DNA from: a virus
IMG/VR virus record: IMGVR_UViG_3300031227_000028
Span: 18,857 to 82,856 of that record
Reading direction: 5' to 3' (one strand)
DNA length: 64,000 bases
Under the pieces are notes generated by a model. The model did not search any database, was not told where the DNA came from, and saw only the letters and a list, made by a program, of their open reading frames with translations. Below are positions 1 through 64,000 of the stretch, in pieces; the stretch's first letter is position 1; every line of letters starts with the position of its first letter. The position numbers were made by a program, and so were the translations under genes.

Positions 1-66
1 AATTGATTGTTTATTGTGATATCCACATTCTTTATAAATTTTTAATGTTTTTATTTTTTCATCCAT
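1..66 (-). CDS. 5' part of a hypothetical protein running off the window edge (MDEKIKTLKIYKECGYHNKQSI...)
   Basis: ATG at 66 preceded by GAGATGAAAAAA and the recurrent ACATTTATATATTAG promoter at 118-132 (- strand). Confidence 0.6.
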   Translation of the reverse strand, partial: MDEKIKTLKIYKECGYHNKQSI

Positions 67-117
67 TTTTTTCATCTCTAATCGTTAATCTTTAATTATA
101 ATATAATAATACCATTA

Positions 118-132
118 CTAATATATAAATGT
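118..132 (-). promoter_or_regulatory. Archaeal-type TATA promoter, ACATTTATATATTAG class
   Basis: Same motif at 14277, 16535, 25447, 27471 and 29052 on the + strand. Confidence 0.7.
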
Positions 133-161
133 TATGTTTATTCATTTATATATGAAATACC

Positions 162-256
162 CTGTAGGTGACTAGTGATTTAAGGGTTTATATCAGAATA
201 ATCGGTCTATTACAGTAGGTGACTGTAGGTGACTGGTGATTTAAGGGTTTATTTCA
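162..256. repeat. 34-bp direct repeat (162-195, 223-256; 2 mismatches) with three GTAGGTGACT units
   Basis: CTGTAGGTGACT(A/G)GTGATTTAAGGGTTTAT(A/T)TCA seen twice. Confidence 0.85.
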
Positions 257-966
257 ATAATATCGTCAGAATTAGGTTCAATTTGGTCTGATTCTTCAGA
301 ATCCTGACCAAACATCTTTTTAAGTATAATAGAGGCTGTGTCTTCAGCTATATTAGCATTTAAATTCATATTTACATTAGTATTTCTAGTTTTGGTACCA
401 TGTAACTGCTTATGCACGTCTAATTTAAGCTTCTCAATCTGCATCATATGTTTAGGATTATCGCATAATTTCTCAATTTTTTCTAAGTTTGTATATATTT
501 GACCTGCTCCAAGCTCAGAATCCGTCATAAATTCAACAAATTTATCGATTTTCTTATCAGATACTCCAGAATTTTTCATTCCTAATACCTTTTGGGAGAT
601 TCTTGCTTTTAAAGAGTTCATTGAGCCTGTTCTCTTGCCTATTCTATCAGGTCCTGCCCTCCCTGCCTTCTTTATATAAACTTCAAATGATGCTCTGCTA
701 TTCTGAAACCATTTTGTTAAATCTCTTGGTCCTTGAAAATATCTAACTTCTTCTGTTACTTGATTGACTTCACCTTGAAAATTTTTTCCTTCTTTTTTAT
801 AAACGACTATTTTTTCGCCTAATTCATTATTATAAGAAGAAATATATTCATGTTCCCATTTAAATACATTAGAAGGCGGTGTTATTACTTTAGTTAAATC
901 GACTTTCCCAATATTTTCACATATCTCAGCCTCTTTTAGCTCATCTTTTAAAATTTTCTTATACAT
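241..966 (-). CDS. Hypothetical protein, possibly terminase small subunit
   Basis: 241-aa ORF; helical C-terminal half, NxNxNxN strand and acidic tail as often seen in TerS; same strand as virion genes. Function weakly supported. Confidence 0.35.
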   Translation of the reverse strand: MYKKILKDELKEAEICENIGKVDLTKVITPPSNVFKWEHEYISSYNNELGEKIVVYKKEGKNFQGEVNQVTEEVRYFQGPRDLTKWFQNSRASFEVYIKKAGRAGPDRIGKRTGSMNSLKARISQKVLGMKNSGVSDKKIDKFVEFMTDSELGAGQIYTNLEKIEKLCDNPKHMMQIEKLKLDVHKQLHGTKTRNTNVNMNLNANIAEDTASIILKKMFGQDSEESDQIEPNSDDIIEINP

Positions 967-1060
967 ATTGCTACCAAACTTGCGTTATTTTAATAGATTA
1001 TATCTGTAATACTAGTTAATAATTAAAAAAAAATAATTAAAAATACGTTAGTTATGACGT

Positions 1061-1678
1061 TTATTTAGGCATATTTGACTGTCTTAAAAGTTTCATTTCT
1101 TCATCTCTTTTAATTTCATCAAGTTTTTTTTGATAAATTGGGTTTTCATTTAAATATTTATCAGTTTGTTCTTTATTAACTTTCATATATTTAAGAAATT
1201 TCTCTTCATCTTTATAATCAATTTCCATAGCATTTCCGCAACCTCTTTGTTTACAAGTTAAATTGTAAACCCATCCATATTGAGCTTCTGTGCTAACACC
1301 ATTTACAACTGCTTTTTTAGTTGCTGGCTTTCTTATAATTGCATTATCAAATTTTCCTTGAATTAATTTACCAAAAGCAAATCTTTCACTTTCTGCATAT
1401 TGAGTAAAATCTACGCTAAAAGGGTCAATTTTAATTTTATTTTTTACTTCATTATTTAATGTAAGCATGAACGATTCTGTTTTATCTGATAAATTTTTTT
1501 CAAAATCTATTTTAGCACATCTTGCACAAAATGGTTGTCTTTTTCTATTATATTCTGCTTCGTTATCAGCTTTTATTCTATTAAAAATAACTTTTGGAGA
1601 CTTTTCTTTATCAAATATGTTTTTATAGTCTGCTTTTTCCTCTAAAGTCTGTTCTCTGAAAATCTTACCTTCTACCAT
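1061..1678 (-). CDS. Hypothetical protein with possible Zn site
   Basis: 205 aa; CARC and CKQRGC pairs. Confidence 0.6.
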   Translation of the reverse strand: MVEGKIFREQTLEEKADYKNIFDKEKSPKVIFNRIKADNEAEYNRKRQPFCARCAKIDFEKNLSDKTESFMLTLNNEVKNKIKIDPFSVDFTQYAESERFAFGKLIQGKFDNAIIRKPATKKAVVNGVSTEAQYGWVYNLTCKQRGCGNAMEIDYKDEEKFLKYMKVNKEQTDKYLNENPIYQKKLDEIKRDEEMKLLRQSNMPK

Positions 1679-1679
1679 T

Positions 1680-2006
1680 TTATTCTTTATCCTCTTCGTT
1701 AGCGTCTCTACCGCTATCTAACGCACTATCGTCAATTACTGGTTTTTCTTTTTCTTCAACACCTAATGTTAAATGTTCATTATAAATATCAAATAAATTT
1801 TTATTTTGGTCAACAATTGATTGATATTTTTTCATATTTTGTCGATATTGTTCTATCTTATAATTATAATCAGCTTCATATCCACCACGTAAACCGTTTT
1901 CAATAACTGATGCTTGATAAGCATAATAATCCATTTCTGTTTTACATTTATCTATTGCTTTTTGTGTTCTTCTTTTTTCATCTTCGTTTAATTCTCTTCT
2001 TACCAT
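1680..2006 (-). CDS. Hypothetical coiled-coil protein
   Basis: 108 aa; GGAGG SD upstream. Confidence 0.65.
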   Translation of the reverse strand: MVRRELNEDEKRRTQKAIDKCKTEMDYYAYQASVIENGLRGGYEADYNYKIEQYRQNMKKYQSIVDQNKNLFDIYNEHLTLGVEEKEKPVIDDSALDSGRDANEEDKE

Positions 2007-2140
2007 AATAAACCCTCCAATATAATTTCTATTGCTGTATCTTGATTTAATTTTTCTCCTCTAACAATTCCCATATTGTCAATAAAATTTTTTAAATTTT
2101 CATGAGCAAAATCGCTTACAGTAACATTAAGTTTTTTCAT
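2000..2140 (-). CDS. Small ribbon-helix-helix-like DNA-binding protein (46 aa, not in ORF track)
   Basis: MKKLNVTVSDFAHENLKNFIDNMGIVRGEKLNQDTAIEIILEGLLW; alternating beta-strand then two helices; overlaps next start. Confidence 0.6.
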   Translation of the reverse strand: MKKLNVTVSDFAHENLKNFIDNMGIVRGEKLNQDTAIEIILEGLLW

Positions 2141-2199
2141 AAAATAATAATTATTTTACCTATTTATAATTACTATATTATATAATATTATTTACATTA

Positions 2200-2760
2200 A
2201 AATTTTAATTTTGTATCTACTTTTGAAAATTTTATACTGTTTTAGTACTAATACAATACTAAAATCTTCAAAAGTATATAAAATTTCTAAAAAAACAGCG
2301 TTCTTTTATAAAAGAACACAACATTCTCGAAAAAATCGATATATTCAAACTTTTCAAAAGTATATAATTATATATTAATAATTATAATTATAATTATAAT
2401 TATTGATATTGAAAGATTATTATATATATATATTATATATATTTTATATAATTATATAAAAATATAAAAAATATATAAGTGAGTCTAATTTTCACGGTTT
2501 TGACGGTTCTTTTATAAAAGAATCGACTTTTTTTTCAGTTTGTATATACTTCCACTGATTTTAGTATTAAATTAGTACTAATATATATACTTTTGTATAT
2601 ACTTTTATACCATTTTCTTTTATATAACTTTTGAATCGTAATATTTTAGATACAATAATTATAATTATAATAATAATTATTAAAAACACGGTTTTCCTAT
2701 AATTATAATTATTGTATATACTTTTATTCTCCACTTTTCAAAAGTATATAAAATGATATT
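2200..2760. other. Putative replication origin
   Basis: Non-coding divergent region next to mcm; ~76-bp imperfect inverted repeats (2242-2317, 2506-2581) flank a nearly pure A/T tract; multiple AAAAGTATATA iterons in both orientations. Confidence 0.7.
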
Positions 2761-2773
2761 TTTATATATTATC

Positions 2774-2791
2774 AAGGCATTATACCTTAAT
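2774..2791. promoter_or_regulatory. Dyad operator-like site, copy 1
   Basis: AAGGCATTATACCTTAAT, exact reverse complement of 5428-5445; third copy at 25377. Confidence 0.6.
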
Positions 2792-2885
2792 TAGGTAATA
2801 AATAAATATTATCATATTATTGGGTTTATATTCTCTATCATAATAATATATATAAATAAGTTAATATTTTTAATAATTACACACA

Positions 2886-5432
2886 ATGGGAGATTCAATA
2901 GATTACAAAAAATTAAAACAATGTAGAAAAACTATAATAGAAAAATATGGTAATTCTGTATCTAGTTTAATAACTACAAAACTACTTTTTTCTCTATATA
3001 TTCATAACAAAGCAAATCTTAATGTAAAATTTATTTATGTAAGAAAAACATATTTTAAAAACGCTGATAAAATAATAGAAGAGAAAAAATATGAACGTTT
3101 TTATAAGCAATTTAAATCAAGAGAAAATATGTTTTTAACTGCTGAAAATGAAGATTTTCTTATTTGTAATGAAGAATTATCAGAAATTATTTTAAGTTTT
3201 TTTACAGATATTTATAATGATGAAAAAATTAAATCTAATGATAGACATATAATTGAACAAAATGATGAAGAATCTATAATTGATAATATATATACTCTAT
3301 CTGATTTTAAAAAGAAATTTAATGGCAGGAGCGATGTAATAGAATTAGATTCAGGAATTCTTGAAAGTAATTGTTATGTTCCAAATAAAATATTACATTT
3401 TAATAATATTCATTCTCTTATTAATAATAATGAAGATTTTAAATTTATAATGAATCCGTTGATTTCATTATCAAAATATTTTGATGCTAAAAAGACAGAT
3501 AATATAATAAAATTAGAATTTAATATTATAAGAAAAGTTACAAGTTCAAATTTTTTTGGAGACCATTTAGTATCACAATATTCAATACAATGTCCTAGAT
3601 GCGCTGTTAAATTTAATTTAATGCCATATCAAACGCATAAAAATATTAAACATTTTTGTGGTGGTGCTTATGAACCAGCTAACCAAGCGATTAAGTCTAC
3701 TGCATGTAAAGCTGAAACATTAACTCCATTATTTCTATATGAAATCGAGCTGTTAAATAATGAGAATGATGGTAGCAAAGATAAAGAAGGTAATAAAGTT
3801 TATATTTATTCATTTGAAACAAATTTAAAACCTGGTAGATATGTAGGAGATATTTTTAATACAATAGGAGATTTAGATAAAAATAAGCAAGATATGTATC
3901 TAGTATTTTTATTAGGATATAAACATTATAAACCAAAAGTATCAAATAGCTTAATAAGTAATAATGAATCTATTAATTGGTGTAAAGAAAATAAATTACC
4001 AAATGCTAGATTCCTTGATGCTTTATTTTCAGTAAGAAATTGCTATAAGAATTATACTACTCATTTGATAAGCGATAAAGGGTTTTTATTACAATTATTT
4101 GTTACAATATCAGGATTAGGTAAACTTATTTTTAATTATGATAAATTAGGAATATCAGTAATAGGTAATAAATCATTATCTAAAACATATATAGGTAGTA
4201 TTTTTAGTATGTTATTAGATAGAGATTATCATTTCATTCAAAGTGGAGAAGATGTTTCAGGGCCAGGGTTAAAAGGTGGAATTAACAATAAAAAGTTAAT
4301 AAATGGACAAAATACTAGTATCTTTGAACATGGAATCTTTACAATAAGTGGATTAACTGTATTTGATGAAGGTGAAAACTTTTATAGAGATGATTTACTT
4401 AATAGTACATTAAAAACATTCTTGAATAGAACAATTACAATTTCAAAAATTGGAGGAAGAGAAGGAATAGAACAAAACTATACTCCTTTAATTTTTTGTA
4501 ACTTCTTTAACTTCCAAAAGAATGAATATGTAAAAGAAATAGAAAATAATTATAATAGGTTTTATAATTCAGAAATTCAAAAAGGTACAGTAGAAAAAAC
4601 ACATGGTACAAGAAAAACTGATACATGTCAATATGTAAGACGTCAAAATCTATTTCTTCCTCTTAATTATTATAAATCTAAACTAAATAATAATCCCTTG
4701 TGTAAAGCCATTGCCCTAGTTCGTGAACGATATACTAATTCAGAAATCGATTGGCGAACTGGGGGTTCAATGGCCTCTTCTTACAGATTACTTTTTGATG
4801 TAATTTGCTGGAATACGAAGAAAAAAGTTGATAAAGATAACCAAAGAAAATCTGGTTTTAATAACAGTATTCTGCCGTTAATTAGTCAATTACCTTATGA
4901 ATCGTTCCAGGAAGAGCTTAAATTACACTATAACCCTAGTAAAATAAAGATTGATTTATATGATGAATTATATAATTCTGATGAAGTAAATCATCAATTG
5001 CAAAAGCTTAAAGAAAATATTAGTAAATTCCTTTTAGATGATGGTTTAGAATTACATAAACATTTATCGCATAACTCAGTTGAAATGGATGAGAAATTAA
5101 GTTTCATCCTATATAATGCAATTATAGTAATGCAGTTATGTGAAGATATCAATTCAGTCTCAATAAGTGAGAATATTAAAATGTGGTGTAAATTAATCTT
5201 CCTTAAATGTAAACGTGGAGTAAGTCAGAATGAATACGATTTTAAAACTCATAATTTAAAATACGATGAAGTTGATTATGACTATATTAGCCTGGAAGCT
5301 GACATTGAAGATATTGAGAAAGACGAAGAATCAGTAAGAATTGCTAAGAATATTATAGAATTAGAAGAAAAGAAAGAAATTGATGAAAGAAATGAGCAAG
5401 AAAACAATGAAGTAGAGATTACCCTTGATTAA
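2886..5432 (+). CDS. mcm: MCM-family replicative helicase (divergent)
   Basis: Zn finger CPRC; degenerate Walker A IGNKSLSKT; SGPGLKGG; Walker B LTVFDEG; ITISKIG hairpin; YRLLFD Arg-finger region. Confidence 0.8.
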   Translation: MGDSIDYKKLKQCRKTIIEKYGNSVSSLITTKLLFSLYIHNKANLNVKFIYVRKTYFKNADKIIEEKKYERFYKQFKSRENMFLTAENEDFLICNEELSEIILSFFTDIYNDEKIKSNDRHIIEQNDEESIIDNIYTLSDFKKKFNGRSDVIELDSGILESNCYVPNKILHFNNIHSLINNNEDFKFIMNPLISLSKYFDAKKTDNIIKLEFNIIRKVTSSNFFGDHLVSQYSIQCPRCAVKFNLMPYQTHKNIKHFCGGAYEPANQAIKSTACKAETLTPLFLYEIELLNNENDGSKDKEGNKVYIYSFETNLKPGRYVGDIFNTIGDLDKNKQDMYLVFLLGYKHYKPKVSNSLISNNESINWCKENKLPNARFLDALFSVRNCYKNYTTHLISDKGFLLQLFVTISGLGKLIFNYDKLGISVIGNKSLSKTYIGSIFSMLLDRDYHFIQSGEDVSGPGLKGGINNKKLINGQNTSIFEHGIFTISGLTVFDEGENFYRDDLLNSTLKTFLNRTITISKIGGREGIEQNYTPLIFCNFFNFQKNEYVKEIENNYNRFYNSEIQKGTVEKTHGTRKTDTCQYVRRQNLFLPLNYYKSKLNNNPLCKAIALVRERYTNSEIDWRTGGSMASSYRLLFDVICWNTKKKVDKDNQRKSGFNNSILPLISQLPYESFQEELKLHYNPSKIKIDLYDELYNSDEVNHQLQKLKENISKFLLDDGLELHKHLSHNSVEMDEKLSFILYNAIIVMQLCEDINSVSISENIKMWCKLIFLKCKRGVSQNEYDFKTHNLKYDEVDYDYISLEADIEDIEKDEESVRIAKNIIELEEKKEIDERNEQENNEVEITLD

Positions 5433-5448
5433 GGTATAATGCCTTAAT
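5428..5448. promoter_or_regulatory. Dyad operator-like site, copy 2
   Basis: ATTAAGGTA-TAA-TGCCTTAAT ~65 bp upstream of a TATA box. Confidence 0.6.
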
Positions 5449-5470
5449 TCTCATATTTGCTTTATAAAGG

Positions 5471-5561
5471 TATATACTCTATCACCTAAAGGTATATAAA
5501 GAAAACCAGCGTAATTATAATTATAATTAGTGATTAATAATTAATGATTGGAGATAAAAAA
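5471..5561 (+). promoter_or_regulatory. Repeated promoter/leader cassette: TATA + (ATAATT)n + TGATTGGAGAT SD
   Basis: Homologous cassettes at ~22826, ~25447 and ~31021. Confidence 0.7.
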
Positions 5562-5855
5562 ATGGAATTCGATAAAAACCTAAATTGCACAACAACATTA
5601 AAAGAATGTAACAGAGAAAAATTAGATTCAATTGTGTATGTAAAAGAAAGCATTTCAAAAGTTAAAAGTGATTTAAAACTTAATATTGCAGATTTAAAAG
5701 CTCAAATAGTAGAATTAAATAAAATAGCAGATGAAGATATTATTGATTTAAAAGTAGATATTGAAAAATTAAAAATACCTATGACTGAAGATGAATATAA
5801 CAAAACAATAAAAGAACATATAATAATAATAAAAGAAATGCAGATGAGGTACTAA
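5562..5855 (+). CDS. Hypothetical coiled-coil protein
   Basis: Start moved to the ATG after the TTGGAGAT SD. Confidence 0.65.
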   Translation: MEFDKNLNCTTTLKECNREKLDSIVYVKESISKVKSDLKLNIADLKAQIVELNKIADEDIIDLKVDIEKLKIPMTEDEYNKTIKEHIIIIKEMQMRY

Positions 5856-5857
5856 AA

Positions 5858-6103
5858 ATGTTTATGAAAATATATGGAAATACATATAACAAAGTAAAAC
5901 AGTTAAAACGTGAGATAGAAGTTTTAGAAGGTACTTATAAAGAATATAATGAAGCTTTAAAATCATGTGATATTACTGAAGCTAACTATAAAGGTATTAA
6001 AGCTACTTTCAATAATAGTTTAGAAAATTTTAGAAAACAAATTAATGCAAAGCAAAAAGAAATCAATTATGAATTAAGTAATAGAGTTGTGAATACAAAA
6101 TGA
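5858..6103 (+). CDS. Hypothetical protein
   Basis: Tightly packed ORF. Confidence 0.6.
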   Translation: MFMKIYGNTYNKVKQLKREIEVLEGTYKEYNEALKSCDITEANYKGIKATFNNSLENFRKQINAKQKEINYELSNRVVNTK

Positions 6104-6342
6104 AAAAAGCTGAAAATCATTTAGAAGTTTGTGAATATAACTGTAAATTTAATTTAAATAATGAATGTGTTTATGGTTTAAGAAATTTAGGTTGTTATTT
6201 AGATAAGAAAAAAGAAGAAGATATGAAATTAACAACGTTTTTAGCTTGCGTAGAATTTGGATTTAAAGGACATGAAGCAGGTCATAATTTACAAAAAATT
6301 TTAGAAGATTTTATTGCTATTTATAAAAATCAAGAGGAATAA
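6100..6342 (+). CDS. Hypothetical protein
   Basis: ATGA overlap; Cys-rich N-terminus. Confidence 0.6.
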   Translation: MKKAENHLEVCEYNCKFNLNNECVYGLRNLGCYLDKKKEEDMKLTTFLACVEFGFKGHEAGHNLQKILEDFIAIYKNQEE

Positions 6343-6412
6343 AAATGTGTATGTATATGAATGATAGTTGTTATGATTGTCCAAATAAAGATGAATGTGA
6401 GGAATTTGAAGA

Positions 6413-6613
6413 ATGAAAAGATTTCCAGTATCAATTGAAAATGGTAAAATTATATCAATTGTAGGTAGCATTGATTTAGAAGAACCTTATGCATCAAAAT
6501 TTAAAAACATTGAGCTTAGTCTTGATGTAGAATATCTTAAAATAACAGAAAACGGAGAGGAAAGGAAAAAATTAATTACAGCTAAATTAGTTCCAATAAA
6601 AAAATGGAAATAA
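6413..6613 (+). CDS. Hypothetical protein
   Basis: GAGG SD. Confidence 0.55.
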   Translation: MKRFPVSIENGKIISIVGSIDLEEPYASKFKNIELSLDVEYLKITENGEERKKLITAKLVPIKKWK

Positions 6614-6885
6614 ATCCTCAAAGATTTACATGGGAAACAGCAGGTCTTAGAACTGGTTATCATATTTACGATTTTATAAAAAGAGATGATAATGAAGAAT
6701 TTGTTAGGGTGAATAAAGACAAATATAAATTAATTGGAACTTGTGATGGTGTATTATTATCAGTTAGACCTAGAACTAATGAATTTGCAGCACTGTTTGA
6801 TATTTTAGACGAAGATGAATTAGAAGATAAAGTATGGATTCATTTTCCTAATACATTTAAAAAATTATTCGAGGAAACAAAATGA
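6604..6885 (+). CDS. Hypothetical protein
   Basis: Overlapping ORF in operon. Confidence 0.6.
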   Translation: MEINPQRFTWETAGLRTGYHIYDFIKRDDNEEFVRVNKDKYKLIGTCDGVLLSVRPRTNEFAALFDILDEDELEDKVWIHFPNTFKKLFEETK

Positions 6886-7085
6886 CGAAATATAATTGTG
6901 GTTGTGAAAGTGAAGGAATCATTCTTGTGAGTAAACATGATTTTGAAATATCAAAAATAAAGAAGTGGTCCGATAGTGTAGGAGTTGCAGGAACTAGAGA
7001 ATTATGTCTATATTGTTGGTGTGAAAAACATAATATTAAGTTACATTCTAGTTGTAAAATGTTAAAGGGAAAATGGGTGAAATAA
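6882..7085 (+). CDS. Small Cys-rich hypothetical protein
   Basis: CGC...CLYC; GAGG SD; ATGA overlap. Confidence 0.55.
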   Translation: MTKYNCGCESEGIILVSKHDFEISKIKKWSDSVGVAGTRELCLYCWCEKHNIKLHSSCKMLKGKWVK

Positions 7086-7484
7086 ATGGCAGCAATGGAT
7101 AAAATATATGGAAATAAAAAACAATACAATCAATTAATGAAATTTTATGAAGATAATTTTGATGATTACAAAAGTTTTACAGGATTGGATTATATTAGAA
7201 AATATGATTATACACCTAAAGAACTTAAAACTTATAAGAAAGATGATGAATTACCAATAGTTAATCAAGAAGTTATTGCTGATACTTGGTTGATATTAAG
7301 ATGTAATTTTGATTGGGTAATTGACCAATTAAAAGATATGTATAATTGTGATGATTATTTTAAAATAGATATGATAGAAAATTTAAAAAATAATGTTCAA
7401 AACGATTTTTGTCAATCATTAATAGAACATAAAAAAGCTGAAAGAGAAATGTATAGAATCAATAAATTATGTGAAAAAGAATAA
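7086..7484 (+). CDS. Hypothetical protein
   Basis: GGTGA SD; 132 aa. Confidence 0.65.
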   Translation: MAAMDKIYGNKKQYNQLMKFYEDNFDDYKSFTGLDYIRKYDYTPKELKTYKKDDELPIVNQEVIADTWLILRCNFDWVIDQLKDMYNCDDYFKIDMIENLKNNVQNDFCQSLIEHKKAEREMYRINKLCEKE

Positions 7485-7495
7485 GGAAATAAAGA

Positions 7496-8764
7496 ATGAA
7501 AATAATAGCAACAATAATGGGACAAAATTGCGAAAAAACATTATCATTATGTTTAAAATCAGTTAAAGATTTCGATGGAATAGTTTATTTAGATGGTGGT
7601 AGTACTGATGATAGTAAATTAATAGCATTAGATTATGATTTAACAATAATTAATAATAAATTTGATAAAAGTAATCCAAATATGATAAGTATTCAAAGAA
7701 ATTATTATCTTAATTATCTTAAAAAAACATATAAAGAAGAATTAGAAGACGTTTTTATTTTAGTTCTTGATGCAGATGAATTTGTTTCAGAAGGAGCTTA
7801 TGAAATATTAAAAAATGATATAAAAAAATTAAAAAGCTATACTGAAGATGGTCAAGGTTTAATGTCAAATATCATAAGTCCAAAAATGCGACATCTTATA
7901 TATAATTTATCTTATGAAGATGCAACTAGAGAAACACATTTTGCACCTAATAGATTATTTAACTTAAAATTTGCTGATAAATATCCAAAAGGAGAACATG
8001 GGATTCTTAATAATTCTGGTACTAGTTATAAATATAGTGGAATTACTATATGGCATTTAGGTTATTTAGGAGGACCATGGGGAATTAAAAAAAGATATGA
8101 CCAACAAATACTTAGAAACACTGGTCACGCAAAACAATATTTAAAAGATTGGAATAAAGCTCATTTATTAGGACATTATCCAATTAAAAAAGTTAATGTT
8201 TTAGATTTACCAAAAATATTATTAGAAAATTTTAGTCTTGATAAAGACGAAATATATTTTGAAGGTAGAGGAATTGAAAGCAAACATTTTATTGATGCTA
8301 TAGATTGGAAAGAATTTTTTAAATGTAAAACAGCATATGAAATTGGTTGCGGAAGAGGTCCAAGAGTTTATGCATTAAATAATATTGGTGTTAAAACTTA
8401 TGGTTGTGATATTAATAAATGGGCTTGTGAGCATAAATTTCATGATAATATTGAACAAATGGATATTACTAAAATAAATTCTTGGAAAAATAAATATGAT
8501 TTAATAATTGCATATGATGTATTGGAACATATTGAAGAAAACGATTTATGGAGAGTAATTGATTATATGAAGTTTGGAACAAGAAAATATATTTTAATAT
8601 CTGTACCAGTAATTGGTGACCTAAATTTAGAAGCTGACCCTACTCATAAAATTAAACAAACAAAAGATTGGTGGATTAAAAAGTTTACAGATAGAGGATT
8701 TAAATTAATTGAAACACCACAACATTTTTTATATAGAAATCAATTAATGATATTTGAGGTTTAA
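7496..8764 (+). CDS. GT2 glycosyltransferase fused to class I SAM-dependent methyltransferase
   Basis: DGGSTD and LDADE in N-terminal half; EIGCGRG and DVLEHI in C-terminal half. Confidence 0.85.
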   Translation: MKIIATIMGQNCEKTLSLCLKSVKDFDGIVYLDGGSTDDSKLIALDYDLTIINNKFDKSNPNMISIQRNYYLNYLKKTYKEELEDVFILVLDADEFVSEGAYEILKNDIKKLKSYTEDGQGLMSNIISPKMRHLIYNLSYEDATRETHFAPNRLFNLKFADKYPKGEHGILNNSGTSYKYSGITIWHLGYLGGPWGIKKRYDQQILRNTGHAKQYLKDWNKAHLLGHYPIKKVNVLDLPKILLENFSLDKDEIYFEGRGIESKHFIDAIDWKEFFKCKTAYEIGCGRGPRVYALNNIGVKTYGCDINKWACEHKFHDNIEQMDITKINSWKNKYDLIIAYDVLEHIEENDLWRVIDYMKFGTRKYILISVPVIGDLNLEADPTHKIKQTKDWWIKKFTDRGFKLIETPQHFLYRNQLMIFEV

Positions 8765-8765
8765 A

Positions 8766-9074
8766 ATGAGCGAAGAAAAATATGTATGCGGAAAGCCAAT
8801 GAATGTTTGTAATGCTGATGGCATTAGCTCTGTAATGAATTATAGACTTAGAACAGAAAAACAAGAAAATTATAAAGATATCCTTGGAACTAGTTATTAT
8901 AAAAAGGAAGATGTTAATAATAATTGTATAAGAAACAAAAAATTATTAGAAGCGATACAAAAAATTAGAGATGATATACATAAATCTCATGGAGATAATT
9001 GTTATCGTGAAGATATGAATTATGTTGGTGCTGATGCTTTAGACGCATTAGAAGAAGAATTAGGTTTAAAATGA
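8766..9074 (+). CDS. Hypothetical protein
   Basis: GAGGT SD before ATG at 8766. Confidence 0.6.
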   Translation: MSEEKYVCGKPMNVCNADGISSVMNYRLRTEKQENYKDILGTSYYKKEDVNNNCIRNKKLLEAIQKIRDDIHKSHGDNCYREDMNYVGADALDALEEELGLK

Positions 9075-9382
9075 TTAAAATAAGTTTAGATTTACAAAAA
9101 GATTATGACGAAAAAGGTCAGGTTAAAGGATGGATTGATATGGCATCGATTAATTTTTATGAAAAAGATGATAATCAAGCAAAAAGTATAGATGATGATG
9201 GTAGCGAATTTATTATATTAGATACTCCTTGTCTTTCTTTTGAAAAATTTGATAGAAAAATGTCAGAAATATCAGGAGAACCAGTTAATGAATATTTTTA
9301 TAGTATTAAACTTAATATGATAGATGTACCTATGGTTGAAGAATTTTTTAAAAAATTTGGTGTTGTAATAAATGACGAATGA
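9071..9382 (+). CDS. Hypothetical protein
   Basis: ATGA overlap. Confidence 0.6.
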   Translation: MIKISLDLQKDYDEKGQVKGWIDMASINFYEKDDNQAKSIDDDGSEFIILDTPCLSFEKFDRKMSEISGEPVNEYFYSIKLNMIDVPMVEEFFKKFGVVINDE

Positions 9383-9517
9383 AATTTTAAAAAGATTAAC
9401 ACATATAGTTTTTTTGGCGTGATGGTAAATTAACTTGTGAGCAAGAAGTTGAAAAATTATTACACGAATTAGGCCATATAATAAGTAAAGACAAAAAAGT
9501 TTTAGAGGAAATAGAAA

Positions 9518-9844
9518 ATGATAAAAGAAAAAATAAATAAAACATTAGCACTAATTATTTTTATTAGTTTTATTGCACTTGGATTAGTATCTGGAGCAAT
9601 ATTTTTAATAATAAATGATAATAAACAAAAGGTTTTAAATAACGAAACAAAATTATATAATGTAACTGAAGTTAATAGTTATTTAGATCAAGCATTTGAA
9701 ATAGGTTATAAACAATCTGAATCAAATATACAACAAGTTATAAATAAATCTTTATATGATGGTTATATAGAATTTAATATTAATAATCAAACAATAACAT
9801 ATATTCATCCATTATTATGTGATAGAATAAATATAACAGAATAA
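9518..9844 (+). CDS. Single-pass membrane protein
   Basis: N-terminal hydrophobic helix; several N-x-S/T sequons. Confidence 0.65.
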   Translation: MIKEKINKTLALIIFISFIALGLVSGAIFLIINDNKQKVLNNETKLYNVTEVNSYLDQAFEIGYKQSESNIQQVINKSLYDGYIEFNINNQTITYIHPLLCDRINITE

Positions 9845-9846
9845 AA

Positions 9847-11112
9847 ATGATAGATAAGATGAGAACATTTTTTGAGGAAATTGTAACATTTAATGACTTT
9901 ATAGAAGTTAGGATAATGGATAATAGAACAAAGAAAATGTTTTCAAATTATGTTTCAGATTATAATGAATTATTAAAAACGTTAGATATATATAAATCGG
10001 ATAAATTTAATATTTATTACGGTATTAATACAAGAAAAGTTAGAGGACGTAAAGATATTGATGTTGAATTAAGAAATTTGTTTTATTTTGATGTTGAACA
10101 TGGTCAAGTTAAACCGCCTTTAACTAATGAAAATTATAAGAAAAAATTAATAACTACTATTAGAGAAATTACAATTTATTTAAGAAAAGTATATGATATT
10201 AAACCATGTGCAATTGTAAAAAGTGGGAGAGGGTATCATTTATATTATAAATTTATACCTTTTAATGCAGCAGATTATAAAAAACAATTTGTTGCTTGGT
10301 TTAAACAAATACAAAATGAAATAGAAATTATTCAATCATGTAAAGATATTAAAATAACAGACTCAGTTTTTAATGTTTCAAGAATTGCAAGTTGTCCTTA
10401 TACTAAACATACTAAATATTTAGAAAAACCATTAAGAGAAATTTTAATTATTGATACTAAAAAAATAAACGATTTAATTCCTTTAATAAAAAAATTTAAA
10501 GTTCATCATATTATAAAATCAAAACAAACAAACATCAAGAAAAAAGGAAATAAATATACTAAAGATACTATTTTTAAATCACCAGAATTCTTACTCATTG
10601 CTAATTATGATAATCTACCAGAAGGCAATATAAATAATCATTTAATTTTGGCCTTAAAATTGTTAATGAAAGAAAATAATCTAACTAATTTCGAAGATAT
10701 GACGTTAGCATTAAACGATTTAGGCTATGAAAATAAGATAATGGATTGGACAGAATTAGATGAAGATTATGAATATAGTAATAGATTATTAATAAATTGG
10801 TGTTGTAAAAATTATGATTGGTGTGTTGATAATAAATATAAATTACCATATAAATATATGAATAGGAAAAAATGTGATATTAAAAAAGAAAGCAAAAATG
10901 TTAAATTTCCTGATAAAGAATTAAAAACTTTTAAACAAGTTGAGCAATATGTTAAAGCGTTTAATAAAATACATATGGAAGAACGTGATGAAGATGTTGT
11001 GATTTATTATGATTGTCTTAAAAATAAAATTAAAAATAATATAATTAAGCCCAAATTATGGGATTTTATTATAATAAATAAATTATTAGAACAAATATTA
11101 TTATTAAAATAG
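9847..11112 (+). CDS. Archaeo-eukaryotic primase (AEP/prim-pol) family protein
   Basis: FYFDVE (motif I), KSGRGYHLYY (motif II), D...SRIASCP (motif III). Confidence 0.75.
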   Translation: MIDKMRTFFEEIVTFNDFIEVRIMDNRTKKMFSNYVSDYNELLKTLDIYKSDKFNIYYGINTRKVRGRKDIDVELRNLFYFDVEHGQVKPPLTNENYKKKLITTIREITIYLRKVYDIKPCAIVKSGRGYHLYYKFIPFNAADYKKQFVAWFKQIQNEIEIIQSCKDIKITDSVFNVSRIASCPYTKHTKYLEKPLREILIIDTKKINDLIPLIKKFKVHHIIKSKQTNIKKKGNKYTKDTIFKSPEFLLIANYDNLPEGNINNHLILALKLLMKENNLTNFEDMTLALNDLGYENKIMDWTELDEDYEYSNRLLINWCCKNYDWCVDNKYKLPYKYMNRKKCDIKKESKNVKFPDKELKTFKQVEQYVKAFNKIHMEERDEDVVIYYDCLKNKIKNNIIKPKLWDFIIINKLLEQILLLK

Positions 11113-11169
11113 ACAAAAAACAAAACATATATATATAACTTAATATTATTAATAATATTAGAGGTTAAA

Positions 11170-11361
11170 ATGACTTTAGAATATGGAACAAAAGATGATA
11201 ATGAATATATACAAACTATTATTCATATAAGAGTAGCTAATAAGAAATTCTTAAAAGCAATGGCAGGTATAAATGGTATTTCAATGAAAGAACAATTAGA
11301 TAATACATTAACAGAACAGAGAAAAATATTTGATAAACAAGTAAAACAATTCAAAAATTAA
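11170..11361 (+). CDS. Ribbon-helix-helix-like DNA-binding protein
   Basis: TIIHIR strand then KKFLKAMAGINGISMKEQL; own TATA box and GAGGT SD. Confidence 0.55.
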   Translation: MTLEYGTKDDNEYIQTIIHIRVANKKFLKAMAGINGISMKEQLDNTLTEQRKIFDKQVKQFKN

Positions 11362-11441
11362 TAATCCTAATGATAGTATTCTATCAAGGATAGTGGATTA
11401 CCACAATCAAACAGCTGTAAAAGCAAACGAGGAAAATAAAA

Positions 11442-12074
11442 ATGGAAGAAGAAAAAAATTTATTTGATGAAATGACTAATATACCTGAACAAAAACCAAA
11501 TACAAACAACGATGTATCTGTAGCAGATGCTGTTCAAGAATTAGAAAAAGAAGAGGTAGTGGTTGATTCTGTTTTTGATTATAATAAATTACCAAGCACT
11601 ACAGGTTCTTCATATAATAGAGTTAATTTAGATAATGAAGAAGTTGTAATTAGTAAAGCAGAAATTAAATTACCACATCCTAATTCTGATTGGGTTGAAG
11701 GAAGAACTAATAAAAACATACACTATAAAGGATATCAATTTATTGTAAGTTATGATACTGAAAACGATGACCACGAAAATTATAGCGGTATGAGAGGATT
11801 CCAAAAAACAAACGGTAGTTTAGGTGAACCAACAATTTATACAAAAAAATTAAGCACACAAGCTAGTAAATTATTTGGTAAATTTAAAGAATATATTATA
11901 AGAACTGTTAAAGTTGAAGAAAAAGAAATGACTTCTGATATTTTTGAAGCTTCTTATGGTTTAAAACAATTTATGGCTTTCTTAAATAGTAAACCAAAAG
12001 CTTTACTTAGAGTAATAGAAGTAGATTATGATGGTAAAATTACTGAGAAAAACATGATAAGTAAATTTCTTTAA
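11442..12074 (+). CDS. Hypothetical replication protein, possibly ssDNA-binding
   Basis: Acidic N-terminus, beta-rich aromatic core, lies between primase and helicase; function is a guess from context. Confidence 0.4.
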   Translation: MEEEKNLFDEMTNIPEQKPNTNNDVSVADAVQELEKEEVVVDSVFDYNKLPSTTGSSYNRVNLDNEEVVISKAEIKLPHPNSDWVEGRTNKNIHYKGYQFIVSYDTENDDHENYSGMRGFQKTNGSLGEPTIYTKKLSTQASKLFGKFKEYIIRTVKVEEKEMTSDIFEASYGLKQFMAFLNSKPKALLRVIEVDYDGKITEKNMISKFL

Positions 12075-12097
12075 ACCTTTATAGGTTTATTTTTTTT
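12072..12097 (+). terminator. Hairpin plus T-tract terminator
   Basis: TAAACCT-TTAT-AGGTTTA followed by T8. Confidence 0.6.
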
Positions 12098-12138
12098 ATT
12101 TTTATTAGAAACAACTATACAAAATAGAAGGTAAATAT

Positions 12139-14271
12139 ATGAAATTTAACTTAAGCCCTAGCAGTATGAACGTGTATTTTGAATCACAGTTAATGTACTA
12201 TTTTCAAAAAGTAATTAAAGCACAACTAAGCGATTGGGTGCCACAATGTTATGGTGCATTAGGAAATTGCTTACATTCAACTTTAGAAGAAGTTGATAAA
12301 CTAAATAAAGACCAATTAGAAAGTCTATTCTGGGAGAAATACTATGGTTCAGCAGCTGCTAAATCAGTTGGAATTAGAGGAACATATCCTGACCCATATA
12401 AATATTCTGAAGCAGTAAGATATGGTAAAGAAATATTTGAATTAAAATATGATATAATATCTTGTGAAGAAATAATTACTATTCCTATTTATGTTAATAA
12501 TGAGCATACTATTTATTTAAAAGGTATTATTGATGTTCAAGCAAAATTAAAAAAAGATGGAAGTTATGTAATCGTTGACCATAAATCAAGTACTAGTATA
12601 GATAAAGGAGATAATTTCAAACGTCAAGGGTTATTTTATTCAATGTTAATTTATAGAGTAAAAGGAATTCTACCAACGCAAGTTATTTTTGAATATGAAA
12701 AAATTAAAAAAACTAAATCATTTTCGTTTACAATTAAAGAATTAGATGATTTTTATGATTTATGTATTTCTACTATTAATGATATAATAGGTAAAGGAAC
12801 AGATATAAGACAGTTTGAAATTGGTGAAATTAATAGTATTTTTAATGGTCATAAAACTTTATGTGAACAAGTAAAAGAAAGTAGAAAAAATAAATTAAAT
12901 TTTGGTATAGCTATATATGGTAATACATCAATACTTGTAGGAGATATAACTGATATTTTAAAAAATAAATTAGATAAATTAATGTCATATGAAAAAGAGA
13001 ATGCAGAATTTATAAAACAAAATAGTGATTGGGATGGGATAGTTCATTTATATAATAAATATAAAAATACATTTCCTACAGGATATATTCCTTTAGTTAA
13101 AAAAATATTAAAACATTATTCTGAATATATGAAAAAAGATTATAGATTAGAAATGAAAGATATGAGAAAACAAACTAAAAAAATTACATATTGTGAAAAA
13201 CTAGAAGGTATTAAATTTAGAAGTTATCAAGAAGAATCTAGTATTGCATTCTTTAAAGCCCAATATGGAATTATTAAATTAAAAACAGGGTTAGGAAAAA
13301 CAATAGCTGCTGGTGAAATAATTAGAAAAGCTGGTTTAGTTACTTTATGGGTTATTGATAGAAAATTATTAGTTGAACAAACAGCTAAAACTTATCAAGA
13401 ATTATTTAATGAAGAAATAGGAACTATTACTGAAGGTAAAATTGATATTAAAAATATTACAATTTGTACTTATCAAACGTTAAATAGAAGATTTAAAGAA
13501 TTAGCTGAATATTTAAAAACAGTTGGATTTTTAGTTGTAGATGAATGTCATAAAGCTAGTGCAATGAGTATAAAAAATATTGCTGAACGATGTACAAATA
13601 CTAAATATAGATTAGGACTTTCAGCTACTCCTGATTTGAAAAATGAATGGCCTGAAGTAAAAGGTATATTAGGAGATATATGTTATCAATTAGATAAAGA
13701 TGACCCACGTAATAAAGAATTTTTAGCTGAAGCTGATATAAATTTTATATCATTAGATGATAGAAAGTTTGCTGATAGTGGTGATTATCGAGAATCATAT
13801 AATAGTTATATTGTTCATAATGATATAAGAAATAATTGTATAAAAAAATTAGTTGATAAACATAAAAACGAAAATATATTAATTGTTACAAAATTAATTG
13901 AACATGCAAAAATATTAAGTAAATTACTTAATTGTGCAATTATAATTGGTGAAACATCTACAGAAGAAAGAAATAGAATTACTGAAGAATATGCAAAAGA
14001 AAAACCTTTTATTTGTGTAGGTAGTGTTCAAATAATTTCTGAAGGTTGGGATGTACCAACATTATCTGTTTTAATTCAAGCCAGTGCAATGTCAAGTAAT
14101 ATTAAAACAATACAAGGATTAGGTCGTCCTTTAAGAAAGAATAACAATAAAGATAAAGCAATATATTATGATTTTTTAGATAAATATAATAAATACACAA
14201 ATGATGCATCAAAAAATAGAATAAAAGCTCTTAAATATGAAGGAAATATATTAAAAGTAATAAATGGATAA
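12139..14271 (+). CDS. PD-(D/E)xK (Cas4/RecB-like) nuclease fused to SF2 helicase (XPB/UvsW-like)
   Basis: LSPSS, GIID, IVDHKS; then KTGLGKT, DECH, LSAT, SEGWDVP, QGLGRPLR. Confidence 0.85.
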   Translation: MKFNLSPSSMNVYFESQLMYYFQKVIKAQLSDWVPQCYGALGNCLHSTLEEVDKLNKDQLESLFWEKYYGSAAAKSVGIRGTYPDPYKYSEAVRYGKEIFELKYDIISCEEIITIPIYVNNEHTIYLKGIIDVQAKLKKDGSYVIVDHKSSTSIDKGDNFKRQGLFYSMLIYRVKGILPTQVIFEYEKIKKTKSFSFTIKELDDFYDLCISTINDIIGKGTDIRQFEIGEINSIFNGHKTLCEQVKESRKNKLNFGIAIYGNTSILVGDITDILKNKLDKLMSYEKENAEFIKQNSDWDGIVHLYNKYKNTFPTGYIPLVKKILKHYSEYMKKDYRLEMKDMRKQTKKITYCEKLEGIKFRSYQEESSIAFFKAQYGIIKLKTGLGKTIAAGEIIRKAGLVTLWVIDRKLLVEQTAKTYQELFNEEIGTITEGKIDIKNITICTYQTLNRRFKELAEYLKTVGFLVVDECHKASAMSIKNIAERCTNTKYRLGLSATPDLKNEWPEVKGILGDICYQLDKDDPRNKEFLAEADINFISLDDRKFADSGDYRESYNSYIVHNDIRNNCIKKLVDKHKNENILIVTKLIEHAKILSKLLNCAIIIGETSTEERNRITEEYAKEKPFICVGSVQIISEGWDVPTLSVLIQASAMSSNIKTIQGLGRPLRKNNNKDKAIYYDFLDKYNKYTNDASKNRIKALKYEGNILKVING

Positions 14272-14273
14272 AC

Positions 14274-14291
14274 AAAACATTTATATATTAG
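14274..14291 (+). promoter_or_regulatory. TATA promoter of clamp/clamp-loader operon
   Basis: AAAACATTTATATATTAG. Confidence 0.65.
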
Positions 14292-14346
14292 TTATGATTA
14301 TTTATTATTTATTATGATTAAAAAAATTTATATGAGGTAAATAAAA

Positions 14347-15051
14347 ATGAAAATAAAAAAACAAATTATTAGAGATTTTTTAAAAGAAAGTGCATTATCT
14401 GGTGATAGTTCACTTACTGAAGTAAAATTAGATTTCAATGAACAAGCAATGTGCTTAACTGCAATAACTGGTGGTAATGCTGTAATGGTAAAAGCTCAAT
14501 TAATTTCTGGTGCATTTGAAGAATATGAAGCAATTGGAAAAATTGGAATAATTAATTATTCTGAATTGACAAAAATTATTGATGCATTAAATGATAATAT
14601 TGAAATTAATAAAGAAGGAAATTTATTAGTATTTAAAGGTGGGCGAAAAATTGAAGTACCATTAGCTGATGAATCATTAATTAAAGATATTTCAAAAATT
14701 CCTAGTTTAGAATATGATTATACATTTGCTTTGAATAAATCAGTATTTGACGCTATTAATAAAAATATTGTATTCTCAATGAATAAAAATGATAGTAAAA
14801 CTATTCAATTTACTGGTGAAAATAAAATATTAAATATTAAATATGGTACTAAATATAAATTTGAAGATAGTATTGCAGTTAATGAAATTAATGCTAATAA
14901 AATTGATGTTAAATTTGGAGAGCCTTTATTAAATGCTATTACAAATTTAAGTGGTGATTTAACAGTTCAAATGAAAAGCGAATTTCCAATAACTATTATG
15001 AAAAAAACTGAAATGTATGCAATTAAGATTATTGTAGCACCAAAAGTTTAA
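14347..15051 (+). CDS. pcn: PCNA-type DNA sliding clamp
   Basis: 234 aa, clamp-like alpha/beta pattern, C-terminal IIVAPK, next to RFC. Confidence 0.8.
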   Translation: MKIKKQIIRDFLKESALSGDSSLTEVKLDFNEQAMCLTAITGGNAVMVKAQLISGAFEEYEAIGKIGIINYSELTKIIDALNDNIEINKEGNLLVFKGGRKIEVPLADESLIKDISKIPSLEYDYTFALNKSVFDAINKNIVFSMNKNDSKTIQFTGENKILNIKYGTKYKFEDSIAVNEINANKIDVKFGEPLLNAITNLSGDLTVQMKSEFPITIMKKTEMYAIKIIVAPKV

Positions 15052-15099
15052 ATTTTTATTTTATTTTATTTTATTAAATTATTAAGAGGGAGAAACAAA

Positions 15100-16026
15100 A
15101 TGAATATTGACGATTTAAAAAACATTGCATGGATGATTAAATATAGACCAAAAACATTAGATAATGTTGTTGGAAAAGAAGCTAAACTATTGAAAAAATA
15201 TGTTGATAGTAATAATTTACAACATTTTTTACTATCTTCTAGAACACCAGGTACAGGAAAAACAACTTGTGCAAAAGCTATTATTAATGATACTGGAGCA
15301 GATTACATTGAAATAAATAGTAGTGATGAAAGAGGAATAGATGTTATTAGAGATAAAATTAAATTATTTGTTAGTACGATGAGTTCTAAACCTGGTTTAA
15401 AAAAAATTGTATTTTTAGATGAAATGGATTCTATGACTAAAACAGCTCAAGATGCACTTCGTAATATGATGGAGAAATTTATGACTAATGCTATCTTTAT
15501 TCTAACTTGTAATTATATTGAAAAGGTTATTGAACCAATCAAAAATCGTTGTGAAGTTATAGTTTTTGATAGTCCTGATAAAGCAGAGATTAGAAAATAT
15601 TTATTGAATATCATAGATGCTGAAAGCGTTAAATATACTAGTGATGGATTAAATAAATTAATTGATATGAATTATCCAAGTATAAGAGAATCTGTTAATA
15701 CTTTACAAAAGTTTAAAACTATGGATATTGAATTGAATCCTATTAATTTAAAAAAAAATAATGAGAAATTTGATATTTTATGGACAGATATTAAAAGTGG
15801 TAAGGTTTTAAATGTTAGAAAAGAAATCTGTGAAAATAATTATAACCCTGAATTATTATTAAAACATTTTTGGGCAAAAACATATACAGATGAAAAATTA
15901 ACTATAAAACAAAAAATTAAATTAGTATCTGTATTAGCAGATGTTGATTATAAAATGAGTATTGGTGCATCAAAAAATATTCAAATAGATAATATGTTAT
16001 TTAAAATAGTAGGTGCTTTAATATAA
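15100..16026 (+). CDS. rfcS: Replication factor C small subunit (clamp loader ATPase)
   Basis: WxxKYRP, PGTGKTT, INSSDERGID, DEMD, CNY, NRC. Confidence 0.93.
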   Translation: MNIDDLKNIAWMIKYRPKTLDNVVGKEAKLLKKYVDSNNLQHFLLSSRTPGTGKTTCAKAIINDTGADYIEINSSDERGIDVIRDKIKLFVSTMSSKPGLKKIVFLDEMDSMTKTAQDALRNMMEKFMTNAIFILTCNYIEKVIEPIKNRCEVIVFDSPDKAEIRKYLLNIIDAESVKYTSDGLNKLIDMNYPSIRESVNTLQKFKTMDIELNPINLKKNNEKFDILWTDIKSGKVLNVRKEICENNYNPELLLKHFWAKTYTDEKLTIKQKIKLVSVLADVDYKMSIGASKNIQIDNMLFKIVGALI

Positions 16027-16031
16027 TTAAA

Positions 16032-16526
16032 ATGGATTTATTCAAAACTTTAAATAAAATATATACTGCAAGAGATACTGATTGGGTTAAAGATATTGAT
16101 AGTAATGTGTCAAATGTACCTATTAATATTATTTTATCATATAATATTAAACTTAGTAATGTAGTAGCTTTTTTAGATAAATATACATTTAGATTAGATG
16201 TTAAGAATTTTTGTATATTAGCTTGGGCAATTATACACCCTAAATATAATTCAATGCCTTTTAGTAAAAAAATAAAAGCTAATGAAAAAGAAAATAATAA
16301 ATATCAATTTTTATTAGATAAAATACAAACTAGAATGGAAATATCAAACAATGATTGGGTTGATTCTAAGAATTATTATATTGAAGACATTGAAAGAAGA
16401 ATAACAGATTATTTAACTTTATTTGGTTGTACTAAAAAAGAATGGAAATCAATTGGAATTGATTTTGAAGAATCAAAAAAAATTAATATTGTAGATATAA
16501 AAAAAGGATTAGATAAATGGTTTTAA
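16032..16526 (+). CDS. Probable second clamp-loader subunit (T4 gp62-like position)
   Basis: Directly follows RFC; C-terminal PIP-like KKGLDKWF. Confidence 0.5.
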   Translation: MDLFKTLNKIYTARDTDWVKDIDSNVSNVPINIILSYNIKLSNVVAFLDKYTFRLDVKNFCILAWAIIHPKYNSMPFSKKIKANEKENNKYQFLLDKIQTRMEISNNDWVDSKNYYIEDIERRITDYLTLFGCTKKEWKSIGIDFEESKKINIVDIKKGLDKWF

Positions 16527-16530
16527 TTAA

Positions 16531-16627
16531 CAAAACATTTATATATTATATATGTAATAAATAATTATATTGATAGGAGACTGTTACTCCTAATCAAATA
16601 GAACAAAAAAAATACGGAGATATAAAA
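16531..16627 (+). promoter_or_regulatory. TATA promoter and hairpin leader of yhhQ-TGT-TGT-GNAT-polB operon
   Basis: AAAACATTTATATATTA; hairpin 16570-16597; GGAG SD 16616-16619. Confidence 0.6.
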
Positions 16628-17278
16628 ATGATAAATGAAATAATAATAACTTACAAATTTTTTGGTAAGAGAGGCTTATTTGTATTCACAGGTATAGCAA
16701 TAATCTTAGCAAATATACAAGTTTTGAAAACAGTACAATTATTTGGAATGGTTGCAACATTAGGTAATGTTATATATGGATGTTCTTTTTTGATAACAGA
16801 TATATTATCTGAAAATCATGGGAAGAAAGATGCTAAGACAGCTGTTATAATAGGATTGTCTGCAGCAATAATATCAACTGTTATAATGTATATATGTACT
16901 TTATTCGTTCCACATTCAAGTGATTTCGCTAGTGGGGCTTTATCAACAATTTTTAGTGTTATGCCAAGAATAATGATTGCATCTTTAATAGCATATACAA
17001 TATCTAACTTTAATGATGTACATATATTCCATAAAATAAAAGCTAAAACAGGAGATAAACATCTTTGGATTAGAAATATTGGTTCAACATTTTCAAGTCA
17101 ATTATTAGATACAGTAATTTTTAGTGTAATAGCTTTCTGGGGAATGTTTAGTAGAGATATATTTATTCAAATAATGTTAACTACATATATTATGAAAATT
17201 GTAACAGCAGCTTTAGATACACCTTTCCTTTATCTTGCTAAATGGATGAAGAAAAATGGTCATGTGAGTGAGGAATAA
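16628..17278 (+). CDS. yhhQ: Queuosine-precursor (preQ0/preQ1) transporter, YhhQ/VUT family
   Basis: ANIQVLK, TLGNVIY, FLITDILSE.HG, R..IASL.AY, LWIRNIGST..SQLLDT, DTPFLY; multiple TM helices. Confidence 0.92.
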   Translation: MINEIIITYKFFGKRGLFVFTGIAIILANIQVLKTVQLFGMVATLGNVIYGCSFLITDILSENHGKKDAKTAVIIGLSAAIISTVIMYICTLFVPHSSDFASGALSTIFSVMPRIMIASLIAYTISNFNDVHIFHKIKAKTGDKHLWIRNIGSTFSSQLLDTVIFSVIAFWGMFSRDIFIQIMLTTYIMKIVTAALDTPFLYLAKWMKKNGHVSEE

Positions 17279-17279
17279 A

Positions 17280-18431
17280 ATGGATAGAAATTTTTTTGAA
17301 GAGAATAAATTAGTATATTTGCCAGCAACCCTTCCATCTGCTGAGTTATGTATAAATAATGATGAACCAACTGCAAAACAACCTCACTTTTGGAATAAAG
17401 AAACATCAATATGGTACTATCCAAATTTATTAATTAGTGCATATCATGCAGATAAAATTGAAGATATTAGAAAATTAATGGGAATAGATAAAGATGTAAA
17501 AATTCTTTATGATAGTGGAGGTTACCAAATGGTAACCTTAGGAGGAAATATTAATCCTAAAGATTTAATAGAATTACAATTAAAAAATTCTAATGCTGGC
17601 CTTATATTAGATAATCCTCCTTTTAAAATAGGATTAGGAAATTCACAGTTTGGTGAATCAATGAATGAAGATGAAATATCAATATGTCTTAATAAAACAA
17701 AAGAGAATGCTAAAATTGCAATGGCTAATAATATAGGACCAAATAAAATTAGATTATATGGTGTAGTGCAAGGAGAATCATGGGAACAAATTAATAGATG
17801 GTATGATTCAATGCATGAATTAGAAGAAGAATATGGAAAATTTGATGCCTGGGCAATGTCACCAAAACCATCAACAATAGCATTATATGGAATTTTATTA
17901 TTAGAAAGAAAAATTAAAACCCCAATACATTTTTTACAGGCTACAAGTAGAGAAGCAATATCCACTACCGCATATATTAGAAAATTATCAAAAAATTTGA
18001 TAACTATTGATAGTTCAAATTTTTCATCTGGTACAAGATATGGAAGAATAATAAATTATGAGCATTTAGGTATATTTGATATAGGCGAAGGAAAAAGAGA
18101 AAAAAATAAAAAAGGTTGGTTTTGTGATTGTCCTATTTGTAGAGAAAGAAAAATTGATATTGAAAATTTATCAACAACAGATTTAAAATATATAAATATT
18201 CATAATTTATATCAAATAGTTAAAATTGTAAAAGTTGCAGATTGGTTAGTTGATTATAGTGAAGTAATGTTTTTTAATTGGATTAAGAAATTTAAATCAT
18301 CATGCACTGGTGCAATTAAAATGTTACAATTTTATGATAAATATGGATTAGAAAGAACTAAATTAAATTACTCAGATATATTCACAGCAAATGATAATAT
18401 AGTAAATCAAAAAGGTTTATTTGATTTTTAA
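17280..18431 (+). CDS. tRNA-guanine transglycosylase/DpdA superfamily protein, paralogue 1
   Basis: DSGGYQ, ILD, GVVQG, TIDSS, CDCPIC...HN; C-terminal QKGLFDF; start moved to the ATG after GAGGA. Confidence 0.85.
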   Translation: MDRNFFEENKLVYLPATLPSAELCINNDEPTAKQPHFWNKETSIWYYPNLLISAYHADKIEDIRKLMGIDKDVKILYDSGGYQMVTLGGNINPKDLIELQLKNSNAGLILDNPPFKIGLGNSQFGESMNEDEISICLNKTKENAKIAMANNIGPNKIRLYGVVQGESWEQINRWYDSMHELEEEYGKFDAWAMSPKPSTIALYGILLLERKIKTPIHFLQATSREAISTTAYIRKLSKNLITIDSSNFSSGTRYGRIINYEHLGIFDIGEGKREKNKKGWFCDCPICRERKIDIENLSTTDLKYINIHNLYQIVKIVKVADWLVDYSEVMFFNWIKKFKSSCTGAIKMLQFYDKYGLERTKLNYSDIFTANDNIVNQKGLFDF

Positions 18432-18456
18432 ATTATATAGATTAGGAGAAAATAAA

Positions 18457-19602
18457 ATGAAAAGAACATTTTTTGAAAATAATAAATTAGTTTTTATCCC
18501 TGCAATTTTACCTAATAAAGATCTTTTTGGTAAAGAAACAGATAAATATTCTTTTTTTTCTGATAAGTCTTTATATTTTTATCCTAATGTTTTAATTAGT
18601 GCATATCACGGGAAACATTTAGATATTAGGAAAGAATTAGAATGTAATGATAATGTTATGATTTTAGGTGATTCAGGTGGATTTCAAGCAGTAACTTTAG
18701 GTGGCGATATAAACGCTAAAGAAGTTATTAAATGGCAAATGAATAATTGTAATGCTGGTTTAATACTTGATAAGCCTCCATATAAATTTGGTGGAACAGC
18801 GCAATTTGCAGGTACACCATCTAAAGAATTTTTTAATGAATGTTTAGAAAAAACAAAACAAAATGCTTTAATAGCTCTTGAACATAATAAAGGCGAAAAG
18901 AAAATTAGATTATATGGAGTAATTCAAGGCGAAACATGGGAACAAATGAAACAATGGTATGAAACAATATCATCAATTCAAACAAATGAGAAAAAATTTG
19001 ATGCATGGGCATTATCACCAAAACCATCAAATGATGTTTTTAAAATTGCAATGCTTGGTATTTTATGTTTAGAAAAAAAAATAGATACACCATTGCATAT
19101 ACTTCAAATTTCAAATCGTCCTGGAATAATAGTTGCTGCTTTAATAAGATTTTGTATTCAACAAACAGTAACTATAGATAGTTCTTCTCCTTCAAAAGCA
19201 TCACGTTTTGGGGAAATATATAATCCATATACATTTTTAGCAGAAATTAAAACCGGGCAAAGAAGACCAAAAGAAAAAATGAATGGATGGATGTGTGATT
19301 GCCCAATATGTCAAGCAACTAATATATCTTTTAATGATGTTGAAAATAAAAATTATGAAAATATTTTGGATTTACATAATTTATATCAAATAGTGCGTTT
19401 TGTAAAATATATGGATTGGGTAGTACAAGATAAAGAAATATTAATGAAAATGGTAAAAACTGTTTCAATTAATGCTTATAATGCAATTGAAATGATTTAT
19501 TATTATAAAGAATATGGATTAGAAAGAACTAAATTAAAATATCCAAATGTATTTGAATCAAATAATGATGCATCAAATCAAAAAGGATTATTTGAATTTT
19601 AA
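18457..19602 (+). CDS. tRNA-guanine transglycosylase/DpdA superfamily protein, paralogue 2
   Basis: DSGGFQ, ILD, GVIQG, TIDSS, CDCPIC...HN; C-terminal QKGLFEF; AGGAG SD. Confidence 0.85.
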   Translation: MKRTFFENNKLVFIPAILPNKDLFGKETDKYSFFSDKSLYFYPNVLISAYHGKHLDIRKELECNDNVMILGDSGGFQAVTLGGDINAKEVIKWQMNNCNAGLILDKPPYKFGGTAQFAGTPSKEFFNECLEKTKQNALIALEHNKGEKKIRLYGVIQGETWEQMKQWYETISSIQTNEKKFDAWALSPKPSNDVFKIAMLGILCLEKKIDTPLHILQISNRPGIIVAALIRFCIQQTVTIDSSSPSKASRFGEIYNPYTFLAEIKTGQRRPKEKMNGWMCDCPICQATNISFNDVENKNYENILDLHNLYQIVRFVKYMDWVVQDKEILMKMVKTVSINAYNAIEMIYYYKEYGLERTKLKYPNVFESNNDASNQKGLFEF

Positions 19603-19611
19603 GGTAATAAA

Positions 19612-20085
19612 ATGGCTGTGAAACAAGAAACATATGATAAATGGATAGCTAAATATGGTCCAAATGCAAGAATTGGTTTAGATATTATAGGTAAATGTAA
19701 TTTATATCCTAAAGAATTAGGGAGAATATTTTTACCTACAATAACAGAGGCAATTAAAAAAAATAATTGTTATATAATTGATGATAGGAATTGGGTATTT
19801 TTTAATTATAATAAAAAATTAAATAAAATGAAACTTCAATATATATTATCAATGGACCATAAAGGAACTATTTTATTAAAACATCTTGAATCAATTTGTG
19901 CAGAAAGACATATTCCTATAATTTATTTAACTGTTGTTGCAGGAATGCCAGCAGTTGATTGGTATTATAAAAAAGGTTTTATAAAAGTTAAAGAAAGACA
20001 TTCAAGGAAGGGAACTTTATTGTTTGATGTTGAGAAGAAGTTTTTTAAAATAGGTTTAGAGAAATGGTATAAAAATGAAATATAA
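19612..20085 (+). CDS. GNAT-fold acyltransferase-like protein
   Basis: KGTILLKHLE and IYLTV...PAVDWYYKKGF (motifs A/B-like); near-terminal KIGLEKWY. Confidence 0.65.
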   Translation: MAVKQETYDKWIAKYGPNARIGLDIIGKCNLYPKELGRIFLPTITEAIKKNNCYIIDDRNWVFFNYNKKLNKMKLQYILSMDHKGTILLKHLESICAERHIPIIYLTVVAGMPAVDWYYKKGFIKVKERHSRKGTLLFDVEKKFFKIGLEKWYKNEI

Positions 20086-22192
20086 ATCGCAAATAGACAA
20101 AATGATTAGTAATTGTTTGGTATATGATATAGAAACAAGCGCTAGTTATCCTGATGGTAAACCAATAAACATTAAAACAGATTTTAAAAATTATATTAAA
20201 TATGCAATAGTTAAATGGGTAGGTTTTTATTCTTATAAATATAATAAATATTATGAATATAATGCTATTATACAACTTGATGAAATTGACCAAATGTTTA
20301 AAGACCATAGACATATTATTGGTATAAATAATATAGAATTTGATACTCCTATTTGTATGAATAATAATATTATAAAACAATATCAACATAAACAAATAGA
20401 TTTACAGGTTATTCTTGGAAATAATTTATTACAAGGGCATAAAAATAGAGCAACATTTATGGGTGTAAATTTAAAAAAAATTATTATTAATGATAAAGAA
20501 TATGGACCTAATACTTTAATGAGTTTAGCTTATCATTTTAATTTACCAGTATTAAAAGGAGATATAGATTATAATATATTTTTTAAAAATCATTGGGATG
20601 AAAAAGAAACTAAAAATATTATTAAATATTTACATGGTGATATAGAAGTAACTAAATTATTATTTGATAAAGTAATTAATTTCTGGACTATATTTACAGA
20701 TTGGTTATATATTGAAGATGTAGAAAAATGGGCTTGGTTAAAAAGTAGTATTGCCAGTTTAACTTATCTTGCAGCATGTAAAGTTAAAAATGTTTTACCA
20801 ACATATGGAAGTATAGGAGAAACTGAAGATATGGGTGGAAGAGCAGTAATGCCTATTAAAGATGAAATATATAATGTTCATTATTTAGATGAAGCATCTA
20901 AATATCCACATATATTTGCTCAGTTTAATTTATTTAGTGAAGTAGATATATCAAGTTATACTAATGAACAAATTGAAAAAGCAATTGCAAATAATATAAT
21001 ATGGCATGGCAATGATAAATTTAAAGTTAAAGGATATTATTATATAAAAGAACAATCTATATTAGCTAAAGATGTATTAAATAAATTAAAAACAAGAATA
21101 GCTGTTAAGAAAATACTTAAAAAAGATAAAAATGGTAAATATATTAATATTGATGAACATAATTATATGAAAATAGAAATTGACCCATTGTTAAAAGATT
21201 TTATATTTGATAAACAATTATCTGATTATATTATAAATTCATTAAATGGATTACAATATGCTATTAAAATCTTTTTAAATTCATTATATGGTGCAGTTAG
21301 AAGTGGAATATTTGAACAAATACATACTCCTAATGCTGGATATGATTGTTGTTGGATTGGTCAACAAATTCATGAAAAAGTTGAAAAAGAATTTAAAGAC
21401 CGTGGATATGACACAGTAGGTGGATTTACAGATTCCTGGTTTATAGAAAAAAAAGAAGGAGATACTAGAGAATTAATGATTAAATATTGTAAAACTATAA
21501 TGAACAAATTAAAAGAATCATTTATTTTTCCTGCAGATACACATATAATTGATTATGAATGTTTTATGGATTATTTATTATATAATAAAGATAAGAAAAA
21601 TGAATATAAAAAAAATAATTATTGTTTCATATCTAATGGTAAAGTTAAAGTTGTAGGATTTCCTATAAAAAAAAGTAATTCATCTAAACTAGGAAATATA
21701 ATACTTAATAAATATATTATTCTAGAAGGATTAAAAAGAAATAATTTAAAATTTAAAAAGAAATATTTTGATAATATAATTGCAGAAGAATTAAAAAATG
21801 ATATTACTTTATCTGCTGTTGTTTTTAAATGTAATCCATCAATAACTTATAAAAAAATAAATCAATTACAAGCACAAGTAAGTCGAGCATATTTTGATGG
21901 TTTAGGTGGAGAAATAGCTATAATTAAAAATAAAAAATTTGGTAAAGTAGGAAAAACAAATAAATATTGTACTATAAAAGAAGCAATAGAAAATAATATA
22001 CAAGTTGAAGATTTAGATTTAACTAAATTATTTAATGAACTTAATCCATTTATTAGAAAAGAAAAAGATATGGATTTATTTAGTTTTGTTGGTGGTGATG
22101 ATAATTTATTTGATGAAAAAGTTGATGAAAAAGTTGATGAAAAAGTTGATGAAAAAGTTGAAACAAAAACGGGGCTAGATAAATGGTTTTGA
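20075..22192 (+). CDS. polB: Family B DNA polymerase with 3'-5' exonuclease
   Basis: YDIET, N..FD, Y...D; DEASKYP, KIFLNSLYG, FTDS; C-terminal KTGLDKWF. Confidence 0.9.
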   Translation: MKYKSQIDKMISNCLVYDIETSASYPDGKPINIKTDFKNYIKYAIVKWVGFYSYKYNKYYEYNAIIQLDEIDQMFKDHRHIIGINNIEFDTPICMNNNIIKQYQHKQIDLQVILGNNLLQGHKNRATFMGVNLKKIIINDKEYGPNTLMSLAYHFNLPVLKGDIDYNIFFKNHWDEKETKNIIKYLHGDIEVTKLLFDKVINFWTIFTDWLYIEDVEKWAWLKSSIASLTYLAACKVKNVLPTYGSIGETEDMGGRAVMPIKDEIYNVHYLDEASKYPHIFAQFNLFSEVDISSYTNEQIEKAIANNIIWHGNDKFKVKGYYYIKEQSILAKDVLNKLKTRIAVKKILKKDKNGKYINIDEHNYMKIEIDPLLKDFIFDKQLSDYIINSLNGLQYAIKIFLNSLYGAVRSGIFEQIHTPNAGYDCCWIGQQIHEKVEKEFKDRGYDTVGGFTDSWFIEKKEGDTRELMIKYCKTIMNKLKESFIFPADTHIIDYECFMDYLLYNKDKKNEYKKNNYCFISNGKVKVVGFPIKKSNSSKLGNIILNKYIILEGLKRNNLKFKKKYFDNIIAEELKNDITLSAVVFKCNPSITYKKINQLQAQVSRAYFDGLGGEIAIIKNKKFGKVGKTNKYCTIKEAIENNIQVEDLDLTKLFNELNPFIRKEKDMDLFSFVGGDDNLFDEKVDEKVDEKVDEKVETKTGLDKWF
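22112..22159 (+). repeat. 12-bp tandem repeat x4 (DEKV linker before PolB PIP motif)
   Basis: GATGAAAAAGTT x4. Confidence 0.95.
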
Positions 22193-22323
22193 ATTATTGT
22201 AGAAGATGTGGAAGAAAACTTAATAGCGATAAAGATTATGGGCCAGTATGTTTAAAAAAAGTTATATTTGAAAGAAGTTTAAATAAAGATTTACTTGTTG
22301 ATTTTGAGGTTGAAGATGTTTGA
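22183..22323 (+). CDS. Small Zn-finger protein (46 aa, DUF6011-like; not in ORF track)
   Basis: CRRCGRKL...YGPVC. Confidence 0.6.
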   Translation: MVLNYCRRCGRKLNSDKDYGPVCLKKVIFERSLNKDLLVDFEVEDV

Positions 22324-22822
22324 AGATTTAGAAGAACCAAAAATAAAAGCTATTAAGAAAAAACGTAAGAAACAAATATTAGAAGGATTATTTTCTCAAT
22401 CTATAAAAAAATATCCTAATTTATTAGGACATAAATTACATAATAACCCTTTAGCCCATCAAACTACTCATGCTGATTTTGAAGTATTAAATAAAAATGG
22501 TAATATTTATTTTGTTGAAGCAAAAGAATCTAAATTAAATGATAAAGGATATGGTTCATTTGCATTTAAAAGATTAACTCAAAGAAATTCTTTAATTTTT
22601 TATTCTAATTTTTCTAATTATACTTTTAGTTTTATACTGTTATTCTTTCGTTCTAACACTATGGAAAAATCAAGGTGTTTTGCTATACCTATAGAAAAAT
22701 GGTGCGAATTTGAGCAAGTAATAGGCAAGAAATCAGCTAATATACACGATATAAATGAAAATTTTGCTGATTATATATTAGAATACAGTAATAAACAGTT
22801 TAATCTAATGTTCTTATGTTAA
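22316..22822 (+). CDS. PD-(D/E)xK nuclease, Holliday junction resolvase-like (Hjc/RecU)
   Basis: E...HADF...FVEAKES; GAGGT SD before ATG 22316. Confidence 0.7.
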   Translation: MFEDLEEPKIKAIKKKRKKQILEGLFSQSIKKYPNLLGHKLHNNPLAHQTTHADFEVLNKNGNIYFVEAKESKLNDKGYGSFAFKRLTQRNSLIFYSNFSNYTFSFILLFFRSNTMEKSRCFAIPIEKWCEFEQVIGKKSANIHDINENFADYILEYSNKQFNLMFLC

Positions 22823-22825
22823 TAT

Positions 22826-22918
22826 TCTATTATATGCTCTATTATCTAAACCTTTATATATGAATACTGGTTTATTATAATTATAATTATAATTATTAAA
22901 ATGATTGGAGATATAAAA
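22826..22918 (+). promoter_or_regulatory. Repeated promoter/leader cassette
   Basis: CTAAACCTTTATATATG.ATACTG.TTTATT(ATAATT)n...TGATTGGAGAT; near-identical to 31021-31106. Confidence 0.75.
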
Positions 22919-23128
22919 ATGGATGAAAAAAAAATTATTGAAGGAATTAAATTTGAATTAAATTTAAAAAATAATGAATTTGAAGCACGTTATGTTGGAA
23001 CAATTACAAGATATAATATAACAGAAAAAAATAATTTTAATTCTTTTATAGATGAACATTTAATTCTTGAAGCATCAAAAAATATGGCTAAAAAATTATA
23101 TATAAAATTATATAAAAAGGTAGAATAA
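22919..23128 (+). CDS. Hypothetical protein
   Basis: Start after cassette SD. Confidence 0.6.
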   Translation: MDEKKIIEGIKFELNLKNNEFEARYVGTITRYNITEKNNFNSFIDEHLILEASKNMAKKLYIKLYKKVE

Positions 23129-23129
23129 A

Positions 23130-23453
23130 ATGAATAAAAAAACAGCAATTGCACAAGATTTAATTTTTTCAGGAGTATATAATACATTTGCAGAAGATAC
23201 TAAAGCTAAAAAAAAAGATTTTAAAGGTTATAGAAATGTTATGGTTAATCATGAAAGTGGTTATAGTTTATATGTTGAAAAACAATATTTTATTGACCAA
23301 GAAATTAAAGATTTAAAAAATAGAGTAAGTAGATATGAACAAAGAGCAATTGATTTAGTTAATAAATATGAAACAGATAGAAAAATTATGTTAGAAAAAA
23401 ATCAAAATGATAAAAATAGAATATTAGAATTACAATCAGGAGATAAAAAATGA
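23130..23453 (+). CDS. Hypothetical coiled-coil protein
   Basis: Packed ORF. Confidence 0.6.
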   Translation: MNKKTAIAQDLIFSGVYNTFAEDTKAKKKDFKGYRNVMVNHESGYSLYVEKQYFIDQEIKDLKNRVSRYEQRAIDLVNKYETDRKIMLEKNQNDKNRILELQSGDKK

Positions 23454-23692
23454 GTGAAAAAAAAATTTCGAAAATAATAGATATTGATAATCAAATAATG
23501 AATAAATATGATTTATGTTCAGGTGTAGATATGCTTAAACATAAAGATGAATTTATTAAAGCATTAAAAAATGCTAATATAGAAAATATTACACAAAAAG
23601 ATTATAATAAATTAGAAGATATGAATTATCATACACCTTTAGAAATAATTATTGAAGCAGGAATGTTTAAACAAAATAATCAGGTAAATTAA
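23450..23692 (+). CDS. Hypothetical protein
   Basis: GGAG SD; ATGA overlap. Confidence 0.6.
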   Translation: MSEKKISKIIDIDNQIMNKYDLCSGVDMLKHKDEFIKALKNANIENITQKDYNKLEDMNYHTPLEIIIEAGMFKQNNQVN

Positions 23693-23693
23693 A

Positions 23694-24641
23694 ATGAATG
23701 GAAAAAAATATAAACCATATTTAATAACAAACGATACTCCAAATTTAGATATATTAGATTATTCTTTATATTATAAATCTAAAAAGAGAGATGGTATTAG
23801 AGTAAATTTTAATAAAGGAGAAATGCTTTCAAGGTCTCTTAAACAAATTCAAAATAAACAATTACAAGAACAATTTCAAAATTTAAAAGATTTCTCAAAA
23901 AAATATAATGCAATTATTGATGCTGAATTATATAGTCATAGTTCAACGTTTCAACATATAACTTCATTAGTAATGACTCAAAATTATAATGATAAAAATT
24001 CTATTAAAAAACATGGAAAAGTTTTAGAAATTCCAATTGATTTTAAAGCATATATTTTTGATATAATTTTTGATGATAATTATGAAGAAAAATTTGAAAA
24101 TAGATATTTAAATATGTTAAATTTATCAGAAATTGAAAATCAAAATAATTTTAAAGTTGTTAAACAATTAGGATGTTTAGATAAAAAAGATGTTATAACA
24201 TTTTATGAAGATAATTTAAAAAATGATTATGAAGGTGTAGTTTTAAAAAGAAAAGATATGCCATATAAATGTGGAAGAAGTACTTTAAAGACTGGTGATG
24301 CATTAAAATTAAAACCATATAAAAGATTTGATGCAATAATAAAAGGAGTTACTGAAAGAATGGAAAATACTTCTGAATCGTTTAAAAATGAATTAGGTAA
24401 TTCTACTAAATCTAGAAAAAACGAAGATATGATTCCAACTGGAATTGCAGCTGCATTTATAGTTGATTATGAAGGAAAAGAAATGAAAGTATCTTTAACT
24501 GGAGATATGGCTTATAGAAAAAATATCTTTGAAAATAAAGAAGATATGATAGGTAAATGGATAGAATTTGAAGGAATGGAAGTTGGTTCTAAAAATGTTC
24601 CAAGACATCCATCATTTATTAGATTTAGAGATGCAAAATAA
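23694..24641 (+). CDS. lig: Minimal ATP-dependent DNA ligase
   Basis: KRDGIR (motif I), DAELY, FDI, EGVVLK, LKLKP, PRHPSF. Confidence 0.9.
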   Translation: MNGKKYKPYLITNDTPNLDILDYSLYYKSKKRDGIRVNFNKGEMLSRSLKQIQNKQLQEQFQNLKDFSKKYNAIIDAELYSHSSTFQHITSLVMTQNYNDKNSIKKHGKVLEIPIDFKAYIFDIIFDDNYEEKFENRYLNMLNLSEIENQNNFKVVKQLGCLDKKDVITFYEDNLKNDYEGVVLKRKDMPYKCGRSTLKTGDALKLKPYKRFDAIIKGVTERMENTSESFKNELGNSTKSRKNEDMIPTGIAAAFIVDYEGKEMKVSLTGDMAYRKNIFENKEDMIGKWIEFEGMEVGSKNVPRHPSFIRFRDAK

Positions 24642-24721
24642 TAATATAAATAATAATAGTATATATAAATAGTAATGTAATTATTATAATTATAATAATT
24701 ATTTAATAGGAGGTAGTAACA

Positions 24722-24868
24722 ATGGTGCAATCATTAGTAACTTTTACTGAGGAAGATAGTAACTTTATTGACGAATATAAAAAAGAAAAAGATATTTCAT
24801 CAAAACAAGACGCTATAATTGATATGGTAAAAAGAATTAAAAAAATCGAAGAAGAAAACAAACAATAA
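24722..24868 (+). CDS. Small RHH-like protein (48 aa, not in ORF track)
   Basis: MVQSLVTFTEEDSNFIDEYKKEKDISSKQDAII...; GGAGGT SD and TATA box. Confidence 0.65.
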   Translation: MVQSLVTFTEEDSNFIDEYKKEKDISSKQDAIIDMVKRIKKIEEENKQ

Positions 24869-24876
24869 ATAACACT

Positions 24877-25191
24877 ATGGAGGGTGTAAAAATGACTATA
24901 ATTATTGAAGAAGAAGAAGGAATTGATGCAAAAATATTTCAAGGTAATGCATTTAAATTTAAAATTAAACAAGATAAAATTGATGATTTTAAAGGAAACT
25001 ATGATGTATTTGCTGATGAAAAATGGAATAAATATAAAATAAAAATAGCAGATTTAATTCAAAAAAGAATGACAAAATTTGTTAAAGAAATTGTTGCTGG
25101 GGGAACTTGGGAAGAAGATTTTAAATCTATTTTTAGCGGGCTAATTGATTTAATTGAAGGAACACAAGGAGAAGCTAAAGTTTTTGAATAA
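24877..25191 (+). CDS. Hypothetical protein
   Basis: True start probably the second Met, after GGAGG. Confidence 0.6.
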   Translation: MEGVKMTIIIEEEEGIDAKIFQGNAFKFKIKQDKIDDFKGNYDVFADEKWNKYKIKIADLIQKRMTKFVKEIVAGGTWEEDFKSIFSGLIDLIEGTQGEAKVFE

Positions 25192-25381
25192 AATGGAAAC
25201 AGCAAAATCATATAAAAAGTTACTTGAGCCTATACAATATAGTGATGATAGAAAAAAAGCAATGATAGAACTTGGTTATGATATTGATGAATTGCAAAAA
25301 GAATTTAAATTAAAATACGGTGAACAAGAAAAAAATTTAGATTCATTAAACATGCTTAATTCTATTTTAAATAAAGATTAA
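25154..25381 (+). CDS. Hypothetical protein
   Basis: Likely starts at METAK. Confidence 0.5.
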   Translation: MKEHKEKLKFLNKMETAKSYKKLLEPIQYSDDRKKAMIELGYDIDELQKEFKLKYGEQEKNLDSLNMLNSILNKD

Positions 25382-25397
25382 GGTATAATACCTTAAT
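25377..25397. promoter_or_regulatory. Dyad operator-like site, copy 3 (perfect)
   Basis: ATTAAGGTA-TAA-TACCTTAAT ~75 bp upstream of TATA. Confidence 0.6.
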
Positions 25398-25516
25398 TAT
25401 TTTTTATTTTCTATTTCTTTATAAATAATTAACGCTCAAAAACAATACATTTATATATTAGTACTGGTTTATTATAATTATAATTATAATTAAATGATTG
25501 ATTGGAGATGAACGAA

Positions 25517-25693
25517 ATGGATGAAGAAAAAAATTATGAAAGGTCAAAAGATAACAAACGGTATAAATATTCAGAAACTGATAAAGATAACACAAGTTAT
25601 TATTATCAAGCAACTTCATCAAAAAATAATGAAGATGGAAAATATACAGGACATTATAATTCATGTAGTAAAGAAGATTATTATGAATTATAA
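25517..25693 (+). CDS. Small hypothetical protein
   Basis: Follows cassette SD TTGGAGAT. Confidence 0.5.
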   Translation: MDEEKNYERSKDNKRYKYSETDKDNTSYYYQATSSKNNEDGKYTGHYNSCSKEDYYEL

Positions 25694-25727
25694 ATAATTA
25701 TAACTAATGATTTGGAGATGAAAAAAA

Positions 25728-26090
25728 ATGGATGAAATTATGAAATCAAAATTAGAAATTTTAATTAAACAAATTAAAAATAAACAAATATCTATTGTTT
25801 ATAAAAAAAACGATATTAAAAATATTAAAGAAATAATTGAAGCAGAAAGTTTAAATTTAAAAGTTATTATACAAAGTGAATTAGATGAAAAAAATAAAAA
25901 GAAATTTTCAAATGAAGATTCTAGAAGATTAGAATTTATTCAAAGAAGTATTAAAGATATAAGTTTATGTAAAAAAAATCATAGAACATTTGAAATGGAA
26001 ACTAATTGTAGAGCAATGGAAATTGATTTAGAATATGATAAAAACGAATTAAGAATGTATGAAATTTTATCAAGGTTAGGTGTAATATAA
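25728..26090 (+). CDS. Hypothetical protein
   Basis: TTGGAGAT SD. Confidence 0.65.
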   Translation: MDEIMKSKLEILIKQIKNKQISIVYKKNDIKNIKEIIEAESLNLKVIIQSELDEKNKKKFSNEDSRRLEFIQRSIKDISLCKKNHRTFEMETNCRAMEIDLEYDKNELRMYEILSRLGVI

Positions 26091-26092
26091 TA

Positions 26093-26455
26093 ATGGTTGA
26101 TAAAAAATTAATGAATAAAAAACTTAAAGATTTAACTATAAAAGAAGTTGAAGAATATTTAAAAAATAAAGAAAATTATAATTTTGATGTATCATATAAA
26201 AATATAACAGACGATTGTAAATTTACACCTTTTTGTAGCGGTGGTTCAAATGACCCTAAATATGGTTGTAATAAAATATATTATGATTTAGCAATTCATT
26301 ATAAAAAAAGACTTATTTTTAGATTAGATATTAATAGTTTTAAAAATAAATCAACATATCCTAAAGATAATGTTCTTATATCAGAAGGAATAGAATATCA
26401 ATTTCATTGGTTAGATAATGGAAAATTTATGATAGTTAAAAAATATTCAAAATAG
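26093..26455 (+). CDS. Hypothetical protein
   Basis: GGTG SD. Confidence 0.6.
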   Translation: MVDKKLMNKKLKDLTIKEVEEYLKNKENYNFDVSYKNITDDCKFTPFCSGGSNDPKYGCNKIYYDLAIHYKKRLIFRLDINSFKNKSTYPKDNVLISEGIEYQFHWLDNGKFMIVKKYSK

Positions 26456-26468
26456 AGGTTAAATAATA

Positions 26469-26594
26469 ATGGTAGACATAGTAATTTATCACAAAAGTGA
26501 TTTAGACAGGATTGGTTCAGCAGCAGCAGGATTTGACATGTCAATACCAGACTTTTATCTTAATTTTTTAATAAGGAATATAGTAGAGGAGTAA
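26469..26594 (+). pseudogene. Internally deleted DHH/DHHA1 phosphoesterase remnant (41 aa)
   Basis: IVIYHKSDLDRIGSAA (motif I, DxDG altered) fused directly to AAGF (DHHA1 C-terminal motif). Confidence 0.55.
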
Positions 26595-26596
26595 AA

Positions 26597-26893
26597 ATGG
26601 AAGCAGAAAAAATATCAATGAAAAATTTGTTATACAAAATAACAGATTTAAAAACTCTTGACGGAGTAGATTCAGTAGGAAGTTATCTTTATAATGGATA
26701 CCATGTACAAATTAGTGAACATAATTTAACATGTGCAGAACGAGTTGGTAGATTATATTATAGAAGAAGAAATAATGGTTTATGTGTTAATTGTGGAAAA
26801 AAAGTTACTAGAATGAATCCTAAAACAGGAAAATTATACAGACTTTGTGAAAAGCATAGAAAACAAATTGATTTAAAAAAGAGAGTAAGATGA
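26597..26893 (+). CDS. Zn-finger protein
   Basis: CVNCG...LCEKH; GAGGAG SD. Confidence 0.65.
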   Translation: MEAEKISMKNLLYKITDLKTLDGVDSVGSYLYNGYHVQISEHNLTCAERVGRLYYRRRNNGLCVNCGKKVTRMNPKTGKLYRLCEKHRKQIDLKKRVR

Positions 26894-27354
26894 AAACTAT
26901 AGAAGAATTACAAAAACGTTTAGAAGGTGCCTTTAAACATAGTAATTTTTTTGATTCTTTACATGAAGTTAATGAAGTAAAAAAAGTTATTGGTGCAAAG
27001 GAATTAACTAAATTTTTAAAAAAGAAAATTAATATTATAAAAAAAGAAAAAAGAGAATATAATTTAAAAGTCAAAAATATTAGAATTAAATATGGTTCAT
27101 TTAACGAATATATATATGAAGAAGCTTTACAATATATAACTCATAGTTATAAAGTAGGAGAAATTGTTGTTGTTGAATATTGTGATTCATATAAAGCCCT
27201 TAAAATACATAAAATAACAAAAAAAGGTTATGATTTATGGGATGGAAATAAATTGGCCACAATAATGAAAATACCAGAATCTAGTATATTAGGTTATGGA
27301 CATAATTTAAATAAAATAATTAAAGAAAATGACAAAAAGAAGGTCAAAAATTAA
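26890..27354 (+). CDS. Hypothetical protein
   Basis: ATGA overlap; 154 aa. Confidence 0.6.
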   Translation: MKTIEELQKRLEGAFKHSNFFDSLHEVNEVKKVIGAKELTKFLKKKINIIKKEKREYNLKVKNIRIKYGSFNEYIYEEALQYITHSYKVGEIVVVEYCDSYKALKIHKITKKGYDLWDGNKLATIMKIPESSILGYGHNLNKIIKENDKKKVKN

Positions 27355-27448
27355 TTCAACTTTTTTTCTTGATATAATTGGTGAAGATAAAGTTGATAAA
27401 AAGAAATATAAAAAAACAGATAAATATAAACCCAACGATTATTTTATG

Positions 27449-27485
27449 TAAATAATATTATTTAATACAAACATTTATATATTAG
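27449..27485 (+). promoter_or_regulatory. tRNA operon A promoter (16-bp palindrome + TATA)
   Basis: TAAATAATATTATTTAATACAAACATTTATATATTAG, identical to 29030-29066. Confidence 0.85.
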
Positions 27486-27498
27486 TTGTTATATTATT

Positions 27499-27567
27499 AT
27501 GAATATGTATAAGACAACAAGTTTAACCAATATGTGTATGAGTAATTTATTACTTGCGTCATTTTAG
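27499..27567 (+). CDS. Putative leader peptide A, MNMYKTTSLTNMCMSNLLLASF
   Basis: Starts near the predicted TSS; 19/22 residues are M/N/L/S/A/T/C, the amino acids of operon A tRNAs. Confidence 0.65.
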   Translation: MNMYKTTSLTNMCMSNLLLASF

Positions 27568-27618
27568 TTATAACTATGTTGTTAAGCTTATTCTTTTTAT
27601 TTATCTGTTTAACAACAG
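27509..27618 (+). promoter_or_regulatory. Attenuator-like alternative hairpins, operon A
   Basis: ATAAG/CTTAT, ACAACA/TGTTGT, GAGTAA/TTACTT stem followed by U-tract; rival pairing TGTTGTTAA(27577)/TTAACAACA(27609). Confidence 0.6.
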
Positions 27619-27640
27619 GTTGAAATATATTAAAATTTAT

Positions 27641-27716
27641 AGAAGTGTAGGCTAGTCAGGTCAAAGTCACGCGGCTCATGACCGTGAGAACGTTGGTTCA
27701 AATCCGACCACTTCTA
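27641..27716 (+). tRNA. tRNA-Met(CAT), A1:U72, initiator-like
   Basis: Cloverleaf; CGCGG-CT CAT GA-CCGTG; no encoded CCA. Confidence 0.9.
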
Positions 27717-27736
27717 TTTTGTTTAAATGTACATTT

Positions 27737-27821
27737 AAATAAACGTGATAAAAATAATTACCTACCGTTTAGAAACGAAAGGAGGAGTGATTCCCTCGTT
27801 GCAAGGAATTATTGTTTATTT
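27737..27821 (+). ncRNA. Candidate multi-stem RNA between tRNA-Met and tRNA-Asn
   Basis: AAATAAAC/GTTTATTT, AATAATT/AATTATT, CCT/AGG enclosing CGTTT/AAACG and GAGG/CCTC hairpins. Confidence 0.35.
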
Positions 27822-27826
27822 TTATT

Positions 27827-27897
27827 GCCGATGTAGTATAATGGTATTATACCTGGCTGTTGACCAGATGATAGGGGTTCAATTCCCTTCGTCGGCG
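27827..27897 (+). tRNA. tRNA-Asn(GTT)
   Basis: GCCGATG/CGTCGGC; CT GTT GA loop. Confidence 0.92.
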
Positions 27898-27903
27898 TTT
27901 TAT

Positions 27904-28024
27904 ACGTGTGTGGCTGATTGGTAAAAGCGCTGGACTTAGAATGAAAATTCGTCTACAAGATGTTTTTACATAAGTTATCCAGTTTCCTAAGTGGATGTTG
28001 TGTGTTCAATTCATACCACACGTA
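27904..28024 (+). tRNA. tRNA-Leu(TAG) with 36-nt BHB intron (27941-27976)
   Basis: ACGTGTG/CACACGT; long variable arm; intron at 37/38 with CTTA/TAAG helix and GAA/TTA bulges. Confidence 0.9.
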
Positions 28025-28031
28025 TTTTTAT

Positions 28032-28115
28032 GCTACGATGGCTCAATATGGCACAGCAACAGATTGCTAATCTGTGAGACAATAACTCTTTTCGGTTCAA
28101 ATCCGAATCGTAGCG
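28032..28115 (+). tRNA. tRNA-Ser(GCT)
   Basis: GCTACGA/TCGTAGC; long variable arm; G73. Confidence 0.92.
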
Positions 28116-28116
28116 T

Positions 28117-28204
28117 TGAAGGAGAAGCTAAAAATGGTCTTATTGGAAGCAAGAGGCAATGCTTGACGAAGAGAAACTTATAACTGTAGCGGGTTATACA
28201 TTCA
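28117..28204 (+). ncRNA. Candidate structured RNA between the two tRNA-Ser genes
   Basis: TGAA/TTCA closing; TCTT/AAGA + AAGCA/TGCTT arm; TATAAC/GTTATA arm. Confidence 0.3.
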
Positions 28205-28213
28205 TTATTTTTT

Positions 28214-28294
28214 GCTAACAAAGCGAATGGTAAGCGTGCCGTCTTGAAAACGGTTGGTCCTTGCGGCTCGTCAGTTCGAATCTGGCTGTTAGCG
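28214..28294 (+). tRNA. tRNA-Ser(TGA)
   Basis: GCTAACA/TGTTAGC; CT TGA AA; long variable arm; A at position 8. Confidence 0.88.
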
Positions 28295-28323
28295 TTATTA
28301 AAATAAAAAAAATATAAATTATT

Positions 28324-28397
28324 GGGCGAATAGTTAAATCTGGTATAACGTCCCGCTTGCAACGGGGAGGCTTCGGGTTCAAATCCCGATTTGTCCA
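28324..28397 (+). tRNA. tRNA-Ala(TGC)
   Basis: G3:U70 identity pair; CT TGC AA. Confidence 0.93.
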
Positions 28398-28406
28398 TAT
28401 ATTAAA

Positions 28407-28607
28407 ATGAGTTATGATAAAAATCATACAAAAGACGATTGTGATAAATGTCTTGAAAGGGTTGGAAAAGAAAATTTAACACCTATTAAGTTTTTATATC
28501 TTGATAGGAATGATTTAATGCATCCTGATTATTATCATAACGCAACTAAAGCACAAAAAGATTACAAATTATATTATGTTTGTAAAAATTGTTTAAAAAA
28601 TTATTAA
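28407..28607 (+). CDS. Small Zn-binding protein inside tRNA operon A
   Basis: CDKC...CKNC; exactly fills the Ala-Thr spacer. Confidence 0.65.
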   Translation: MSYDKNHTKDDCDKCLERVGKENLTPIKFLYLDRNDLMHPDYYHNATKAQKDYKLYYVCKNCLKNY

Positions 28608-28608
28608 T

Positions 28609-28682
28609 GCACGTGTGGCACAGTGGTCTACTGCGTCTGCCTTGTAAGCAGAATTACCCCAGTTCAAATCTGGGTACGTGCT
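28609..28682 (+). tRNA. tRNA-Thr(TGT)
   Basis: GCACGTG/TACGTGC; CT TGT AA. Confidence 0.93.
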
Positions 28683-28688
28683 TTTTAT

Positions 28689-28760
28689 GCATCATTGGGC
28701 AAGTGGTAAGTCGTCTGTCTGCAAAACAGAAGAACCCCGGTTCAATTCCGGGATGATGCT
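28689..28760 (+). tRNA. tRNA-Cys(GCA)
   Basis: GCATCAT/ATGATGC; U73. Confidence 0.93.
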
Positions 28761-28761
28761 T

Positions 28762-29046
28762 ATGGTAAAATATAAAAAAAAATATGGGCATGAATATCCA
28801 ACATTAACAGTTCCAATGAAATCACTTCAAGAAGAAAATTTATTTATTAATCCTTATTGGAATGAATGGAATACTCAAAAAGATAGTTTAAGAGTTATAT
28901 GTGATAATAAAAAAATAGTTAAACAAAATAAAAATAGAATACATAAATTTTCAGTTTGGGATATTAGAGAAAAAGGAATACAAGAAAAAAATAAAAAAAA
29001 ATTAATTATAAGAAAGAAAAGAAAATTATTAAATAATATTATTTAA
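28762..29046 (+). CDS. Basic hypothetical protein (94 aa) ending operon A
   Basis: ATG 2 nt after tRNA-Cys; the track's upstream extension overlaps tRNAs. Confidence 0.6.
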   Translation: MVKYKKKYGHEYPTLTVPMKSLQEENLFINPYWNEWNTQKDSLRVICDNKKIVKQNKNRIHKFSVWDIREKGIQEKNKKKLIIRKKRKLLNNII

Positions 29047-29066
29047 TACAAACATTTATATATTAG
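29030..29066 (+). promoter_or_regulatory. tRNA operon B promoter (16-bp palindrome + TATA)
   Basis: 37/37 identical to 27449-27485. Confidence 0.85.
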
Positions 29067-29106
29067 ATATGGTTTTATATAATTATAATAAATAATCTTA
29101 ATATTA

Positions 29107-29304
29107 ATTTATTAAGAAATATTAAATAACTAGATAATTATAGGTGTTATCCCAATCATATTAAAATGAACATACAAGAATGGAGACAGGACGGGGAAAG
29201 AGGCTTTGACATAGTGTTTAAGCCTATCTATCGTTAGTCCTTCCATGGTTCATATCAATTTCTAAATAAATAAAAAAGAACATTGGCCATGTGCCATGGA
29301 ATTC
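29107..29304 (+). promoter_or_regulatory. Attenuator-like alternative hairpins, operon B
   Basis: ATGAAC/GTTCAT, ATGGA/TCCAT, AGGAC/GTCCT, AGGCTT/AAGCCT; rival pairing TTCCATGG(29241)/CCATGGAA(29294). Confidence 0.6.
29166..29237 (+). CDS. Putative leader peptide B, MNIQEWRQDGERGFDIVFKPIYR
   Basis: AAAATG context; residues 3-23 all belong to the operon B tRNA set. Confidence 0.65.
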   Translation: MNIQEWRQDGERGFDIVFKPIYR

Positions 29305-29318
29305 TAAAAAAAATATAC

Positions 29319-29389
29319 AGTCGTATAGTTTAATGGTAAAATTATCCGTTTACACCGGATGGCTATGAGTTCAATTCTCATTGCGACTA
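29319..29389 (+). tRNA. tRNA-Val(TAC)
   Basis: AGTCGTA/TGCGACT; TT TAC AC. Confidence 0.9.
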
Positions 29390-29403
29390 TAATAAACCTT
29401 TAT

Positions 29404-29476
29404 GCTCTAATGGTCTAGTGGACAATGACATCTGGCTTTCGACCAGAAGACCTGAGTTCAATTCTCGGTTGGGGTA
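29404..29476 (+). tRNA. tRNA-Glu(TTC)
   Basis: CT TTC GA; acceptor stem with three G:U pairs. Confidence 0.88.
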
Positions 29477-29482
29477 CTTTAC

Positions 29483-29557
29483 TGGGTGGTGGTCTAGTTT
29501 GGCTAAGACTCTCGACTTGGACTCGAGAAACCGGGGGTTCAAATCCTCCCCATCCAA
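29483..29557 (+). tRNA. tRNA-Pro(TGG)
   Basis: CTCGA-CT TGG AC-TCGAG; U1:A72; A37. Confidence 0.88.
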
Positions 29558-29567
29558 TATTTATTTT

Positions 29568-29639
29568 GCCTGTGTAGTGTAATGGCTATCACATGAGACT
29601 GTCTATCTCAAAATTTGGGTTCAATTCCCAGCATGGGCG
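29568..29639 (+). tRNA. tRNA-Asp(GTC)
   Basis: GCCTGTG/CATGGGC; G73; U37. Confidence 0.9.
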
Positions 29640-29643
29640 TTAT

Positions 29644-29718
29644 GGAAGTATAGCTTAATCTGGTTAAAGCACCGGTCTTATATACCGTTGAATCTGGGTT
29701 CAAATCCCAGTATTTCCA
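29644..29718 (+). tRNA. tRNA-Ile(TAT)
   Basis: GGAAGTA/TATTTCC; CT TAT AT. Confidence 0.9.
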
Positions 29719-29723
29719 TTTAT

Positions 29724-29796
29724 GGACGTATGGCTAAGTGGTTAAGGCAGTCGACTGATATTCGAAAGAACACCGGTTCAAATCCGGTTATGTCCA
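29724..29796 (+). tRNA. tRNA-Ile(GAT)
   Basis: GGACGTA/TATGTCC; CT GAT AT. Confidence 0.9.
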
Positions 29797-29802
29797 TTTT
29801 AT

Positions 29803-29912
29803 GCACCCATAGTCTAAACTGGAAGGGCTCTTGGCTTCGATACAATTGTATGGCTAGTAAGACGCTTTTTTGAAGATACCAAGGTATCCGGGTTCAAATC
29901 CCGGTGGGTGCT
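29803..29912 (+). tRNA. tRNA-Arg(TCG) with 37-nt BHB-like intron (29841-29877)
   Basis: GCACCCA/TGGGTGC; intron at 37/38 with CTTC/GAAG helix and GAT/ATA bulges. Confidence 0.88.
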
Positions 29913-29917
29913 TTTAT

Positions 29918-29991
29918 GTGAATGTAGCAAAACGGTTTAATGCACTCGACTTTTAATCGAGAGACTGAGGGTTCAAATCCCTTCATTCACA
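29918..29991 (+). tRNA. tRNA-Lys(TTT)
   Basis: GTGAATG/CATTCAC; CT TTT AA. Confidence 0.93.
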
Positions 29992-29998
29992 TTTTTAT

Positions 29999-30071
29999 AG
30001 GGTAGTGGTCTAGTGGACAATGACATCTGACTTTGGATCAGAAAACGGCAGTTCAATTCTGCCCTACCCCA
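29999..30071 (+). tRNA. tRNA-Gln(TTG)
   Basis: CT TTG GA; A1-C72 mismatch. Confidence 0.9.
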
Positions 30072-30076
30072 TAATT

Positions 30077-30148
30077 GCTTGCATAGCATAACGGTTAATG
30101 CTTCAGGTTGTGGTCCTGATAATCTGGGTTCAATTCCCAGTGTAAGCT
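30077..30148 (+). tRNA. tRNA-His(GTG)
   Basis: GCTTGCA/TGTAAGC; no encoded G-1; U73. Confidence 0.9.
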
Positions 30149-30155
30149 TTTTAAT

Positions 30156-30228
30156 GGACATATAGCATAATGGGAGTGCGCTGAGCTGAAGCCTCAGTAT
30201 TGTTGGAGTTCGACTCTCCATATGTCCA
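30156..30228 (+). tRNA. tRNA-Phe(GAA)
   Basis: GGACATA/TATGTCC; CT GAA GC. Confidence 0.92.
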
Positions 30229-30238
30229 TCATATTAAA

Positions 30239-30745
30239 ATGGCATACGAACTATATAAAATAAAAAAGGATAAAGAAAATTATTTTAAAGATTGGTCTAG
30301 TGATAAACTTTTAACTTTAACTGACGAAATAAAAGAAGTAGTCTATAAAAAGTATTTAGTTAAATGTGATGTTTTTAAAAGAGATAATTATAGTTGTCAA
30401 AATATTAATTGTAAAAATTTAAATAGTCCATTAACAATGCATCATGTTAAATTTCAAAAAAATGGTGGAGAACATAAAATAAAAAATTGTGTAACTTTAT
30501 GTGAACCATGTCACGTTTTATTTCATAGAGCTAGAACAGCAATTACTTATAAAAATAATAAATATCTTCCTATTCATATTAGAGGTAAAACTTTTATGTT
30601 AGATAGACAAGATAAAATTAACTGGAAAGAAATTAAAAGTCATATGAGAAAACTTAGAAAAACTTTAAGAAAAGAAAGAATTTATTTAAGTTGGAAAGAT
30701 ATGAATTTATTAATGAAATTTTTAGAATTAAATTTTGAAGATTAG
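30239..30745 (+). CDS. HNH endonuclease inserted in tRNA operon B
   Basis: VFKRDNYSCQ...C, TMHHV...GG...NCVTLCEPCH...H; start moved to the ATG after tRNA-Phe. Confidence 0.85.
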   Translation: MAYELYKIKKDKENYFKDWSSDKLLTLTDEIKEVVYKKYLVKCDVFKRDNYSCQNINCKNLNSPLTMHHVKFQKNGGEHKIKNCVTLCEPCHVLFHRARTAITYKNNKYLPIHIRGKTFMLDRQDKINWKEIKSHMRKLRKTLRKERIYLSWKDMNLLMKFLELNFED

Positions 30746-30750
30746 TTTAT

Positions 30751-30825
30751 GTATCTGTAGTGTAGTTTGGTCTATCATCTGGGACTTCCAATTCTGGGAC
30801 GTGGGTTCGAATCCCACCGGGTACA
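30751..30825 (+). tRNA. tRNA-Gly(TCC)
   Basis: GTATCTG/CGGGTAC; A73; G:U-rich anticodon stem. Confidence 0.85.
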
Positions 30826-30832
30826 TTTTTAA

Positions 30833-30903
30833 CCGCTCGAGATATTTGGTAATCATACGAGGCTGTAACCCTTGTTCTATCGGTTCAATTCCGGTCGGGT
30901 GGA
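30833..30903 (+). tRNA. tRNA-Tyr(GTA), archaeal/eukaryal type
   Basis: C1:G72, A73, short variable loop; A8. Confidence 0.88.
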
Positions 30904-30911
30904 TTTTTAAT

Positions 30912-30984
30912 GGGCTGTTGGTGAAATCTGGTATCATATTTGGCTCCAGACCAAATGTTATGGGTTCAAATCCCATGCAACCCA
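30912..30984 (+). tRNA. tRNA-Trp(CCA)
   Basis: TTTGG-CT CCA GA-CCAAA; A73. Confidence 0.9.
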
Positions 30985-31020
30985 TATATAAAAGCTTTAT
31001 AAAGGCTTTATAAACCCTTT

Positions 31021-31106
31021 TTCTATTATATACTCTATCATCTAAACCTTTATATATGTATACTGCTTTATTATAATTATAATTATAATTGATTGGAGAT
31101 GACAAA
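31021..31106 (+). promoter_or_regulatory. Repeated promoter/leader cassette
   Basis: Near-identical to 22826-22918. Confidence 0.75.
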
Positions 31107-31715
31107 ATGAATACATATGAAAAAAAAATTATGAATGAAATTGAAGGAGATTATGAATCAAATTTTATTTTAATTCCATTAGGACAATGTGAATTTTGTG
31201 GTCATAAATCAAAGATGGGTTATGAAGTAGTTCATAAAATTACTAAAAAAGTTTTAAAAGTTGGAACAACTTGTGTTTATACTTTAGTTAATCTTAACAA
31301 ACAACAAAAAAGAATTTTAGATAATATTATTAAAAAACAAAAACACGATTTAAAATATGCTAGTATAAAAAAATACTTAGAAGCTAAACATAAAGATGAA
31401 TTAATTACATCAAATCAAAGTTACAATAGACAACATCATTGTCATGACGAAATTATAAATGAAACTGAAGAATGGGTATTTTACAAAGTTGTTGATGATG
31501 AAACAAAAGAAGTATATGCAAATACTCAAAGTACAAAAGAAAAATATTATTCAGTTAATTATATTGTTGATTATTCATATCATTCAGTACAAACACAAAA
31601 AAATGTTGTAAGTCAAATATTAAATAAAATCAACAACACCCAATCAAATATAAATAACTATTGGTTTGAAACATATAAAGAATTAACATCAGTAGATTTA
31701 AAAAATTTAAAATGA
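31107..31715 (+). CDS. Hypothetical protein with Zn-binding N-terminus
   Basis: CEFCGH...VGTTC. Confidence 0.65.
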   Translation: MNTYEKKIMNEIEGDYESNFILIPLGQCEFCGHKSKMGYEVVHKITKKVLKVGTTCVYTLVNLNKQQKRILDNIIKKQKHDLKYASIKKYLEAKHKDELITSNQSYNRQHHCHDEIINETEEWVFYKVVDDETKEVYANTQSTKEKYYSVNYIVDYSYHSVQTQKNVVSQILNKINNTQSNINNYWFETYKELTSVDLKNLK

Positions 31716-32192
31716 GGCGATATAAATGGATAAAAAAACAATTATAAATGGATTAAATTCATGGGAAACAAATAAGGTTTATGTATTTGATGGATTAAAA
31801 TATAAAGAAGTTAAAATGATTACAAAAGGAATGGGGAAAGGTATTATATTACATATAAATATAAATTAAAATAGATGATTTAAATGTTAATAACAGCAAT
31901 AAATAAATATAATAAAACTATTATATTAGAATATGATAGCGTTAAACAAGCTATTAGTAATAATTATCAAGCATATGAAAATAAAACATTGACTAATTTT
32001 AAACAATTGAGGTGAATTAAAAAATGGTTAGCAAAATAAAACAATTAATAAAAAAATACGATAATGAGATGGATTATATTCGTAACTTAACATATGAACG
32101 CATAAAATCATCAACAAAAGCAGCTAAACTATATGGGAAATCATACCCATCAGTTTTAAAAGCTAAATACCCTATATTTTTACTATAAGAAA

Positions 32193-32855
32193 ATGGATAA
32201 ATCAATAAAATTACTAAAAGAACATTGTATATTTACTAATCCAGAAGATTGTTATGTATTATTTGCGATTGCACGTAGGAAAAACAACCTATACTTAACG
32301 AATAGTCAAGAGGTGGTGTTTAGACAAGTGATAAAAAATAATGAAAATATCGAGCGTAAATACAATAAATTAATATCTCAATGTAATGATTATCAATATA
32401 CTGATGGAAAAACAGATATAAAAAGAAAATTAAATTTTTATGTTTATGTTTCAGTAAATTCACGAAATGCATTAAAAGCTTATATTGAACTTCAAAAAAG
32501 ATTTAATCAATATGTATTTGAGCTATTAAAAAATAATGATAATTATCATTTATTTAAACGTCTTGATTCAATATGGTTATCTGATTTAATGAAGCCAAAT
32601 TGTAAAAGTAGTAAAAGATTTTTATTAGATATTGATACTAAAGAACAAGAAAAAATAGATAAGATAAGTGGGTTATTAGATAAAGTTACTTTAACAATTA
32701 AATGTTATAAGAATGAAACTAAAAATGGATTTCATTATATTATGGACCCATTTGACAAACAAAAATTTCATAATCTATTAACTGAAAATAATTTAAAAGA
32801 TATTTGTGAAGTAAAAACAGATGGATTATTTTTTGTAGAGAATTTAGGTGAATAA
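32193..32855 (+). CDS. Hypothetical protein with AEP-like catalytic motifs
   Basis: FLLDID and ETKNGFHYI. Confidence 0.5.
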   Translation: MDKSIKLLKEHCIFTNPEDCYVLFAIARRKNNLYLTNSQEVVFRQVIKNNENIERKYNKLISQCNDYQYTDGKTDIKRKLNFYVYVSVNSRNALKAYIELQKRFNQYVFELLKNNDNYHLFKRLDSIWLSDLMKPNCKSSKRFLLDIDTKEQEKIDKISGLLDKVTLTIKCYKNETKNGFHYIMDPFDKQKFHNLLTENNLKDICEVKTDGLFFVENLGE

Positions 32856-32858
32856 AAA

Positions 32859-34220
32859 ATGAGAGAAAAGATAAAAATTCCAGATAATGTAACAAATATT
32901 ATGTCTCACCTTATAGCTCATGGTTATGATGCATATATTATTGGTGGGGCAATAAGAGATTACTTTCTTGGAATAATTCCTCACGATTGGGATTTATTTA
33001 CAAATTGTCCTGACTTAGTTAATGAGTTTCCAGAAGGAAATGTAATTGGTGGAGAAGAAAGACAAGCAAAGATTTTAACTGTGATAGTGGACGGAATAGA
33101 AGTATCACAATATCGAGCAAATGGTGAACGAACAGAAGTAGGAAATGATTTGGAAACTCATTTATCTACTTGTGATTATAATATCAATGCAATGGCATGT
33201 GATATAAATGGAAACATCATAGATTTACATGGTGGAATATTTGATTTAAAACATTGGACATTTGAATTTGTTGGTGATGGAAACCAAAGAATAAAAGAAG
33301 ACCCTCTACGAATATTAAGAGGTATAAGACTTATTCTGAAGAACCGATTACATCCAAGCCTGGAAACAGAAACAATTTTAGAAGAGAATGGTATTAAGTT
33401 ATATGAGTTACCAAAAGAAAGAATCCGAGAAGAATTTCTTAAACTTTTAAAATATGAAAAATGTTTTGATATATTAAAAGAATTTGAATTGTTAAAATAT
33501 ATCATTCCAGATATTGAAAAGTCATATAACATGAACGGTGGCGATTATCATGATGAAACTGTTTTTGAACACATGAATTATTCATTTAAAGAAGCTTGTA
33601 AGATAACTGATAATGTATTTTTTAGATTAGCTGCAGGACTTCATGATTTTGGTAAGATTTCTGCTATATCAAGAACAGTATTAATTGACCCTAGAACTAT
33701 GAGAGCTATAGAAGATTCAAAGACACATTTCTATGAGCATGAAAGAATTGGTGCAGAAAAAATTGAAGAATGGATGAGAGAATATAAATTTGCTGAAAAG
33801 GAAATTAAATATGTTGTTACTTTAGTGCGAACTCATATGTGGGCTTGGACTGAAACAATTTCAAAACGGTCTTATATCAAACATTTCAAGAAATTTGAAG
33901 ATGCAGATATTGATATTATGGATTTTGTTACTATGACTTATTGCGACAATCAAGGTAATATGAAAAACTCTAGAATTAAATTTGCTGATTGGGTAAGAGA
34001 TAGTCCAATTCATAAAAAATATTATGAGTTAAAACATACTAATGAACCATTTTCAGTTAAAGATTTAGCAGTTGGCGGTAAAGATTTAATTCAATTAGGA
34101 TTTAAACCTGGACCAGAAATGGGAAAACTTTTAAAAAAACTTTTTGAAAAAGTAATGATATGTGAAATTAAAAATGATAAACGTGAATTAATTACATTTT
34201 TAAAAGAATTTAAGGAATGA
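32859..34220 (+). CDS. cca: Class II tRNA nucleotidyltransferase (CCA-adding) with HD domain
   Basis: GGAIRD...DWD, D.NINAMA, EDPLRILR, ERI, LHDFGK, GGKDL...G..PG. Confidence 0.88.
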   Translation: MREKIKIPDNVTNIMSHLIAHGYDAYIIGGAIRDYFLGIIPHDWDLFTNCPDLVNEFPEGNVIGGEERQAKILTVIVDGIEVSQYRANGERTEVGNDLETHLSTCDYNINAMACDINGNIIDLHGGIFDLKHWTFEFVGDGNQRIKEDPLRILRGIRLILKNRLHPSLETETILEENGIKLYELPKERIREEFLKLLKYEKCFDILKEFELLKYIIPDIEKSYNMNGGDYHDETVFEHMNYSFKEACKITDNVFFRLAAGLHDFGKISAISRTVLIDPRTMRAIEDSKTHFYEHERIGAEKIEEWMREYKFAEKEIKYVVTLVRTHMWAWTETISKRSYIKHFKKFEDADIDIMDFVTMTYCDNQGNMKNSRIKFADWVRDSPIHKKYYELKHTNEPFSVKDLAVGGKDLIQLGFKPGPEMGKLLKKLFEKVMICEIKNDKRELITFLKEFKE

Positions 34221-34513
34221 GAAAAATGACTATGCCTATAAATATAATGAATTGTAAATTAATCACTATTTATAAATTATTAGAAACTATAAATAATCAA
34301 AGTGGTAAATATAAAGTAACTAACATAAATATAATATCTAAAAGATCTAAAATAACATATGCTCATACTTTTGATATGTTAAAATTATTGATAAAAACTA
34401 AATTAATTGAGAAAAAAACTATACAACATGGAATATATCAATATAATTTAACTAAATCAGGATATAAAACATTAATTGCAATATCGTTTATAAATAGTAG
34501 TATATATAAATAA
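34217..34513 (+). CDS. Winged-helix DNA-binding protein
   Basis: ITYAHT...L...LIEK...YNLTKSG pattern. Confidence 0.6.
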   Translation: MRKMTMPINIMNCKLITIYKLLETINNQSGKYKVTNINIISKRSKITYAHTFDMLKLLIKTKLIEKKTIQHGIYQYNLTKSGYKTLIAISFINSSIYK

Positions 34514-34536
34514 GTTTATATAATATTATTTATAAA

Positions 34537-34764
34537 ATGGGTAAAGCTCCTTCAATTTATAGAAAAATAAGAAAGTCAACAACTAATTCTCCTTTTGGTG
34601 ATACATTTGCAATTACCATACCAAGAGATATTGCTGATGAATTCTCAGGTACATATTTTAAAATTCATAAAAATAATAATACTATTTTCTTAGAATCTGG
34701 ATGTAGACTTCCAAATAAAAATAGTAAAAGAGATGTAAATAAATATTTTTATGTGAGGATATAA
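34537..34764 (+). CDS. AbrB/SpoVT-like small DNA-binding protein
   Basis: FAITIPRDIA motif. Confidence 0.6.
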   Translation: MGKAPSIYRKIRKSTTNSPFGDTFAITIPRDIADEFSGTYFKIHKNNNTIFLESGCRLPNKNSKRDVNKYFYVRI

Positions 34765-35979
34765 ATGGTAGATAAAAAAATAAAAATATTATGGTTAAGT
34801 GATAGTCCACTTACTAGTACAGGATATGGAACTATGACTTTAAATATTTTAAATGGTATGACAGAAAAAGGAATTGAGTGTCATTGTATATGTCACAATC
34901 AACCTGGACAAACTTTAAAGCCTGGAATTAAATTTATGGATGATACAGAAATTAAATTTCATTTACATGGTGCAGGTGTAGAAAGATATTCTAAAGATAA
35001 AGTTAAATATTTATTACAAGAATTAAAACCAGATTATTTTGTAACATTATTAGATACATTTATGATTACAGAAGCTGGGTTTTTAGGAATGAATTTCAGT
35101 CCTGCTAAAAGTATATTTTATTTTCCTTCAGATGGAGAAGACCAATTACCTTTATCTTGCGAGAAATTATTTACTTCTGGGACATACCAGTATCCTATTG
35201 CAATGGCAAAATTCGGTCAGCAACAAGTTAAGAAAGCCCATAACATTGATGCATTATATATACCTCATGCAGTTAAACATAAACTATTTAGACCATATAA
35301 TGATAAAGAAAAAGTAAAAAATAGATTAAAATGGAGTAATAAATTAGGTGTAGATTTATCTAAAAAACAAATTATAGGAACTGTTGCTAGAAATCAAGGT
35401 AGAAAAATGATGGATAGAATGATTCCAATAATGAAATTAATTGCAGCTAAAAATGAAAATGCTGTAATGTTAATGCATACAGACCCATTTGATAGAGCAG
35501 GTTATTTTGATATGATGTATGAAATTAAAAAACATAACCTAGAAAATAAATTTATTTTTACAGGTCTTAATTTTTTGAATCCATATACATATACAGAACT
35601 TTCTGAAATTTATAATTTAATGGATATATTCTTATTGACAACAACTGGAGAAGGATTTGGTGTTCCAATAATAGAAGCTATGTCTTGTAAAGTACCTTGT
35701 GTTGTAACTGATTATACAACAACAAAAGAATTAGTTTTAGACCATAATTCTGGATTAGGTATTATAGTAAGTGCGGAAATTATGGGAACATGGAATGTAA
35801 AACGTGGTGTCTGTGATATTGAAGATGGAGCTAATAAATGTCTATTCCTTTTATCAAATGATAAATTAAGAACAAATATGGGAGAGAATGGCCGTAAAGC
35901 TGTTTTAAAATATTATACTTGGGATAAGGTATTGAAAGATTGGTATAAATTATTCAATAAATTAAAAGGTGATTATTAA
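34765..35979 (+). CDS. GT4 (GT-B) glycosyltransferase
   Basis: SDSP...TGYG, RNQGRK, EGFGVPIIEAMSC. Confidence 0.9.
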   Translation: MVDKKIKILWLSDSPLTSTGYGTMTLNILNGMTEKGIECHCICHNQPGQTLKPGIKFMDDTEIKFHLHGAGVERYSKDKVKYLLQELKPDYFVTLLDTFMITEAGFLGMNFSPAKSIFYFPSDGEDQLPLSCEKLFTSGTYQYPIAMAKFGQQQVKKAHNIDALYIPHAVKHKLFRPYNDKEKVKNRLKWSNKLGVDLSKKQIIGTVARNQGRKMMDRMIPIMKLIAAKNENAVMLMHTDPFDRAGYFDMMYEIKKHNLENKFIFTGLNFLNPYTYTELSEIYNLMDIFLLTTTGEGFGVPIIEAMSCKVPCVVTDYTTTKELVLDHNSGLGIIVSAEIMGTWNVKRGVCDIEDGANKCLFLLSNDKLRTNMGENGRKAVLKYYTWDKVLKDWYKLFNKLKGDY

Positions 35980-36230
35980 TGATATCATATAATATAAAAG
36001 ATAAAAATGAAATTAATAAATTAATAAAAGATATGAAAGCATTTATAAAAAATATACGTGTTTTTGTTTCTGATTTTCAAGAACAAACAAAATCAAATAA
36101 TGTATTAGAATTTTTAACATGGCTTGAAAATAAAACAGAAAAAAGAATTTATGATAAAAAAGTCGAATTAGAACAGAAATTAATACATAATCATAAAATA
36201 AAAAATAAAGAGATGACTAATAATGATTAA
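35979..36230 (+). CDS. Hypothetical protein
   Basis: TAATG coupling; GGTGA SD. Confidence 0.55.
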   Translation: MISYNIKDKNEINKLIKDMKAFIKNIRVFVSDFQEQTKSNNVLEFLTWLENKTEKRIYDKKVELEQKLIHNHKIKNKEMTNND

Positions 36231-36720
36231 TCATAGACAAAATGTATTATCTGAAATTGATAAATTTATTGCTGATAATGATATTAATAATTTAAGATGT
36301 TTAGAATTAGGTTCTGGTAATGCAAGCGATTTTAAAGATAAATTTGAACAATATAATATTAAAGAATGGTTAATGACAGATAAAAATGATAATATATTTA
36401 TGGAAAATTTACCATATGAAGATGATTCATTTGATTTAATTTTTAGTTGTCATGCGTTTGAACATTGTGAAAATCCCTTAAAAGCATTAAGAGAAATGAA
36501 AAGAGTATCCAAAAAATGGGTAATAATTATAACACCATTTCATTGTAAACATCAAATTTTAAATGCGGATTTTGACCATATTTTTTGTTTAACTGAAATA
36601 CAAATGAAAAGATTATTTAGATATACTGGAATAATAGAAGATAAAATTTATGTTCAAGATATAATGGGAGCTAAAGAACAAGATTATAATTTAATTAGTA
36701 TTGGTAAAGGTGATTATTAA
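36223..36720 (+). CDS. Class I SAM-dependent methyltransferase
   Basis: LELGSG, LPYEDDSFDLI, HAFEH. Confidence 0.88.
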   Translation: MINHRQNVLSEIDKFIADNDINNLRCLELGSGNASDFKDKFEQYNIKEWLMTDKNDNIFMENLPYEDDSFDLIFSCHAFEHCENPLKALREMKRVSKKWVIIITPFHCKHQILNADFDHIFCLTEIQMKRLFRYTGIIEDKIYVQDIMGAKEQDYNLISIGKGDY

Positions 36721-36923
36721 TGCCAGCTAAAATATTAAAATCTACAGAAACACCAATTGATTATATAATTAAATGTCAAAGAGAAGGAGTTAAACATTGT
36801 CTTTCTTTTGAAGAATTTAAAGATTATATAGAATTTGATTGTTCTTTAAAAGTTAGTTTTCCAAAAATATTAGAAGAAGTTTATAATAAATTTAAAGATG
36901 AATATTATAAAATAGAGGTTTAA
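36720..36923 (+). CDS. Hypothetical protein
   Basis: TAATG coupling; GGTGA SD. Confidence 0.55.
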   Translation: MPAKILKSTETPIDYIIKCQREGVKHCLSFEEFKDYIEFDCSLKVSFPKILEEVYNKFKDEYYKIEV

Positions 36924-36924
36924 A

Positions 36925-37776
36925 ATGAATAATAGAATAACTATACATATTGCTTGTAAAGATAGACCAAGTGAATTAGCTTTATTATTACAAAGTCTTA
37001 GAACACAATCTTTAGAAAACTGGGATTTATTAATAGTAGATGATGCTTCTCAAATACCTCTTGGACAAAATGAAGTTTTAATGAAATTAATTAATAGAGT
37101 TAAATTAGAAAAACATAAATGTAAATTTATAAGAAATGATGTTTCTCTTGGTGTGTGTCAAGCTAGAAATATTTGTATTGAAAATGATAAATTTAATAAT
37201 ATGTATACTGCAAGACTTGATGACGATAGTATATTAGAACCATTTTGTTTAGAGAAATTATATTTAGGTATAGTAAAATTAAATTATGATTTAATTGGTG
37301 GAACAATTCCTATTTGTCATTCACCTTATTTTGAACGACAAAATAAATATTTAAAAGGTTTTATTAACGAACATAAATTTAATAAGAAAGGCGATTTAAT
37401 ATTTAATGCAGATGAATGTGCTTATACATATACTAAAAATGATTATTTACCTACACATCAATTTAGAACATATTGTGTTTATAAATCTAAATTAAATAAA
37501 ATAAAATATCCAAAAAATCTTTCTAAAATAGGATTCAGAGAAGAAGGTTTTTTTAGTATGAAAGCAATTTTAAAAGGATATAAATTAGGGATATGTACTG
37601 GAGCAATAGCTAATCATATACAATCAACTTCTGGTGGTTGTCGTGACCCTGAATATCCAAAATTTGTTCAATCAGATGATAAAATATTTAGAGATTGGTT
37701 AAAAAACAAATTTGAAAAACATGGTGATTTTCTAAAAGAATATAAGAAAAAATATACTAAACAGGTGAAAAAATGA
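36925..37776 (+). CDS. GT2 (GT-A) glycosyltransferase
   Basis: IVDDAS, ARN, LDDD, FREE. Confidence 0.88.
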   Translation: MNNRITIHIACKDRPSELALLLQSLRTQSLENWDLLIVDDASQIPLGQNEVLMKLINRVKLEKHKCKFIRNDVSLGVCQARNICIENDKFNNMYTARLDDDSILEPFCLEKLYLGIVKLNYDLIGGTIPICHSPYFERQNKYLKGFINEHKFNKKGDLIFNADECAYTYTKNDYLPTHQFRTYCVYKSKLNKIKYPKNLSKIGFREEGFFSMKAILKGYKLGICTGAIANHIQSTSGGCRDPEYPKFVQSDDKIFRDWLKNKFEKHGDFLKEYKKKYTKQVKK

Positions 37777-38867
37777 AGTTAACAATTGAAGGACCAATGT
37801 TTGATACTAGTGGTTATGCAAATCATGTAAGATATTTTTCTAATACTTTATATGATGTTAATAAAGATATTAAAATAGAAACAACTTTAGTTTCAGGTTG
37901 GGAACATATGTGTAATAGTCAAGAATTAGAAATGATTAAAAAACCATATGATGAAGATAGCACTTTAATATTTATTGGACAACCACCAAGTTGGCCATTT
38001 GCTATTGCAAAGAATCCTAAACATTTTATTGGATATTTAGTTTGTGAAGGAGATAAAGTTCCTAATTTTTGGTTAAAACATATTTTTGATGAACGAGTTG
38101 ACCAAATATGGGTACCTAGTAAACATGTAAAAAATGCTATTATAAATTCATGTTCAAATCCTAGTGATTTAGAATATCTAAATAATAAAATAAAAATAGT
38201 TCCTCATGGAGTTAATTTAGAATTATTTCAACCAAGAGATAAAGATAATAAAATTTATACATTTATTTGTAATAAAGGTTGGTCAAAAGGAATACATGAT
38301 AGAGGAGGAGTGCAATTTTTAGTTAAAGCATTTACAGAAGAATTTACTAGTAAAGAAAATGTTAGATTAAAAATTAAATTAAATACAGCATATCATTATC
38401 AAGGTTGGAATATTGATGAAGAGTTTAAAAAACTTAAATTAAATAAAAAAATTAATAAACCTAAAGTTGAATTAGCTATTGGTAATATGACGCAAGATGA
38501 ATTAGTTGAATTCTATAATAGTGGTGATGTATTTGTTTGTCCTACAATGGGAGAAGGATTTGGTTTAACTTATGCTGAAGCAATGTCTTGTCAAGTGCCT
38601 TGTATTGCAACTAATTTTGGTGGTCAAAAAGATTTTATAAACACTAAAAATGGTTGGTTATTAGATTGTAAACTTATAGATTCATATGAAGAAGAAGGAG
38701 TTAAATGGGCTTTACCAGATGTTGAACATCTTAAAAAATTAATGAGAGCTTGTTTTAAATATAAGAAGAAAGCAATTGAAAAAGGTGAACAAGCATATAA
38801 AGATATTTCTAAATATAGCTGGCGTAATTCTGTAAAAAAAGGAATGAAGTTCCTAAAGGAACTTTAA
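37773..38867 (+). CDS. GT4 (GT-B) glycosyltransferase
   Basis: SGYA, VPHGV, EGFGLTYAEAMSC. Confidence 0.9.
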   Translation: MKLTIEGPMFDTSGYANHVRYFSNTLYDVNKDIKIETTLVSGWEHMCNSQELEMIKKPYDEDSTLIFIGQPPSWPFAIAKNPKHFIGYLVCEGDKVPNFWLKHIFDERVDQIWVPSKHVKNAIINSCSNPSDLEYLNNKIKIVPHGVNLELFQPRDKDNKIYTFICNKGWSKGIHDRGGVQFLVKAFTEEFTSKENVRLKIKLNTAYHYQGWNIDEEFKKLKLNKKINKPKVELAIGNMTQDELVEFYNSGDVFVCPTMGEGFGLTYAEAMSCQVPCIATNFGGQKDFINTKNGWLLDCKLIDSYEEEGVKWALPDVEHLKKLMRACFKYKKKAIEKGEQAYKDISKYSWRNSVKKGMKFLKEL

Positions 38868-40253
38868 ATTATTTTTTTTATATTCCCCATTTATAATATT
38901 AACTAATTGAACTTGTCCTGTATCCCATAAAAATGCATTAGTATTAGTCCATCCACTTGGGTTATTCTTCATATAAAATACTTTTAATGGCAAACTAGTT
39001 CCTACTGTATATGTATTTCTTAATATACCAGCATTGTGAACGTGTCCAGTAATACTTTTACCAAAATCAGTTTCTTTAGTTTTTAATGAACCTCTTCCAT
39101 ATCCAGGACCAGTGTTTCCATGATTAGCTAATTGAATTCCATGTAATTTATAATCTTGGTCCATTTTTAAAAAATTAACATTTTCAGGTAATCCACCGTG
39201 AGTTTTAATACCAATTTCTAATGGATTTTCTCCGTTTGCATAAGCTGATGCTAATTCAAAAGCTGTTCTAGCATTCATTGGGTCTTTAATAAATCTTCCT
39301 TCATCTAAATATCTTTCTAAAAATCCAGGGCTATGATTTGAATATATTACATTAACTTCTCTTCCTTCCATAGCATTTGCAAGTAACCAAAGTTCTTTAT
39401 TACAATCTCTTAATTCTTTATCTAAAGAAAGATTACCTTTATCTGCTCCTTCTCTTATCATTTGATATATTAATTCTTTTTGCATGTGATGAGAAATACT
39501 ATGTCCATTAAAAAAATCATGTAAAAATAATCTATCTGGTTTATATTCTTTTATCATATCAAAATTAGCTTTACGTACTTTTTTATCTGTATAACCATTA
39601 TGATAATCTCCTAATATTAAAGCATCTAAATTAGCTTGTTGTGGTTGAGAATTTGAGCTAAATTTAATACCTAAGTCAACAAAAGTACCATTGACCATTG
39701 AATGAATATTACGATGATGATACTTACTATTGTTAACAATATCTACAACCCAAGCACCATATACATGGTCTCTTAGTGCAATATTTCCTAATCTTCTTCT
39801 TTCTGCACTGGTATCTTTATGTGTTGCATAATTAGGTTCTGTAATTGCTCCTGGTGTAATTAATGCTCTTGGCATTTTAACATTACTATGTGAAATATAT
39901 TTAAGTCTTTGTTTAGGACTTGCAAATATTTTACTTGTTTCTCTTTGACTAAATCTAGCTAATCCAACTAATGGGTCTATTTGATATGGTCTAATATTAA
40001 ATTGATCTATTTCAATATTATCATTAAGTTTTAATTTACCATATTCTATATGATAATCTTTTAAAGAATCATCAATGTTTTCTATATTCCAATCTTGTCT
40101 TGCACTTTCTCCTATTGTGGGTAAGATAATTAATTCATCGGCGAATTCATCTACATAATTTTCTAATGATTTTAAAAAATTTTTATTAGGTTTTGCAAAT
40201 GCTTGAGCTGTTGTTACTACATAAGTTTTTGTTTCATGCTTAATTTTAACCAC
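38853..40253 (-). CDS. Calcineurin-like metallophosphoesterase-domain protein
   Basis: GDYH, HDFFNG, SNH, HG, GHVH; GTG start. Confidence 0.7.
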   Translation of the reverse strand: MVKIKHETKTYVVTTAQAFAKPNKNFLKSLENYVDEFADELIILPTIGESARQDWNIENIDDSLKDYHIEYGKLKLNDNIEIDQFNIRPYQIDPLVGLARFSQRETSKIFASPKQRLKYISHSNVKMPRALITPGAITEPNYATHKDTSAERRRLGNIALRDHVYGAWVVDIVNNSKYHHRNIHSMVNGTFVDLGIKFSSNSQPQQANLDALILGDYHNGYTDKKVRKANFDMIKEYKPDRLFLHDFFNGHSISHHMQKELIYQMIREGADKGNLSLDKELRDCNKELWLLANAMEGREVNVIYSNHSPGFLERYLDEGRFIKDPMNARTAFELASAYANGENPLEIGIKTHGGLPENVNFLKMDQDYKLHGIQLANHGNTGPGYGRGSLKTKETDFGKSITGHVHNAGILRNTYTVGTSLPLKVFYMKNNPSGWTNTNAFLWDTGQVQLVNIINGEYKKNNLKFL

Positions 40254-40262
40254 TCCTTTATT

Positions 40263-40631
40263 TTATTTAAATTGCCATGTTATTTGTAATTGTAATTCTG
40301 CTGTTCCATTAAAAGTTTCTGGATTACTTAAACTATCATAACTCCATAAATCTCCTGTTCCTAATCCTGATGCAGTTCTTCCACCAAATTCTCTTAATGT
40401 TGTACCGCTCATTTGAGATACAGTATAATCATAAGTATATTCAATTTCATTTGGTGTTGTAGTTATTACAGAACTATATCCTGATGAAGCTGTACCATTA
40501 ACTAAACCTGACCTAGTTGAAACAACTGTTCCAGAACCATCACCTATTTCTGCATAACCAGGATATAATCTACTCCCTGTTGGACTTATACTTAATGCAA
40601 GTCCTGATTTCATTATTTCTGTTGATACCAT
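40263..40631 (-). CDS. Putative tail/baseplate structural protein
   Basis: IGDGSG...LREFG pattern typical of tail-fibre attachment proteins. Confidence 0.55.
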   Translation of the reverse strand: MVSTEIMKSGLALSISPTGSRLYPGYAEIGDGSGTVVSTRSGLVNGTASSGYSSVITTTPNEIEYTYDYTVSQMSGTTLREFGGRTASGLGTGDLWSYDSLSNPETFNGTAELQLQITWQFK

Positions 40632-40638
40632 TTTATTC

Positions 40639-42840
40639 TCATGTATTAAAATCTGTTGTTATATAAGCTTGAAATGCTGGAGTACCTATTGGAAATTTAG
40701 GTGTTATTTTTAATTTAACATTAAATCCAGCTAATTTATTTCCTGAACCGTCTTCACCGTTCTCTATTATAGTTCCACAAGATTGTGGAGTATCTAATAT
40801 AGTTGTATGATAAAATTTATTATTAAAAGGTATACTAGCATCATTAGTATTTGATATTGGTATTATTCCATAATCAATACTACCTGCTGGAATATCGTTA
40901 CTAATATAATTTATTCCTGAATAATTAGTTAAATATGTACTATCCCAAGTAAGAGCAATATTATCTTCATTAATATGTGCTGAAATTGTTGCCGGTGCAA
41001 AACTAGTATAAGCTGATGTATCATAATATGACCCAGTAACTGAACCTAACATATATTCATAATATCTATATGTTGCTCCTTCTCTTGTTGATGCTTTTAA
41101 TCTAGTAATAGCTTCACCTGTTTCTGAATTGTATATTAATCCTGGAGCACCTACACTAACTGTTGTTAAAATATCTGTTAAAATATCATCTTCTAATTTA
41201 GTATAATTATCGTTTTCTAAATCCCATTCTGTAATAATTATATGTGAAGAATCAGTTGTACTACCGCTACTTCTAAAACCTGCTACAGCACCTATTTTTG
41301 GATTTCTAAAATTTATATATTGACTAACTGATGCATAATGGTCAACCGAACTTGCAGTTGTTCCAATACCAGTTTGACTATCTGATGTTAAATTTCCATT
41401 TACAAATCTTAATATTGTATCTTGCCCTTGGTCAAATACATCATCTTCCACAGAAAAACCAATATAATATAATATTTTACTATTATTATAATAAAATTTT
41501 CCTAAAGACATAGTATAATCAAGTGAACTCATACTATCTCCTGAATAAAGAGTTGGACTAAAAGTATCTCTAGCAGCTACAAGAGTAGTTCCAGCATCTG
41601 ATATATATAAATCTCCAATTCTACATTCTAATGCTATTGCTCCATTATCATCAGTATAACCATGTGTTATAATATTTTGAGATACAAAAGTAGTACCAAT
41701 CATTGCAGCTTGAGCTGGTAGTATATTAGTTATTGTTGTATAATATTCATCTCTAATATCACCTGATGAAACTGAACCTGGTACAGTTTCTAATTCATCA
41801 ACTGCATGAGTATGTTCCCATTGAATAACTCCTGAACTATTATATTTATAAGTAAAATAATCTCCATACCAAATTAATGAATCTGGGTCACCACTGAGAG
41901 AAATAAATGCTGCATGCCATTCTCTAAGTAAATTTGTACTTACATAAACATTATAACTACTATCAAACGCTATAGATTGATATGTTCTTAATATACCTCC
42001 ACTAGGTGTAGCATGTGAACCTCCAAATCTATCGTTAAAACTTGTTGCTGTAGGAACTGTTCCACTTGGCATAGTATAATCTATAGGTACATTTACAAGT
42101 TGTGATTTTAATTGTATATCAATAATAGCTGCTCTATAAGTTCCTTGACTATCTAAATATAATGTTTTAAGATATCTTCCTTTTGTAACTGGACTTAAAA
42201 AATCAGTTTCAGAAGTTGTAAAATCCATAACTAAATATGAACCATTATATTTAGTTAATATAGTATCCCATTCAACTTTATTAGGAATATCTTCTGTCCA
42301 AGTTATTGTTGGAGATATATTCTCCCAACCGCTTGGTAAAGTTACAGTACCAGCTAATATATCATCAACTAAATAATAAGCAAATGAATAATATTTATTT
42401 AATATTTCATTTAATTGATTAATAGCATTTGTTAAATCGTTCCAATTATCAAGTGTTGGATAATCTGTATCAACACTTAAAGTTGGTAAAGTAAAACTAT
42501 CAACAGTTGAATCATCAAAAAATTTATATAATACATTTGTTAATACTTCTTGAGCATTTAATAAATCAATTCTTAACGCTGGAACTTTTATTACTAAAGC
42601 ATCCATATCAGTTTTAATAGCGTTCCATCTAGCAACATTAAGATAATCTCCGTCTTGATAATCATAACTAGCTGTTGCAGTATATGAAGTAGACGTTTGA
42701 ACCCAACCACCTGTACCGGTGTCTAAAGTAGCTATCATAGTAACTATAGCGTTATGTATTTTAGTTGAATTCTCCACTGATTCTTGAATTTCACTAATCA
42801 TTGAAGGAAAACATCTTTCTGATAATATACGTTCTTTCAT
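40639..42840 (-). CDS. Putative tail-tip/receptor-binding protein
   Basis: 733 aa, S/T/Y/D-rich beta region; in tail module. Confidence 0.45.
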   Translation of the reverse strand: MKERILSERCFPSMISEIQESVENSTKIHNAIVTMIATLDTGTGGWVQTSTSYTATASYDYQDGDYLNVARWNAIKTDMDALVIKVPALRIDLLNAQEVLTNVLYKFFDDSTVDSFTLPTLSVDTDYPTLDNWNDLTNAINQLNEILNKYYSFAYYLVDDILAGTVTLPSGWENISPTITWTEDIPNKVEWDTILTKYNGSYLVMDFTTSETDFLSPVTKGRYLKTLYLDSQGTYRAAIIDIQLKSQLVNVPIDYTMPSGTVPTATSFNDRFGGSHATPSGGILRTYQSIAFDSSYNVYVSTNLLREWHAAFISLSGDPDSLIWYGDYFTYKYNSSGVIQWEHTHAVDELETVPGSVSSGDIRDEYYTTITNILPAQAAMIGTTFVSQNIITHGYTDDNGAIALECRIGDLYISDAGTTLVAARDTFSPTLYSGDSMSSLDYTMSLGKFYYNNSKILYYIGFSVEDDVFDQGQDTILRFVNGNLTSDSQTGIGTTASSVDHYASVSQYINFRNPKIGAVAGFRSSGSTTDSSHIIITEWDLENDNYTKLEDDILTDILTTVSVGAPGLIYNSETGEAITRLKASTREGATYRYYEYMLGSVTGSYYDTSAYTSFAPATISAHINEDNIALTWDSTYLTNYSGINYISNDIPAGSIDYGIIPISNTNDASIPFNNKFYHTTILDTPQSCGTIIENGEDGSGNKLAGFNVKLKITPKFPIGTPAFQAYITTDFNT

Positions 42841-42842
42841 TT

Positions 42843-43166
42843 TTAAGTTCCTGAATAAGATATTTCTGTTCTAGTTATTTTAGCATTATTACCTATAAAT
42901 CTATAATAAATTCCACTTGTTGATGCATCTGAAAATTTATTAGATACACCTCTATCAAAACTATATATAGCTAAAGTGTTTCCGCTATAAAAATTTGGTA
43001 TTCTAGGTTGATAACTATTTTCATTATCACCGTTACTTGAAATTTGATATTGAATATTATTTAAATTTTCTCCATCAATAGTAAACCAAACTGTATTATA
43101 TGAATCAATAGCATTTTTTGCTATTTGTTTTCCTTTTAATATTTTAGGTAGTAATGGTATTGGCAT
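42843..43166 (-). CDS. Hypothetical virion-module protein
   Basis: Packed ORF. Confidence 0.55.
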   Translation of the reverse strand: MPIPLLPKILKGKQIAKNAIDSYNTVWFTIDGENLNNIQYQISSNGDNENSYQPRIPNFYSGNTLAIYSFDRGVSNKFSDASTSGIYYRFIGNNAKITRTEISYSGT

Positions 43167-43167
43167 C

Positions 43168-45009
43168 TTAAACTATACGAACCTCTCTAGTTATATTATG
43201 AGCTTCTGGACCATATCCTAAGCTTGCAGTAACATTAAATAATCCTTTTATAGAACCATTTATTTGCCAAAAATATGTTAACCTTGTTGAAAATGGAAAT
43301 TCAGCTATGTCCCAAGGATTAGCTGTTGGGTCAGATTCTGTAGCAGGAGAATTAACAAGTATTACATCATCAAAAGTAAAACTATATGTACTATTTGATA
43401 TTTCCCATAATATATTATAATTATAATAATCATCAAACCCAGTATTATTAAACTCTACCCATACAAACCAGTCAGTTGTTTCATTTCCTATTGATGTTGG
43501 TAATGGATAATTATTTGAATATACCCATCCTATTGCTGTTGTATTAGTGGTATTATATACATTTAATCCTGTTTCTGATACTGTACTACCATTAGCAGTT
43601 ATATTTAAAAAATGTGTACTATATGTAGTTGAAACATTCATTGGTTTCCAAGTAAAATCATATAAACCAGTTGTTCCTATTGAAACATTTTCTGTTGTAT
43701 TAATTAATCCTAAATGTGCTATTGTATTTGTATCTAATTGGTTAAATTCAAAATCTTTACTAAATACACCATCACTAGTAATATTAACTTGAAAATTCAT
43801 TGTCTTATATAAAAAATATTCCGCTAATCCTGCTGTGGTATTAGCCATTATAATATCATTAAGAGTTATTCCTGTTATTTCATCTTCAAATATAATTGAA
43901 AAATCTTCTGATTCATTTGCATCTAAATAATCTAACCAACTACAAATACTAGTATATCCTGGTGATATTGTTAATGTTATATTAGTATCAACATCCATTC
44001 TTGATGAACTATCTGAATTACAAGTATTACCCATCCATAAAGAATAAGCACTTTCTGATGATAAACTAATATTATCTATTAAAGGTATAGATAAATTATT
44101 AGTTCTACTTAATGTAAAAATATATGTAAAATTTTTTAATTTAATTGAACTTAAATCAATTAATCCTGTTGAGTCAGTACCTTCTATTATATTACCTGAC
44201 ATATTTTCGTATGAATATGATAAAGTATAATTTGTATGAACATTATCTATCCCACTTGTATCATATGTAAATTGATAAGCAGTAATATAAGTTGATGGAC
44301 TTATTGAATTTGTATATGTTCCTTGTAAAGCTGAACCAACAGCAAATCCATCAAAATGTAAAGCATTGAAAGTTAATGTATTATCACTACATACAATATC
44401 TGTACAAATAGAAGGGTCATTACAATCACCAGTTAAAACATTGGATGCTACTATTTCTGAATTATATACTAAATCATTATAAGTTGATTGGAATGTATCA
44501 GAATAATATATATTATAATCATCGCAAGATATATTTCGTACAATTATGGTTGCTGATTTATTTAAATTATTAGCATAAATATTACTACTATTAACTGCTA
44601 TAAAATTTTCTCCCGATATTACATCTTCTGTAAAAGTTATATCAGTAATATCAACTACATTATTCCACTTTGTTTTTATTGATGACGAGTCAATAGTAAA
44701 ATCAACAACACTTGTTTTTTCTAAATCAGATAAAGCTGAAACATTAGTACTATCTCCATAATCATAAAAAGGTGCAGAACAATCTTCTGTCCATTCTTGT
44801 GAAACAATCCAATCAGAACAAACACTACTACCAACACAAAGATAACCTAAAGGTGGTTCTGGAAAATAAGTAGTATATCCATCTGTTGTACATACTGAAG
44901 GACAAAAATTTTTTGTACATCCACTATTACCACCAAGTCCAAAAACATTAATACTCAACAAAACCCCAACCAGTAAAAATATAAACATTAATCTTATTTT
45001 ATTTTTCAT
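43168..45009 (-). CDS. Secreted/surface glycoprotein-like protein
   Basis: Signal peptide, Cys-rich N-terminus, many N-x-S/T sequons. Confidence 0.65.
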   Translation of the reverse strand: MKNKIRLMFIFLLVGVLLSINVFGLGGNSGCTKNFCPSVCTTDGYTTYFPEPPLGYLCVGSSVCSDWIVSQEWTEDCSAPFYDYGDSTNVSALSDLEKTSVVDFTIDSSSIKTKWNNVVDITDITFTEDVISGENFIAVNSSNIYANNLNKSATIIVRNISCDDYNIYYSDTFQSTYNDLVYNSEIVASNVLTGDCNDPSICTDIVCSDNTLTFNALHFDGFAVGSALQGTYTNSISPSTYITAYQFTYDTSGIDNVHTNYTLSYSYENMSGNIIEGTDSTGLIDLSSIKLKNFTYIFTLSRTNNLSIPLIDNISLSSESAYSLWMGNTCNSDSSSRMDVDTNITLTISPGYTSICSWLDYLDANESEDFSIIFEDEITGITLNDIIMANTTAGLAEYFLYKTMNFQVNITSDGVFSKDFEFNQLDTNTIAHLGLINTTENVSIGTTGLYDFTWKPMNVSTTYSTHFLNITANGSTVSETGLNVYNTTNTTAIGWVYSNNYPLPTSIGNETTDWFVWVEFNNTGFDDYYNYNILWEISNSTYSFTFDDVILVNSPATESDPTANPWDIAEFPFSTRLTYFWQINGSIKGLFNVTASLGYGPEAHNITREVRIV

Positions 45010-47945
45010 TCTAACCCAATCTCCCCATCAATGTATGTAACATTAACAGCTGTTCCTGCACCATCATCATTAGTTGTAATATAATGAGCAGATATATTTG
45101 TTGATATTGTTGTATTAATATAATAGTTTGAAGTTATATTCCATAAACATCCGCTATTTGGTTGACTTATTGAACTAATACCATTATTACTAAAATTATA
45201 ATAAATTGGATATGCACCAGTTGCTGTTAAAGCTCCTGTAGTAAAATTATATACAGTATCAGTTGAACTCCAATTAGGAGTATAACTAATATTGCTTTTA
45301 GTTAATCCATAATTGTCCCAACAAAAACTTATTGATGAATTATATTCTGAAACAGTTGTAAAATTATAATCTAAAAGATAATTACTCCATAATCCATCAC
45401 TAACTAATATAGTATAATGATATGTTGTATCTGCTTCTCTATCTGTCCATAAATAACTAGTATTTGAACCACTTGTAACTCCAGTAGTTGTTTCTATAGG
45501 AGAACACGAATAAGTATTTTCACATGGATAATATATAACAGTTAAATCTCTGCCTTCTTCATCTAGAACATACACTGATAAATTAACCCAATTTAATTTT
45601 CCAGTGGCTCCAGCATCAGGAGAAACTAATGTAATAGTTACATTATTATATTGTCTTACCGCAATATATGAATAATATGAAGTTCCACTTGTATTAGTTG
45701 AATCATTTGAACCATAATAATCATAATTCAATCCACATGTTATGAATGAACCCACAGTAGATGCATTAGTAAGAATTTGTGAACCTATTTCCCCAGATAT
45801 TTCAGTATATGTTACTAAATTTACTGATTCATACCACGTATAATTTTGAACAGTAATAGGATTAACATTAGTATAAGTACAATTAATATAATCAACTCTT
45901 GTAGCATTTAAAACAGCTACTGTTGGTGTTATAGAAACAACTACTCCTCCAAATACTTCTGCTGTTGTAAATGTTATATTACTTTCTGAATCATTATAAA
46001 TTGTGTCACTAACTATATAAGACCAAGAATATGTAGTATTTATTATTCTATCATCCCAAGTTGTTGAAACTGTTGAACCATTTGTAACTGGATAAAAATT
46101 TGTTGCAGTACATCCAAAATCTGCACATTTATATATTGATACATTCATGTCTCTTCCTTGTTCATTTGAAACAGTTAAATTAAGATAAATAAGTTCTCTT
46201 TGGTCTGTTGCTGTGTCAATTGGAGATTCAGTTATAGTAAATGTATTTGTATCCCAAGGTAAAATTAATGTTGTAGTTGTGCTATTAAGTAAATAATCAG
46301 TACTCTCAAATGTATAATTAACTCCACATTTTAAATATGTTGAACTTGCAGTTTCATTTGAAGATATATTTTGTGTTGTTAAACTATCTATTAAAATAAA
46401 AGTAATATTATCACTTGAATTATACCAAGAATAATTATTAAATACTACTCCAGTTGCAATAGTATGTGAACAACTAACATTCTCAGAAAAAGTAATATTA
46501 CCTACAGCTGTAGTTGGAGTTTGAGTTATGATAATTTCTGAACCAATTAAAACATGTCCTTCTATTTTTCCAGAACCTTCTTGTCCTAATAATACTCCTA
46601 AATTACCATCATAATCTAAAGCCATATCTGGCATTATTTTTGTTTGTGAACCAGCTTGTTCAAACGAAGTACTATAAGTTGCATCATAATTCCATGATGT
46701 ACCATTCCATAAATAACCGTTTGCTGAATCAATATAACCTCCAACTAATGCTAAATAATCTGTACCATTAAAAGGATTATTAATGACATCTATATATGTA
46801 TTTGAACTAGTAGGTAATCCAACTACTATAGATGTATCTGCCACCCAAGTTTTTGTAATTGAATTCCAATAATAAGATTTATCATCACCACTATCTTGTT
46901 GTGAAATAATTAAATCTATTTCATCATTTCCAGAAATATTAGTAAATGAAGTTATTTTAAACCAAGGACCATTAACTGATGTATTAATTCCTGATATTGC
47001 TGTTGCATTAACTGCCCAAGATGAACCATCATATTGATATGCAGAATATGTAAATTCAGAAGTTTCATCACCAATAACTATTAAGCTCCAATTATTATCA
47101 TTAAATAAATTATATACAAATCCACAACTTGCCCATTTTAAACTAGCCATACTATTTAATAAAGTAGCATTTTCTACATAAGATGAACCATTCCATTGAT
47201 ATGCTGTTAAATTATTTAAATCTGTTCTTGTAGCAGAAGCAGATGATGCTTCAAGCATTATTTTATTATGTCCATAAAAATCACTAGCAGTACAAGTTCT
47301 ATGATTTTCATAATATGCTATTGCTGGGGCAATTGTATTATCTAAGGTCCATCCATATGATACCACTGGATCAAACATTCTTACATCATATTCTTCATAA
47401 CTTGTTTCTGGTTTATATCTAATTATTATTTTATCTGAACTTAATTGTTGAAATACTTTTGAGTAATAAGCACTGTCTTCCCATTCAACTTTCATTCTTC
47501 TTCCAAATGAAAATGGTGAATTTATTATTTGAGTTTCTCCACCATAAGTAATATCTCTATATTCAAAATGTAATATTTTGCCTTCACAATTTATACAAAT
47601 ATGTTTAGTTTCTATTGGAACTAATTCAACATCTGTTACATTACCATTAAATATATATTTAGATATAGTAGTTATATTATCTTTCCATAACGATTTTCTC
47701 TCTATAATAGTAAGGCCATTTTCATCATAAGTAGTTACTTCTCTTGATTTAGCACGCATTTTAGTTGTACCATCAAATAAATTTACATATTCTTTAGCTC
47801 CTAAATTCCATCCATCATCCCAAGTATAATATTCTGTTACTGTATTTTCTACTACTATCTTAACATTATCTGGCATCATTATATATATGCTAGCTGTAAG
47901 AATTATCATTATTAAAGTACCTAAAATTATTTTTTGTTTAACCAT
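45006..47945 (-). CDS. Large membrane-anchored surface glycoprotein-like protein
   Basis: N-terminal TM helix; repeated YQW(N/D)GSSW blades and Ig-like repeats; ~40 sequons by manual count. Confidence 0.65.
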   Translation of the reverse strand: MVKQKIILGTLIMIILTASIYIMMPDNVKIVVENTVTEYYTWDDGWNLGAKEYVNLFDGTTKMRAKSREVTTYDENGLTIIERKSLWKDNITTISKYIFNGNVTDVELVPIETKHICINCEGKILHFEYRDITYGGETQIINSPFSFGRRMKVEWEDSAYYSKVFQQLSSDKIIIRYKPETSYEEYDVRMFDPVVSYGWTLDNTIAPAIAYYENHRTCTASDFYGHNKIMLEASSASATRTDLNNLTAYQWNGSSYVENATLLNSMASLKWASCGFVYNLFNDNNWSLIVIGDETSEFTYSAYQYDGSSWAVNATAISGINTSVNGPWFKITSFTNISGNDEIDLIISQQDSGDDKSYYWNSITKTWVADTSIVVGLPTSSNTYIDVINNPFNGTDYLALVGGYIDSANGYLWNGTSWNYDATYSTSFEQAGSQTKIMPDMALDYDGNLGVLLGQEGSGKIEGHVLIGSEIIITQTPTTAVGNITFSENVSCSHTIATGVVFNNYSWYNSSDNITFILIDSLTTQNISSNETASSTYLKCGVNYTFESTDYLLNSTTTTLILPWDTNTFTITESPIDTATDQRELIYLNLTVSNEQGRDMNVSIYKCADFGCTATNFYPVTNGSTVSTTWDDRIINTTYSWSYIVSDTIYNDSESNITFTTAEVFGGVVVSITPTVAVLNATRVDYINCTYTNVNPITVQNYTWYESVNLVTYTEISGEIGSQILTNASTVGSFITCGLNYDYYGSNDSTNTSGTSYYSYIAVRQYNNVTITLVSPDAGATGKLNWVNLSVYVLDEEGRDLTVIYYPCENTYSCSPIETTTGVTSGSNTSYLWTDREADTTYHYTILVSDGLWSNYLLDYNFTTVSEYNSSISFCWDNYGLTKSNISYTPNWSSTDTVYNFTTGALTATGAYPIYYNFSNNGISSISQPNSGCLWNITSNYYINTTISTNISAHYITTNDDGAGTAVNVTYIDGEIGLE

Positions 47946-49546
47946 TAGAAAATCACCTGTCCATTTCCACTATCTAATAAAGCTGTTGATATATCTGTAT
48001 CAACAAAAATTGTATCATAATATTTATCTTCAAAAGTATTATTATAATTAAAAATTTCTAGTGTAGATAATACAGGAGTATATGTGGAATCATATGTTAT
48101 CATATCGTTACCTGCTTGACCAAAAGTTGAATTTCCAAATAAAAATACACTCCCACTAGCTGCACTATAATCTTTTTTAGTTAAAATAAATTTTTTTACT
48201 AAAACATTAATATCATTATATGAAGTTTCAAGTCTAGTTATAAAATCTGGAATACCAGTATCACCAGTTTGTATTTTTCTAATATCGTTAATTATTTGTT
48301 TTAATGTATCAGTTAATCCTTTAATTTTTTGAGACAAACTTATTGTAACAACATTACCACTATAACTTGTTTTAGTATTAAATTTATAAACTACTTTATT
48401 AATTTCATAAGTATTATTATTTTCGTTTTGTTTTGGTAAATTAACTAAAATTGTATTACCTGGGACTAAATATTCTATACCATTTGAAATTAATATACCT
48501 TCCATAAGTGCATCAGCACTTTCTTTAATAATTTGTTTAGCTCTATCTCTTGCTTCAACAGGGTCAGTAATTTCTTTATCAGTAATTACTTGTTCTTTTC
48601 TACCATATGAAATAACTGAACTACTATCTTGAGCAAATTTAACTATAGCTTGTCCTCTATCATAATCAATTGTAAATGCTTCTCCAGATGTTGGAATATT
48701 ATAACCTGAAGCAGTTCCTGAAACAAAAACAATATTACTATTACTAAAATCTACTAGATATTGAACACCAGATAAAGCTCCTTCATTAGTAGCATTTAAA
48801 ATACCACCATTAAGATGAGTTCCACTAACATTAACATCTGTGTTATATGGTGAATAAGTTAAACTATATTCTGAACCACCATTAGCAATAAAATCTTGTG
48901 TTGGAACTTTTGTGAATATTTTAGAACCATAAACCCAAACTCTATTAATAACTTCATCATCATTAACTTGAAAATTTGAACTTATTATATTAGTACTATC
49001 TAAAGTAACACCAGACGAAATTGAACCTTTTAATTCAAAATGTAAATCTCCATCTACATCTACATAAAAATAAAATCCTGCAAGTTCGGCTAATCTTTTT
49101 AAAGCATCAAAAACAGATGTATGATTAAATTGAATTTTATCTATTTCAATTCCAGTAGCATTAACATTATTAGTAGTTAATTCTGGAACATCTCCCATAA
49201 GTGATAAAACTATTGCACTAATTTCTGTATTATTAAAAATAACAGGCTCAACAGTTGAATCAATTAAAATAGTACCTTTATCTTTTCCAGATATTGTAAT
49301 AGTACCTGTATTTTCATTAGCCATATTACCAATGTCATCTACATTACCTTTAAAAATTTTTGTAGTATTTGAATAAATTTCTATTTCGTCATTAATAGTA
49401 AAATCATCTTTTCTAATTCCAGCACCACTATCAAATATAGCTTTAAAATTAGATACTGAATTATATTCTCCTCTACTATTAAAGATAGTTAAATCTTTAG
49501 ATTGAAAATACTCTACTCCATTTAAATATAATTTACCAATTATCAA
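47945..49546 (-). CDS. Baseplate hub/tail-tip protein
   Basis: Follows tape measure; IFKG.V, ISGKD, LAELAGFYFYVDVDGDLHF, NRVWVYG, YG..E; TTG start with GGTGA SD. Confidence 0.7.
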   Translation of the reverse strand: MIIGKLYLNGVEYFQSKDLTIFNSRGEYNSVSNFKAIFDSGAGIRKDDFTINDEIEIYSNTTKIFKGNVDDIGNMANENTGTITISGKDKGTILIDSTVEPVIFNNTEISAIVLSLMGDVPELTTNNVNATGIEIDKIQFNHTSVFDALKRLAELAGFYFYVDVDGDLHFELKGSISSGVTLDSTNIISSNFQVNDDEVINRVWVYGSKIFTKVPTQDFIANGGSEYSLTYSPYNTDVNVSGTHLNGGILNATNEGALSGVQYLVDFSNSNIVFVSGTASGYNIPTSGEAFTIDYDRGQAIVKFAQDSSSVISYGRKEQVITDKEITDPVEARDRAKQIIKESADALMEGILISNGIEYLVPGNTILVNLPKQNENNNTYEINKVVYKFNTKTSYSGNVVTISLSQKIKGLTDTLKQIINDIRKIQTGDTGIPDFITRLETSYNDINVLVKKFILTKKDYSAASGSVFLFGNSTFGQAGNDMITYDSTYTPVLSTLEIFNYNNTFEDKYYDTIFVDTDISTALLDSGNGQVIF

Positions 49547-49600
49547 TTATATTTCACCATTATATTTAACCATTATATTTAACCATTATATTTAATCATT
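49547..49600. repeat. 13-bp tandem repeat (~4 copies) across tape-measure stop and hub RBS
   Basis: ACCATTATATTTA units. Confidence 0.8.
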
Positions 49601-50967
49601 GTATTTAATTCTTCTTGAATAGCTCTATTAACTATATCACCATTAACTCCCATGATGTCACCATTAAAATTATAAGTATTACCTTGATTACTAGATGAAT
49701 TTGTATCGTTATTTGTTGCTCCTATTAAGCTAGAAGATTCTGGTATATTTTTTGATTCTTTAGAAGGTAAATTAAAAGATATTCCAGAATCTTCTGTTCC
49801 TAAAAAAGATAATTCATCAACAATAGAGCTAACACCATCAGAAAATAAATTTGCTGCTTCTGCTAATACTCTAAATATATCAACTAATCCATTAAGAGCT
49901 CCAGCCTCTTCAGCTAATTTAAATAAATTACCTAATGAAGTAACCATTGTTCCTAATGATTCACCAAGATTTGTAAATATTTCTAATAAATCAGGACCGC
50001 TATCTTTTATAAAATTTTTAAAAGAAGCAAAATTTTCTTGAGCTTGGTCCATATCAAATGTTTCTAAAAACCCTTCTGCAAGTGGTTTAAGTACATTATC
50101 TATTACATAATTATAAATTTCTTTAACTGAATCTATTACTCCTGTAATTTTATCTTTTATAACATCTGTATTTTCACTTAAAAAACTTAATACACCTGAA
50201 AGCATACCTTTAAAAGCGTCAAATATTCCTGTATCTCTAACTATTTCATCACCCATAATAACTAAAGTATCTTTTAAATTAGAAACCATTTGATTTGCTG
50301 TACCCATTTGATTCTTAAAAGCATCAGCAAATTGACCACCGGCTGCACCAGCGTTTTTAAAAGTTTGTTCTAATAAATCAAAACTAATTTCCCCATTACT
50401 AATCATATCACCAAGTTCTTCACCAGTTTTTCCTGTTGCCTCAGTTAATAAATCAAAAATTGGTATTCCTGCAAAAGCGAATTGTTTAATATCTAACATA
50501 GAAGCTTTTCCAACTGAACCGATTTGTTGTAAGTTAACAATAATTCTATCTAATTCAGGTTGTCCTTTTCCTGCAGCTGCTAAAGCTTTACCTATATCTA
50601 AAAGAAAACTTTCAGATCTAGCTGCATCTTTTGTAACAGTAGTTAATAATTTGTTAGCTGTAATTAAACCAGGTAATTCAAAAGGTGTAGCTGCTGCATC
50701 GATTTTAATTTGTTCAATAGCTTTATCTGCTTCTTCAGCACTTCCTAATAATGTTATGAAACCTTGTCTTTCTTGTTCTAAATTACTTGCTGTTTTTAAT
50801 GCTGCACCACCAGCTGCTACTGTTGCCGCACCGAAAGCTAATAAACTTTTAGTAGCTACTCCAACAACTTTACTTCCAAACCCTTTTAATTTAGAACTAA
50901 AAGCACTAAGTTTACTACTAGCTTTATCTTCTAATGATAATAATATATTAATCTTAGCATCTGCCAT
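49579..50967 (-). CDS. Tail tape measure protein
   Basis: Ala/Gly-rich helices; LLGS.E.A...AA.TPFEL tape-measure domain; follows tail chaperone. Confidence 0.88.
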   Translation of the reverse strand: MADAKINILLSLEDKASSKLSAFSSKLKGFGSKVVGVATKSLLAFGAATVAAGGAALKTASNLEQERQGFITLLGSAEEADKAIEQIKIDAAATPFELPGLITANKLLTTVTKDAARSESFLLDIGKALAAAGKGQPELDRIIVNLQQIGSVGKASMLDIKQFAFAGIPIFDLLTEATGKTGEELGDMISNGEISFDLLEQTFKNAGAAGGQFADAFKNQMGTANQMVSNLKDTLVIMGDEIVRDTGIFDAFKGMLSGVLSFLSENTDVIKDKITGVIDSVKEIYNYVIDNVLKPLAEGFLETFDMDQAQENFASFKNFIKDSGPDLLEIFTNLGESLGTMVTSLGNLFKLAEEAGALNGLVDIFRVLAEAANLFSDGVSSIVDELSFLGTEDSGISFNLPSKESKNIPESSSLIGATNNDTNSSSNQGNTYNFNGDIMGVNGDIVNRAIQEELNTMIKYNG

Positions 50968-51014
50968 TTTCTTTTTCCTTTAATTATTTAATATAAATAA
51001 AAATAAAATAAAAA

Positions 51015-51101
51015 TTAACATGTACCTTTTCCACGTCCACCTTTTGGTTTACTTGGTCTAGGACTTCTTTTTCTTGGTCCTTTTTTATCTCTATCTGCCA
51101 T
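51015..51101 (-). CDS. 28-aa basic peptide MADRDKKGPRKRSPRPSKPKGGRGKGTC
   Basis: AAAAAATG context; GC-richer than flanks; overlaps previous stop. Confidence 0.45.
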   Translation of the reverse strand: MADRDKKGPRKRSPRPSKPKGGRGKGTC

Positions 51102-51285
51102 TTTTTCGTTTGTTTTTCCTTTGTTGTTTAACTTTTTCTAATTCTAAATCTTTTTGATGATAATTATTTGCATCAACAAGGGCATTTATTTCAGCTATAG
51201 TTAATTTTGGAATTGTAAAAAATGTATATCCCATTTCATGAAGGAACCGAATATTTTTAACATCTATTCGGTAGCTGTAAAATTT
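51091..51285 (-). CDS. Tail assembly chaperone, -1 frameshift extension (gpGT-like)
   Basis: In-frame slippery heptamer A AAT TTT at 51285-51279; open -1 frame to 51091. Confidence 0.7.
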   Translation of the reverse strand, partial: KFYSYRIDVKNIRFLHEMGYTFFTIPKLTIAEINALVDANNYHQKDLELEKVKQQRKNKRKNGR

Positions 51286-51644
51286 TCCACATCACTATCT
51301 TTTCCTTTACGTTTTTCTTTCATTTCAAATTGAGATTTACCTGAACTTATAGCCATGATTGCTGTTAATAATGCATCAATATAATTTTTATCATACTTAA
51401 TATTTTTAGCTTCATCTAAACTAAAAGCTGGTTTTAAACAATGATTAACAATTATTTGTTCATCAATATAAGTTTCACCTTGTTTTAATCTACTAATATA
51501 ATCTGCTAATTCACCTTTTGTAATTGGTTTAACTAAAATTGTAGGTTTATTTTCTATATATTCAACAACTACATCAATAGGTACTAACACATTTTCATGA
51601 TTTCTTTCAAATAATATTCTATCTTTACTTAAATATTCACTCAT
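51264..51644 (-). CDS. Tail assembly chaperone (gpG-like)
   Basis: Upstream of tape measure; ends at slippery site. Confidence 0.7.
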   Translation of the reverse strand: MSEYLSKDRILFERNHENVLVPIDVVVEYIENKPTILVKPITKGELADYISRLKQGETYIDEQIIVNHCLKPAFSLDEAKNIKYDKNYIDALLTAIMAISSGKSQFEMKEKRKGKDSDVENFTATE

Positions 51645-52018
51645 TTTATTCCTCCCACTAATTTACTTTTAACAATGTTAACTACTCTATTTCTATTTCT
51701 ATCTGCAGTATTTCTAAAATGTCTTCTTGGACTAATTTTAGAAGTTCCATATTCTAAATGAACTGCATAATCTAAATCACTAATTACTTGAACTTTATCA
51801 ACACTAATTTTTTTCTTTTTAACTGAATTTAAAAATCTACCTGTATCAACACTTGTTTGTTCTGCTCGTCTTCCAGCAACACTTTGTTTAGTTTCTGCTA
51901 ATAAAAGATTAGCTCCTGTATTTAAAGCTGAACTTAATTCATCATTAGTTATTTCTGCTTTTTTTAATAATTTTTGAAGTTTATCTATACCTTCAATTTT
52001 AATTTCAGTTTTTACCAT
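51641..52018 (-). CDS. HK97 gp10-like tail completion protein
   Basis: IEGIDKL, VDTGRFLNS, YAVHLEYGT. Confidence 0.85.
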   Translation of the reverse strand: MVKTEIKIEGIDKLQKLLKKAEITNDELSSALNTGANLLLAETKQSVAGRRAEQTSVDTGRFLNSVKKKKISVDKVQVISDLDYAVHLEYGTSKISPRRHFRNTADRNRNRVVNIVKSKLVGGIK

Positions 52019-52046
52019 TTTTAAAAATTAAAAAAAATTAATATAA

Positions 52047-53030
52047 TCACCATGGATTATATTTTTCAATTGCATCATTAACAACACCACTAACTTTTTG
52101 TGGATTAATTGTTAATGACCATTGTTGTATTCCTTCGCTTGAACTTGGGTCTGGCATATCAGTTAATGAACATCCGCTATAAGTTAAAGTTAAATCTCTA
52201 CTTCCTAAAGTTGGTCCAATATATAATTCCATATTAAATATACTTCCACCTTGGAAATATTGTTCATAAAAAGTTTTAGCCCATTCAGTTGAAGAATCAA
52301 CAGTCATACCAATTTCATGGTCTCTATTTTCTGGTATTGGTACATCAATTTCTTGACTTCCATTATTATAATGTGGTGCGTTTAAATTTTGTGATACATT
52401 ATAATTCCAATCTCTAATATTATTAAAATTTGTTCCACCTAAAGTCCATTTACTATCTGCATGTATAAAAGGTCTTAATGCTGTTTCTGTAATTGCTGTT
52501 ACTGCACCAGAAGTATAAACTGATTCTTTAGCTATTGTTGCAGCTTCTGTTTCTATTATTCCACCTTCAGAACTTGTTATTGTAAATGAATCTACTACAC
52601 AACCATTAAATGTTTTAATATGATTCATTCCTAATCCTGAACATTGTTTAGCGTCTTCAACTGTAAAACTCATTGGTGGACAATTTGTACCACTAGTAAA
52701 TCCATTTGGTATACATGAAACTGCTTCTGTAATTGTATGAGTATAAGGGTTTGCTCCTGTATCTACAACAGTTCCTAATGCATAACCTAACAATCTCCAA
52801 TCTTGTGGATTATAAGTTAATGCTGGTGCATAATCTTTTGCTGTTTGAACGAATTTTCCTACGTTTCTACTATCTGTACCAGTATATCTAACTGATTCTA
52901 CATTTGTACTTTCATTTGGTTCTAGACTAGAAACCATTCCAATCCATTGACCAGTTCCAGAAACGTTTGCATATGTTCCTGATTCAAATATGAAAGCGTG
53001 TTGGTTTCTATCTCCTATAAATCTTCCCAT
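52047..53030 (-). CDS. Major tail tube protein
   Basis: ES.TY, SFTVE, F.GC.VDS pattern; GGTGA SD; position. Confidence 0.75.
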   Translation of the reverse strand: MGRFIGDRNQHAFIFESGTYANVSGTGQWIGMVSSLEPNESTNVESVRYTGTDSRNVGKFVQTAKDYAPALTYNPQDWRLLGYALGTVVDTGANPYTHTITEAVSCIPNGFTSGTNCPPMSFTVEDAKQCSGLGMNHIKTFNGCVVDSFTITSSEGGIIETEAATIAKESVYTSGAVTAITETALRPFIHADSKWTLGGTNFNNIRDWNYNVSQNLNAPHYNNGSQEIDVPIPENRDHEIGMTVDSSTEWAKTFYEQYFQGGSIFNMELYIGPTLGSRDLTLTYSGCSLTDMPDPSSSEGIQQWSLTINPQKVSGVVNDAIEKYNPW

Positions 53031-53058
53031 TGTTTTTCACCTTAAATTATTTTTATTA

Positions 53059-53514
53059 TTACACTGCTATATACTTATATGAAATAGATATAACATCTGA
53101 TTTTATACCAGCTTTACCTGGTTCGTCTACTGGAACAATACTATCTACTGAAAACCCATATAAGTCCTCGCTTAAACTAGTTCCAGAAGTAGTAAAAGGT
53201 TGTTGATTTTTTCTAAGTTTGTTTGCAATTGACCAAGATAAAGTATCTCGTTCAATTTCATTTCTACACCAAGCTCTAATTTCAAAAGGCAAAGTCACTT
53301 CCATATCGTTACTATTTTCACCTAATAAATCTAATTTTGGAGAATTTTTTCTAACTGTTAATATAGGATATCTTACTGGTCTATCAGGATAAGAAGTCAT
53401 TACAAATTTTTCATTAGAAATACGAGTACCAGAAATAGGGTCTGTGATATTATTTTTTAAGAAATCTCTTAAATATAAAGATGTACTACTAAATAAACTA
53501 TCTACATTTACCAT
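53059..53514 (-). CDS. Tail terminator-like protein
   Basis: YP.LTV pattern; precedes tail tube. Confidence 0.6.
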   Translation of the reverse strand: MVNVDSLFSSTSLYLRDFLKNNITDPISGTRISNEKFVMTSYPDRPVRYPILTVRKNSPKLDLLGENSNDMEVTLPFEIRAWCRNEIERDTLSWSIANKLRKNQQPFTTSGTSLSEDLYGFSVDSIVPVDEPGKAGIKSDVISISYKYIAV

Positions 53515-53520
53515 TTTTTT

Positions 53521-53562
53521 GACCTCGCTTAGTCTAATCCTTTACTCGCTTGTAAAAGATTT
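53521..53562 (-). promoter_or_regulatory. Tandem hairpins with identical AAGCGA loops over the RBS
   Basis: AATCTTTTAC-AAGCGA-GTAAAGGATT and GACT-AAGCGA-GGTC. Confidence 0.55.
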
Positions 53563-53569
53563 AAATTAA

Positions 53570-53995
53570 TTATTCACCAATTAGTGAACCATTTGTTAAT
53601 CGTCTTATATATAATTTATGATAAACTTCATCGCCTTGAGCATTCCAAGTTCTTGCTCCACCTTCAATTATACCATATTCATTTTGTATTGGAGAACCAA
53701 TACCTATTTTCATTTCGCCTGATATATTAACATCCGCTAATACATATAATTTTGAATCGTCTGATTTTAATAAACCTTGTTCGTTATGAAATTCTTGTGA
53801 ACTACCATATAAATCTCTATTATTTATTGGTTGTTTTATTCCTGAAGTCCAAACATCAGTAGGATTTTTTAACCCTGATACATTATCATAACCATCATCA
53901 ACATATGTTACTTCAAAATATCTAAATCTAACTGGAAAACCTGTTTCATCAATAACTTGTTGAAAGTCGTCTTTTAAATCTTGTGAAGTAACCAT
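53570..53995 (-). CDS. Head closure/head-tail joining protein
   Basis: Size, position, beta-rich. Confidence 0.55.
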   Translation of the reverse strand: MVTSQDLKDDFQQVIDETGFPVRFRYFEVTYVDDGYDNVSGLKNPTDVWTSGIKQPINNRDLYGSSQEFHNEQGLLKSDDSKLYVLADVNISGEMKIGIGSPIQNEYGIIEGGARTWNAQGDEVYHKLYIRRLTNGSLIGE

Positions 53996-53997
53996 TT

Positions 53998-54222
53998 TTA
54001 TTTATTACTATAATTTCTTTTTCCGTCGTCTTTTAAATCTTCAGTAAAATTATCAATTCTTTTTTTATCTTTCTTAGATAATTTTCTTGGTAATTCTTTT
54101 GGTATATCTTCTTCATTAACATATTTGTAAGAACCTAAAGATATTAATTCTGTTGCTTTTTCTTCAGAAACTTCAACAATTTCTTTTGGTTGAAATTTAC
54201 CTATATATTTTATTTTAACCAT
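53998..54222 (-). CDS. Small hypothetical virion-module protein
   Basis: EIVEVSEEKATELI pattern. Confidence 0.55.
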   Translation of the reverse strand: MVKIKYIGKFQPKEIVEVSEEKATELISLGSYKYVNEEDIPKELPRKLSKKDKKRIDNFTEDLKDDGKRNYSNK

Positions 54223-54228
54223 TTTTAT

Positions 54229-54612
54229 TTAACCAAATAATTGATAATGTGAAACTTTTCTACCAATTAAATTTAAATCATCATCAACTAACTCGTTATA
54301 ATAAGCAGCAGCTGCATCGATTGAACTTGAATTAGTTTTATCAATAGTAAAGTCACCCAATTTAATTTTCGAAGCATCTCCACCTTGTAACGCTAAAGGT
54401 TTAACTAATCTAGCTATTGTACCATTTAAAATTATATCTTGATATTTTAAATCAATTGAATCTGAACCTATTTCAACACCAATAAATCTACCAGCATAAT
54501 CTCTAGACCTATCTGCCATTCCAGTTAAAGAAGTACCAGATATACTAGTTGGTATATTATCTATTAAATTATGCACTTCTTGCGTTACACTACCTAAATT
54601 CCATAAACCGAT
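54229..54612 (-). CDS. Head-tail adaptor; probable ATC start at 54612 (track uses GTG 54576)
   Basis: IKLGDFTI adaptor-like motif; GGTGA-ATTAAA-ATC in frame. Confidence 0.55.
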   Translation of the reverse strand: MGLWNLGSVTQEVHNLIDNIPTSISGTSLTGMADRSRDYAGRFIGVEIGSDSIDLKYQDIILNGTIARLVKPLALQGGDASKIKLGDFTIDKTNSSSIDAAAAYYNELVDDDLNLIGRKVSHYQLFG

Positions 54613-54622
54613 TTTAATTCAC

Positions 54623-55003
54623 CTATTTATATCTAACTTCAACTGATGTTATATTTTTTGCTGAACCTAATCCTGAACCTGTTACATAAATATTTTCCAT
54701 TAAAGCTCTTTCAGTAAATCCGTTTGAAATTGCTCCTGCGGCATTATCAGTAACTGCTACTCTTGGATAACTAACTATATTTGCTGCAAAACTTAATTGT
54801 GTATCTAATAAAATATTTGTACCAGATTCAAAAACATATAAACTACCTGTATTTGTTGTATTATTATAATTGTATTGAATAGATTGTAATAATCCGTTTA
54901 ATGGATTTGATGTATAAACTGGTGCTAATATTCCTCCTGTAGTACTTGTTAAAGTACCTGATTCAGGGAATTTATAATTTTTAAGTCTTTCTCCATTAAC
55001 CAT
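54623..55003 (-). CDS. Hypothetical virion protein
   Basis: Beta-rich; head module. Confidence 0.55.
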   Translation of the reverse strand: MVNGERLKNYKFPESGTLTSTTGGILAPVYTSNPLNGLLQSIQYNYNNTTNTGSLYVFESGTNILLDTQLSFAANIVSYPRVAVTDNAAGAISNGFTERALMENIYVTGSGLGSAKNITSVEVRYK

Positions 55004-55012
55004 TTTTAAATC

Positions 55013-55243
55013 CTACATAAATGTATATTTGTTTTTACATTTATTGCATATATAATCATCATATTTAACATGTGTTAATGTTTCTCCACAAACACATTTT
55101 TTAGATTCTTTTTTAATTTTAACTTTAATTTCTTTGATTTCTTTAATTTCTTCTTTAACTTCTTTTTTTAAAACTTTTAATGATTTTACGAAATCTTTTT
55201 TAAAATCTTTTTTAGAATCTTTTTTAGTTTTAGTCTTAGCCAT
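55013..55243 (-). CDS. Lys-rich protein with C-terminal Zn ribbon
   Basis: CVCG...CNKC. Confidence 0.6.
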   Translation of the reverse strand: MAKTKTKKDSKKDFKKDFVKSLKVLKKEVKEEIKEIKEIKVKIKKESKKCVCGETLTHVKYDDYICNKCKNKYTFM

Positions 55244-55256
55244 AATTATTACCTTA

Positions 55257-55311
55257 AATAAAATAAAAATAAAAATAAAAAAATAAAAAAAATAAAAAAA
55301 ATAAAAAACAA
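55257..55311 (-). terminator. Oligo-T terminator after capsid genes
   Basis: Repeated T4-T8 runs on the - strand. Confidence 0.55.
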
Positions 55312-55312
55312 T

Positions 55313-55666
55313 TTATATTGTACCTGGGCCAATTGCTATGAAAGTTCCACTAGCACTTGCAGTTGTAGTATAAATAACTGCACTACCTGCTGAAACTGCT
55401 GGAATTGCTGATAATCCACCAATAGCTTGTGCAACAATAGTAGGTGCTGATGTAAAAACAGTTCCAAATTGAACTACACCAATACTTCCAGTTGAAGCAA
55501 TAAAAGTATGCGATTGAACAATATTTCCCACAGTAGAAGGACTACCAAGAGATATAATGTTTTGTTTCGCTGAAGTTACTGATAAAGCTGCAAGTTCAGA
55601 TGCATCAACTCCTAAAGCTGCTAATTGGTCAGGTTTACTTAATCCGTCATTTAATGAATTGCTCAT
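55313..55666 (-). CDS. Putative head fibre/decoration protein
   Basis: V.FG..F...P H-type lectin-like pattern; follows MCP. Confidence 0.5.
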   Translation of the reverse strand: MSNSLNDGLSKPDQLAALGVDASELAALSVTSAKQNIISLGSPSTVGNIVQSHTFIASTGSIGVVQFGTVFTSAPTIVAQAIGGLSAIPAVSAGSAVIYTTTASASGTFIAIGPGTI

Positions 55667-55689
55667 TTTTTTATAACCTATTAATATTC

Positions 55690-56544
55690 CTAACTAGTTG
55701 TAATCTTTGCCATAGCTGATGTTTTTAATGCTGAAGCTGTAAATCTATGTGTTAGACTTGCTGCTTTCATATCATAACTAGGTAGATCAAATTTCTCTAT
55801 TGTTAAAGGTCTTTTTTCTGCAATTGCATAAGCTTGGTCTTTATCAATAATATATGAACTAGTTGTAGTCATACCTGCATTAGTTGAAACGCTAACAACA
55901 TTCATACCGAAAATAACTCCAATGAATCCTTTTTCAAGCATTTCTCTGTTACCAACTTTATCAGCTTCAACAAATGTATCAATGTTTCTTAAATCATTTA
56001 ATACTTCATTTCCAACAAACATAGTAGTAGCTGCATAATCTGCATCTTCTAAATATTGCATTCCTCGTGAAATGTTTGCAATAGTTATAGCTGCTCCACC
56101 TGAAACTGTATTAACTGCACTGTCTAAAGCTCCGCTAATAATGATTGAGTTTTCATTTTCAGCAAATCTTTTACCTGCAGTTCTAATTTGTCTTTCTAAT
56201 AGTGGGAACTGAGAATCTTCCATCATTTCTGTGGTAATTCTAATAGCTACTCCATATTTCTTAGGTTTTAGATTTACGTTAGTATAATCTTGTTCGTCTA
56301 TAGGAATAAAAGCACCTTCAGCCACTTCTCTAACATCCATAGTATTGTCTACTTCTAAGTTAACATCAACACTTGAACCTGGTATTTGACCCGGACCAAA
56401 AACTAATGCAGCTTCACTTCTAGGTATAAGTTTTTTATTAACTTCTTCTATTAGTGTTTCAAAAATTTTCTTTGGAATTAAAAGTGAACCTTCTGTACCA
56501 GTTCCTCTATCTAATAATTCTTGTATATTTTGTAATTGTGCCAT
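55690..56544 (-). CDS. Major capsid protein, HK97 fold
   Basis: G.LLIP, VAEGA.IP, KKYG..I.IT.EM.ED, G.IFGM.V; GGTGA SD. Confidence 0.9.
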   Translation of the reverse strand: MAQLQNIQELLDRGTGTEGSLLIPKKIFETLIEEVNKKLIPRSEAALVFGPGQIPGSSVDVNLEVDNTMDVREVAEGAFIPIDEQDYTNVNLKPKKYGVAIRITTEMMEDSQFPLLERQIRTAGKRFAENENSIIISGALDSAVNTVSGGAAITIANISRGMQYLEDADYAATTMFVGNEVLNDLRNIDTFVEADKVGNREMLEKGFIGVIFGMNVVSVSTNAGMTTTSSYIIDKDQAYAIAEKRPLTIEKFDLPSYDMKAASLTHRFTASALKTSAMAKITTS

Positions 56545-56554
56545 TTTATTTCAC

Positions 56555-56983
56555 CTATTTAATATGTACTAAGCAATATCCTCCAGATGCTGCACTTGTT
56601 AAAGCTCTACCAATAACTGTTCCTGCTACTACTCCAGTTGCTACTGCATTTGAACCATCGCATAAAACTTCTCCTGCTGCTGTAACTGTTCCATTAGCCT
56701 GTAGTATAAATACTCCTTCTAATGCTACTGCCACTGCTGCTCCTGAAGCTGCTGTTTGCATTGCTATTCCTGTAAATGATGCTCCTGAAGCATTACCTGC
56801 TACTTCTACATCACTTGCTACGTATGAATTTGTTCCTGAACTAACAACGTTGTCAGCTCCTGATGCAAAAACATATACTCCACCAGAAATTACTTCTTTT
56901 GCAATTGCTGTGAATAATTTAGGGCAACCGAAGTCTGCTACTTGTACTGCACCAACTGGGTTACCAATTCCTGTACCTGCCAT
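56555..56983 (-). CDS. Capsid cement/decoration protein
   Basis: Ala/Gly-rich; GIA...A..G..V.V...G, IGRAL..A; between protease and MCP. Confidence 0.75.
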   Translation of the reverse strand: MAGTGIGNPVGAVQVADFGCPKLFTAIAKEVISGGVYVFASGADNVVSSGTNSYVASDVEVAGNASGASFTGIAMQTAASGAAVAVALEGVFILQANGTVTAAGEVLCDGSNAVATGVVAGTVIGRALTSAASGGYCLVHIK

Positions 56984-56998
56984 TTTATATCACCTTAT

Positions 56999-58231
56999 TT
57001 AATATTGTAATCTTTTATATTTGTTTAAATCGTTTAAGCTTAATTCAATATCTCCTGATTCACTAACTCCAAATTTAAGTCCTTCATAAACGTTTTCTTT
57101 ATTTTCGTTTTTTTCTGGGCTTATTTGTCCTTGTGTTTCATCAACATTTTCTTCTGCTTCTTGATTTGTTGTACCTTCTTCTGTTTCAGTTGGTTCTACA
57201 GTTGCTTCTGGTTCTACAGTTGCTTCTGGTTCTACAGTTGCTTCTGGTTCTACAGTTGCTTCTGGTTCTACAGTTGCTTCTGGTTCTACAGTTGCTTCTG
57301 GTTCATCAACTTCTTCAACTTCTTCAACTTCTTTAGTTACTATTTTATCTAATTCTTCTAAAAGAATATTGATTACTTCTTCACTTAAAGTTGAAATGTC
57401 TCTAGGTTCTATATTTTTTTCTTTAGCTTTTGTAGCATAAGTTTCTCTTAAAACATTTAATTTTTCTTCTTTAATCTGTTCAAGTTGTTTATTAGCAATT
57501 TCTAGTTCTTCTTCTTTAGCAATTAATTCACTATTTTTTGCTTCTAAATCAGCTTTTACCTGATTAAGTTCTTCTTCAGCCATATTTTCGACCTCCTTAA
57601 GTTTATCTGAATGAGTTTGACTGTTAGTTTTTTTTAAATTTTCAATAACAGAATTTTTATTTTTAATGAATTCATCTTTGATTCCACTAAAACTTTCCAT
57701 TGCAGCCAAAGCAAAAGTTGCATTTTGGTCGGCTGGAACTGCTACTAGAGATAATTCTACAAATTGAACTCCTCTCATAATAAACATTTCATCTTGTCCT
57801 TTTTCTGGGTCTGCTTCAATCCAATCTACTTTTTTAACATATGCACCAACAGATACTGAATTAACTAAATTCTTTTCAATTTTATTAATTATATCTTCAT
57901 CCATAACAGTAGCTTCAAAATCGATTCTTTTATCTTTAGAATTAAATTTTGATTTTACAACTTTCCCAACTATATTATCTATAATAGCATTGTGGTCTTT
58001 CAATAAAGGTTTACCCTCTAATGAAGGAGCAGCTGGTTTAAGTTCTTCTGCTAAGAATGTATGCCCATTTAAAGTAGTAGTTTCGTTAATAGCAACACCT
58101 TTAATTGTGAATTCTTTGTCGCCCATATCATCAGGATTATCAGATTCATTAACCTTAGACTTTCCATTAATAAATTCAGAAATAGGTACATTAAAATTCA
58201 GCTTAATGTTTTCATTAAATTCTTCTTCCAT
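56999..58231 (-). CDS. Prohead protease fused to acidic scaffold region
   Basis: LLKDH...VG, SVSVG, ELSLVAVPAD; start moved to ATG 58231 after GGTGA. Confidence 0.88.
   Translation of the reverse strand: MEEEFNENIKLNFNVPISEFINGKSKVNESDNPDDMGDKEFTIKGVAINETTTLNGHTFLAEELKPAAPSLEGKPLLKDHNAIIDNIVGKVVKSKFNSKDKRIDFEATVMDEDIINKIEKNLVNSVSVGAYVKKVDWIEADPEKGQDEMFIMRGVQFVELSLVAVPADQNATFALAAMESFSGIKDEFIKNKNSVIENLKKTNSQTHSDKLKEVENMAEEELNQVKADLEAKNSELIAKEEELEIANKQLEQIKEEKLNVLRETYATKAKEKNIEPRDISTLSEEVINILLEELDKIVTKEVEEVEEVDEPEATVEPEATVEPEATVEPEATVEPEATVEPEATVEPTETEEGTTNQEAEENVDETQGQISPEKNENKENVYEGLKFGVSESGDIELSLNDLNKYKRLQY
57191..57304 (-). repeat. 18-bp tandem repeat x6 encoding (EPEATV)n
   Basis: TGGTTCTACAGTTGCTTC x6 on + strand. 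Confidence 0.95.
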
Positions 58232-58269
58232 AAATTTCACCGGTAATTTATAATTATTATAAACCAAAT

Positions 58270-58305
58270 AATGTTTATAAATGTAATATTAAATAATATT
58301 ATTTA
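58270..58305 (-). promoter_or_regulatory. Capsid operon promoter sharing the tRNA-operon palindrome
   Basis: TAAATAATATTATTTAATATTACATTTATAAA on - strand. Confidence 0.7.
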
Positions 58306-58307
58306 AG

Positions 58308-58619
58308 TTATCCAAATGGTCTAAATATAGCAATAATACTTACTATAAAAGCTAAAAACGCTATAAAAATATTAATTTTATTTATATTAGTATTTGGCTT
58401 GGCTTCCATTTCAGCTTTATTGGCGGCTAATGCAGGACATTCAACTTGTCTTGTTTCTAATGCATTAATTTTTAGTTGTGCGTCGGCTATTTTACCATTA
58501 GTAAATTTAGCTCTTTCGTCTATACTATCTAATTTTTCTCTAGAATATTCTGCAAAGTCATCAAACTTTTGACCTAATATTGCTATTGTAACTTTTGTTT
58601 CTCCTACCATTCGTATCAC
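58308..58619 (-). CDS. Coiled-coil protein with C-terminal TM helix
   Basis: IFIAFLAFIVSIIAIF; true start probably MVGE. Confidence 0.65.
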   Translation of the reverse strand: MIRMVGETKVTIAILGQKFDDFAEYSREKLDSIDERAKFTNGKIADAQLKINALETRQVECPALAANKAEMEAKPNTNINKINIFIAFLAFIVSIIAIFRPFG

Positions 58620-58824
58620 TGTATATTATTTCTGTTTTTATTCTTTCAAAAAATTTTATTTCTGCTTCATTAAGTTTATTTATATAAGAACAATAATTAT
58701 ATAATCCAATTTGTCCTTTATATGATTGTAATATTTTTTTACTACTATTAATATATTCTAAATCATTATCTTGAGATAATCTAGTTATTATATTCAAATA
58801 ACTTAACTGTTCATCAAGTGTCAT
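58561..58824 (-). CDS. Hypothetical protein
   Basis: Abuts upstream gene. Confidence 0.5.
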   Translation of the reverse strand: MTLDEQLSYLNIITRLSQDNDLEYINSSKKILQSYKGQIGLYNYCSYINKLNEAEIKFFERIKTEIIYSDTNGRRNKSYNSNIRSKV

Positions 58825-59388
58825 TTATTCTCTTAATACACAATTACCATTAGGAATATTTTCACAAGTATATATTACACCATCTTTGGTTAATGTAAAA
58901 TATTTATTTTCAGCTATTATTATTTTTTCGTGTTCAAGTTCATTTATAGTTGAATGATAAATAACTCGTTTTCCATTCCATTTAATAATAATAGTTTCAT
59001 TATCTAATGATTCTATTTCTACATCTGTAAATAATTCTAAATCGTCTACAGGGTCTTGATTAACTGGAAGTGTTGAATTAATTTCTATAATAGCTGATTC
59101 ATTTATGGTTAAATTATAATCATCTATAAAATCTATAGTCTTAACCCACTGGCCTTTGGCTCCTTCTGTAGAATAACACCTAATATAATCTGTAGTATTT
59201 TCTTCATAAGGATATGCAGTCAAAGCTGTTGAACTAATACCACCATAAAAAATACCAGTTTCATTATTGACATCACATGTATACATATTATTTATTTCTT
59301 CTGTTGAGAATGTATTTAACCCTATTCCACCCACAGCTAATGTTAATATTACAAACATTCCTATAATTCCATAATCTTTATTTTCCAT
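58825..59388 (-). CDS. Membrane-anchored hypothetical protein
   Basis: N-terminal TM helix; sequons; Cys pairs. Confidence 0.65.
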   Translation of the reverse strand: MENKDYGIIGMFVILTLAVGGIGLNTFSTEEINNMYTCDVNNETGIFYGGISSTALTAYPYEENTTDYIRCYSTEGAKGQWVKTIDFIDDYNLTINESAIIEINSTLPVNQDPVDDLELFTDVEIESLDNETIIIKWNGKRVIYHSTINELEHEKIIIAENKYFTLTKDGVIYTCENIPNGNCVLRE

Positions 59389-59389
59389 T

Positions 59390-62300
59390 TTAGCACCATG
59401 AGTAAGTATTATTATTATACTTACATAACTCTTCTTTAAGCATATTATTTTCCTCTTGTAATCGTTGTATCATTTCTGTATTTAATGCTATTATACCCCA
59501 ATATTCTGGACTTGTAGCTATTATGTCAGTAGAGTTTGTTTCATTATTATATTCTTGAGTATATCCAGATAATAATGGGTCTGCTTTAGCTAAGTCTTGA
59601 GCTATAAATCCATATTCAGTAAAATTACCATGCTCTTCATCCCATGTATATTTGAATGGAGTTATTTCATTATAATTTTCTTCTGTCATATTAATACTCT
59701 TTCTTAACTCTTCTGGTTTATATCTTCCGTCAGAAGAACAATCACCAATTTGACTTCCACCTGAACCATCCCAACATAATGGGTCTGAACCTACAGCTGA
59801 TAATGTTTCAACATATAAATTTCCATTAACATCTAAAGTGGCTAAAGGGTATCTTGATACTACACCAACTAAAGTTTTACTAGATGCAGTTGGATTTAAC
59901 ATTAGATATTCCGTTCCTGCTCTTACTGGTTTAACATATGAATATCCATTAGTACTTTCATATCCTATATCTACATGATTAGTACCATCCTTTCCTATTC
60001 TAAATCTTGACCCAAATGTATTATGAAACATAGTAGCACTAGTTGAATTAATATATAATTGGTCTTCGTGAGATTCTGAAAACATGCTTATATATTCAAA
60101 CCCTTCATCTATATATAATATTCCATCTCCAACATTTAAGTCGTCCCCTACATCAAGTTCACCGTCAATATTTAAATCTTCTCCTATATCAATACTACCG
60201 TCTACTTCTAAACTATCCACACCAAAATGAGCTTTAGTATCTCCACCAAATACTGCTTCATTAGTTATTCCTGTGCTTACAGCAGTCAATATATTACTTC
60301 CACTACTAACTATTCTTCCAGAAAAATATGCTCCAGATGTCTCAGGATATGCATTACCAGTATATTTTATTGCTACATAACTAACACCATCATAAGTAAC
60401 TGTAACTAATGAATATGTTTCGCTTGTTTGTGTAACTTGTAATGTTTTTAAAGTTCCACCAAACATTGAAGATGTACCAGAAGTAACAATTACATCTACA
60501 ATTGCTGATTGATAATTACCAGATGTTCTGTCCATTGTGATTCTTCCATTAACATCATTATTAGCTCCATTAACTACTAAAAGAATATATTGAGGATTTG
60601 CATTCTCAACCATTTGAAAAAGACGATTGACATAATGACCTTGTGCCATTTTAATATTGGTTATATCACCAGTAACAGTTAAATCATCCGCAATAGTAAC
60701 TGCAGTTGTACTTGCAGTTATTTTTGTAACTCCAGCTCTTTGTAATAATAAATTTGCGTCATAAGAACTGAATGCGTCATCAACACTCCATACCGGTTGA
60801 TTAAAAATAAATTTTGCTCTATCAGTGTAAATATGTGCCCAACCAGTATTTAATGGTGTAAAAGTAATATAACCTCGAGGATTAGTTAATTTTAATCCCG
60901 CAGAAGTATCACCATCAAAAGTGATACTTACAGACTCTAATGTTTCGTCATCTAATTGTATTTTACCAACTACTTCTAATGCTTCAGAAGGAGTTGTTGT
61001 TCCAATTCCCACATCACCTGTTACAAAAGTAGCATCTCCTGAACTATTAGTCCAAATACCACCTGAGATACCAGTTAATAAAGAACCATCACCGTGATAT
61101 TGAACTGCAGTTATATCTCCTGTAGTAGTTAAATCTCCACTAGTACTAAATTTTACCATAGCTGGATTACCACTAGGTGTTGCTGAAGTTCCATAATTAA
61201 TATTTAAACTTCCATCTCCACCACCTAATATATTTGTTTGTCTTATAATATTCCAAGAATTTTCAAAAACTGTACCATCTACTTGTTTTAAATCTATACC
61301 ACTACCCCAAGTTCCTGCTTCTGTTGAAACAATATCTAAATAAGAATCTTCTCCAACAATAGCCACATCAGATGAAGAAGCCCAATCTGTTCCTAAATCA
61401 TTTTGTTCTATTTGTAATAACGCTGTAGGACTAGCAGTTCCTATTCCAACATTACCATTATCAGCCTCAATAAAAAACAAAGTTTCCATATTAGTAACAA
61501 GAGTTCCTGCTGTAGTAGCTTGTGCAGAAGCAGCTAAAAATTCTAAATCAGCACCAGTTTTAAAAACACTTCTTATAATGTTCGAACTAGTTGTTGAATC
61601 ATATCCTGATGTTGCATTATCTGGTTCTACCCCATAACCTAATGCCCAATCTGAAGAAGACCTTTCTGTTCCAAGAGTATTTATTGTACCAGTACCATAA
61701 TGTGCTTTTAATACAGTAGAGCCTGTTGTGGAAGATAATTCGTTCCCAGCAGTTATAACTCCTGCAACATCTAATGCTTCAGATGGACTATCAGTTCCAA
61801 TTCCTACATTGTTTGTTGTTGAATCAAGTGTCATGATATTAGTACCATCAGAAAAAAATAATTTAGCATCATCATTTACAACTTCAAAATAACCTTCTGT
61901 ATTTGTTAATATTAATTTTGTAGGATTTGCTGCGCTAGATTCTATCTCTGCATATTGTGCACCTGAACCATAAACATGTAAATGTTCTTGAGGAGTTGTT
62001 GTTCCAATTCCTACATTTCCATCATTCTGGAATACCACCGATGCACCTGTACCATAATAGAATCGTAAATCATCTGCGTTTGCAATGATTGAATACTTTT
62101 CAGCTTGTCCTGTATCATTAATAACAATTCCAGCACCTATAGAATCTTCAATTTCTAAAACTGTATATCCTGCCGAGATAGGAGAAGCAGGTGAAGTAGT
62201 TCCAATTCCTACATTTCCTCCTGAGAGAACTCTCAGCTTTTCAGAACCACCTGCTACAAGATACAAATCATCATCGTCAGCCCCTATAGATACGTAAGTA

Positions 62301-64000
62301 GTACCTGTGGTTCCATCATCCATAAAACTAATTTGGCCCGTATCATCTGTACTTTCAAACACAGCAGCTGTATTTATTGTGCTAGAATTAACATGAAGTC
62401 TTTTTTCTGGACTACTAGTTCCTATTCCAACATTTCCATCACTTGTAATTCTCATATGTTCATCAGATATTGAAACTTCGGTAGTATCAGCATCAGCATT
62501 ACCAGCAAATATTAAATCGCCAATTCCAAATGCTCCAGTTTCTATATGAGCAATCATAGTTTTCAGATTTGCTACTTGTCCTAATGGCATTGAACCTAAT
62601 TTTAATCCTACTAAATCACCAGAAACACTATGGTCATCATGTATTCTTATAAAAGTAGAACCGTTATAGTCATGCAAACTTAGTAATTCTTCTGGGGCAT
62701 CATTTTGCATTCCAACATTTCCTGATTGAAGAAAAACCATTTTAGTATCAATAGCAGTTAAATCATCTTGTACAGTTTGTATATATAAATTTCCATTATT
62801 GACTTTTAAATCCCAATTTTCATCCACCGTAACTCTGTCTTCCAAAAGATATAATGTAGGTCCAGCATCTTCAATTATAATATCGCCATCCTTAACTTCT
62901 AATTTAGCTCCAGGACTATCTGTTCCAATTCCAACGTCTCCATTTTCATCTATAATTACAGCAGTATTCCAAGTTATATCGGCCCCTGCTGTTCCTGAAC
63001 CTGCAACTGAAAAAACATGTTTTCCACTTAATTGATAATAAAGCGATGCTTCATCAGTTGAGATATATTCCCAGCTTCCATCTGTATCAAGATTAGTATT
63101 TTGTCCTAAATTTAAAGACTTTCCAGTTCCCAAAGCAGTTGCACCTGCGATAAATTGATTTGCTCCAAGAGTTAAAGAAGTAAAACCTGCATCAGTTGCT
63201 AAGGGAGTTGTAACTCCAAACCCTACATTTCCACCATTAAACCAAGTATGCCCACTTGCATTTAATATTATTTTAGGGATATCGGTTATGTCAGTTAAGA
63301 TAATGCTTTCATTTACTCGCATTTCACCAACACTTGTTACATTAACTTGTCCTCTGAAAACTGCGTTACCATTAATTGTTAAATCATTAAATTGGACATC
63401 ACTTGTAGTTAAAACATTTTGATTCATATCATAAAGTTCATTATCTCCTTGTCCAGTATTTAATGTAGGAGCATCAAGAGTTCCAATAACTTCTACTGCT
63501 TTTTTGAATGATATAATACCACTTTGTTTTATTCCATATGCTTGTTGGTCAGTACTACCTGCACCTTCACTCCATAATTGAAGTTCGTTATTGTCGCCAG
63601 AACCACTTCCAAGATATTTCCAATACCAACCATATCCATTATATCCAAAATCGATATTCATATCAGAACCACCATCACCAGTTCCTACTTGAAAAATTAC
63701 ATCCCCTGTAGTCGGATAAACAACATGAAGTTTTGCAGCTGGGCTAGTTGTTCCAATTCCTATTCTATCATTACTAGAATCTATTTTTAAAGTATCTGTA
63801 TCAAAAGTATAATTTCCTGTTCCAGTATCTCCAGTATTTAATAAATATCTATCATCTGATTCTGTATTATTATAATAATCAGATTTATCAGCAGACCAAT
63901 TTCCTAAACTAGAAGCAATTGGTTCTGTTATATCTGCATATAATAAATTTGCTTCAGTTGTTGTTGAATAATCAGATTTATCAGCAGACCAATTTCCTAA
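59390..64000 (-). CDS. Giant fibre/adhesin with GNVGIGT repeats and C-terminal intramolecular chaperone (peptidase S74-like); 5' end outside the window
   Basis: Frame open from 64000; many GNVGIGTxxP...L.V repeats; SDGRYK...YGFIAQDL then coiled coil. Confidence 0.85.
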   Translation of the reverse strand, partial: LGNWSADKSDYSTTTEANLLYADITEPIASSLGNWSADKSDYYNNTESDDRYLLNTGDTGTGNYTFDTDTLKIDSSNDRIGIGTTSPAAKLHVVYPTTGDVIFQVGTGDGGSDMNIDFGYNGYGWYWKYLGSGSGDNNELQLWSEGAGSTDQQAYGIKQSGIISFKKAVEVIGTLDAPTLNTGQGDNELYDMNQNVLTTSDVQFNDLTINGNAVFRGQVNVTSVGEMRVNESIILTDITDIPKIILNASGHTWFNGGNVGFGVTTPLATDAGFTSLTLGANQFIAGATALGTGKSLNLGQNTNLDTDGSWEYISTDEASLYYQLSGKHVFSVAGSGTAGADITWNTAVIIDENGDVGIGTDSPGAKLEVKDGDIIIEDAGPTLYLLEDRVTVDENWDLKVNNGNLYIQTVQDDLTAIDTKMVFLQSGNVGMQNDAPEELLSLHDYNGSTFIRIHDDHSVSGDLVGLKLGSMPLGQVANLKTMIAHIETGAFGIGDLIFAGNADADTTEVSISDEHMRITSDGNVGIGTSSPEKRLHVNSSTINTAAVFESTDDTGQISFMDDGTTGTTYVSIGADDDDLYLVAGGSEKLRVLSGGNVGIGTTSPASPISAGYTVLEIEDSIGAGIVINDTGQAEKYSIIANADDLRFYYGTGASVVFQNDGNVGIGTTTPQEHLHVYGSGAQYAEIESSAANPTKLILTNTEGYFEVVNDDAKLFFSDGTNIMTLDSTTNNVGIGTDSPSEALDVAGVITAGNELSSTTGSTVLKAHYGTGTINTLGTERSSSDWALGYGVEPDNATSGYDSTTSSNIIRSVFKTGADLEFLAASAQATTAGTLVTNMETLFFIEADNGNVGIGTASPTALLQIEQNDLGTDWASSSDVAIVGEDSYLDIVSTEAGTWGSGIDLKQVDGTVFENSWNIIRQTNILGGGDGSLNINYGTSATPSGNPAMVKFSTSGDLTTTGDITAVQYHGDGSLLTGISGGIWTNSSGDATFVTGDVGIGTTTPSEALEVVGKIQLDDETLESVSITFDGDTSAGLKLTNPRGYITFTPLNTGWAHIYTDRAKFIFNQPVWSVDDAFSSYDANLLLQRAGVTKITASTTAVTIADDLTVTGDITNIKMAQGHYVNRLFQMVENANPQYILLVVNGANNDVNGRITMDRTSGNYQSAIVDVIVTSGTSSMFGGTLKTLQVTQTSETYSLVTVTYDGVSYVAIKYTGNAYPETSGAYFSGRIVSSGSNILTAVSTGITNEAVFGGDTKAHFGVDSLEVDGSIDIGEDLNIDGELDVGDDLNVGDGILYIDEGFEYISMFSESHEDQLYINSTSATMFHNTFGSRFRIGKDGTNHVDIGYESTNGYSYVKPVRAGTEYLMLNPTASSKTLVGVVSRYPLATLDVNGNLYVETLSAVGSDPLCWDGSGGSQIGDCSSDGRYKPEELRKSINMTEENYNEITPFKYTWDEEHGNFTEYGFIAQDLAKADPLLSGYTQEYNNETNSTDIIATSPEYWGIIALNTEMIQRLQEENNMLKEELCKYNNNTYSWC
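63874..64000 (-). repeat. 34-bp direct repeat, 93-bp period (LGNWSADKSDY)
   Basis: 63874-63907 identical to 63967-64000. Confidence 0.9.

Follow-up and report, generated by a model that had tools for sequence, protein, structure and literature searches.

Genome, tRNA array and promoters

The source record is a complete IMG/VR virus genome of 82,856 bp with direct terminal repeats and about 20% GC, originating from salt-lake metagenomes. The analysis covers a window of 64,000 nucleotides of this record, and all coordinates given are those of the window unless another sequence is named. The genome encodes a tape-measure protein, an RFC-type clamp loader, a YhhQ transporter, two TGT/DpdA-like proteins and a CCA-adding enzyme, and a similar gene set has been reported for haloarchaeal tailed viruses such as HGTV-1 (PMC8651126). 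AGGTG or GGAG motifs stand 6-9 nt 5' of the ATG in genes of this virus. ARAGORN and Rfam together place 22 tRNA genes, all on the + strand, between 27640 and 30985, and these cover all 20 amino acids. Two of them, tRNA-Leu(TAG) (27904-28024, + strand) and tRNA-Arg(TCG) (29803-29912, + strand), were found with ARAGORN -i to carry introns of 36 and 37 nt, respectively, at the canonical 37/38 position. Introns at this position are of the archaeal/eukaryal type and not of the bacterial group I type, and they are therefore an argument for an archaeal host that must splice the viral tRNAs. Taken with the BRE/TATA promoters and the RFC-type clamp loader, they lead us to regard the host as most likely archaeal and the virus as probably a tailed virus of archaea. 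Within the Arg precursor, a 4-bp helix (CUUC/GAAG) with 3-nt bulges on either side is BHB-like in appearance. The CCA-adding enzyme is of class II (PolyA_pol-type, with an HD domain; 32859-34220) and adjoins the tRNA array, and none of the tRNAs inspected by eye encodes its 3' CCA. Its best public homologues are 51% identical, and most of them come from contigs that have not been binned, several of these being 80-100 kb long; cellular genomes give matches of at most 36% identity, and distant homologues are present in HGTV-1 and Acidianus tailed spindle virus.

A repeat search identified a 49-nt promoter cassette (cassette B, 29030-29078, + strand) which is 90% identical to 27449-27497, and the two copies divide the tRNAs into operon A and operon B. 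Operon A consists of eight tRNAs (Met, Asn, Leu, Ser, Ser, Ala, Thr, Cys). Operon B (29319-30985, + strand; ARAGORN and Rfam) consists of fourteen, in the order Val, Glu, Pro, Asp, Ile(TAT), Ile(GAT), Arg(TCG, with intron), Lys, Gln, His and Phe, followed after an HNH endonuclease ORF by Gly, Tyr and Trp. Cassette B includes a BRE/TATA-like 14-mer, AAACATTTATATAT (29050-29063), exact copies of which begin at 14275, 16533, 27469 and 29050, each time with + strand genes downstream. Archaeal TATA-to-start spacing predicts a transcription start near 29086. The approximately 230 nt from promoter B to tRNA-Val (29319) are referred to here as leader B, and 29088-29318 was taken as the transcribed stretch.

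Leader ORF B and the tRNAs downstream

The first AUG of the predicted transcript (29166-29168) opens a reading frame of 23 codons plus TAG, MNIQEWRQDGERGFDIVFKPIYR (leader ORF B, 29166-29237, + strand). Tested against the tRNA set of operon B, 21 of its 22 non-start residues and 19 of its 22 codons are served by operon-B tRNAs, and a codon is present for 13 of the 14 downstream tRNAs, His being the one absent. Among the 463 short ATG ORFs in the six frames of the 82.9-kb genome, leader ORF B ranked first for operon-B amino acids, and in the same set the ORF ahead of operon A (leader ORF A) ranked first for operon-A amino acids, with a match of 18/21 residues. Both first ranks were kept under four other ORF definitions, with the exception that leader A was second in the widest of them. 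The true 7/13 split of amino acids between the operons accounts for 39 of 43 residues and is the single best of 77,520 partitions, this being the number of ways of choosing 7 of 20 amino acids. Among stop-free shuffles of the ORF nucleotides, 2 of 7226 equalled the match of B and 0 of 4832 that of A.

The match extends to the level of codons. In a test which lets U34 read whole family boxes, codon coverage relative to genome codon usage was 13/14 for leader ORF B (p ~3e-4) and 8/8 for leader ORF A (p ~1e-3). The rare codons CGT, ATC and CTT occur in the leader ORFs for Arg(TCG), Ile(GAT) and Leu(TAG), and both members of the isoacceptor pairs are sampled, ATA and ATC for the two Ile tRNAs and AGT and TCA for the two Ser tRNAs. 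The common codons AGA and TTA, unread by viral tRNAs, also occur in the leaders; in leader ORF B, AGA is present twice, outside the reading of the operon's Arg(TCG) tRNA. Rare codons (relative use 0.11 or less) make up 10 of the 22 in leader ORF B, and its GC3 is 45% (10/22 G/C-ending codons) compared with 9.8% genome-wide. Nine of these ten third positions take part in base pairs of the closed fold described below, a suggestive overlap of coding and structure, with the qualification that fold prediction favours G/C pairing anyway. On these statistics it is very unlikely that leader ORF B is accidental.

Read-through of the TAG to gain a His codon was considered and rejected, since the extension brings in amino acids outside the operon-B set. 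A second mini-ORF, MVHINF (ATG GTT CAT ATC AAT TTC TAA, 29245-29265), starts 7 nt past the leader-B stop, inside region 2 of the fold; it holds the only His codon, that of the operon-B tRNA left unsampled by the main ORF, and may be a product of chance. Leader ORF A (27565-27567), leader ORF B (29235-29237) and the mini-ORF of HGTV-1 described below all stop at TAG, a codon used less than the other stops in the genome of the leader-B virus, where it ends 10 of the 91 ORFs with at least 80 aa. The TTT-TAG end of the leader A and HGTV-1 ORFs gives a T4/T5 run at the stop.

Start context of leader ORF B

No Shine-Dalgarno motif was found at normal spacing before leader ORF B; an AGGTG is present 20 nt from the AUG, which is too far for a normal Shine-Dalgarno interaction. 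The start context ATCATATTAAAATG (29155-29168, + strand) is identical over 14 nt to that at the start of the HNH endonuclease ORF (30228-30241), a gene supported by Pfam. Because leader ORF B and the HNH gene have this 14-nt context in common, the missing Shine-Dalgarno motif is no argument against translation, and non-Shine-Dalgarno initiation on processed or short-leader mRNAs seems to be normal in this virus. An internal TATA-like box (29136-29143) which would make the ORF leaderless is possible and was given no weight, such AT-rich strings being common here.

Other ORFs of the array, at 28407, 28762 and 30240, begin 9, 1 and 9 nt after tRNA-Ala, tRNA-Cys and tRNA-Phe, respectively, and in HGTV-1 several ORFs begin 1-4 nt after a tRNA. 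This arrangement suggests that tRNA 3' processing yields leaderless or short-leader mRNAs, a form of tRNA punctuation. The succession of a GATAAT/GTTATC hairpin, CCA and ATCATATTAAAATG in leader B (29133-29168) parallels the T-arm/acceptor end of tRNA-Phe with the same 14-mer ahead of the HNH gene (30205-30241), and the 5' part of leader B may be derived from, or mimic, a tRNA 3' end.

Competing folds of leader B

Leader B had been described in the first-pass annotation as a GC-rich switchable hairpin, and GC content at 29150-29299 is indeed 36-40% compared with 9-25% in the flanks, a local GC island. Its segments, all on the + strand, are as follows from the 5' end. An AU-rich outer arm (29107-29120) pairs in the closed form with 29258-29271, as seen in constrained folds; this arm has low information content in a genome of 20% GC, and in the open form its 3' partner lies in the A-rich loop and the stem of another hairpin, formed by regions 2 and 3. 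A 5'-UTR hairpin (29133-29151; GATAAT/GTTATC, with AGGTG in the loop and then CCA) is present in both predicted conformers (z -1.65). Region 1 (29166-29192), defined by constrained folds, comprises codons 1-9 with the motifs ATGAAC, ATGGA and AGGAC, and forms the 5' arm of the closed hairpin. The remainder of the ORF forms an apical hairpin (29193-29236; AGGCTT at 29201 with AAGCCT at 29220, and GACA/TGTT), again in both conformers (z -2.6). Region 2, GTCCTTCCATGGTTCAT (29237-29253), begins at the G of the stop codon and is the shared segment, pairing with either region 1 or region 3. Region 3, AGAACATTGGCCATGTGCCATGGAATTCT (29277-29305), either forms a 9+3+5+4 bp pairing with region 2 or makes a hairpin of its own (TGGC at 29284 with GCCA at 29293). 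A single-stranded A-rich linker without a T-run (29306-29318) leads to the first tRNA.

The four helices and the outer pairing named in the first-pass annotation were all recovered, with coordinates within one base: in addition to the apical AGGCTT/AAGCCT helix, ATGAAC (29166) pairs with GTTCAT (29248), ATGGA (29180) with TCCAT (29242), AGGAC (29188) with GTCCT (29237), and ATTTATT-AGAAAT (29107-29120) with ATTTCT-AATAAAT (29258-29271). The alternative pairing which it had proposed, between TTCCATGG (29241) and CCATGGAA (29294) in competition with TGGC/GCCA, is likewise present. In silico, the closed form (region 1:2, with the AUG paired) and the open form (region 2:3) are mutually exclusive.

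Measured against dinucleotide shuffles, the 2:3 hairpin (29241-29301) has a z-score of -3.9, with 0 of 300 shuffles as good, the whole leader (29088-29318) a z-score of -3.4, and the long hairpin at 29167-29253 a z-score of -2.8, equalled by 1% of shuffles. The duplex of region 2 with the downstream segment (-16.2 kcal/mol) was reached by 0 of 2000 shuffles. The region 1:2 duplex (-14.4 to -14.7 kcal/mol) was matched by 3-11% of shuffles and is weakly above chance, and when the peptide was held fixed and synonymous codons were drawn uniformly, 7.4% of versions folded as well. The minus strand folds almost as well as the plus strand (z -1.9 versus -2.05).

On 29105-29318 the two folds are near-isoenergetic, at -42.1 kcal/mol for the closed and -43.0 kcal/mol for the open form. 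Over the full leader, the ensemble with the 1:2 helix has a free energy of -47.5 kcal/mol and that with the 2:3 helix one of -52.4 kcal/mol, which puts the closed fold about 5 kcal/mol behind and its probability at equilibrium near zero. In nascent transcripts, the closed form is the minimum free energy (MFE) structure for 3' ends at about 29255-29290, and the prediction flips to 2:3 once approximately 29296-29300 has been made. The claim that the leader buries its own start codon is thus borne out by the predictions for these nascent ends but not at equilibrium, where the buried form is a minority state; burial of the start codon is accordingly predicted to be transient and not the resting state.

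The first-pass annotation had also noted that no clear U-tract follows, and there is no T-run of four or more between 29077 and 29563. Nor is there a hairpin-plus-U terminator between leader ORF B and the tRNAs, where the 4-bp TGGC/GCCA hairpin leads into an A-rich stretch. With no such T-run, leader B is not a classical terminator-type attenuator.

Searches for known RNA families and for relatives

An Rfam/Infernal search, which had been suggested as a means of excluding a known non-coding RNA, gave no family match at leader B. With Rfam 15 over the window, T-box, tmRNA and archaeal sRNA families included, the tRNAs alone passed the gathering score, and at 28950-29400 with E up to 10 the matches were far-sub-threshold noise alone (mir-392, at 19 bits against 62, and STnc480). 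ARAGORN reported no tRNA at 29100-29318. Several other identities were considered and rejected. A tRNA-like element or a split or permuted tRNA would have a T-arm or acceptor, neither of which is present, and both ARAGORN and Rfam were negative. For an H/ACA or C/D sRNA, boxes were not seen by eye and Rfam gave no match, and T-box-like tRNA binding was set aside as there was no model match. A BHB-excised ring was judged by the presence of two 3-nt bulges on opposite strands with a 4-bp helix between them; a single 3-nt bulge (GAC, 29185-29187) is present in the closed hairpin, and the opposite strand shows none at a distance of 4 bp.

Relatives of the locus were sought by several routes. An exact 20-mer of the hairpin had 0 matches in IMG/VR, a promoter 20-mer matched four contigs, all unrelated, and two tRNA-based patterns had 0 matches. 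A single-query search with the CCA-adding enzyme yielded no relatives; with a profile of this enzyme, relatives 39-50% identical were found which have 0-5 tRNAs and no similar DNA, and scans of metagenomes and genomes with the CCA profile gave viral-like matches of at most 56% identity without nearby tRNAs and bacterial cellular matches of at most 36%. The best match in the PolB search was 27% identical. Among cultured phages there was no match to the leader or to PolB, and the array gave isolated tRNA-sized matches alone. When leader B was compared with the contigs of the three salt-lake DNA runs that cover it (a fourth, X7, has no depth there), no difference was listed, and these runs therefore supply neither variation nor covariation. 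Among the runs, X2-X7 include contigs in which similar tRNAs adjoin flanks of different sequence. In a 111-kb related virus whose CCA enzyme is 50% identical, about 500 nt upstream of tRNA-Pro/tRNA-Trp (its 8380-8870) looked non-coding and structured by reading alone.

Leader A and the HGTV-1 spacer

Leader A (27499-27639, + strand) stands ahead of operon A and was characterized by the same ORF statistics and constrained folds. Its ORF, MNMYKTTSLTNMCMSNLLLASF (27499-27567), is followed first by a post-stop segment and then by a downstream copy, with a T5 run (27594) between these two pairing segments. The post-stop segment pairs either with the 5' part of the ORF (p=0.008) or with the downstream copy (p=0.0007). 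The three-region layout is common to leaders A and B, the sequences are unrelated, and region 3 mimics region 1 in both, which agrees with the observation in the first-pass annotation that the geometry of leader B matches that of leader A. One contig of DNA run X2 carries a variant of leader A (window 27570-27634) with six substitutions and three single-base indels; all changes are 3' of the ORF-A stop, and there are none in the part of the ORF covered (27540-27567).

In HGTV-1 a 183-nt spacer (NC_021328.1 48621-48803) separates tRNA-Lys from a block of tRNAs for Gln-Trp-Ser-Ile-Ser-Gln-Ile. The spacer holds a TATA box, CGAAAGATTTATATA, and some 30 nt later an unannotated 20-codon ORF, MTSRCSIQSSQISWSQISTF, which ends in TAG (48691-48753, minus strand) and matches the tRNA block that comes next. 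Fourteen of its 19 residues are drawn from Q, W, S and I (p=2.6e-7), its rank among the 397 short ORFs in 54 kb is 1 (z=5.4 versus 3.6 for the next), and its codons TCG (x3), AGT (x2), CAA (x2), CAG, TGG, ATT (x2) and ATC fit the anticodons of the block. Its start codon is paired within an 11-bp hairpin, a strong hairpin follows the stop, and an alternative UGGAG/CUCCA hairpin abuts a U5 run overlapping the TAG. In a search for relatives of this leader, HGTV-1 itself was the sole match.

This mini-ORF and leader B are alike in having a TATA-type promoter, a tRNA-matched short ORF ending in TAG, a start codon within a hairpin and a strong hairpin downstream of the stop. They are unlike in sequence, which is unrelated, in that the HGTV-1 mRNA is near-leaderless, and in the U5 run, which leader B does not have. 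HGTV-1 is moreover a high-GC haloarchaeal virus, unlike the virus of leader B. The HGTV-1 mini-ORF is independent support for test ORFs as a real feature of archaeal-virus tRNA arrays.

Proposed mechanism and alternative explanations

Taken together, these results indicate that leader B is probably a real, translated regulatory leader. The reading we favour, to which we give a probability of about 0.45, is that 29088-29318 is the 5' leader of tRNA operon B, with a translated test ORF and two folds, and acts as a ribosome-read sensor of decoding capacity. The test frame (29166-29237) would sample those amino acids and codons for which the 14 tRNAs directly downstream provide, and the position and speed of the ribosome on these test codons would set the partner of region 2 while the leader is being synthesized. 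With no ribosome, the nascent RNA would close 1:2 first. A ribosome slow or stalled on codons 1-9 would occupy region 1, and region 2 would then pair with region 3. In constrained folds, a ribosome at the stop would cover region 2 and leave region 3 to fold on itself. Lacking a terminator, the leader must act otherwise than by classical termination: it may gate its own translation, affect the lifetime or processing of the precursor, or lead to factor-dependent termination.

A wider proposal, more tentative than that for leader B itself, is that archaeal tailed viruses, this one and HGTV-1 among them, gauge the decoding of specific codons by means of promoter-proximal test ORFs and tune their own tRNA genes, with leader B doing so through a terminator-less fold change.

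The main rival to the ribosome-read sensor is that the mini-ORF is translated and nothing switches, the 2:3 hairpin being a fixed element such as a processing signal or a 3' stabiliser of the leader mini-mRNA after the RNase P cut at tRNA-Val. Pairing between regions 1 and 2 would then be incidental and helped by CCATGG palindromes, and the statistical weakness of this pairing fits such a view, as do the dominance of the 2:3 fold in the equilibrium ensemble, the fact that 2:3 is the sole pairing with strong statistics, and the lack of a terminator for a switch to control. It does not account for the repetition of the three-region design in leader A with a significant 1:2 pairing (p=0.008), for the mimicry of region 1 by region 3 in both leaders, or for the closed form being the MFE over about 40 nt of transcription, and we consider it less probable than the sensor, at about one chance in four.

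Translation could also serve a purpose other than sensing, with a ribosome travelling behind RNA polymerase protecting the AU-rich leader from factor-dependent termination or decay, or with a functional peptide as the product. An ORF that stands behind a recurring promoter and opens at the first AUG of the predicted transcript would suit such a role, and ORFs of the array generally sit right after processing sites. This explanation appears distinctly improbable, however, as it does not account for the use, in each leader, of exactly those amino acids and codons that the tRNAs behind it serve, or for the parallel case of HGTV-1, and 10 rare codons in 22 would be odd for a peptide gene.

It is less probable still that leader B is a stand-alone stable structured RNA cut out together with the tRNAs and that its ORF is accidental. 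The tRNA cluster of phage T4 yields small stable RNAs of this kind (species 1/2), and the GC island, with its tRNA-like GC content, lies in a tRNA array on the same strand, has significant fold z-scores and lacks a Shine-Dalgarno motif. Against this stand the statistics relating the ORF to the tRNA set, the lack of an Rfam match and the presence of two competing folds where one dominant fold would be expected.

Chance, by which a GC-rich patch in AT-rich flanks would give spurious helices and a spurious ORF, could draw on the cheapness of AU-rich outer helices at 20% GC and on the folding of the minus strand but is strongly disfavoured by the joint first ranks of both leaders, the best score of 77,520 partitions, the 0 of 2000 shuffles for 2:3 and the repeated promoter.

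Significance and comparison with known systems

Why viruses carry tRNA genes, and how these are regulated, is an open question on which leader B bears. A 2026 paper on HGTV-1 titles its section on viral tRNAs 'of unknown function' and makes no mention of leaders or promoters (PMC13532342). A leader ORF that samples exactly the downstream tRNAs suggests a feedback loop in which the virus tests decoding and adjusts supply. Sensing by leader peptides is textbook knowledge for bacterial amino-acid operons; our literature searches turned up neither an account of tRNA genes controlled by a leader peptide nor one of such leaders in archaea. Were the wider proposal above to hold, leader B would be the first case in the archaeal domain of a leader that senses through the ribosome, and the first such leader on tRNA genes. 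Termination follows other rules in archaea and does not generally depend on hairpins, so a terminator-less version there would suggest a new output mechanism. HGTV-1, with its mini-ORF in a cultured virus-host pair, makes the idea directly testable; its host is Halogranum roseipondis SS5-1, and the course of infection has been described (PMC13532342).

The closest parallels are the multivalent leader-peptide attenuators of enterobacterial amino-acid operons (thrL, ilvL/ilvGMEDA and ilvBN), alongside trpL, hisL, leuL and pheL. Leader B has in common with these a short ORF rich in codons that report on the operon's supply, overlapping 1:2 and 2:3 pairings, and the position of the ribosome as presumed input. 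It differs from them in being without a 3:4 terminator hairpin and U-tract and in that the regulated genes are tRNAs and not biosynthetic enzymes. Instead of repeating one amino acid, leader ORF B uses 12 different ones once or twice each, and its host is probably an archaeon. The leaders of ermC and cat, which act by translational attenuation, sense a drug-stalled ribosome and thereby make the ribosome-binding site of the protein gene behind them accessible. As in leader B, a leader peptide is combined with a hairpin rearrangement, no terminator is needed and the start region is sequestered in one conformer; unlike in ermC/cat, nothing translatable follows leader B, only tRNAs. End-to-end closed mRNAs are known from the fbi/tac pairing of hok mRNA and the 5'/3' pairing of B. 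subtilis hbs, where the closure surrounds ordinary protein genes and presumably acts on stability or translation. In these mRNAs, as in leader B, the beginning of the ORF is paired with the sequence immediately downstream of its stop codon, but leader B alone combines such closure with the matching of codons to tRNAs and with a competing third segment.
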